From Candidatus Thorarchaeota archaeon (GTDB lineage: Archaea; Asgardarchaeota; Thorarchaeia; Thorarchaeales; Thorarchaeaceae): a stretch of 28,583 nucleotides of DNA. Position 1 is the first letter of the stretch. Each line of letters opens with the position of its first letter. The translations under genes were made by a program, and so were the position numbers. Positions 1 to 28,583 of this stretch are shown here, in pieces. The DNA is taken from positions 1 to 28,583 of the forward strand of contig JBHLRS010000040.1 in the NCBI GenBank assembly GCA_048882325.1, given 5' to 3'. Below the pieces are notes generated by a model, which was given only the letters and a program-made list of their open reading frames with translations, ran no database searches and was not told where the DNA came from.

Positions 1-152
1 GTTGAGCCTTTCTTAGACCTGAGGGCATTCTGACACTCCTCGTGCCAGTCTATCTCACGTCCGCATCTTGTACTCGCGTCTGGAAATCACCAGCCATCAT
101 CGCTTGGCATTCGCCGACAGCATCCGGCCTGACACCGTATGACGCGAAAGCA
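1..152 (-). ncRNA. 5' portion of a putative structured stable-RNA transcript (possibly a pre-rRNA leader), truncated by the window edge
   Basis: Minus-strand BRE/TATA-like GGAAAGCTTTTTATT at 174-188 predicts a start near 151. TCGCGTC (74-80) and GACGCGA (141-147) can pair. The region is GC-rich and has no convincing ORF. Identity not recognised. Confidence 0.35.
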
Positions 153-173
153 AACCCTCCCGCGAAGAGTTCG

Positions 174-188
174 AATAAAAAGCTTTCC
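174..188 (-). promoter_or_regulatory. archaeal BRE + TATA box
   Basis: Minus strand reads GGAAAGC-TTTTTATT, a purine-rich BRE followed by an AT-rich TATA element. Confidence 0.5.
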
Positions 189-369
189 AAGGGGCGACGT
201 CTCTAGGAATAATTTGACACAAATTTCATCATTTTTAGCTTTTGCTCAAAATCTTTGTATATTCCATCAGTGTTCACCTCCGCACATCAATAAATGCATT
301 AGAGCGAACCTTCATATCTTTGACAAGAGGTGTTGGGAGGTAGGAACCAATACTTTAGGGTAGAGAGAG

Positions 370-2973
370 ATGACTGATTTTCACAAGTATCTTGAGATTC
401 TGATACGAGATGGGATACATGAAGCGGAGAGTATGCTTGCTGCAGACAGGGAGGATTTCACATTTCCCACAGCAAAACCACAATGGGCACCTCCGCGTCA
501 TTACGAAATTCAAAATCTAACTATGGATTGGAGGATAGACATCAAGGACGAGCATGTTGATGCAATATCTAAATTGAAAGTCGTAAGCATTGTTCCAGAA
601 CTAAAGAGAGTCTTTTTGCATGCAGCGGAGCTGAAGATTGAGAGTATTACTGATGAAAAGGGGAACAGGCTAACCTTTGAGATGATGCCAGATGATCAAG
701 CAATGTTTGTTGATCTGAAGTTTCCATTGGCGGACGGTGAAACCGAGGTATTGACCTTTATTTATGAAATAGATCATCCTCAGTCAGGGATCTTCTTTAC
801 AAATCCTTGTCCTGAGTTTCCAGACATTGAATCAAGTGCATGGACACAAATGCAGGATGATTACGCTCGCTATGTTGTTCCAATCTATGATAATCCAAGC
901 CATAAATTCCCAACGGAAACAATTCTGACGGTTCCTCAGGGATTCTATGCCATGAGCAATGGATACCTAAAGGAACGAAAAGTAAACGATGACAGAACAG
1001 AAACCTTTCATTGGATACAGGAGTTACCAATTCCTGCGTACCTCATGACAGTGGCGGCTTCAGAGTATGTAGAATACAAAGACGATGCGGATGGTCTTGA
1101 GGTCAGCTATTATGTTCACAAGAGGTGGGATAAAGAAACCGTCTATCGATCCTTTGGAAAGACTCCTGAAATGGTGAAGTTTTTTGAATCAAAGTTAGGT
1201 GTGAAGTACCCTTGGGCGAAATACGCACAAGTAACAGCAGCTAATTTTCTGATAGGTGGTATGGAAAACACTAGTGCAACCACACAGACAGACGGGACTC
1301 TTCATGATGAGAAAACACACAGGGACTTTGAGTCAGATGGTCTGGTGTCTCACGAACTAGCGCATTCTTGGGGCGGTGACCTAGTTACATGTCGTACATG
1401 GTCCCATGGTTGGCTAAATGAAGGGTGGGCTACTCAAATGCAGAATGAGTGGAAACGTCATGACAAAGGAGATGAGGAATACCTCTATGACCAATACGGT
1501 AAGCAGCAATCATACTTCGATGAGGACAAGAAGCGCTACCGTCGACCTATCGTGAAGAATGAATGGGAACGTGGATCAGATGTCTTTGATGCGCACCTGT
1601 ACCCAGGAGCGGCATGGAGATACTATATGCTAAAACACCTGGTTGGTGAGGCCCGATGGTGGATGATTCTTGGAGAATGGATGACTCGTTTCTCACACAA
1701 ATCTGTATACACACATGACCTTGAAAGCCTGTTTACAGAGATGACAGGAGAGGACTATGGCTGGTTCTTCCAGCAATGGCTTTACAGAGCAGGATACCCG
1801 GAGTGTAAAATCAAAGTTACACACGATGATGATTTAGGACATGCCCAGGTGAGAGTCGAACAGATTCAGAAGAGTGATGATGGGATGACTCCCGATGTTT
1901 TCAGATTTCCGTTGACTGTAGAGTTTGTAAGTGATAATGGGGAGAGAACCAGGTACACAGTTCAAGTGACAGAGAGAGTTCATGGATTCTACTATCCAAT
2001 CAAAGACAAACCCAAACAGGTGATCGTCGATCCAGATTATGCAACTCTGATGGATTGGACAATTGAGAAACCAGAGCAAATGTGGATTGATCAACTGTTA
2101 GATGGGACCAACACAATCCAGAAGATCAAGGCTGCTCAGGCTCTAGGTAAAAAAGCAACTCGCAAGGCAGTCGAAGCTCTCGGAAAAGCCCTTCTTGAGG
2201 AGGAGTTTTGGGGAACACAGGTTCAGATAGCAAAAGTGCTTGGGTCTTTGAAATCAGAAGCTGCATTAACTCAGCTACTGAAAGCAACTTCAGTAAAGAG
2301 TACAAAGGCACGCACTGCAGTTGCTAGTGCACTTGGTCAGTTTTACAAAAGCGATAATGCCTTTGATGCTCTCAAGAAACTGCTTGAAGATACTGAAAGT
2401 TATTTTGTTGTTGCAGCTGCTGCAACTGCTATTGGCCAGACCCGGCATGATGGCGCCTTTGATTTCTTATCCAAATATCTAGAGAGTTGCCCCGCTAGTT
2501 GGCATGATGTCCTCGAGATTGGATGTCTTCAGGGGCTTGCAGAAACAGAGAAAGAAGAGGTTATCGATATTGCGAAGCAATATCTCAAACTTGGAACCAG
2601 TGACTGGATTAGAAGACACATTCCAGGAATTCTTGCTAGACTCGGGAAACGCTACAAGAAAACGCATCCTGAGATTCTGTCCATTCTAGAAGGAGCCATT
2701 CAGGATAATTCATACAGAGTGAAACAATATTCCTTGCCTGCAATTTCAATATATGAGGATGCTGCACTTATTCCTGCACTCGTGAAGCTGGCTGAAACCT
2801 CTGCAGAGAGTATATTGGTCAGACGAGCACGAGTAGCAATACGAAATCTCAGTAAGAAGAAACAGCCGCAAGAGATTGATTCACTGAAAAAGAGTATCGA
2901 GGAACTACAGAAGGAAAATAGGGACCTCAAGGATCGTATAGATAAGATTGAGGCAAAACTGGAGAAAGAATAG
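370..2973 (+). CDS. M1 family zinc aminopeptidase with C-terminal HEAT repeats and coiled coil
   Basis: GGMEN motif, HELAH-x18-E zinc motif, candidate catalytic Tyr in HLYPGA, HEAT-like repeats (AAQALGK, IAKVLGSL, VASALGQF, AATAIGQ) and a heptad-rich C-terminus. Confidence 0.92.
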   Translation: MTDFHKYLEILIRDGIHEAESMLAADREDFTFPTAKPQWAPPRHYEIQNLTMDWRIDIKDEHVDAISKLKVVSIVPELKRVFLHAAELKIESITDEKGNRLTFEMMPDDQAMFVDLKFPLADGETEVLTFIYEIDHPQSGIFFTNPCPEFPDIESSAWTQMQDDYARYVVPIYDNPSHKFPTETILTVPQGFYAMSNGYLKERKVNDDRTETFHWIQELPIPAYLMTVAASEYVEYKDDADGLEVSYYVHKRWDKETVYRSFGKTPEMVKFFESKLGVKYPWAKYAQVTAANFLIGGMENTSATTQTDGTLHDEKTHRDFESDGLVSHELAHSWGGDLVTCRTWSHGWLNEGWATQMQNEWKRHDKGDEEYLYDQYGKQQSYFDEDKKRYRRPIVKNEWERGSDVFDAHLYPGAAWRYYMLKHLVGEARWWMILGEWMTRFSHKSVYTHDLESLFTEMTGEDYGWFFQQWLYRAGYPECKIKVTHDDDLGHAQVRVEQIQKSDDGMTPDVFRFPLTVEFVSDNGERTRYTVQVTERVHGFYYPIKDKPKQVIVDPDYATLMDWTIEKPEQMWIDQLLDGTNTIQKIKAAQALGKKATRKAVEALGKALLEEEFWGTQVQIAKVLGSLKSEAALTQLLKATSVKSTKARTAVASALGQFYKSDNAFDALKKLLEDTESYFVVAAAATAIGQTRHDGAFDFLSKYLESCPASWHDVLEIGCLQGLAETEKEEVIDIAKQYLKLGTSDWIRRHIPGILARLGKRYKKTHPEILSILEGAIQDNSYRVKQYSLPAISIYEDAALIPALVKLAETSAESILVRRARVAIRNLSKKKQPQEIDSLKKSIEELQKENRDLKDRIDKIEAKLEKE

Positions 2974-2983
2974 AGGAAGAGGT

Positions 2984-3067
2984 GATGGAAGGGCGGGGCG
3001 ATACCCCGCCACTCACAGCGGTTCAGGATTATTGACCGCTTCCTGCAGTTGTCGGTCGCTTCCATCC
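2984..3067 (-). ncRNA. candidate small structured RNA of unknown family
   Basis: Terminal 8-bp helix GATGGAAG/CTTCCATC, 7-bp hairpin GGCGGGG/CCCCGCC and 6-bp helix AGCGGT/ACCGCT. A minus-strand TATA (TTTATATT, 3089-3096) lies about 26 nt upstream of 3067. Confidence 0.5.
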
Positions 3068-3088
3068 AAGATAGTATAGAGAAGTTTG

Positions 3089-3096
3089 AATATAAA
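3089..3096 (-). promoter_or_regulatory. TATA box for the candidate small RNA (possibly bidirectional)
   Basis: Reads AATATAAA on + and TTTATATT on -. Spacing fits a minus-strand start at ~3067. Confidence 0.45.
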
Positions 3097-3117
3097 GTAA
3101 TGATGAACGAATTGTCA

Positions 3118-3189
3118 GGATGATTCGTCCAGTAAAACCATCCGCGAATTATGTCATAGATTCATCCAAAAGCCATAGATGATTCATCC
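3118..3189. promoter_or_regulatory. repeated palindromic operator-like sites GGATGA-T-TCATCC
   Basis: GGATGATTCGTCC (3118-3130), half site GATTCATCC (3159-3167) and AGATGATTCATCC (3177-3189), upstream of an operon encoding a wHTH protein. Confidence 0.55.
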
Positions 3190-3236
3190 ATTGATAATAA
3201 GACCAATCCTGACAAGAAAAAAGTAGGAGTCACCAA

Positions 3237-3878
3237 ATGCAACCCAGTTTACTGCCACTGATTAGATTGGACCTACTCTTTGAGGTATTCAGTGGTATAA
3301 TTGCACTCATCGTGACCATATTTGCCACCAAAGCATACAATCTGACAGGGCAGAAGAAACTCCAAGATCTCTCAACAGGATTCCTTGTCCTTTCTGCAGG
3401 GATGTTTGGGAGAGTAATAGGAACGTGGTATTTCATTGTCCAGTTTGGACTAACGGACCCCTCAGGTCTTCTGATTTTTTCGATTGTCACGATAGCATAT
3501 GGTGTTTCCAGAATAATGGCGTATGTACTCTTCGTGATAGCAACAAGACCAGCACGTCACCGAGGACCTGTCAACAATGAGGACATGAATGGTCTAGATC
3601 TACTTCTTATAGCCACCGTACTTGTGGATCCCAATTTAGAGGTCATTGCAATACTCGTCCTCATTGTGGTTGTTCTTCAAGCAGTTGTAAACTACATTTC
3701 AACACGCAGTGAGTTAGCATTCTTTGTACTACTTGGATTCTTTCTCATTCTTTTGAGTCATATACTGGTTGCTCAGACTTTTGCGAATCCTACAATGTAC
3801 CTATCAAGTCAGCTGACTCAATTCTTAGGTTTCTTGTCACTACTGGTCATGCTAGTAAGGGCAGGCAGAGTAGAATGA
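3237..3878 (+). CDS. multi-pass membrane protein (about 6-7 TM), function unknown
   Basis: Multiple hydrophobic segments, AGGAG Shine-Dalgarno upstream, ATGA overlap with the downstream wHTH gene. Confidence 0.8.
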   Translation: MQPSLLPLIRLDLLFEVFSGIIALIVTIFATKAYNLTGQKKLQDLSTGFLVLSAGMFGRVIGTWYFIVQFGLTDPSGLLIFSIVTIAYGVSRIMAYVLFVIATRPARHRGPVNNEDMNGLDLLLIATVLVDPNLEVIAILVLIVVVLQAVVNYISTRSELAFFVLLGFFLILLSHILVAQTFANPTMYLSSQLTQFLGFLSLLVMLVRAGRVE

Positions 3879-4168
3879 GTAGAAAACGGGCCTATCGCTC
3901 AAAGATGCGCATCCTAGCTGATATGATGCGTGCCATCCAGAGTGAGGGTGAGGAAGGATGTGGTCCGACTAAGATACTCTACGCCGCGAATCTCTCACAT
4001 GACCGATTGACACAGTATCTCGATGAACTGGTTGAGAAAGATCTAATTCGAGAAACGAATCCTGAGAATGACAATAGAGTATATTTCCTCACTGAGAAGG
4101 GCAGGGAGTTTCTCAGAGAGTTCATCAGAATAGAACGTTTCTCCGAGGCTTTTGGAATCGAGATCTGA
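3875..4168 (+). CDS. winged helix-turn-helix transcriptional regulator (archaeal COG3432-like)
   Basis: Pattern RSKMRILADMM...PTKILYAANLSH...YLDELVEKDLI...YFLTEKGREFL is typical of this archaeal wHTH family. Confidence 0.88.
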   Translation: MSRKRAYRSKMRILADMMRAIQSEGEEGCGPTKILYAANLSHDRLTQYLDELVEKDLIRETNPENDNRVYFLTEKGREFLREFIRIERFSEAFGIEI

Positions 4169-4183
4169 CTCACTGTAGTAGAC

Positions 4184-4194
4184 AAGGTTTTAAG
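4184..4194 (+). promoter_or_regulatory. BRE/TATA promoter of tRNA-Ala
   Basis: AAGG-TTTTAAG about 30 nt upstream of the tRNA 5' end. Confidence 0.55.
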
Positions 4195-4221
4195 AATCGT
4201 CAGGTGGTGGAATTTCTGAAT

Positions 4222-4328
4222 GGGCCGGTAGATCAGACTGGTAGATCGTCTGATTCGCATTCAGAAGGTCGCGAGTTCAATGGGTTTAGGGCTACCCTAA
4301 ATCCGAACAAATCTCGCCCGGTCCACCA
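4222..4328 (+). tRNA. tRNA-Ala(CGC) with 30-nt intron (4281-4310) at non-canonical T-loop position 58/59; CCA encoded
   Basis: Acceptor GGGCCGG/CCGGTCC with G3:U70, D-stem GATC/GATC, anticodon arm TCTGA-TT-CGC-AT-TCAGA and T-stem GCGAG/CTCGC. Removing 4281-4310 restores T-loop TTCAAAT. A BHB motif is present and the 3' end is ACCA. Confidence 0.93.
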
Positions 4329-5470
4329 CTACTCTTTCTTGGTTTGACTAGGGCCAATATCAGAAGAGCGAAGATAGTAAGTATGAGTGAGTATTGAAAC
4401 GCAATGGTTGGTGCGGTAGGGTCCCATAGATAACCAAAAGCAAGACCTGCAGGAAAAGCAGCTATACCAACAGCCATCTGAAAGGCCCCGATTATACTTG
4501 CACGTCGTTCCTCCTCAACTAGGTCTGCAACAAAACTTGTCTGTACTGGATCGAGAGCACCATTCACCAGACCAAAGAATAAGAACATGGGAATAATCAT
4601 GGATTGGACAGTTACCAGATAAACCCAAGCGGAAGTCAGTATCAGGAAAACGAACGCCATGGTCATGACCATTTTTCTACCAACTTTATCAGATAACCAC
4701 CCGAACGGATATGCAGACACAGCATAGACCACTACGAATAGTAAATAGAGGAGTGCCTGTTGTTCAACTGTGAATCCTAAGTTAGCTGAGTAAAGTATCA
4801 AGAGGGAGTAACTAAAGGTTGCTAGAGCAAAAAGAACTGATGCGACAAGGAACAGCTTCAGGTTTCTGTCAAGTCCACGAAAGCTAACCCCCTTGAAAAC
4901 ATCTTTCCCGCGTTTCTCCTTCACCAGGGCTGTCACGACAATCACTGAACCAGCGGTGGGAATTGAGGCAAGCAGGATGATTCCAGTGTATCCAATAATT
5001 TGGAAAAGGAGGAGTGTTATGATTGTCCCAAGGACAGCCCCTGCTGTGTCAAGTGCCCTTAAAATGCCAAAAGCGCTTCCTCGTTCACCTTCAGTCACGT
5101 GTCCGGCGACGATCGCATCTCGTGGTGGTCCTCGCATTTTACCTAAGCGGTCTAATGATTTCCATAGGACGATCTGGAAGAACTGGTATGCATATGTAGC
5201 TAGAATGAAGCCAAGTCGGGCAAACATCGACAGACTATATCCTAGTGTAACGAACGCCTTTCTCTTTCCGGTGCGGTCTGAGGCATAACCAGCTCCCAGC
5301 TTCGAGAGTGAGGTGATTGTCAACGCGAGACCATCAACTATCTGCACTTGACCTTGAGTCAATCCAAGCTGAGTCGTGAGAAATGTAGGCCATATCGGTG
5401 CAATCATGTCCGAGCCTGTGTCATTTAGGAATGAGGCAGCACCGAAGATTAGAGCAGGATTTTGTTCCAT
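4292..5470 (-). CDS. MFS transporter
   Basis: About 12 hydrophobic helices, motif A in both halves (GYASDRTGKRK; GWLSDKVGRK), DRLGK..R.PPRDA motif. Confidence 0.92.
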   Translation of the reverse strand: MEQNPALIFGAASFLNDTGSDMIAPIWPTFLTTQLGLTQGQVQIVDGLALTITSLSKLGAGYASDRTGKRKAFVTLGYSLSMFARLGFILATYAYQFFQIVLWKSLDRLGKMRGPPRDAIVAGHVTEGERGSAFGILRALDTAGAVLGTIITLLLFQIIGYTGIILLASIPTAGSVIVVTALVKEKRGKDVFKGVSFRGLDRNLKLFLVASVLFALATFSYSLLILYSANLGFTVEQQALLYLLFVVVYAVSAYPFGWLSDKVGRKMVMTMAFVFLILTSAWVYLVTVQSMIIPMFLFFGLVNGALDPVQTSFVADLVEEERRASIIGAFQMAVGIAAFPAGLAFGYLWDPTAPTIAFQYSLILTIFALLILALVKPRKSSGGPGEICSDLG

Positions 5471-5604
5471 CTCTTTGTCTTGGGAAGGTTCTTCGACTGT
5501 CAGCAGAGTACACCGAGATATCCAGTTTGCTCACCTGCTCTTATCTTGATTGGAAATCGAGCCCTATCCAAACTCATTTTACTGAATATAGCATAGAAGC
5601 GAAC

Positions 5605-6000
5605 ATGGTCGACATTTTGCGTAAAGAGGTCCCCTATGGATTCGATGAAACAGTAAAGAGAGTAGAGGAAGCAATGTTGAGTGAAGGATTTGGCGTCCAG
5701 CTCATAACGGGGATTCATGATATGTTCAAGCAGAAGCTTGGAATTGATGATTATCCCAAGTATACGTTTATTCTCGGCTGCACACCACACCTTGCTAAGA
5801 GGGCTCTTGAAACTTCACTTGATATGGGACTCATTTTTCCATGTAGCTTTACAGTCTATGAAGAGGAAGGAAAGGTAAAGGTAGCTCATGTTTCGATCAT
5901 GAAAATAGGTGCTGAGATTGGTCTAGCTGACAAGGAGGCAATGGCACCTCTAATCGAGGATACAGGAAAACAGGTCCGTAAAGTATGGGAGAAGATTTAG
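5605..6000 (+). CDS. DUF302 domain protein
   Basis: FDETVKRVEEA...GFGV...Y.FILGC.P..A...LIFPC...VYE pattern. Start moved to ATG 5605 because the upstream extension overlaps the MFS gene. Confidence 0.82.
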   Translation: MVDILRKEVPYGFDETVKRVEEAMLSEGFGVQLITGIHDMFKQKLGIDDYPKYTFILGCTPHLAKRALETSLDMGLIFPCSFTVYEEEGKVKVAHVSIMKIGAEIGLADKEAMAPLIEDTGKQVRKVWEKI

Positions 6001-6044
6001 GGGTTTTCGAAAGCTTCAGTAGAGAGCGTATCTTCATCAAAATC

Positions 6045-6818
6045 ATGGACGAGAAGATTCGAGATCAGTGGGATAGCAACGCTGAGGCCTTCTCAGGGCT
6101 CATTGCTGGAGAAGGAACTCCGCACCATAGAAAGATACTCAATCCCTGTGTAGAGAGGCTTCTTGGCGATGTAAAAGATAAGAAGTTCCTTGATGCTGGT
6201 TGTGGAGAAGGATACCTGGCAAGACACTATGCCAGAAAAGGAGCCATTGTTACCGGTATTGATTTGTCAAAACAGCTCATCAAAGTCGCTGAAGAGTTGA
6301 CAGAGAAAGAAGAAGTCATGATTGATTATCGTGTGGACAATGTGTGCCTTCTTGAGTCAATACCAAATGCTGAGTTTGATATTGTCCTCTCCAACCTAGT
6401 TTTACTGAATGTTCCCTGTTTGGACAAAGCTATCAAAGAGGTACACAGAGTGTTGAAAGTAGGAGGTGTTTTTGTGTTCTCGATTGTACACCCAGCATTC
6501 AACTTCTATGGACCTGGAGCATGGCAGATGGGAGAGAAAAATCCGGAAACACACAGACGAGAGGGCATCTACTTCAAAGTTGATCGCTATTTTGAGGAAA
6601 TTGAGTATGAACGATACTGGAAGACCAAACAGGGAAACCAATTCCCTGAACCAATCAGCTTCTTCCATCGGACTCTATCAACCTACCTCAACTCCCTCAC
6701 AACTGCAGGATTTCAACTAGTTGAATTCGCTGAGCCACAACCTGTTAACAATGACCAGTTCTTTGACCGGGAGCGACGGATACCCTTCTTTGCTGTGGTC
6801 AAAGCGCAGAAGATATAG
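6045..6818 (+). CDS. class I SAM-dependent methyltransferase
   Basis: FLDAGCGEG motif I, VTGIDLS, FDIVLSN, RVLKVGGVFVFSIVHP. Start placed at ATG 6045. Confidence 0.9.
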   Translation: MDEKIRDQWDSNAEAFSGLIAGEGTPHHRKILNPCVERLLGDVKDKKFLDAGCGEGYLARHYARKGAIVTGIDLSKQLIKVAEELTEKEEVMIDYRVDNVCLLESIPNAEFDIVLSNLVLLNVPCLDKAIKEVHRVLKVGGVFVFSIVHPAFNFYGPGAWQMGEKNPETHRREGIYFKVDRYFEEIEYERYWKTKQGNQFPEPISFFHRTLSTYLNSLTTAGFQLVEFAEPQPVNNDQFFDRERRIPFFAVVKAQKI

Positions 6819-6851
6819 TGAAAAATGTGCGAAACGGAGTAGGTGAATTGA

Positions 6852-7292
6852 GTGAGTGATGAAGCAGAGCCTAGATATTACCCGGTCAGACTCGTTTGGA
6901 CAGGTGGCAAGAGTGGGGACCTCATCGTTGAGGGAAAGACTACAATCAAGACAGGGGTTCCTTCTGGTAGTCCAGAGGAAACAATTTTTCACTCTCCAGA
7001 GGATCTCTTTGTAGCATCAGCCACGATGTGCTACATGAATGGATTTGTGGAGTTCACAAGAAAGATGCGGATTGAATTCAAGTCCTTTGAATGTGACTCA
7101 GTAGGGACTCTTAAAAAAGTCGGAAGAAGTTTCGAGGTCACGAAGATAGAGATGAAGGCCAAAGTTGTGATACCTTCAGAGGACATCCGTAAGAGGATTG
7201 ACCGCGCTCTTGATCTCGCTGCGAAATATTGCTTCATTGCTAACTCTATGAAGAATGAAGTCACACATGAAACTCGAGTTCTTGTTGAATGA
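6852..7292 (+). CDS. OsmC/Ohr family protein
   Basis: SPEDLFVASATMC and KYCFIANS two-Cys motifs; GTG start with AGGTGA SD. Confidence 0.88.
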   Translation: MSDEAEPRYYPVRLVWTGGKSGDLIVEGKTTIKTGVPSGSPEETIFHSPEDLFVASATMCYMNGFVEFTRKMRIEFKSFECDSVGTLKKVGRSFEVTKIEMKAKVVIPSEDIRKRIDRALDLAAKYCFIANSMKNEVTHETRVLVE

Positions 7293-7344
7293 CACAACCA
7301 AATGCTTTTTCCAATGAGTGAGTCAGCAAATCACAGTGTTAGAG

Positions 7345-7779
7345 ATGTCAGACGACGTTCATGAGTACAAGGTTACAGTCGATTGGAAACATGGAAGAGT
7401 TGGAGATCTAACCATTGACGGAAAGCCCACAGTCGAGGTTGCATCGCCTCCTGAGTTTGACGGACCTGAAGGAATAATATCTCCAGAGGACCTATTTGTT
7501 GCAGCCGCGACTTCATGTTTTATGACAACGTTCGTGACCTTCAACAAGAAAATGCGTATCGAGTTCAAGTCATTCACATGCGAAGGTCACGGCACACTTG
7601 AACGTGTTGACAAGGGATTTCAGTTCACAAAACTCCTACTCAAAACAAAAGTAGGAGTTGAGTCTGAGGACCTTATTCCAAAGACTGAGAGAGCACTCGA
7701 ACTGGCTGGGAAATACTGTCTTGTTTCAAACTCGATGAAATGTCCAACTGAACACGAAAATGAGGTATTTGTTGAATAA
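7345..7779 (+). CDS. OsmC/Ohr family protein (tandem paralog)
   Basis: SPPEFDG...SPEDLFVAAATSC and KYCLVSNS motifs. Start placed at ATG 7345. Confidence 0.9.
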   Translation: MSDDVHEYKVTVDWKHGRVGDLTIDGKPTVEVASPPEFDGPEGIISPEDLFVAAATSCFMTTFVTFNKKMRIEFKSFTCEGHGTLERVDKGFQFTKLLLKTKVGVESEDLIPKTERALELAGKYCLVSNSMKCPTEHENEVFVE

Positions 7780-7810
7780 AGGAGGGATTGGAGCGATTGC
7801 TACCGTCCAA

Positions 7811-10282
7811 TCATTCTTCTTCTTCTGTTGACGGAAGGATGTAGATTACGTGCTCTGACTCAGGAAGAGTCACTTCCACGAACCCATCATCTTTTGGTTT
7901 TCCAAACCCAATTATCGTGACTCCATGCATAGCCTGAAGGTCTTTCATCCATGGTTTCAGATTTGTGGAGATGTATGCTTCAGGGAGTCCTTGCCTTAGA
8001 GAGAGCCCGTTCTCACGTTTGAACTTCCAAAAACCGGAATTTGTCTGCATCAATAGTTCGGTGAACTCCGTGAGAGCTGATTTCCAGCTTTTATCAGGTG
8101 ATGGGAAGCTATGTCGATGAATCCCTTTCTCATCATAGAGGTCCCTGTATATCCTGTCGGTGATGAACGGTGTCATTGGAGCAAGCGAAAGCGTAATGAT
8201 CTTCAAGACTTCATGCAGAGTGAACCAGGCTGATTGTTGCTCCTCCTTTGTGAATTTCCCATCAGTGTTGAAAGACCGTCCCTTTATCATCTCCAAAACA
8301 TGGTCGGCGAAGAAGTTCCAAGTGAACCCACGAATCTCAATTGCTGGTTTATGGAAGTCGAGTAGGTTACATTCAGGCACAATCCGTTCTACGAGTGCAT
8401 CTGCCTCTGCAAGTATCCACTGGTCAACTGGAGTCAGGTTCTTGAATGGAATCGGTTCCGGAATTGGAAACATGGAGATAAACCTAGCAACATTGTAGAG
8501 CTTGGTCATGAACTTCGAAACTCCTGCCAGACGATCCTCTGAGAATCTGACATCACTACCAAGTCCAGCTTCCAGAGCCCCATAGATCCGCATTGCATCT
8601 GCACCATACTTAATCACAAATGGCATTGGAGGAGGTGAGTTGCCCTTTGACTTACTCATAGTTTCTCCCTTGTCGTCAACCACATGACCAGAAACCCATA
8701 TCTCACTGAAAGCAGGTTTGCCAGTGAGTTGAAGTGTCCGTAGGAGTGAGTAATAGAGCCAGGTCCTCACAATGTCCTTACCCTGTGGACGCATAACATT
8801 ACTGAACCCTTTGGCGAAGAGCTCGTCATCATACATGTATCCTACAGCTTGCATACCACTAATCGATGAGTCCATCCAGGTATCAAAGGTCCGTTCTTCA
8901 CCTTTGAAGCCATCCTCTGCACCGCACTTCGGACATTTCTTGAAAGGGGGATCCTCTTTCCACGGTTGATAATATCGTGGCTCATCAGTTGGTTCAGGAA
9001 CCACCGCCTCTTCGCAAGAGTTGCAGTACCAGATAGGTATCTCAGTTCCGTAATACCTGCGTCTGCTTATCGGCCAATCCACTGTCACTCTATTGAGCCA
9101 GTCTATGAGTACCTGTCTGTGAAAATTGGGATAGAATGGAGTATCAGCTGCAATCTTGTGAAGTTCTTCGATGAAGTCCGTTTGCTTCACATAGTATTCA
9201 TCCATTGCTATGAACTCGATAGGAGTATTACTACGCCAACATTGAGGTACTCTCTGCATTGAGTCCTCTTGCTTGAAGATTAGTTTCTTGTCTTTCAAGT
9301 CAGCGACCATCCTCTTTCGAGCCTCTGCAACCTTTATCCCAGCGTATGCACCAGCAGCCTTTGTCATTGTACCATCAGTCGAAACTGCAGCGATAGGAGT
9401 GAGTGCATGGTCTCGGAAAGCCATGACATCGCCTTGATCTCCATAACTACATACCATTAGTGCACCAGTTCCAAACTCCATCTGCGCGGTTGGACTAGGA
9501 ATAATGGGAACATCCATTTCAAAAAGGGGCACCTTCGCTGTCTTCCCTTGATATGATTTGTATCGTTCATCATCAGGGTGGACAAACACTGCACCGCATG
9601 CACAGAGTAACTCTGGCCGGGTTGTGGCAATCTCAAGAGGGTCAAGTCCTTCCACTGCAAAATACAGATAGTGGAGTTGTGTTGGACGTTCAGCATATTC
9701 AACCTCTGCATCCGCGATTGTTGTTCCACAGTCAAAGCACCAGTTGTTCGGACGATAATCACTATAGACAAGCCCTTTGTTCCAGATGTCAATGAAAGTG
9801 GCCTGAGTCACAGCTCGATATCTTGGACTGTCTGTCCGATAACTGCCTTCATCCTCATATGTGTTGAAAGCAATTCCCAGTCTCTTGAAACCTTCAAGTG
9901 TTATCTTCTCATCGGCATCAAGACGTTCCTTGCAGAGATGGAGAAACTCGTCACGAGGGGTTTGATGCATACTGATTCCAAGTTCTTTCTCGACTCGAAC
10001 CTCTACTGGAAGGCCATTTCGATCAATACCAAGTGGGAAGTTCACCTCAAGACCTTGCATTCTTCTATAACGTGCGATGGTGTCAATCTGTGTGTAGTGG
10101 ATTACCTGTCCCACGTGCATTGGGCCAGACAAATAGGGTGGTGGTGTGTCTACAGTGTATAGTGTCTTCCCAGAGTTCATGTCGAACTCGTAAGTGTCCT
10201 CATTCCCCCAGAGCTCAAGTATTTCTGCCTCTGCTTCAGGCTTCCAGCGTTTAGACTTAATTTTGGGTTCTAGCTTCGACAA
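7811..10282 (-). CDS. valS: valyl-tRNA synthetase (archaeal type)
   Basis: DTPPPYLSG.MHVGQ (HIGH), ATTRPE editing motif, DWPISRRRYYG, FDTWMDS, QGKDIVRTW, TMSKS (KMSKS). Likely TTG start at 10282 with AAGGAG SD. Confidence 0.95.
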   Translation of the reverse strand: MSKLEPKIKSKRWKPEAEAEILELWGNEDTYEFDMNSGKTLYTVDTPPPYLSGPMHVGQVIHYTQIDTIARYRRMQGLEVNFPLGIDRNGLPVEVRVEKELGISMHQTPRDEFLHLCKERLDADEKITLEGFKRLGIAFNTYEDEGSYRTDSPRYRAVTQATFIDIWNKGLVYSDYRPNNWCFDCGTTIADAEVEYAERPTQLHYLYFAVEGLDPLEIATTRPELLCACGAVFVHPDDERYKSYQGKTAKVPLFEMDVPIIPSPTAQMEFGTGALMVCSYGDQGDVMAFRDHALTPIAAVSTDGTMTKAAGAYAGIKVAEARKRMVADLKDKKLIFKQEDSMQRVPQCWRSNTPIEFIAMDEYYVKQTDFIEELHKIAADTPFYPNFHRQVLIDWLNRVTVDWPISRRRYYGTEIPIWYCNSCEEAVVPEPTDEPRYYQPWKEDPPFKKCPKCGAEDGFKGEERTFDTWMDSSISGMQAVGYMYDDELFAKGFSNVMRPQGKDIVRTWLYYSLLRTLQLTGKPAFSEIWVSGHVVDDKGETMSKSKGNSPPPMPFVIKYGADAMRIYGALEAGLGSDVRFSEDRLAGVSKFMTKLYNVARFISMFPIPEPIPFKNLTPVDQWILAEADALVERIVPECNLLDFHKPAIEIRGFTWNFFADHVLEMIKGRSFNTDGKFTKEEQQSAWFTLHEVLKIITLSLAPMTPFITDRIYRDLYDEKGIHRHSFPSPDKSWKSALTEFTELLMQTNSGFWKFKRENGLSLRQGLPEAYISTNLKPWMKDLQAMHGVTIIGFGKPKDDGFVEVTLPESEHVIYILPSTEEEE

Positions 10283-10438
10283 AAGGATCAGTCTCCTTGA
10301 TGTCAGCAAGGATCGGCACTTGCCGCTCACGCTCGATGTAAGTGACATACCTAAAAGGGTTATGGGCAAGTGAAACTGACCAGTGCGAGACCGCTTGCTG
10401 GCTTCGCCTTTCTTAATAGTTAGATTGTCCAATCAGCG

Positions 10439-11410
10439 ATGATGATCAATCCAAGGACCAGTCTTTTACTTATATTGCTGCTATCACTCTTTCTAGTTCA
10501 ACCAGTGAGTGCATGTACAATCTTCATGGCGAGTTCAGGCGATGATGTGCTTGCAGGCAACAATGAAGACTGGTACCCGATTAACTCCTACATACAATTC
10601 ATTCCTGGTGATGAAGAGGAGTTTGGGCAGGTCTACTTTGGGACAAGTGAGTGGTATGCTGAAGGAGGCATGAACACAGCCGGACTGTTCTATGATGCTG
10701 CTGCGATTCCCGAGGTGACAATGAATGACCATCCTGAGAAATCATCGCAGCCAAACTGGCCTCCAGTGACAATGCTTGAGAGTTGTGCTAACTTGAGTGA
10801 AGCCATCCAGTTGTTCAACAGTAGCCGATTTGATACTTCTATTAGTTGGCAGCTCTTGGTCGCAGATGGGAATGGCGACGCTGCTGTATTCGCACCAGGC
10901 TCTGATGGCGAGTGGCACTTCATCTCGAGGGACACCGCGGATTTCCTGGTTGTGACGAATTTCAATCTGGCAATTACACCAGACTACACTGGAAGTTTGC
11001 GCTACAACACTGCTACGAACATGCTCGAAGAAATGGGTCCGAATCTATCTGTTGAGTACTTCACATCCATACTTGACGCGGTCCACAACCATGCTGGAGG
11101 AGGTAGTGAAACAATCTATTCGAATATCTGCGACTTGGTAAACAAGGAGATCTATCTATTCTACAATCAGGATTTCAGCCAAACTCTGAGATTCAATCTT
11201 GAGGAAGAGCTACTACAGGGGCCACACCTCTATAAGATGGCAGATCTCTTTCCGGAAGTTGAAACAACTAGTACTACTACTTCATCTACAACCACAACCG
11301 AGACCACTCAGCCTCCGTCTAATCCATCCTTCTCAGTTGCCATACCAGCAATGCTTGGTGGTGCTTTGTTTGGACTGATGGTGATAGGATTCTTCTCACG
11401 TAGGAGATAG
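10439..11410 (+). CDS. secreted, C-terminally anchored N-terminal-nucleophile (Cys) hydrolase (choloylglycine hydrolase/C45-like)
   Basis: Signal peptide ending VSA followed by CT, GNNEDW, GMNTAGL and TNF motifs, Thr-rich linker, C-terminal TM helix and RRR tail. Confidence 0.78.
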   Translation: MMINPRTSLLLILLLSLFLVQPVSACTIFMASSGDDVLAGNNEDWYPINSYIQFIPGDEEEFGQVYFGTSEWYAEGGMNTAGLFYDAAAIPEVTMNDHPEKSSQPNWPPVTMLESCANLSEAIQLFNSSRFDTSISWQLLVADGNGDAAVFAPGSDGEWHFISRDTADFLVVTNFNLAITPDYTGSLRYNTATNMLEEMGPNLSVEYFTSILDAVHNHAGGGSETIYSNICDLVNKEIYLFYNQDFSQTLRFNLEEELLQGPHLYKMADLFPEVETTSTTTSSTTTTETTQPPSNPSFSVAIPAMLGGALFGLMVIGFFSRRR

Positions 11411-11448
11411 CGAAAGAGTTATTCATGTGCATTAACGATTGTTCACTC

Positions 11449-12429
11449 ATGATGTATAGGAAGCTGGGGCGGACAGGCCTCAAGGTATCACGATTCATTC
11501 TTGGAACAATGCAGATGGGCTGGATTGTGAATGCTGAGAATAGTCACAAACTGTTGGATGCAGCTCTTGAAGCTGGAGTAAATACACTTGACACAGCCAA
11601 TATTTACAGCAAATGGGGTGAAGGGTCCTATCCGGGTAAGTCAGAGGAGATTATTGGTGGGTGGATAACAGACAGGAGTATCAGGGAGGATATTGTGCTT
11701 GCCACAAAGGTAAGAGGAGAAATGAGCGACAGACCAGTAGATGCAGGACTCTCACGCAGACACATTATGGATGCAATCGAGATGAGCTTAGAGAGACTGA
11801 ACACAGAGTGGATTGACATCTATTGGAGTCATTGGCCAGATCCAGACACACCTCAGGAGGAAACTCTCAACGCATTCACCAGCCTAATTGAGAGTGGTGC
11901 AGTACATTACATTGGAGCATCAAATCACACTGCCGCAGAGATTGTGGAGTCTCTGTGGATCAGTGACGTGAACGGTCTATCAAGATATGAGGCAGTACAA
12001 CCGCCCTATAGTCTGGCGCGTAGACGTGACTTTGAGAGACATCTTCAACCAGTGATTGAGAAGTACAATCTTGGGGTCACCAGTTATAGTCCGTTGGGTG
12101 GTGGATTCCTTACTGGTAGATACTCTAAAGATAAGTTGCCTGATTCGAAGCGAGCCGAAACCACAAAGACTCGGTACTTCAAGGAACGTAACTTCCGGAT
12201 TGTGGACGCGCTGAAGGAACTTGCTCGGTCTCATGATGCTACAGTTCCTCAAATTGCACTGGCGTGGGTGCTTACTCAAGAAATAGTAACCGCCCCAATA
12301 GTTGGAGCAAACTCACCTGAGCAGCTCGAAGAAAATCTTGGAGCACTCGATCTGAAGCTCACCACAGATGACATCGAGCGTCTGAATGAAGTGTCTGATT
12401 GGGCGGAAATGGACAATTTGGCACGTTAG
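11449..12429 (+). CDS. aldo/keto reductase
   Basis: YRKLGRTGLKVS, DTANIY, VLATK, IDIYWSHWPD, YSPLGGGFLTG, QIALAW motifs. Confidence 0.95.
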   Translation: MMYRKLGRTGLKVSRFILGTMQMGWIVNAENSHKLLDAALEAGVNTLDTANIYSKWGEGSYPGKSEEIIGGWITDRSIREDIVLATKVRGEMSDRPVDAGLSRRHIMDAIEMSLERLNTEWIDIYWSHWPDPDTPQEETLNAFTSLIESGAVHYIGASNHTAAEIVESLWISDVNGLSRYEAVQPPYSLARRRDFERHLQPVIEKYNLGVTSYSPLGGGFLTGRYSKDKLPDSKRAETTKTRYFKERNFRIVDALKELARSHDATVPQIALAWVLTQEIVTAPIVGANSPEQLEENLGALDLKLTTDDIERLNEVSDWAEMDNLAR

Positions 12430-12547
12430 ACTATGTTTTGAGGCATTTCTGACTAGTCGAAATATCGACGAACTGGTCTATTCAAGAAAGCGTTATTAAT
12501 GCAGTCCAGTAGATGAACCTGTTCGTAAGTGATTCAGGAGACAATCT

Positions 12548-13240
12548 ATGAGAGTCGTACTCAAGATTGGAGGTTCACTCCTCTATGATGATGGAGGTCA
12601 AATTCGCATTGACCGACTGAGAGAGTACGCTGACTCAATCAAGTCCTTGGTCAAGGATGGACATACATTGGTTGTTGTTGTGGGTGGCGGAATACCCGCA
12701 CGAGTCTATATCGAGGCAGCTCGGGTACTTGGTGCAAATGAGGCCCAATGTGATTGGCTTGGAATCAAAGCAGCCAGAAACAACGCTGAGCTACTCTGTG
12801 CAGCTCTAGGAAGCATTGCATATCCCAAGATAATAGATGACTATGACGAGCTTGAAGTAGCAGTCAACCTTGGCAAGGTCGTTTTGTTGGGAGGCATGGT
12901 CCCTGGACAGTCAACCAATGCGGTGGCTGCAGCTTCTGCAGAGCTGATTCAGGCAGATATGTTATTCAACGCAACGAATGTAGATGGTGTCTATGATCGA
13001 AACCCTGAGGAAAAAGGCGCGAAGAAACTTGACAGTGTCAACATTTCTCAGTTGAGAAAGATTCTCTCCTCAGAAGGTACGAAGGCTGGTCAATACAACC
13101 TGTTTGACCCAGTCGCAATCGGGATTGTCGAACGGTCACAGATACCTACCGTGATATTCAATGGCAACGACCCAGAAAATCTGAAGAAAGCTTTCAACAA
13201 GGAGAAGATTGGAACTCGAATCATGCACCAGACGAACTGA
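12548..13240 (+). CDS. pyrH: uridylate kinase (archaeal type)
   Basis: VVLKIGGS, VVVGGG..AR.YI, D.LGI.A.R.NA, PGQSTNAVAA, ATNVDGVY motifs. Confidence 0.94.
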   Translation: MRVVLKIGGSLLYDDGGQIRIDRLREYADSIKSLVKDGHTLVVVVGGGIPARVYIEAARVLGANEAQCDWLGIKAARNNAELLCAALGSIAYPKIIDDYDELEVAVNLGKVVLLGGMVPGQSTNAVAAASAELIQADMLFNATNVDGVYDRNPEEKGAKKLDSVNISQLRKILSSEGTKAGQYNLFDPVAIGIVERSQIPTVIFNGNDPENLKKAFNKEKIGTRIMHQTN

Positions 13241-13265
13241 TGAATCAACAAGAGGCGAAAAGAAG

Positions 13266-13556
13266 TTGAAGAGACTGCTTGAGAAGATATTTGCATCCCG
13301 TGCACAGACCCGTGTAGTCCAGCACTTTCTAGACCGTCCAAAGGAATTCTTCAATCTAAGCAGGTTGGCAAAGGAAACAGGTCTTGCTCACTCGACGATT
13401 CACCGTGTGATGCAACCTCTTGTTGATATGGGTCTGGTGAAGGAGATTAAAGCAGGGCAACAGATTCGACTGTTCATTCTTGAAACTGAGGATGATCGTT
13501 CCAAGATAATCTCAGACTTCTATGATAAGATTAAACCTCATCTAGAGACAAGCTAG
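13266..13556 (+). CDS. small winged-helix DNA-binding protein
   Basis: IFASRAQTRVV...FNLSRLAKETGLAHSTIHRVMQPLVDMGLV HTH pattern. Probable TTG start at 13266. Confidence 0.75.
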   Translation: MKRLLEKIFASRAQTRVVQHFLDRPKEFFNLSRLAKETGLAHSTIHRVMQPLVDMGLVKEIKAGQQIRLFILETEDDRSKIISDFYDKIKPHLETS

Positions 13557-13626
13557 CAAGAGAGTTCTGAGAAAGTCATTTTTCGCCAAAACGGCTATAT
13601 TGAGATGTAATCTTCCTGCAGACTGT

Positions 13627-13744
13627 GCCGAGGTAGCCAAGCGGTCAACGGCGACGGACTCAAGATCAATCAATAGTCGCCAGACTCTGATGAGACATCC
13701 GTTCTCGTAGGGGTTCGGGAGTTCGAATCTCCCCCTCGGCACCA
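13627..13744 (+). tRNA. tRNA-Leu(CAA) with 32-nt canonical 37/38 intron (13665-13696); CCA encoded
   Basis: Acceptor GCCGAGG/CCTCGGC, anticodon stem ACGGA/TCCGT, long variable arm, T-arm GGGAG-TTCGAAT-CTCCC and ACCA end. BHB has CTCA/TGAG helix with AGA and ACA bulges. TATATT at 13596-13601 upstream. Confidence 0.96.
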
Positions 13745-13841
13745 TGTCTTTTGTCACTATTACTATCAAAATCATTGGGTATGACTTGGAATTGAGTTTT
13801 GCACTCAGATTCATATATCCACACTATAATACCGAGTTCTT

Positions 13842-14780
13842 GTGACTGACCGAGTGTACATCCTTGGTGCGGGAGCCATAGGACTTGCGTTAGCTGTAAA
13901 TCTGAATCTTGAATCTCGAGAAGTGATTCTTGTTAGAACAAGTAGAGCTGATGTATCTAAGAGATCGAGTATAATTTCCATGACCAATGCTGACGATGAG
14001 TTAGTCCAAATGCAGATGGATATGGTTTCACTTGATAAGCTAAGACATCTAGATGGGATTGTTGTCAACACAGCCAAATCGTATGCCAATGAGATGATTG
14101 CCAATAAACTTGCAAGGATGAGGATAGAGTCACCCATAGTGGTGATGCAAAATGGAATGGGTGTGGAGCGACCATTTCTTGACGCAGGTTTTGCTGAAAT
14201 CTATAGATGTATTCTTTTTTCTACAAGTCAAAAAATGGATGAGTTGCATATCAGATACAGACCTATAGCTCCCTCTCCAATAGGGATTATCAGAGGAGAT
14301 GTTCAAACTCTCCATGGGATAGTAAACGCTCTCAATACTTCTGGTTTTCAGTTCTCAGCTGTAGAAGATATACAGGAGAAGATCTGGCAGAAGACAATCC
14401 TCAACTCTGTCTTCAATTCAATTTGCCCTTTGCTTGATGTAGATAATGGTATCTTTCACAGAAATGATGAGATAGCTCGCATAGCATTGGAGGTGATGGA
14501 AGAGTGTGCGTTGGTTGCTTCTGCAGTCGGTGTCAAAGTAGACATCAATCAATTGAAGCAGCAAATGCTTGCAATTAGCAAAGCGGCAGATGGCCAGTTT
14601 ATCTCAACCTTGCAAGATATTCGAAACGGACGAGAAACTGAAATCAGTTCATTAAATTTGGCGATTGCTAGAATCGCTGATGAGCAGAATCCAAAGATTC
14701 GGATAGATAAAACAAGAATCCTCGGAGAGCTAACTTTCCTTAAGTCAGAGATTTCGAGAGTTAGAAACGATGTGAAATAG
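13842..14780 (+). CDS. panE: 2-dehydropantoate 2-reductase (PanE/ApbA family)
   Basis: ILGAGAIG, AKSY, MQNGMG, IWQK..LNSVFN, STLQDI..GRETEI motifs; GTG start. Confidence 0.85.
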   Translation: MTDRVYILGAGAIGLALAVNLNLESREVILVRTSRADVSKRSSIISMTNADDELVQMQMDMVSLDKLRHLDGIVVNTAKSYANEMIANKLARMRIESPIVVMQNGMGVERPFLDAGFAEIYRCILFSTSQKMDELHIRYRPIAPSPIGIIRGDVQTLHGIVNALNTSGFQFSAVEDIQEKIWQKTILNSVFNSICPLLDVDNGIFHRNDEIARIALEVMEECALVASAVGVKVDINQLKQQMLAISKAADGQFISTLQDIRNGRETEISSLNLAIARIADEQNPKIRIDKTRILGELTFLKSEISRVRNDVK

Positions 14781-14807
14781 TGTTCGGTTCTTTACTCAAG
14801 TGATTGT

Positions 14808-15266
14808 TCATTTTCTAATTCGGACTACTTCTGCACCTGTTTCTTTGAGAATGGTTGCAGGACCTATTCTGAGGAGATGTCGATCGGTTCCCCCACCTCC
14901 AATCACTTCGGTCATTTCCATGACTTTAGGATCGATGAGCACCTCTGCGTTTTTGATGGCGATTGGTGGTGTCCCACCAACCGCGAATCCTGTCAGGTCA
15001 AATGCTTCCTCAGGTGATGCAAGTTTGGGTGGTGGAGTGTTGAGTGCTTTTCCTACTCTCTTTGAACTTACTCGGTCAGTACCTTTAACGATTGCTAGAA
15101 CTACTCGGTCACCATCTAAGAAGACAACTGTCTTGATGAACCGTTCGGGGGGAACTCCAAGTTCTTTTGATGCTGCATCAACGGAATGAACACGGCCCCT
15201 CATATTGAGAATTTCAGCTTCAAGTTCATTTGCGTCGATATAGTTCTGCAAATCATGATTATCCAA
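14808..15266 (-). CDS. YbaK/EbsC family aminoacyl-tRNA deacylase
   Basis: IKTVV (conserved Lys), LASPEEA..LTGF.VGGTPP and GGG motifs; TTG start. Confidence 0.88.
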   Translation of the reverse strand: MDNHDLQNYIDANELEAEILNMRGRVHSVDAASKELGVPPERFIKTVVFLDGDRVVLAIVKGTDRVSSKRVGKALNTPPPKLASPEEAFDLTGFAVGGTPPIAIKNAEVLIDPKVMEMTEVIGGGGTDRHLLRIGPATILKETGAEVVRIRK

Positions 15267-15378
15267 GTGTTTTCACTCTCATGAAACCATCATCAACAGA
15301 ATACGGATTGAGGATAATAAATTTGGCAAACAAGAATGAGGAAACATCCTACTCGCCACAATTTGATGGTGAGAAATG

Positions 15379-17100
15379 TTATTTCTGAATCGTCTTCATC
15401 AGCTTCTTCAGCGGATAGGTGTTTATGACATCTGCAGCAGTCAACCACCCACGTCGTGCCTGATAGATTCCAAACTGCATGTTGTCAAGTTCTGGGATAC
15501 TATGCGCATCTGTGTTGATAGCAATCTTCAGACCTGTCTTTATAGCAGCACGTAGGTTTCCGGGATTCAAGTCAAGCCTTTGTGGGTGTGCATTCAGTTC
15601 CATGACTACATTGTTTCTCTGTGCATATTCAAACACTTGTTCTAGGTCAATCTCGAATTCAGACCTTTTTCCAATCAGACGACCGGTGGGATGGCCAAGG
15701 ATATGGATGTACTTGTTCTCTAGCGCATGACCGACGCGCTCGGTCATGATTTCCTTAGTGTCCTTCATTCGACTGTGAATAGATGCGGTGACAATGTCGA
15801 GCTGTGAAAGGACTTCATCCTCAATGTCAAGTCCGCCATCAGCTAGGATATCAACCTCTGCACCTTTCAGGATCTTCATCTTCCAACGTCCAGAAGCATT
15901 GAGTTCATCAATCTCCTCGATTCGTTTTAGTAGACGTCCCTCATCCATACCATTTGCAATCGTGAGACTCTGCGTGTGGTCTGACACACAATAGTACTCA
16001 TAACCACGGGACTGAGCTGCATCAAGCATCTCCTCAATAGTGTTCTTTCCATCCGACTGATCCGTGTGACTATGCAGGTCACCACGAATGTTCTTCAGCA
16101 TGATTAGGTCGGGAAGTTTGCCGTCCTGAGCTGCTTCTATCTCGCCAGAGTCCTCTCGTAACTCAGGAGGCACCCATTGGAGTCCAAGTGCCTCATAGAT
16201 ACCCTCCTCAGTCTCACCAGCCACCTTCTTCTTGTTCTTGAACAGACCATACTCGTTCAGTCGTAATCCTTTCTTCTGAGCAATTGAACGCAGTCTGACA
16301 TTGTGGTCTACGTTTCCTGTGAAGTATTGAAGACCCGCACCGAAACTTTCGCTGGGTAGAACTCTGAGATCTACCTGAAGACCTGTATCCAGTCGTATTG
16401 ACGACTTCGTTGGTCCATGAGCGATGATTGCGGTTACTCCCTCTGAGTTTACAAATGCATCCATCACAGTTTCGGGGTTATTTGCATCAACAATGAAGTC
16501 AAGATCACCAATCGTTTCGCGTTTCCGTCTGGAAGAACCTGCAATGATGAGCTGTTTCACAGTCTTTAAACCGCTAAGTTCTTGCTCGATCCTCTCAGCA
16601 ACTGCCAAAGCATCAGCAAGTAATGTCCTTCCTAGTCCTGAGCGGACCACCTGAATTCCTTCTATGATTTGGGTCTGGGTTTTTTCACCAAGACCCGGTA
16701 GTTCTGAGAGCTTCCCCTCATTGGCTGCCTTCTCTAGAGAATCAAGATCAGTGACCCCCAGCTTCTCATAGACGATTTTGATTGTTGCAGGACCTACTCC
16801 TGGAATTGCATCCAGCTCTAGAGCCTTTACTGGAACACGTGTTCTAAGTTCAGTGAGAATTTCCACTTCTCCAGTTTCAAGATAGCTTTTGATGACCCCT
16901 GAGAGACTTTTGCCGATTCCCTGAATATCTGTAAGGGCGTCTCGTTTTGCTACTGCCTCGACATCTTCGCCCAGAGAAGAAATGGACCTCATTCCGCGAT
17001 AATACGCACGAGGCTTGAATTTGTCCTTCCCTTCTATCTCTAAAAGAAGGCCTATCTCTTTGAGAACACGGGCGACCTCAGCATTCCTAGACACTTGCAC
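15379..17100 (-). CDS. polX: family X DNA polymerase with C-terminal PHP domain
   Basis: HhH motifs (IQGIGK, IPGVGP, LPGLGEKT), GSSRR..ETIGDLD, QVDLR, LQYFTG, LNEYGL, and PHP motifs DLHSHT..SDG, SDH, GHPTGR, NTDAH. Confidence 0.95.
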   Translation of the reverse strand: MQVSRNAEVARVLKEIGLLLEIEGKDKFKPRAYYRGMRSISSLGEDVEAVAKRDALTDIQGIGKSLSGVIKSYLETGEVEILTELRTRVPVKALELDAIPGVGPATIKIVYEKLGVTDLDSLEKAANEGKLSELPGLGEKTQTQIIEGIQVVRSGLGRTLLADALAVAERIEQELSGLKTVKQLIIAGSSRRKRETIGDLDFIVDANNPETVMDAFVNSEGVTAIIAHGPTKSSIRLDTGLQVDLRVLPSESFGAGLQYFTGNVDHNVRLRSIAQKKGLRLNEYGLFKNKKKVAGETEEGIYEALGLQWVPPELREDSGEIEAAQDGKLPDLIMLKNIRGDLHSHTDQSDGKNTIEEMLDAAQSRGYEYYCVSDHTQSLTIANGMDEGRLLKRIEEIDELNASGRWKMKILKGAEVDILADGGLDIEDEVLSQLDIVTASIHSRMKDTKEIMTERVGHALENKYIHILGHPTGRLIGKRSEFEIDLEQVFEYAQRNNVVMELNAHPQRLDLNPGNLRAAIKTGLKIAINTDAHSIPELDNMQFGIYQARRGWLTAADVINTYPLKKLMKTIQK

Positions 17101-17105
17101 TCCTC

Positions 17106-18119
17106 CTACTCATAGCTGTAGGGATCGATTTTACGGACGGCATCTCTGACTGCTATGATGTTATCTATGGGTGTATCCACAGTTATGACGCAGCCCGGGG
17201 CAACAATAAGCCGGTCAGGACCACCAGCCTTGATTGCATCCATCACTTGCTCTTGGGCTGTTTCTGCATCTTCAGTCCGAAACACTCCGTTATGATCAAT
17301 CCCCCCAAGAGCTGCTCCTCGAAACAGTTTCTTGCCTTCCTTCAATGAGAGTGCGGAGCTTTGGTCCTCCCAATTGATGCCATCAACTCCATTTGTTTTT
17401 GCTATCTTGTCAAATCGAACCTCTTCGTTCTCCTCACGTGCATGCAGATGGAGTACAATGAATTTTGCCCTTCCTCGGAGCCGTGAGATGAACTTGAGAT
17501 CATAGGGATAGACAAATTCTTTGTACTGCTCATCAGTGACCGAAGACCGCGTGGAGTGTTGGGATGCAAGGAATATCCCATCAGCTCCTGCATCCAATGT
17601 AGCACTTGCAAAATCTACCATGACATCAGTGATTATGTCAAGAGCGCCTTTCAATATCTCAGGATGCTCATCAGCATACTTGGTAAAGTTCTTGTCAGAT
17701 ATCTTGTCCGCGACCATCGCAGGGTCAAACACCGTGGCCATCGTAGGCACAACACCCTGAGCGTACTCCTGAATCAGCTCAACAGCCCGTATCTGTTTAC
17801 CAAGCTCACCTGCGTTCACATCGAGGGGTTCGAGTGTTTCCCAGTCACTCACATCATTGATTGCAGCACTGGTCAGAGTTGTAGACCCTGTTATTGCACC
17901 ATCATAGACTGCGGTGCAACCAAAATCTATGCAAGGAAAATGACCGAAAAACGAAATCTTTAGCAAGTCATGGTCAAGGAGCTTGTGAAACTCGATCTCA
18001 GCTTCTGCGAGCCCTTCGGGGGTTCTGTCTGTTTCTGGATGATGTTTCCAGAAGGATATAGGAATCTGCTCTCCCAAATTACCAAGAAATGCCTCCCTGA
18101 TCAAATCATATTTCGACAT
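17106..18119 (-). CDS. uroporphyrinogen decarboxylase/MtaA-like TIM-barrel family protein
   Basis: LDAGADGIFLA, F..PYDL, VLHLH, INW, LGGID, LIVAPGC motifs. Start placed at ATG 18119. Confidence 0.8.
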   Translation of the reverse strand: MSKYDLIREAFLGNLGEQIPISFWKHHPETDRTPEGLAEAEIEFHKLLDHDLLKISFFGHFPCIDFGCTAVYDGAITGSTTLTSAAINDVSDWETLEPLDVNAGELGKQIRAVELIQEYAQGVVPTMATVFDPAMVADKISDKNFTKYADEHPEILKGALDIITDVMVDFASATLDAGADGIFLASQHSTRSSVTDEQYKEFVYPYDLKFISRLRGRAKFIVLHLHAREENEEVRFDKIAKTNGVDGINWEDQSSALSLKEGKKLFRGAALGGIDHNGVFRTEDAETAQEQVMDAIKAGGPDRLIVAPGCVITVDTPIDNIIAVRDAVRKIDPYSYE

Positions 18120-18247
18120 GGTAGGTCTACCTGTTGTTTTAGGAATAATGAGGCTTTCGAAGGGACCAATAAGGTTCGTAGCCAGCAAACATAAGAGCAG
18201 AATAGGACCAGAAGACCGAGTCCACTTCAGTAATTGGAGGATGTCCT

Positions 18248-19441
18248 GTGTCAGAATTGACAGCCCTGATTGATCCCGAGGCAATTCTAAGCATGGACGG
18301 AATAGACGAATTAGATAGAATGAAGGCAGTACCAAATCCCTTTTGGAATCGGGCACGTCTAGAGGTGACATGGAACCTTCCAGTCATGTCCGGATTACTT
18401 GACAGCCCGCGAATTAAACTTCAACCAATGCGTCGTGCAACGCGCGAGGAGCTGCTCTTGTTTCACGACCAATCGTATATCGAAACGCTGGAACTCTTCG
18501 GTAACATGGGTTCTGCGTTCTCTGCGCGTTTTGGGCTAGATACTGACGAGTGCCCTATTTTTCCTGGTGTTGACCAGTATGCTAGTCATATAGTAGGTGG
18601 GACCATAGACGCAGTGATGGGTGTAGCTGAAGGCAAGTTTGAGGACGCTGTGTCGTTCTTTGGCGGCCTTCATCACGGATTTGAGAGTCAAGCCTCTGGA
18701 TTTTGTTATTACAATGATGTTGTTGTTGCAATAAAGAAGTATCAAAAGAATTTCCCAGGAAAGAAGGTTCTCTATCTTGATACTGACGCCCATCATGGTG
18801 ATGGTGTTCAACAGGCATTCTATCATGATCCTAATGTTCTGACAATATCACTCCATGAGCTTAGTATGGGGTTCTTTCCTGGAACAGGCAGAGTGGAAGA
18901 AGTTGGTATAGGCGACGGGAAAGGGTATTCGGTCAATATTCCTCTACCACCACTCACAGATGATGTTGAGTGGTGGAGGGCCTTTGAAGATGTGGTCGTG
19001 CCAATCTGGTTGGCTTACAAACCAGATTTCGTGTTTTGGGTTGTGGGTGCAGATGGTTACATGAATGACCCACTCACTGACCTGATGTTGACCTATGATA
19101 CTTATCAACGAATCTCAAAGACCGTCCGTCTGTTGGTTCATTTAGGGACCAGAAAATTGGTTTTGACTGGCGCAGGAGGCTACAATCCTGTAGCAGCTGC
19201 GAAAATCTGGACCATTCTTCTGGCAGACATTGCGGATATTGCTCTACCACCGACGATTCCAGCACAATGGATTGAACTGTGTCACAAACATGGGTTCCAA
19301 GTGAAAAGAGGTGGATGGACTAGCAGACCCTTTAGAATGCCTGCGGATCAGTATCCAAAGATTCGGCGTGCTGTGGATGATACCATCGAGAAAGTAAAAG
19401 AACTCATCTTTCCAACTTTTGGTTTGGAAGATCAGATCTAA
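18248..19441 (+). CDS. Zn-dependent histone deacetylase family protein (AcuC-like)
   Basis: GGLHH, SGFCYYND, DTDAHHGDG, FFPGTG, SVNIPL, GADG...DPL, GAGGY motifs. Confidence 0.93.
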   Translation: MSELTALIDPEAILSMDGIDELDRMKAVPNPFWNRARLEVTWNLPVMSGLLDSPRIKLQPMRRATREELLLFHDQSYIETLELFGNMGSAFSARFGLDTDECPIFPGVDQYASHIVGGTIDAVMGVAEGKFEDAVSFFGGLHHGFESQASGFCYYNDVVVAIKKYQKNFPGKKVLYLDTDAHHGDGVQQAFYHDPNVLTISLHELSMGFFPGTGRVEEVGIGDGKGYSVNIPLPPLTDDVEWWRAFEDVVVPIWLAYKPDFVFWVVGADGYMNDPLTDLMLTYDTYQRISKTVRLLVHLGTRKLVLTGAGGYNPVAAAKIWTILLADIADIALPPTIPAQWIELCHKHGFQVKRGGWTSRPFRMPADQYPKIRRAVDDTIEKVKELIFPTFGLEDQI

Positions 19442-20073
19442 GTGCCTTGTAGTTCAGCAAGTACGCAACGATGATCAGTTTCATCGAGAAATATATCCAG
19501 AATTTCAAAGGCTCGAAGCTCAGTCTGTATCTCATCAAGTGTGAAATAATGATGAGGAATACCGCTCTCCCATCCTCTCTGGGGGACATAAGTTCCGGCT
19601 TCGACCTCCACGAGTTTCCAGTCATCATCCTCACTAACAGGTCCCGGACGGAGCACAGGAACTGTGACAAATAGAAGACCATCTGGTTTCAGAACCCTTT
19701 CTATCTCTTTGATTGTCTTTCGTATGTCTTTCACCAGATTGTGGTGAATCACCTGAATTGAAACAACTGCATCAAAGTAATTATCCTCATATGGGAATGC
19801 ATCTTCCATTTGATGTTTACAGATGTTCGCCTCAAGATTCTCTGAAGCAAGCCACTCCTCAGTCATTGAGATTGCTTTTTGGGATGCGTCAAAACCATAC
19901 ACATCAAAGTCAAGCCTTGAAAGATACACCACATGACGACCTGTTCCACATCCGAGATCCAAAATTCTTGAGCCACCTTTGGCTCGAATTAGCTTTACAA
20001 CGCGGTTAATGTGTGGATGAGGATCAATGAACACGCGACCTCTTTCTGCGAATATCTTGTCCCAGTCTGGCAT
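19438..20073 (-). CDS. class I SAM-dependent methyltransferase
   Basis: ILDLGCGTGRH, VYGFDAS, FDAVVS, RVLKPDG motifs. Confidence 0.9.
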   Translation of the reverse strand: MPDWDKIFAERGRVFIDPHPHINRVVKLIRAKGGSRILDLGCGTGRHVVYLSRLDFDVYGFDASQKAISMTEEWLASENLEANICKHQMEDAFPYEDNYFDAVVSIQVIHHNLVKDIRKTIKEIERVLKPDGLLFVTVPVLRPGPVSEDDDWKLVEVEAGTYVPQRGWESGIPHHYFTLDEIQTELRAFEILDIFLDETDHRCVLAELQGT

Positions 20074-20186
20074 CAGTATTAGGTTTCTCCATTTACTACG
20101 TGATATGGATTGTGGCTTGCGTTTCGGTTGAAATAAAAGATAGAAACCAACCCAACATTGTTTACGAGAACAGAGGCGGGTCAGAT

Positions 20187-21911
20187 TTGAACTTCAAGTG
20201 GCGATACCTAGTCCTTGTACTTGGCATTGTAATCATGATATCAGGGACCTTACTGGCTGCAAGTGTGCAGAATGGATTTGGTTCAGTTGTAGTTACTGAA
20301 GTAGACTTTCAGGCCGCAGATGGGTCAAATATTCATAGTACGCTTCAGAGGCCCAACTATGTGACTGATACAGACCCATTACCTGGGGTAGTTGTAATTC
20401 ATGGGTCACAACAGAACAAGGAGTGGGTGATGGCTTTCGGTATCGAACTTGCAAGACGTGGATTCATTGTTCTAACAATTGATGCTAATGGTCATGGAAA
20501 TTCAGGAACCGGAACAGGTAGTGGGACAGCGGCATTGGATTATATTGCATCACTAGATTTCGTGGATGATTCACAAATCGGACTGATTGGACACAGTATG
20601 GGTGGAGGAATCGCATGGAGTGCTTTGAATGAGTCAGGTGTGTATGTACGTGCTTTGATTCTTGTTGGCTCTGGATTTCGAGAGAATATGTCCTACATAC
20701 CAAACACTCTATTGGCTACGGGTAACTTCGATTCTCTATCCAGATATCCTCACAATCCTGCACTATTGGAACCATGGTTCAATGTGACTGGTGTTGTGTC
20801 TGAAACAACATATGGTGACTTTGCTAACAATACAGCGAGAAGAGCTGTGTTTCCATCCACTAATCACCTCTTCGAAACAATTGACCCAGTTATTGTTAGT
20901 GAAAGTGTTGAATGGATGAAAAACAGTCTGAAAGGAGGTATAGAGGATGACCATTGGATATCGAGTTCTAACTTGATTTATCCTATTTGGCTAGTTGGAG
21001 GTTTCTTTGGTTTGATGGGGGCCCTTTTGACGATCTTTCCTCTGGTCGTTATACTACTCAACACATCACTCTTCTCAGATCTAAGAGGAAATCCAACTGA
21101 TGAACCAGCAACCCGGAGGGCATTCTATCTTTATGGAACAATACTAGGATTGATTGGAGTTATCACCTTCTTCCCATTTCTTGCTGTTGGTCTCCTGCTA
21201 GCATTTGTAATCCCCTTCCCAACATTCTATGGGTTAGCAGTTGTAGCATGGATTTTGGGGAGCGGCCTTGTAGCTTTAATGGTTCTTTTCATAATTTTGA
21301 GGGGCCAGAGAAGGTATTCGAATGCTGGGTCATCTCTAACACTACGCGGGTTGCTTGGAACAGGAGACCAAAAGTCAGTACCCTATTTGTTGAAGACCTT
21401 TGTAATGGCAAGCATTGTGATTACTTGGTTGTATTCGCTGACACTAATAGTAGACCTTGGTCTTGTCTTGGACTTGAGATGCTTCCTTCCTGGACTCCAT
21501 GACTTGACATTGGGACAGGCAAGATTGGTACCTCTTTACTTTCTTGTCTTCTTAGTCTACACCCTTGTAGATGGAGCTTGGTTAACTAGCATTATGTTGC
21601 CTGAAGGCTCTGGGTCATGGGCTAAAGTTCAGTTCAAGTGGACTGTGAAGTCAGTATTCATCAAGACAGCTCCCTACCTCATTCTAATTGCATTCGAGTT
21701 CTTAGGAGGGTACCTCGCTGGAGCGCCTCTCGTTCCTCACCTGATTGGTTATTCGTGGCTGTTCTTCTATGCATTCGCACCTTGGTTTGCAATATGCACG
21801 GTCATCACTATGTTTGCGTATCGTGTGACAGGTAACCGGTGGCTCGGTGCACTGATCAACTCCATTCTTTGTGCTTGGGTTCTTGCATCAATATTGGGGC
21901 TGAGCTGGTAA
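20187..21911 (+). CDS. membrane-anchored alpha/beta hydrolase fused to a polytopic membrane domain
   Basis: N-terminal TM, VVVIHG, IDANGHG, GHSMGG nucleophile elbow, candidate Asp (GNFD) and His (TNH), about 8 C-terminal TM helices. Probable TTG start at 20187. Confidence 0.85.
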   Translation: MNFKWRYLVLVLGIVIMISGTLLAASVQNGFGSVVVTEVDFQAADGSNIHSTLQRPNYVTDTDPLPGVVVIHGSQQNKEWVMAFGIELARRGFIVLTIDANGHGNSGTGTGSGTAALDYIASLDFVDDSQIGLIGHSMGGGIAWSALNESGVYVRALILVGSGFRENMSYIPNTLLATGNFDSLSRYPHNPALLEPWFNVTGVVSETTYGDFANNTARRAVFPSTNHLFETIDPVIVSESVEWMKNSLKGGIEDDHWISSSNLIYPIWLVGGFFGLMGALLTIFPLVVILLNTSLFSDLRGNPTDEPATRRAFYLYGTILGLIGVITFFPFLAVGLLLAFVIPFPTFYGLAVVAWILGSGLVALMVLFIILRGQRRYSNAGSSLTLRGLLGTGDQKSVPYLLKTFVMASIVITWLYSLTLIVDLGLVLDLRCFLPGLHDLTLGQARLVPLYFLVFLVYTLVDGAWLTSIMLPEGSGSWAKVQFKWTVKSVFIKTAPYLILIAFEFLGGYLAGAPLVPHLIGYSWLFFYAFAPWFAICTVITMFAYRVTGNRWLGALINSILCAWVLASILGLSW

Positions 21912-22015
21912 CTATTAAAAAGTGAAAACAATGGTGCTATTTTGGACTTAGTCTGTATCAAGAACCCTTTTTTCTCATTATGCGTTTAAAATCAAATCTC
22001 CCAAGTTGGCAGTGA

Positions 22016-24121
22016 GTGAAAATGATTAGACTGATGGGTGTCCTAACAGAGGGTGGTGTGCCTATCAAGTTTAAGAGCTCAATGGAGGCGGAGGGAGAAT
22101 TAATTCTTGGACCATTAATTGAAGCTACAAAGGCATTGAGTGACATTATGGGTAGTGGCGAGGTCCGGAGGCTAGCGTTCAAGGATAACACCCTGATAGT
22201 GACTGAAACAGACAAGGGCTTTACTCTGGTGGCATTGGTTACTAAGGCTGAGGATTACATGGACAGTCTATTGAGAGTCATAGCTGAGAAAATAGACGAG
22301 TCCGCGATTCAGTTTGCTGATGGGTCGGTCAATGATGAGCAGACGAATATCATTGAGCAGATTCTCAGTCCGTATGTCAGGGCTCACCTCGAGGTGTCAT
22401 TACCTGAAACACTCACAACAGTTTGGGACCCGGTTCTTGAAGAGCTCAGGAAGGATACAAGATATTCCAATGCGATCCAGGAGGTTGATGAACTCTTACT
22501 CAGACCAGAGCCCGAGGGAAGATGGAATCAACTTAAGGAAATGGTCAGTGGAACTTTGAAAGATGCATTGATGCATGCAATGAAGGGGGAGTTCGATAGA
22601 GCTTGTGCAATTGCAATGACCCATGATGGGGACCTAGCTGGGATTTTCAGCATAAAGATGGGAGCCTTATCCCACTCAATGACAAAAGCAGTTCCACCGA
22701 CCCTGTCTGAATTGAAAGCAATTGCAGCAACATTATCAAATGACCACCAGTTTGCTAGTTTTGCGAAAACTCTCGTTGGATTCTTAGCGGGTGAAGCCAT
22801 TCCTGCGGACTATTCTCGCATCTTTAGGGAGTCTATGAGTAATTTCGAGTTCATTGATGACGATGAACATCTCATGCTGGGATTCCTTTTCCTAGAAACT
22901 CAAGTAGTCGACTACCCTGAGTTTTCTGATAAACTATTGAAACTCTACAAAGGAAAATCGGAAGTATATTGTTCGTTCATCGAGGCAATACAAGACCGTA
23001 ACAATATCTTTGAGAAATTATACTCAATCACCAGCTATGACGGATTCAAGGATGAACTTGATCTCTACAAAACTCAGATTTCCAGCATTCTTGGAGGTAT
23101 CACATGGGTCACAAATGAGGACCTGATGTACGAGTTAGAAAAAGAGGGGAAGGGAATTGAGATTGGGATTACTGCTTCGCTCAAGTTGCAGAACTATATT
23201 GCAGTACTCACTGCGCTGACTGAATCTCCGGTGTTATCAATTGGAGAACGAAAAGGGTTCCTCGAAGAAGTTTTGATGTTATATCGTGACTATTTCAGAG
23301 AGCTAAAGAGAACAGACATCCCATTGTTTGCGTTTACACTCGATAGTGTCTTTCAGAGTGTTGGAGTCGCTCATGCAGAGTACTACTTTCTGTCCACTGG
23401 TGATGCCAGAAATCATCATGTTCAACAAACTATTGAGTTTCTTGGTGATATCTATGAAACAATGGATGAGGAGTGGCCAAAAGCACGTGTCCGGTTCTCA
23501 CTCTTTGTGGTGACCAACTCAATTTCGCCAATTCTAACAAGGGCAGGACAACTCCCTGAAGCCGAGATTCGTTTGGTCTACGCAGCCATGCAGTTCCTTG
23601 ATGTAGACACAATTGATGCCGCACAGATTACACGACCAACCACTTACGCTACTCACCTAAATAACACAAACACTTCACTCACAGCCCTTGCCTCAAGGCT
23701 ACTCAGAGATGAGATTCGAACGGATGTTCTCAAGACTGGAGTGAGTATTGCGTTAGATGTGCAAGAATGGTTTTTGTCCTATGGCGAGGTTATCAGGGAT
23801 GACGCAATGTCTGCGAGCTATCATGCCTCTCTGATTGCTGACGATCTAGGAGAGGATGATCTGAAGAAGACAGTTGATCGCGTCGTCGACTTGAACCGAG
23901 TTGTGGTTCAGGACGCAGAAAAATTTGATTACGAAGTTGCTATGATGTCCGTACCTCTGATGGATCTGTTGTCAAATGCTTGGAAGCGTCTTGCAGATGA
24001 AAAGTACCTGAAAATGTCAAAAGACACGTTTGACGCGTCAATGGCGGCTTGGAAGAAGTATGGATTCTATGAGAAGGCTGAGAACTTCAAAAAGTCATTT
24101 GGTGGTTCCCTGGAGTCCTAA
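22016..24121 (+). CDS. large protein with N-terminal longin-like domain and helical C-terminal region
   Basis: First ~110 aa follow the longin pattern (IRLMGVLTEGGVPI, helix LILGPLIEATKALSDIMG, three strands, helix); the remainder looks alpha-helical. Start GTG 22016 or ATG 22022. The ORF is secure; the domain call is by eye. Confidence 0.65.
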   Translation: MKMIRLMGVLTEGGVPIKFKSSMEAEGELILGPLIEATKALSDIMGSGEVRRLAFKDNTLIVTETDKGFTLVALVTKAEDYMDSLLRVIAEKIDESAIQFADGSVNDEQTNIIEQILSPYVRAHLEVSLPETLTTVWDPVLEELRKDTRYSNAIQEVDELLLRPEPEGRWNQLKEMVSGTLKDALMHAMKGEFDRACAIAMTHDGDLAGIFSIKMGALSHSMTKAVPPTLSELKAIAATLSNDHQFASFAKTLVGFLAGEAIPADYSRIFRESMSNFEFIDDDEHLMLGFLFLETQVVDYPEFSDKLLKLYKGKSEVYCSFIEAIQDRNNIFEKLYSITSYDGFKDELDLYKTQISSILGGITWVTNEDLMYELEKEGKGIEIGITASLKLQNYIAVLTALTESPVLSIGERKGFLEEVLMLYRDYFRELKRTDIPLFAFTLDSVFQSVGVAHAEYYFLSTGDARNHHVQQTIEFLGDIYETMDEEWPKARVRFSLFVVTNSISPILTRAGQLPEAEIRLVYAAMQFLDVDTIDAAQITRPTTYATHLNNTNTSLTALASRLLRDEIRTDVLKTGVSIALDVQEWFLSYGEVIRDDAMSASYHASLIADDLGEDDLKKTVDRVVDLNRVVVQDAEKFDYEVAMMSVPLMDLLSNAWKRLADEKYLKMSKDTFDASMAAWKKYGFYEKAENFKKSFGGSLES

Positions 24122-24949
24122 CAGACTGATTGTGGCGTCCCATAGTTGGTTCTGAAGCTCTATGTCGTTTGTGATCTGAGTAGTTTCAATAATCTCCTTC
24201 TTCTTGAAACACTTACCAGTAACACCTTCGATGTCGAGTGATGATGCTACATATACTGATGTTTCAGCACCCTCCTTAGGACTGAGCTGGAATGGCTTCA
24301 TCATCCCAAACATTACTCTGGACATCACACTTCCACTACTGCGTCCTAGATTAGTAGCCACAAAACCTGGTAGAACAACGTTGATCGTGACCCCTGTCCC
24401 CTCCAAACGACGAGCCATATCATAGGTGTGCATAATGACCATGAGTTTGGCATTACGATAGGCATTCATTGACTTGTAGGATGTTTCGCAGTGTAAGTCA
24501 TTGAGGTTCAGTTCCCCTGACTTGTACAGACCAGACGAGAGGTTGATTACTCGTGAGGGTGCACTCTCTTTCAGAATTGGAAGCAGTTCATGAGTAAGAA
24601 GAAACGGTGCAAGATAGTTCACGGCGAGTGTTCGCTCACACCCGTCTACAGTCACCTCTCTTTGACTGATTACAGCACCTGCATTGTTAAGAAGAACATC
24701 CAGTCGGCTGTACCTGTTTCTGAATTCTGCAGCAAAGCTCCGTATTTCCTCCATTGAAGCAAGGTCACAGATCATCAGGTCCACAGAGCTATTCCCACTC
24801 TCTTCGATTATCTCTGATTGGGCCTTCTCACCAAGGTCCTTGTTTCGAACCACCATCACCACTTCAGCACCCATTTCAGCAAGAGCTAAGGCGGTTTCCT
24901 TACCAATACCTGAGTTACTACCCGTGACAATACACACCTTACCTTTCAT
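24095..24949 (-). CDS. short-chain dehydrogenase/reductase (retinol dehydrogenase/WWOX-like subgroup)
   Basis: VTGSNSGIG, CDLAS, LLNNAG, VNYLAPFLLT, YRNAK (YxxxK), PGFVAT motifs. Confidence 0.93.
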   Translation of the reverse strand: MKGKVCIVTGSNSGIGKETALALAEMGAEVVMVVRNKDLGEKAQSEIIEESGNSSVDLMICDLASMEEIRSFAAEFRNRYSRLDVLLNNAGAVISQREVTVDGCERTLAVNYLAPFLLTHELLPILKESAPSRVINLSSGLYKSGELNLNDLHCETSYKSMNAYRNAKLMVIMHTYDMARRLEGTGVTINVVLPGFVATNLGRSSGSVMSRVMFGMMKPFQLSPKEGAETSVYVASSLDIEGVTGKCFKKKEIIETTQITNDIELQNQLWDATISLLGLQGTTK

Positions 24950-25011
24950 CTATACTCACACACTTTCAGAAGATAGCTACCTACTTTAAGATGTAGGTAG
25001 AATATTGCATC

Positions 25012-25479
25012 ATGGCGTTAGTTGAAAGAATGGTTGGATACCTGACATGGGCCAATTCATCAATCTGGGGGATTGTGAAGAATCTCAGTGATGAAGAATT
25101 TGAAAGAACACTATCTGAAGGTGCCGGGAGTATTCGGAGAAGATACATCCATCTAGCTGAAGACACATGGGAATGGTTTCATGACTGGCATGGTGAAGAG
25201 CCACGAGAGCCTAGCTTTCAAAGTATGACACGAAACCAGCTCTATCAATTCATTGATGATTACCTGGGTAAATGGGGCAGTCTAATCGAAGAACGGAGTG
25301 TAGACGAGTTCGCGGACGAAAGAAAAGGAAAGAAAGTAGTGATTTCATTCGAGGAGATGATCTTCCATTTGGTGAATCACTTCACGTATCATAGAGGTCA
25401 GATTGTAATGGGTCTCAAGATACTTGGAAAAGATGTTCCTATGACTGATTATGTGCCATATCGATTCTTCACGTTGTAG
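25012..25479 (+). CDS. DinB/YfiT family protein
   Basis: Y..WAN, GSIR...IHL and HLVNHFTYHRGQ metal-binding motifs. Confidence 0.88.
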   Translation: MALVERMVGYLTWANSSIWGIVKNLSDEEFERTLSEGAGSIRRRYIHLAEDTWEWFHDWHGEEPREPSFQSMTRNQLYQFIDDYLGKWGSLIEERSVDEFADERKGKKVVISFEEMIFHLVNHFTYHRGQIVMGLKILGKDVPMTDYVPYRFFTL

Positions 25480-25578
25480 AGTAAGATTTGGTGGTCTAAA
25501 TAAAGAAAAGCCCGATACATACTAACGAGGCCACACTTCATGAGAATTCGTTAATCTGTTTCGAAACTATGGGTTGTC

Positions 25579-26025
25579 TTAGTATGTGATTCCATGCTCC
25601 ACGTAGTACTTCAGCAAGGTGAGCGCTTCGCCCCAGCCAGCAGCGCATTCGAGTAGAGCTGCTCTTCCAGATGGGGTATCGTGATATCCATACTCTCGCA
25701 GCCTTACTACAGTTCCTTCTTCTACTTTTTCAAAGTTGACTTCTATGGTCGTAGCATAGGATGGATCGTCAGCATACCATTGGAACACAAAACGTTCTGG
25801 TCGTTTTGCTTCTAATACTGGACCTCGCGATTCCTGTGTGTACTTGTCTGGTCCCCAATCCTTCCAGCGGAATGTGATACTTCCACCGGGTCTAGCATCT
25901 ACCTCCGAACCAACTGTGAACCATTCATCTAGACCTTTTCCAGTAGTCAGCGCATCATAGACCTTCTCTGGAGGAGCACGAACAAGGGTTGTCTGTTTAA
26001 TCTCAACATCAATCAATTTAGTCAT
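25579..26025 (-). CDS. SRPBCC/AHSA1-like domain protein
   Basis: APPEKVYDALT....L.EWF, DARPGG, PERFVFQW, GT.V.L.E, GW...L..LK motifs. Confidence 0.88.
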   Translation of the reverse strand: MTKLIDVEIKQTTLVRAPPEKVYDALTTGKGLDEWFTVGSEVDARPGGSITFRWKDWGPDKYTQESRGPVLEAKRPERFVFQWYADDPSYATTIEVNFEKVEEGTVVRLREYGYHDTPSGRAALLECAAGWGEALTLLKYYVEHGITY

Positions 26026-26200
26026 AAAGACCCTCCTGTATATTAACTATTGTTACTACCATTTGCTAAAAACCTTGCGCCAATGACACATTATTAGGCT
26101 AATGTAGGGGAATCTTCTAGGAGTCGCGGGCGGAGCAATCAATGTGATTTTTCTAGTGGTCTTTCTCCACAGGAGATAGCCATTTCCTAGAGAGGAAATG

Positions 26201-27133
26201 TCAGTATTCCAGGTCTTCTTTCTCTGGTTCTACCGGTTTTTCTTCCTTTTTCTTTGCACCTTTCCTGGAGATCACGGGCTTCTCCACTTCTTTTGCAGCC
26301 AGTCCTCGTGCAAAGCGTTGAATGAATCCTACCGACCTTCTTTGGGCAGCCTCATTCAGAAATACAACTGGGAGAATGAAAGCCATGACCACTAGTGGAA
26401 TTCCAAGCGTCCAGAGAAAGCTGATAATAAGTAACTCTGGGAATGGTTCAATTCCTTCGATGATGAATGGTTGAATAAAATGTGCACTCACCATTGCAAT
26501 TGGAAAGGCGAACAACGAATAACCGCTAAGCATACTACTATACCAACGACCAACTCCTTCTGTGTCAGGACACTGTCGAACATTCATTTGACCCTCTTTT
26601 AGATAAGTCACAATACCAGCATCGTTCAGTATCCAAGTAGGGATGAACAGTGCAAGAGCTATTGGCATAATGACTAGGGCACCCATTAGGGTAATACTCA
26701 ATCCAATCCAAAATTCAGATCCTGCAGGTGCGGTTGTCAGGCTTTCAGCAAGTAGACCTTCGACAAGACGAATCACTAAAGCGGAAGTACTCAGGCTGAA
26801 GAGTGCTGGTGCGACACTCCTACGAATCATCCTGTAGCCGCTAAACTCAGTTCCAATGTCCATTATGCTGAAGTTGTAGGTGGCAGACTTGATTAGCCGA
26901 CTACCCAAGAGGAAGAGAGAAGCGAGGGGTATTGTAATGATGAAGTACTCTATAGCAATCACAGGTATCGCTATTCCTAGGATTACTATTATGTCTGTGA
27001 AGAGGGACCCTTCAATCCAAGGGAAGAATTCGAATGAAGAAGCAAATGATGTCACTTGGTACATTACCCATAATCCAAAGGCAATGCCTCCAACTGAGAA
27101 TATGAACGGAAATATGAATCGTGCTTTACCCAT
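26201..27133 (-). CDS. hypothetical multi-pass membrane protein
   Basis: 310-aa ORF with about 6 hydrophobic segments and a charged tail; GGAG SD upstream. Confidence 0.75.
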   Translation of the reverse strand: MGKARFIFPFIFSVGGIAFGLWVMYQVTSFASSFEFFPWIEGSLFTDIIVILGIAIPVIAIEYFIITIPLASLFLLGSRLIKSATYNFSIMDIGTEFSGYRMIRRSVAPALFSLSTSALVIRLVEGLLAESLTTAPAGSEFWIGLSITLMGALVIMPIALALFIPTWILNDAGIVTYLKEGQMNVRQCPDTEGVGRWYSSMLSGYSLFAFPIAMVSAHFIQPFIIEGIEPFPELLIISFLWTLGIPLVVMAFILPVVFLNEAAQRRSVGFIQRFARGLAAKEVEKPVISRKGAKKKEEKPVEPEKEDLEY

Positions 27134-27241
27134 GTTAGTTCAATCTCCATGTCAACTATTCCTATAGATATTACATCGAAGTATTAAGACAATCGTATGA
27201 CAAAGAGGTTTAAATCATGCTATGCGTGGTGACGCGGAACG

Positions 27242-27991
27242 ATGTCGCTCTTGATTGATGAAAATCAAAGTCGAACTGTGGCTCTAGTGGCGATTTTCGC
27301 AGCGATGATTGCTGTACTGGACATAATTCCTGCGTTCGGATTCACATCAGGAGTCTGGGACAGTTGGCCATTTTTGTTGAGCCCAATAATTGGAATACTC
27401 ATGGGACCATACTTAGGAGCTCTATCTGTTGGACTTGGTAGTCTAGTAGGACACACTATCTACTACCGTGACCCAACTGAGTTTCTATTCATGCTTGGGC
27501 TTTCAATGGGAGCCGCGGCGGCAGGATTCGTGTATCAGCATAAATGGAAGCCAGTCTGCGGAATTTATACACTCATGCTTCTGGGATACTTCATGTATCC
27601 TATCAGTTGGGGTCTTCCACTCTGGGGAATCTGGGACATCCTTGTTGGTTATGGTGTTGTGTTGATTTACTCTGTCGTAACGGCTAGAGGTGTCTGGTCA
27701 AATACAAGCGAACGGTACAGTTTGCTCTTACTCGTCTTCTGTACTGTGATTGCTCTGGAAACTGATATTCTATTTCGAGTCGTTGTACTCTTGCCTGGTC
27801 AGGTCCACTGGTTGCTAGGAATGACTCCTGAGATTCTGTTTGATATTTGGGTGGTAGCTGGATTCATCACGCCAGTCAAGGTCGTTCTAGCAGTGATAGT
27901 AATGGTGACATTGGGTAGGCAGCTGCTAAGGGTGCTTGAACAACAAGGTGATTCGATTGCCCTGGGTGATGCGGATTCACTACCCAACTAA
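27242..27991 (+). CDS. ECF transporter S-component-like membrane protein
   Basis: VALVAIFAAMIAVL (AxxxA helix 1) and IIGILMGPYLGALSVGLG motifs; multiple TM helices. Confidence 0.65.
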   Translation: MSLLIDENQSRTVALVAIFAAMIAVLDIIPAFGFTSGVWDSWPFLLSPIIGILMGPYLGALSVGLGSLVGHTIYYRDPTEFLFMLGLSMGAAAAGFVYQHKWKPVCGIYTLMLLGYFMYPISWGLPLWGIWDILVGYGVVLIYSVVTARGVWSNTSERYSLLLLVFCTVIALETDILFRVVVLLPGQVHWLLGMTPEILFDIWVVAGFITPVKVVLAVIVMVTLGRQLLRVLEQQGDSIALGDADSLPN

Positions 27992-28227
27992 GGCGAAGTT
28001 TCATCCGTTTTTCTCATTGGAAACCATCCTGCCCATGAGAGCAGAAGAAAACAAACCAAAGCGATTACAGCCCAAGAGCCATATGTGACCAACTCATAAG
28101 TCGGGTAATTTTCTGTTATGCCTATCAGAGGGAAGATGTAGAGATCAATCAGAATCCAAGAAATGAATAGACTGATAGAAGACACGGTTCCAATTATCCT
28201 TCTGCGATTCTCGTTATCCTGACTCAT
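27988..28227 (-). CDS. small two-TM hypothetical membrane protein
   Basis: Two hydrophobic segments; stop overlaps that of the convergent gene. Start placed at ATG 28227. Confidence 0.55.
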   Translation of the reverse strand: MSQDNENRRRIIGTVSSISLFISWILIDLYIFPLIGITENYPTYELVTYGSWAVIALVCFLLLSWAGWFPMRKTDETSP

Positions 28228-28415
28228 TGTGTTCACTGACAATATCGCAAGATATGGAGGTTTTCTATGTTGTCCTATAGTCTTCTATAGAATTGAACTT
28301 CAGAGCAATCAAAGTGAGGCCTTCTGGACTTGTCGATTCTACACCATTGAGATGTCCATTGAGGAATACAAGGGCACAGGAATTTGACAATAAAAAGATG
28401 CTACTGGTTCTCGCA

Positions 28416-28583
28416 CTAATGAGCCAAATTCGACAACCAGTGATGAACTGGAGCAATGGTGACTGCATACTCATAACACTTGTCGACAAGTTCGGGTCTC
28501 TTTAGTACACTTACTGGTATCTCTGGTGACTGAACATACAATGCGTCATATCTTAACAGGTCTGCACGTGGGTGGTCTGGATC
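28416..28583 (-). CDS. 3' end of a probable DUF2461 family protein (partial, not in ORF track)
   Basis: Minus frame from the window edge reads DPDHPRADLLRYDALYVQSPEIPVSVLKRPELVDKCYEYAVTIAPVHHWLSNLAH*, resembling the DUF2461 C-terminus (DHP..DLLR...P...WL). Confidence 0.65.
   Translation of the reverse strand, partial: DPDHPRADLLRYDALYVQSPEIPVSVLKRPELVDKCYEYAVTIAPVHHWLSNLAH

Follow-up and report, generated by a model that had tools for sequence, protein, structure and literature searches.

To our knowledge, few non-coding RNAs besides the universal ones have been described in Asgard archaea. Described systems close to the RNA considered here include the tRNA minihelix and tRNA-like RNAs (the tmRNA domain, mascRNA, YrlA), with which it shares a terminal helix, a hairpin stacked on the 3′ side and an A-CC end, and the overall four-part topology of the RNA matches the tRNA-like layout. 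Box C/D sRNAs are of similar size, and in most genera the RNA begins with AUGAUGG, which is near the box C sequence RUGAUGA, and contains CUGC and UGA inside. The likeness to trans-acting pre-rRNA factors such as U3 lies in the genetic tie of a small RNA to the small-subunit rRNA gene, in a lineage close to eukaryotes. 6S RNA, CsrB and Y RNA are structured RNAs with a conserved surface that copies the natural ligand of a protein, which is how the RNA would act under the working model given below; they have no sequence or structural kinship to it, and this is an analogy of action, not of membership.

The window, which is the whole stretch of 28,583 nucleotides analysed (contig JBHLRS010000040.1 of a Candidatus Thorarchaeota archaeon), had been described in a sequence-only reading as containing an unassigned structured RNA encoded on the minus strand. 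The helices proposed in that reading are all present on the plus strand, namely P1, in which GATGGAAG (2984–2991) perfectly complements CTTCCATC (3059–3066) over 8 bp, the base of P2, formed by AGCGGT (3017–3022) with ACCGCT (3035–3040), and P3 (2992–2998 with 3004–3010), which is stacked on the 3′ strand of P1 with no intervening nucleotides (Table 1). The RNA, read from 3066 to 2984 on the minus strand, has a predicted size of about 83–95 nt, roughly 90 bases, and the 5′ and 3′ ends given here are inferred positions. The sequence indeed runs at its 3′ end through CUUCCAUC-A-CC into a pyrimidine-rich tract. This tail zone overlaps the last codons and the stop codon (2971–2973) of the convergent peptidase gene, and U-rich tracts or T-runs are found 3′ of P1 in most relatives' loci. 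The GC-rich island that had also been pointed out is modest, with 56% G+C versus about 43% in the background. The complement CAGGA/TCCTG, taken as a sign of a pseudoknot, is present in the window and conserved solely in part of the genus, so that this suggestion was dropped. As a single sequence, the element folds only moderately better than shuffled sequences, with a z of about −2.5 on either strand, and it is the comparison among relatives described below that sets it apart from chance.

Table 1. Positions of the RNA, its parts and the flanking features in the window.
Feature	Position	Strand	Basis or remark
RNA gene, covariance-model match	2978–3072	−	full-length, 105 bits
RNA core, first to last paired base	2984–3066	−	
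P1, 5′ strand, GAUGGAAG in the RNA	3059–3066	−	partner 2984–2991
P1, 3′ strand, CUUCCAUC in the RNA	2984–2991	−	partner 3059–3066
J1/2, 18-nt conserved single strand CGACCGACAACUGCAGGA (..ACCGACAACUGCAGG..)	3041–3058	−	
P2 hairpin, base AGCGGU/ACCGCU	3017–3040	−	distal part variable
J2/3, 6-nt linker GUGAGU	3011–3016	−	family consensus n-U-G-A-A-n
P3 hairpin, 7 bp, GGCGGGG/CCCCGCC	2992–3010	−	loop 2999–3003
3′ tail, ACC then pyrimidine/U-rich tract	2955–2983	−	probable termination zone
TATA box CTTTATATT	3089–3097	−	conserved in 23 of 55 loci, 5 genera
Inverted repeat ACGAAT-N10-ATTCGT, probable operator	3107–3128		just upstream of the TATA box
M1 aminopeptidase with HEAT repeats, convergent neighbour	370–2973	+	Pfam match, synteny
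16S promoter (TATA 174–183) and conserved leader start	1–195	−	75% identity to the G065 leader

The RNA is present in a single copy in the genome of the window, and the BLAST search revealed clear full-length matches, with 71–93% identity, in about 20 of 24 genomes of the same genus. A first covariance model was built from these same-genus matches. By covariance-model search, one full-length copy per genome was found in 69 of the 86 genomes of the Thorarchaeia family, representing 14 of the 16 genera, and the class contains just one genome beyond those of the family. Homologues were undetectable in genera g21 and g28, the latter having a decayed relic at the equivalent position, and weak model matches at three loci (L080–L082) lie in coding sequence and were rejected as false positives. 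When 124 genomes from 26 further Asgard families were searched with a second covariance model, built on 55 family-wide sequences, the RNA was found in none. Pattern scanning of 185,579 species, each represented by one genome, returned 46 archaeal records, which are labelled Thorarchaeota, Promethearchaeota or Hermodarchaeota, the remainder being designated just ‘archaeon’, as well as seven bacterial loci scoring at most 28 bits versus 44–112 bits for true members. On the evidence of these searches, the RNA is confined to Thorarchaeia.

The conservation across Thorarchaeia is accompanied by covariation, a test of which the sequence-only reading had proposed for Asgard homologues. When 21 same-genus sequences were aligned with MAFFT without regard to structure, 6 of 20 pairs showed compensatory changes versus 1.6 expected, and none of the 500 shuffles reached the observed values in four of five measures. 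The family-wide alignment of 55 sequences, which was fitted to the covariance model, shows 11 pairs with compensatory changes and 96% of cells paired, compared with at most four such pairs in slid controls; RNAalifold also recovers P1 and P3 unaided from a fresh MAFFT alignment of 40 sequences. Among the 55 sequences, P1 has 99.8% of cells paired, with one compensatory replacement of G-C by U-A and five wobble changes, and P2 demonstrates compensatory covariation at all five base pairs and folds individually as a hairpin in every sequence. Compensatory changes also occur in five of the seven pairs of P3, the loop of which varies in length and sequence. There are 29 G-U versus 5 A-C wobble cells overall and 13 versus 1 in P1 and P3, and this excess of G-U indicates that the folding strand is the minus strand of the window. 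The same asymmetry led to the rejection of a 3′ UTR element or SECIS belonging to the peptidase gene on the plus strand. A small peptide gene was also considered and rejected: the 121-aa minus-strand ORF at 2700–3065 starts within P1 and is antisense to the peptidase gene, and the P2 and P3 loops carry indels of lengths not divisible by three. With its wobble asymmetry, its covariation and the lack of Rfam and tRNA matches described below, the element agrees with the original description of an unassigned minus-strand RNA. Purifying selection acts on the structure and the sequence of the RNA alike, and the minus strand of the window very likely encodes a real functional RNA gene.

The whole of P1 (GAUGGAAG/CUUCCAUC), the P3 stem (GGCGGG/CCCGCC) and the ACC following P1 are near-invariant across 14 genera. 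The tail positions A138, C139 and C140 are conserved at 87%, 98% and 91%, respectively. J1/2 contains the conserved motifs A-C-C-G-A and C-U-G-C, with the CGA and CUGC positions being 93–98% conserved in the 14 genera, and the GA of J2/3 is conserved at 85–87%. The distal part of P2 and the P3 loop of 4–9 nt vary freely. In G013, P2 retains only 5 bp and a loop of 6 nt, and it is absent from genus g27, the copies of which nevertheless remain syntenic.

The possible pairings at the junction differ between lineages. A candidate fourth helix joins CGA(C/G) of J1/2 to (G/C)UUG of J2/3 in three groups, among which a swap of C-G to G-C is compensatory (L048–L052; L063, L065, L086), and in the decayed relic of genus g28 the two strands pair over 8 bp; in the window's own genus, the J1/2–J2/3 helix can form just two pairs. 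A sheared tandem G-A, k-junction-like structure is possible, as the conserved GAs in J1/2 and J2/3 together with the coaxial P1–P3 stack match the kink-turn topology. The fit is imperfect: such a structure would require a bulge of 5 nt and an additional 2-nt linker, genus g27 is devoid of both GAs, and some genera show Watson-Crick pairing in another register instead.

A minus-strand TATA box had been reported ahead of the RNA, and it is indeed present and conserved among relatives. The box, CTTTATA(T/A), lies 21–30 nt ahead of P1 at the 23 loci where it was found, the five genera including that of the window, where its end is 22 nt ahead of the first paired G. In other genera, an GACGAATCAT...TCGTTCAT element is conserved ahead of the TATA box, and the window version of this element is the inverted repeat. 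The promoter region is shared with a divergent operon encoding a DUF7521 membrane protein and a winged-helix (wHTH) regulator, the latter at 3875–4168 of the window. Judging by these conserved motifs, the RNA is predicted to be transcribed from a TATA promoter located behind a palindromic putative operator.

The description of the RNA as stand-alone holds for loci with their own TATA box and does not hold for at least 19 of the 55 loci, where a gene of 177–212 aa (183-aa gene) is located between the promoter and the RNA. The encoded protein starts with a membrane anchor or signal sequence at its N terminus and belongs to no Pfam family. The stop codon of this gene is 0–13 nt from P1 or within the AUGAUGG motif, the RNA has no TATA box of its own at these loci, and the intervening position of the gene makes co-transcription of the RNA probable. 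In G014, the promoter and the first transcribed bases seen in the window are intact 571 nt further upstream, right before the 183-aa gene, which indicates that the layout of the window arose by precise loss of the upstream gene. Both layouts occur inside single genera, which points to repeated gene loss with the promoter and the RNA retained, and this retention argues for selection on the RNA itself. Neither the upstream 183-aa protein nor the downstream zinc-ribbon proteins gave an informative Pfam match, and they were set aside as candidate partners of the RNA.

The position of the RNA directly behind a stop codon at so many loci would be expected of a cis-acting 3′ element of the upstream gene, such as a terminator, stabiliser or processing signal, or of an insulator between convergent genes, which would persist as a relic after the gene loss. 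The U-rich tract after P1 and the peptidase stop codon on the other side are consistent with such an element. However, at least five genera lost the protein gene, yet keep the promoter and an intact RNA at the right spacing, and genus g28 is the reverse case, with the secreted-protein gene retained and the RNA decayed. In addition, a terminator needs no invariant 18-nt strand, invariant stem sequence or three-way junction, and a cis-acting role thus seems quite improbable.

The search of Rfam 15 (4227 curated families), one of the checks that had been recommended, gave no match at the gathering threshold; at E up to 10 there were chance-level matches to C/D snoRNAs (E = 2–3) and other families, with at most 25 bits versus thresholds of 45–55. 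In the literature, no paper describing such an RNA was found. Several known kinds of RNA were considered and rejected. A 5S rRNA (RF00001) is about 120 nt long with loops B, C, D and E; the genuine 5S gene of this genome is on contig C46 (66.5 bits), and there is no 5S match at the RNA locus. RNase P RNA and SRP RNA are both located elsewhere in the genome. Y RNA and the Ro system were discarded, as PF05731 (TROVE) was not found in the genome of the window, which is 93% complete; the absence of a Ro/TROVE protein gene is also a difference from the tRNA-like RNAs named above, YrlA among them.

In comparison with box C/D sRNAs, the bases resembling box C are Watson-Crick paired in P1 with covariation and the 3′ CUGA box D is absent, and no conserved complementarity of a C/D guide to rRNA (16S, its leader, 23S) was found. 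An archaeal H/ACA sRNA was rejected because the tail is ACC rather than ACA and the 3′ side of the pocket is occupied by P3. Unlike U3, the RNA has no boxes A/A′, B, C or D, is far smaller and shows no conserved potential to pair with the body of 16S or its leader. A bulge-helix-bulge intron does not fit either, as the 8 bp of P1 are uninterrupted, with no bulge in the RNA or in the 16S hairpins described below.

The relation to tRNA deserves separate consideration, since a tRNA-like layout had been part of the sequence-only reading. A tRNA-like RNA or heavily interrupted tRNA gene, with RNase P and RNase Z as processing enzymes and CCA added, would account for the acceptor-like helix, the 18-nt ‘D region’, the arm, the 6-nt ‘variable loop’, the acceptor-stacked arm and the A-CC end. 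It may be added in its favour that tRNA genes with unusual introns exist in the genome of the window and that its tRNA-Ala gene encodes CCA. Against this, ARAGORN and the Rfam tRNA model detected nothing at the RNA locus, even at E up to 10, and the T-loop, the D-arm and a conserved anticodon loop are all absent. The stack comprises 8 (or 9) + 7 bp, that is, 15 bp, versus 7 + 5 bp, or 12, in the tRNA minihelix, and the tail is A-C-C-U and not ACCA. The loop of the putative anticodon arm, P2, differs among close relatives, even between sister species, and has 6 nt in one of them; the P3 loop of 4–9 nt is unconserved. The shortening of P2 in G013, its absence from g27 and the variability of the P2 and P3 loops rule out an anticodon arm and a T-loop. 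A tRNA-like identity is largely refuted and seems hardly credible. We class the RNA as a new family, outside the curated families and the known kinds compared.

In all 31 contigs that carry both genes, the RNA lies ahead of 16S in the same orientation, at a distance of 387–4170 nt. In most genera, the M1 aminopeptidase gene separates the RNA gene from the 16S promoter, with its stop abutting the 3′ end of the RNA, and where the peptidase gene is missing (G071, G075, G082, G068, G022, G067), the RNA still precedes 16S. In the window, the 16S leader start at 1–195 is conserved family-wide, as shown by the alignment, and the contig ends within the leader. The identity of this region as the 16S promoter and leader explains why the contig of the window, like those of many relatives, ends within a few kb of the RNA. 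The 16S and 23S genes are unlinked. In genus g28, the block of DUF7521, secreted protein, RNA, peptidase and 16S is retained despite the decay of the RNA, and inherited synteny could therefore account for the linkage to 16S.

The 3′ tail of 16S rRNA is otherwise universal. The 16S gene of Thorarchaeia ends with ..GCUGCGGAUGG-AUCACCUCCU, and the RNA, which starts with GAUGGA and ends with AUCACCU, corresponds to this tail split at one point: the first 6 nt of P1 are identical to GAUGGA of the tail, and AUCACCU represents 7 nt of it. At the same split point, a hairpin of about 30–35 nt is inserted in the 16S of G063, G075, G089, G091, G055, G060, G001 and G002, and the stem of this hairpin, GAUGGAAG/CUUCCAUC, is identical to P1. 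No description of a hairpin inserted in the Thorarchaeia 16S 3′ tail was found in the literature. The contig of G057 stops right after GAUGGAAG.

Hairpins with the P1 stem, about 35 nt long, number one to four per genome in 26 of the 86 genomes and eight genera, compared with two genomes for the reversed-pattern control. Each extra copy is within a partial copy of the 16S 3′ end of about 200 nt, beside accessory genes, which contains helix 45, the hairpin, the anti-Shine-Dalgarno tail and the trailer. An origin of the extra hairpins as 23S introns was rejected, as there is no LSU match around them. The partial copies follow short accessory-gene segments in the same orientation; PIN toxins, a metal ATPase, an HNH nuclease, an AlkZ-like glycosylase, transporters and a methyltransferase are encoded near them. 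No hairpin with the P1 stem is assembled in the genome of the window, and the assembly is likewise devoid of rRNA genes apart from the 5S.

The inserted 16S hairpin and the RNA share the identical 8-bp stem and, after it, an A..UCACCU tail, and both have the orientation of the 16S gene. They differ in that the hairpin is about 35 nt long, occurs in several copies, has no J1/2, P2 or P3 and lies between helix 45 and the full anti-Shine-Dalgarno sequence, whereas the RNA is single-copy, has its own promoter and contains neither helix 45 nor the CCUCC core. No elements of intermediate size that close with the P1 stem, between the hairpins and the RNA, were found, and the RNA is more widespread (14 genera versus 8 of 16). 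Dispersed copies, which the sequence-only reading had named as an observation that would speak against it, exist for the closing stem only and not for the whole RNA.

These repeated hairpins, which end short accessory-gene segments, bring up the question of whether selection acts on a hairpin that folds in single-stranded DNA, as in a recombination or attachment site of attC-like or MITE/REP-like type. The presence or absence of the upstream gene breaks exactly at the edge of P1, as might be expected of such a site, and G-T wobbles are tolerated in folded DNA too. However, the full element is single-copy in its own genome and in relatives, which led to the rejection of REP/MITE elements and integron attC sites with many dispersed copies, and it is fixed in place across 14 genera. 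Its interior sequence is conserved, unlike that of attC sites, it has a TATA box at promoter distance and no adjoining integrase or transposase gene was seen. The short hairpins, for their part, reside inside transcribed 16S genes. It is very unlikely that the element functions at the level of DNA.

As regards base pairing, neither 16S with its leader and trailer nor 23S was found to have extended or conserved complementarity to the RNA in any of its parts. The sole partial match to the 16S leader, CCGACA/UGUCGG, lies in a self-covarying leader hairpin and is lost in other genera; pairing over 10–12 bp near position 665 of 16S is possible in some genera, with A-C mismatches in others and energy at chance level. 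Both were rejected. Targets might also be sought among mRNAs. The RNA could be a trans-acting regulatory sRNA under winged-helix control that pairs with mRNAs via J1/2 or via the 3′ ACCU-pyrimidine tail, and this would agree with the nearly invariant exposed 18-nt strand, with the conserved putative operator and with the promoter region common to the operon of the membrane protein and the wHTH regulator. The tail, moreover, resembles an anti-Shine-Dalgarno sequence, AUCACCU being complementary to ribosome-binding sites of the GGUGAU type, but AUC of this tail is paired in P1. Outside the RNA gene, 28 same-genus genomes contain 34 exact 11-nt complements of J1/2, hardly more than the 22 of the reversed-pattern control, the 20 loci sampled among the J1/2 complements are mutually non-homologous, and in the genome of the window complements with up to two mismatches are at chance level. 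The lack of extended rRNA complementarity and of a conserved mRNA target among these matches argues against a guide or antisense role, and the regulatory sRNA appears rather unlikely.

The invariance of the helices and of the single strand, tips that can be dispensed with and the absence of a pairing target point instead to recognition by a protein. We suggest, with low confidence, that the RNA acts as a stable protein-bound particle and not as an antisense guide. The P1–P3 stack and J1/2 would form the recognition surface, and the variable tips would serve as spacers. The RNA may imitate the 3′ end of the (pre-)16S rRNA and would thereby bind, and thus titrate or recruit, a factor handling this end; the candidates are a 3′-end maturation nuclease or chaperone, or a factor that binds the anti-Shine-Dalgarno sequence. 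The neighbouring winged-helix regulator would set the output of the RNA.

The interpretation of the RNA as a mimic is favoured by its 16S-like ends, by the recurrence of its P1 stem within the 16S tails of some genera and by a linkage to 16S that is never broken. That the RNA mimics the pre-16S 3′ end and engages a factor there is put forward tentatively, as a possibility suggested by these likenesses and still open to doubt. There is a rather slim chance that the RNA is a dedicated trans-acting mimic of the 16S 3′ terminus with a role in small-subunit maturation or anti-Shine-Dalgarno availability, the stem of which was copied into some 16S tails. Several points count against mimicry. The likeness to the 16S tail amounts to 13 nt and three further stem pairs and was noticed post hoc, and it could come from shared ancestry or recombination between neighbouring loci instead of function. 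Further, the tail of the RNA has no CCUCC core of the anti-Shine-Dalgarno sequence, and the hairpins in 16S are limited to half of the genera, fewer than those with the RNA.

The RNA described here is backed by covariation, class-wide and single-copy, with a predicted regulated promoter, and the absence of matches among the 4227 curated families makes it a clean candidate for a new family. The analysis also uncovered two further oddities of Thorarchaeia, the hairpin within the 16S 3′ tail and the scattered copies of the 16S 3′ end beside accessory genes. Should the link to 16S fail, the RNA remains a defined target for Asgard transcriptomics. Its position beside 16S and its 16S-like ends lead to a testable hypothesis of a role in ribosome biogenesis. 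If the RNA does mimic the 16S 3′ end, ribosome biogenesis in the archaeal lineage closest to eukaryotes would employ an RNA cofactor that belongs to neither the C/D nor the H/ACA class.

The promoter of the RNA is separated from the divergent operon of DUF7521 and wHTH genes by a region carrying GA(C/T)GAATCAT motif repeats and an inverted repeat, ACGAAT-N10-ATTCGT. The TATA-adjacent portion of this region is also conserved in other genera and is thus likely to be an operator controlling the RNA. The features discussed here are listed in the table.

Coordinates of features in the window and at other Thorarchaeia loci (L, locus; G, genome; C, contig)
Feature	Location	Strand	Remark
Motif repeats and inverted repeat	window 3107-3189		
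16S rRNA promoter and start of leader	window 1-195	minus	contig begins within the leader
16S promoter TATA	window 174-183	minus	promoter sequence CCCUUGGAAAGCUUUUUAUU
Long-arm tRNA gene	window 13627-13741	+	Rfam match, 46.5 bits
~183-aa protein gene	L008:939-1493; L050:948-1508; 17 other loci		
Zinc-ribbon protein gene	L100:445-885; L104:459-950; L109:605-991; L106:432-764		
RNA relic, genus g28	L113:1580-1700 (G092); L114:1668-1783 (G093)		
16S-tail hairpin	L102 (G063), L109 (G075), L110 (G089), L106 (G091)		near 16S 3′ end
16S-tail hairpin	G055:C535:4189-4224		
16S-tail hairpin	G060:C15:5875-5909		
Partial 16S 3′-end copies	L189 (G075:C14:41500-50500)		
Partial 16S 3′-end copies	L190 (G017:C205:125500-137500)		
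Partial 16S 3′-end copies	L191 (G001:C30:1-10500)		

Two protein genes accompany the RNA at some loci. The first encodes a ~183-aa protein that starts with a membrane anchor or signal sequence, ends in ..GRIHR(V/I) and belongs to no Pfam family; species of the same genera differ in whether this gene lies, exactly fitted, between the promoter and the RNA. The second, found in four genera, directly follows the RNA on its strand and encodes a protein of 110-163 aa with several CxxC zinc-ribbon motifs and only sub-threshold Pfam matches. Genus g28 has, in the space that separates the secreted-protein and peptidase genes, a relic of the RNA that has diverged (GGUGGAAG...CUUCAACC): P3, the hairpin stacked on the closing helix, differs and 22 nt are inserted. 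The covariance model does not detect this relic at either locus.

In several Thorarchaeia genera, the 16S rRNA gene contains a perfect hairpin insertion of ~30-35 nt (GGAUGG^AUCACCUCCU), located immediately 5′ of the anti-Shine-Dalgarno sequence within the otherwise universal 3′ tail. The inserted hairpin lacks a bulge-helix-bulge motif and so may represent an expansion that is retained, not an intron. Additional small insertions break the 16S 3′ domain at L106 (G091), L110 (G089), L109 (G075) and L103 (G042), for example, within GUCGUAA^CAAGG or, in G042, within helix 45. Some of the 16S genes reach 2.1-2.4 kb, and thus several insertions or introns are present in these rRNA genes. The 16S promoter and the ~330-nt leader, which includes the segment GCGAUGAUGG..UGAUUUCC, are highly conserved family-wide. 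The window also contains a long-arm tRNA gene with a 35-nt insertion past the anticodon region, which was not detected by ARAGORN.

The 16S 3′ end and trailer also occur as several partial copies, ~200 nt each and spaced 2-7 kb apart, which comprise helix 45, the hairpin, the anti-SD tail and the trailer. Each copy is preceded, in identical orientation, by a short segment of accessory genes; these encode three PIN toxins, a P-type metal ATPase, an HNH nuclease, an AlkZ-like glycosylase, a transporter and a methyltransferase. No recombinase was found among the checked ORFs. The arrangement resembles an array of cassettes or the outcome of repeated integration at the 3′ end of 16S.

Follow-up and report, generated by a model that had tools for sequence, protein, structure and literature searches.

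The tRNA-Ala(CGC) Locus

The window considered here, that is, the whole stretch of 28,583 nucleotides that was analyzed, carries a tRNA-Ala(CGC) gene interrupted in its T-loop, preceded by a putative promoter and conserved protein-coding genes and met from the opposite direction by the gene of an MFS transporter (Table 1). A scan for sigma-70 promoters returned nothing, as expected for an archaeon. Elsewhere in the window, a tRNA-Leu(CAA) gene (13627-13744) contains a 32-nt strict bulge-helix-bulge (BHB) intron in the anticodon loop and is found both by Rfam and by intron-allowing ARAGORN, and two tandem OsmC-like genes follow a methyltransferase and a DUF302 gene (6852-7779).

Table 1. Features of the tRNA-Ala(CGC) locus (positions in the window).
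Feature	Position	Strand	Remarks
DUF7521-like membrane protein and wHTH genes, upstream	3237..4168	+	Conserved synteny anchor defining orthology
A/T-rich TATA-like box	4188..4194	+	About 30 nt upstream of the tRNA; congeners have one too; putative promoter
tRNA-Ala(CGC) 5' exon, positions 1-58	4222..4280	+	G3 at 4224, anticodon CGC at 4256-4258
BHB 5' strand, comprising G53-C56 of the central helix and the first bulge (3 nt)	4275..4281	+	Predicted cut 4280/4281
30-nt BHB intron, position 58/59 (T-loop)	4281..4310	+	
10-bp intron hairpin (h') with 3-nt loop	4282..4304	+	Loosely matches the family-wide 30-nt design
BHB 3' strand, comprising the other half of the central helix and the second bulge (3 nt)	4305..4311	+	Predicted cut 4310/4311
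tRNA-Ala(CGC) 3' exon, positions 59-76	4311..4328	+	U70 at 4322, discriminator A73 at 4325, encoded CCA at 4326-4328
MFS transporter gene (392 aa), convergent	4292..5470	-	Last codons antisense to the tRNA 3' end

Structure of the Intron and of the Predicted Spliced Product

Excision of positions 4281-4310 leaves 77 nt that ARAGORN calls as tRNA-Ala(cgc), with the G3:U70 pair, the discriminator A73 and an NGC anticodon in a 7-nt loop that are expected of a tRNA-Ala, as well as an encoded CCA. Around the junctions the precursor can adopt the archaeal hBHBh' arrangement, which comprises a 4-bp central helix (GTTC at 4275-4278 with GAAC at 4305-4308, all four pairs Watson-Crick) between two opposite 3-nt bulges (AAT, 4279-4281; AAA, 4309-4311), an outer helix (h) of 2 bp that can be extended past one mismatch, and an intron hairpin of 10 bp, including one G-U pair, in which 4282-4291 pair with 4295-4304 around the loop CTA. 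Cutting both bulges behind their second base would restore the tRNA. Four registers of excision yield the same mature sequence and the BHB forms solely in the 58/59 register. The 5' exon is identical to that of intron-free orthologs, and eight intron-free orthologs are letter-identical to the predicted spliced product, which fixes the junction independently of the BHB motif. The initial annotation had described the cloverleaf, its 30-nt interruption, the helices, bulges and hairpin of the BHB and the restoration of the T-loop by second-base cuts; every base and coordinate that it gave proved exact, and both the ARAGORN call and the eight orthologs bear out the restored T-loop.

The predicted fold of the precursor is unusually stable (z = -4.33; none of 200 shuffles was as stable). 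Among 100,000 shuffles of the letters of the intron, 3.2% produced a 4-bp central helix, 0.42% such a helix together with an inner helix of at least 2 bp, and 0.001% one with an inner helix of at least 9 bp. Neither a catalytic RNA core nor an internal ORF, as would mark a group I, group II or homing-endonuclease intron, is present in the 30 nt, which form a single hairpin and have no Rfam match.

In its unspliced form the gene is not called by ARAGORN, which at a relaxed score gave noise alone, and it produces a partial, sub-threshold match to Rfam RF00005 (23.3 bits). The expectation that default annotation may miss this gene therefore holds for these two tools, but the description of the gene as hidden may not extend to tRNAscan-SE, since the introns called in a recent census of 90 Asgard genomes cluster in the anticodon loop and the T-arm (Goswami et al., 2026; bioRxiv 10.64898/2026.10.13.758758). 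Annotation based on ARAGORN or Rfam only undercounts the tRNAs of Thorarchaeia.

Splicing Machinery and Proposed Mechanism

The host is a member of the Thorarchaeota, in line with the Asgard origin suggested by the initial annotation, and the closest relatives of its splicing endonuclease all belong to Thorarchaeota, the top ones being 83-91% identical. The genome encodes RtcB and two EndA paralogs of 187 and 233 aa; the pair of EndA genes lies in the regions C26:39928-40182 and C76:5623-5883. The best match of the 187-aa protein is the alpha protein of Aeropyrum pernix, with which it aligns end to end (E 5e-46); it has Y125, H133, and K164 intact and includes the crenarchaeal-specific loop (CSL), with K42 aligned to A. 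pernix K44, and the 233-aa paralog lacks the catalytic His. The Thorarchaeota alpha protein thus has the same loop lysine and catalytic triad as the (alpha-beta)2 EndA of A. pernix (PDB 3P1Z/3AJV). Judged by its sequence, the enzyme belongs to the (alpha-beta)2 class with a CSL/L1 loop, for which both heterotetramer assembly and a broad substrate range are predicted; this classification agrees with the association of non-canonical introns with broad-specificity endonucleases noted in the initial annotation. Kaneta et al. (2018; PMC5829648), whose survey covered a Thorarchaeota genome, attributed the (alpha-beta)2 + L1 type to Asgard archaea and connected it with non-canonical introns.

The enzyme is probably put to wide use in this genome (G000): an nhmmer census of its tRNA genes, in which insert positions other than 58/59 were read by eye, located inserts at 37/38, within the D-loop and the variable region, near 53/54 (Ala-UGC, Thr-GGU, and Ser-CGA) and at 58/59 (the focal Ala-CGC, Pro-CGG, and Pro-GGG). 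The T-stem introns of Ala(UGC) (C8:78338-78445) and Thr(GGU) (C30:34303-34412) share the same position and have matching ends, and possibly form one family. ARAGORN also calls a tRNA-Sec (C26:31242-31332). In the case of the Pro(CGG) gene with the 58/59 intron (C25:30369-31195), a 3' copy that lacks the intron and differs in a T-loop base lies 700 nt downstream, and orphan tRNA 3' fragments occur downstream of Val, Thr, and Glu genes (C20:2655-2688, C20:40650-40671, C63:10832-10864, and C63:11240-11272); these orphan fragments are putative integration relics.

The mature T-stem pairs positions 49-53 with 61-65, and the BHB uses G53-C56 in its central helix along with the pairs 52-60 and 51-61; as both need the same bases, the two folds are mutually exclusive. 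The T-stem fold is predicted at -40.7 kcal/mol versus -35.2 to -36.7 kcal/mol for the BHB folds, and the central helix has a probability of about 5% in the predicted ensemble. With the BHB as a minor conformer, the enzyme must capture it or cut before the T-stem forms. These modeled energies back the earlier proposal that the T-stem has to refold for splicing. In the proposed mechanism the precursor would be mostly in the normal T-stem fold, with the intron hairpin bulging from the T-loop; a slip of the T-stem by two registers would then let G53-C56 pair with the end of the intron and A52-U60 and G51-C61 make up the short outer helix. This slipped conformer, 4-5.5 kcal/mol less stable by prediction, would presumably be captured by the enzyme, and the (alpha-beta)2 EndA with its CSL/L1 loop would cut after the second base of each bulge. 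RtcB would join the exons, whereby the T-loop would be restored and the T-stem would snap back. The intron is one of many hairpin introns of about 30 nt which Thorarchaeia probably acquire and shed at a small number of sites that permit a BHB, with 58/59 as a hotspot, and it is probably a near-neutral cargo.

Orthologs and History of the Intron

A search with the 5' signature of Ala(CGC) across 87 genomes of the order gave exactly one match per genome in 56 of them, the focal genome included. Half of these genes (28) are intron-free, 25 have an intron in the anticodon loop, one has it in the T-stem and two at 58/59, and all the inserts measure 29-32 nt. The second 58/59 gene belongs to the genome G021, whose intron is unrelated in sequence to the focal one and which groups with intron-free genomes in a tree of the upstream genes (99/99). 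A single origin of the two 58/59 introns was rejected, both on the forced grouping (AU p = 4e-51) and on their unrelated sequences. No copy of the focal intron within 3 mismatches occurs in the 87 genomes (its own and 86 relatives), and no intron-bearing Ala(CGC) was found among JGI metagenome contigs. The simplest history compatible with these sequences would be a recent gain on the branch of the focal genome; repeated loss elsewhere is less parsimonious. Gain at this locus looks recent and repeated, given that 28 of the 56 genes are intron-free and that two unrelated 58/59 introns lie on separate branches.

In intron-free congeners the MFS stop codon is the complement of the T-loop, the protein ending in GGPGEI-stop in four of them and in GGPGGN at the same place in a fifth. 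The focal gene instead stops at 4292-4294, a codon complementary to the intron loop; the MFS protein is five residues (CSDLG) longer through the intron, whose loop supplies the new stop. The idea that a stop within the intron loop has a significance of its own was considered and rejected, as the 30 nt are in frame and the old stop is still reachable. We take the shift for a harmless by-product that likewise favors gain over loss. The overlapping 392-aa ORF was likewise considered as an integrase spanning an att site, a candidate that was discarded since the ORF is the MFS gene.

Could the insert have simply inactivated the gene? In that case the decoding of GCG codons would fall to tRNA-Ala(UGC) or to a copy of the gene missing from the assembly. 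GCG ranks last among the Ala codons (5,955 of about 49,000), an Ala(UGC) gene is present, the draft genome is 93% complete and the splicing-competent BHB is the minor conformer, all of which a disrupted pseudogene would accommodate; GCG might be read by Ala(UGC), so the essentiality of Ala(CGC) is uncertain. Against this explanation, which we consider very improbable, the exons do not exhibit any decay and are letter-identical to intact orthologs, a strict BHB with such a hairpin arises in 1e-5 of shuffles and 102 genes from about 18 anticodon classes display this geometry. The separate intron-free Ala(CGC) gene that, according to the initial annotation, would speak for a pseudogene was looked for in the assembly and no such copy was found. 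Positions 4222-4328 very probably represent a functional, single-copy Thorarchaeota tRNA-Ala(CGC) gene that was recently interrupted at 58/59 by a 30-nt intron, the protein-dependent splicing of which is predicted from sequence.

Position 58/59 as a Hotspot

The 102 tRNA genes with 58/59 introns are distributed over 60 of the 87 genomes. More than 90% of these introns are 29-30 nt long, and the outer helix has at least 1 bp in all of them and 2-4 bp in nearly all; a reversed control pattern gave fewer than 20 scattered matches. About 12 genomes of other Asgard families contain 58/59 matches that look clean as judged by eye. Among the pattern matches of 58/59 hosts (L151-L247), 81 of 103 by raw count have G51-A52, with an A-U pair adjoining the T-loop. 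G51-A52 in these hosts would weaken the T-stem and strengthen the outer helix of the BHB.

One route by which the intron may have arrived is that it was copied from the corresponding site of a different tRNA gene, by gene conversion via the conserved T-arm or by reverse splicing, a type of copying that has been proposed for Thermoproteales. Counting identity solely over bases not dictated by the exon, 14 of 95 distinct 58/59 introns have a neighbor of at least 80% identity in a different tRNA type (25 at 75%), versus none at 80% and 0-2 at 75% in eight hairpin-preserving shuffles; the intron core of Pro(CGG) of the focal genome is 96% identical to that of Ala(UGC) of the congener G027. The shuffles, however, drop a loop-side motif that the introns share, so convergence may account for some of the likeness, and within single genomes an 80% partner exists for just 4 of 63 introns, in two pairs each confined to one amino acid. 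The focal intron itself has no 80% relative, its best match in another tRNA type (70%) falling within the null range. Copying is a serious possibility for the focal intron, with a likelihood slightly under even.

A second route starts from mobile elements. Inserts of 1-2.5 kb with a duplicated 3' end occur at tRNA-Ala(CGC) in the congeners G022, G026, G027, and G024 (L248, L250, L251, and L249). The working genes of G022 and G026 possess a new, insert-borne T-stem, the host-type T-arm being displaced beside the MFS gene; these two inserts carry a repeat-rich ORF of 450-490 aa and no integrase was seen in them. On the model of Sugahara et al. (2012; PMC3293823), a mobile cassette with its own T-arm would have integrated at the tRNA 3' half, and a subsequent recombination within the shared 3' 18 nt would have eliminated the cassette, leaving the intron behind. 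Besides the four inserts and the two replaced T-arms, this route is favored by displaced 3' copies at 6 of 42 genes with 58/59 introns, which in L281 and L282 are intron-free and have a different T-arm, and by the displaced-copy layout of Pro(CGG) in the focal genome. The focal locus, however, has no insert, cassette or displaced 3' copy, the MFS gene adjoining it directly, and 6 of 42 is no higher than the rate beside intron-free Ala(CGC) genes (3 of 16 in a non-exhaustive search); an enrichment of cassettes beside intron-bearing genes was rejected on these rates. Moreover, the att core was not found in the viral contigs of IMG/VR, and no mobile-element enrichment near gains was seen in the census (bioRxiv 10.64898/2026.10.13.758758). 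We regard the cassette route as conceivable, though tentatively and with the balance somewhat against it. The two routes are compatible, and for the focal intron both are conjectural.

The intron might also have been kept by selection, because it splits an attachment site used by mobile elements, an idea of Randau and Soll in the form in which it is cited in PMC3293823. The duplicated core of the G027 insert starts at the T-loop and spans 58/59, and the focal locus is free of inserts, as this idea would have it. Yet just 2 of 56 Ala(CGC) genes have a 58/59 intron, intron-bearing genes still have 3' duplicates downstream, and G021, the other genome with a 58/59 Ala(CGC) gene, has lost the MFS neighbor. 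Such a selective role seems unlikely.

Taken as a whole, position 58/59 of Thorarchaeia may be an actively cycling site where a uniform 30-nt hairpin intron moves between tRNA types, at least partly by means of T-arm-replacing cassettes, and the focal gene may be a fresh, cassette-free end product of this cycle in which the stop of an overlapping gene was displaced. We put this forward as a speculative reading that is rather less than evenly likely; it is based on the 58/59 family and not on the focal gene. If true, it would offer an arrival route where the Asgard census of 2026 found none, and the wider Thorarchaeia set in any case bears on how intron DNA enters tRNA genes.

Comparison with Known Systems

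Non-canonical tRNA introns, including those in the T-arm, have already been published for Asgard archaea, so that the novelty anticipated in the initial annotation does not stand. In three complete Asgard genomes 92-95% of the tRNA genes have introns, often non-canonical (Valentin-Alvarado et al., 2024; PMC11291895). According to Supplementary Data 4 of that study, the distance from the intron end to the gene end is 17 nt for many introns and 18 nt for two of them; in our own reading of the coordinates this corresponds to 59/60 and 58/59, respectively, if CCA is counted; a full-text literature search for the exact position 58/59 gave no match, and the prior report of this position is therefore based on these coordinates. 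In the census of Goswami et al. (2026) the strongest BHB signal was found at T-arm insertions, most gains were terminal and 44 of 60 genomes had two EndA paralogs. The introns are described as newly identified Asgard sequences, none of them shown to be spliced in a cell, and the arrival route of the intron DNA is named as the central open problem. The term 'Thorarch' is absent from the main text of this preprint.

The introns of these two studies resemble the focal one in their Asgard host, T-arm position, canonical BHB, likely gain on a terminal branch and the presence of two EndA paralogs. The lineages on which they center are Atabeyarchaeia and Jordiarchaeia, unlike the Thorarchaeota examined here, and almost no sharing between tRNA types was reported in them (within genomes), whereas the 58/59 introns of Thorarchaeia form cross-type families across genomes and have a narrow length of 29-30 nt.

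Thermoproteales (Sugahara, 2008; Fujishima, 2010), to the extent that they are covered by the citing article PMC4033280, are alike in having BHB introns that are short and occupy many positions, in their (alpha-beta)2 EndA with a CSL and in the occurrence of related introns across tRNAs. They differ in belonging to another phylum and in their within-genome sharing, which amounts to 28% according to the preprint versus the 4 of 63 introns in Thorarchaeia. In terms of a transposed family of the Thermoproteales type, the focal intron is in no close family, whereas other 58/59 introns reach the 80% threshold.

In Caldiarchaeum subterraneum, for which a gain of tRNA introns linked to mobile elements has been proposed (Sugahara et al., 2012; PMC3293823), the similarities are that intron presence varies among close relatives and that tRNA fragments flank inserts, which here is the case in relatives of the focal genome. 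The fragment in that organism is a 5' piece, whereas the displaced pieces described here are 3' ends and the focal locus has neither fragment nor recombinase.

The focal gene thus adds a further non-canonical BHB tRNA intron to a group for which such introns have been published. It provides a clean test substrate for cleavage by an Asgard splicing endonuclease, because its intron-free allele is known to the letter, its strict BHB is in competition with the T-stem and the EndA genes of its host have been identified.
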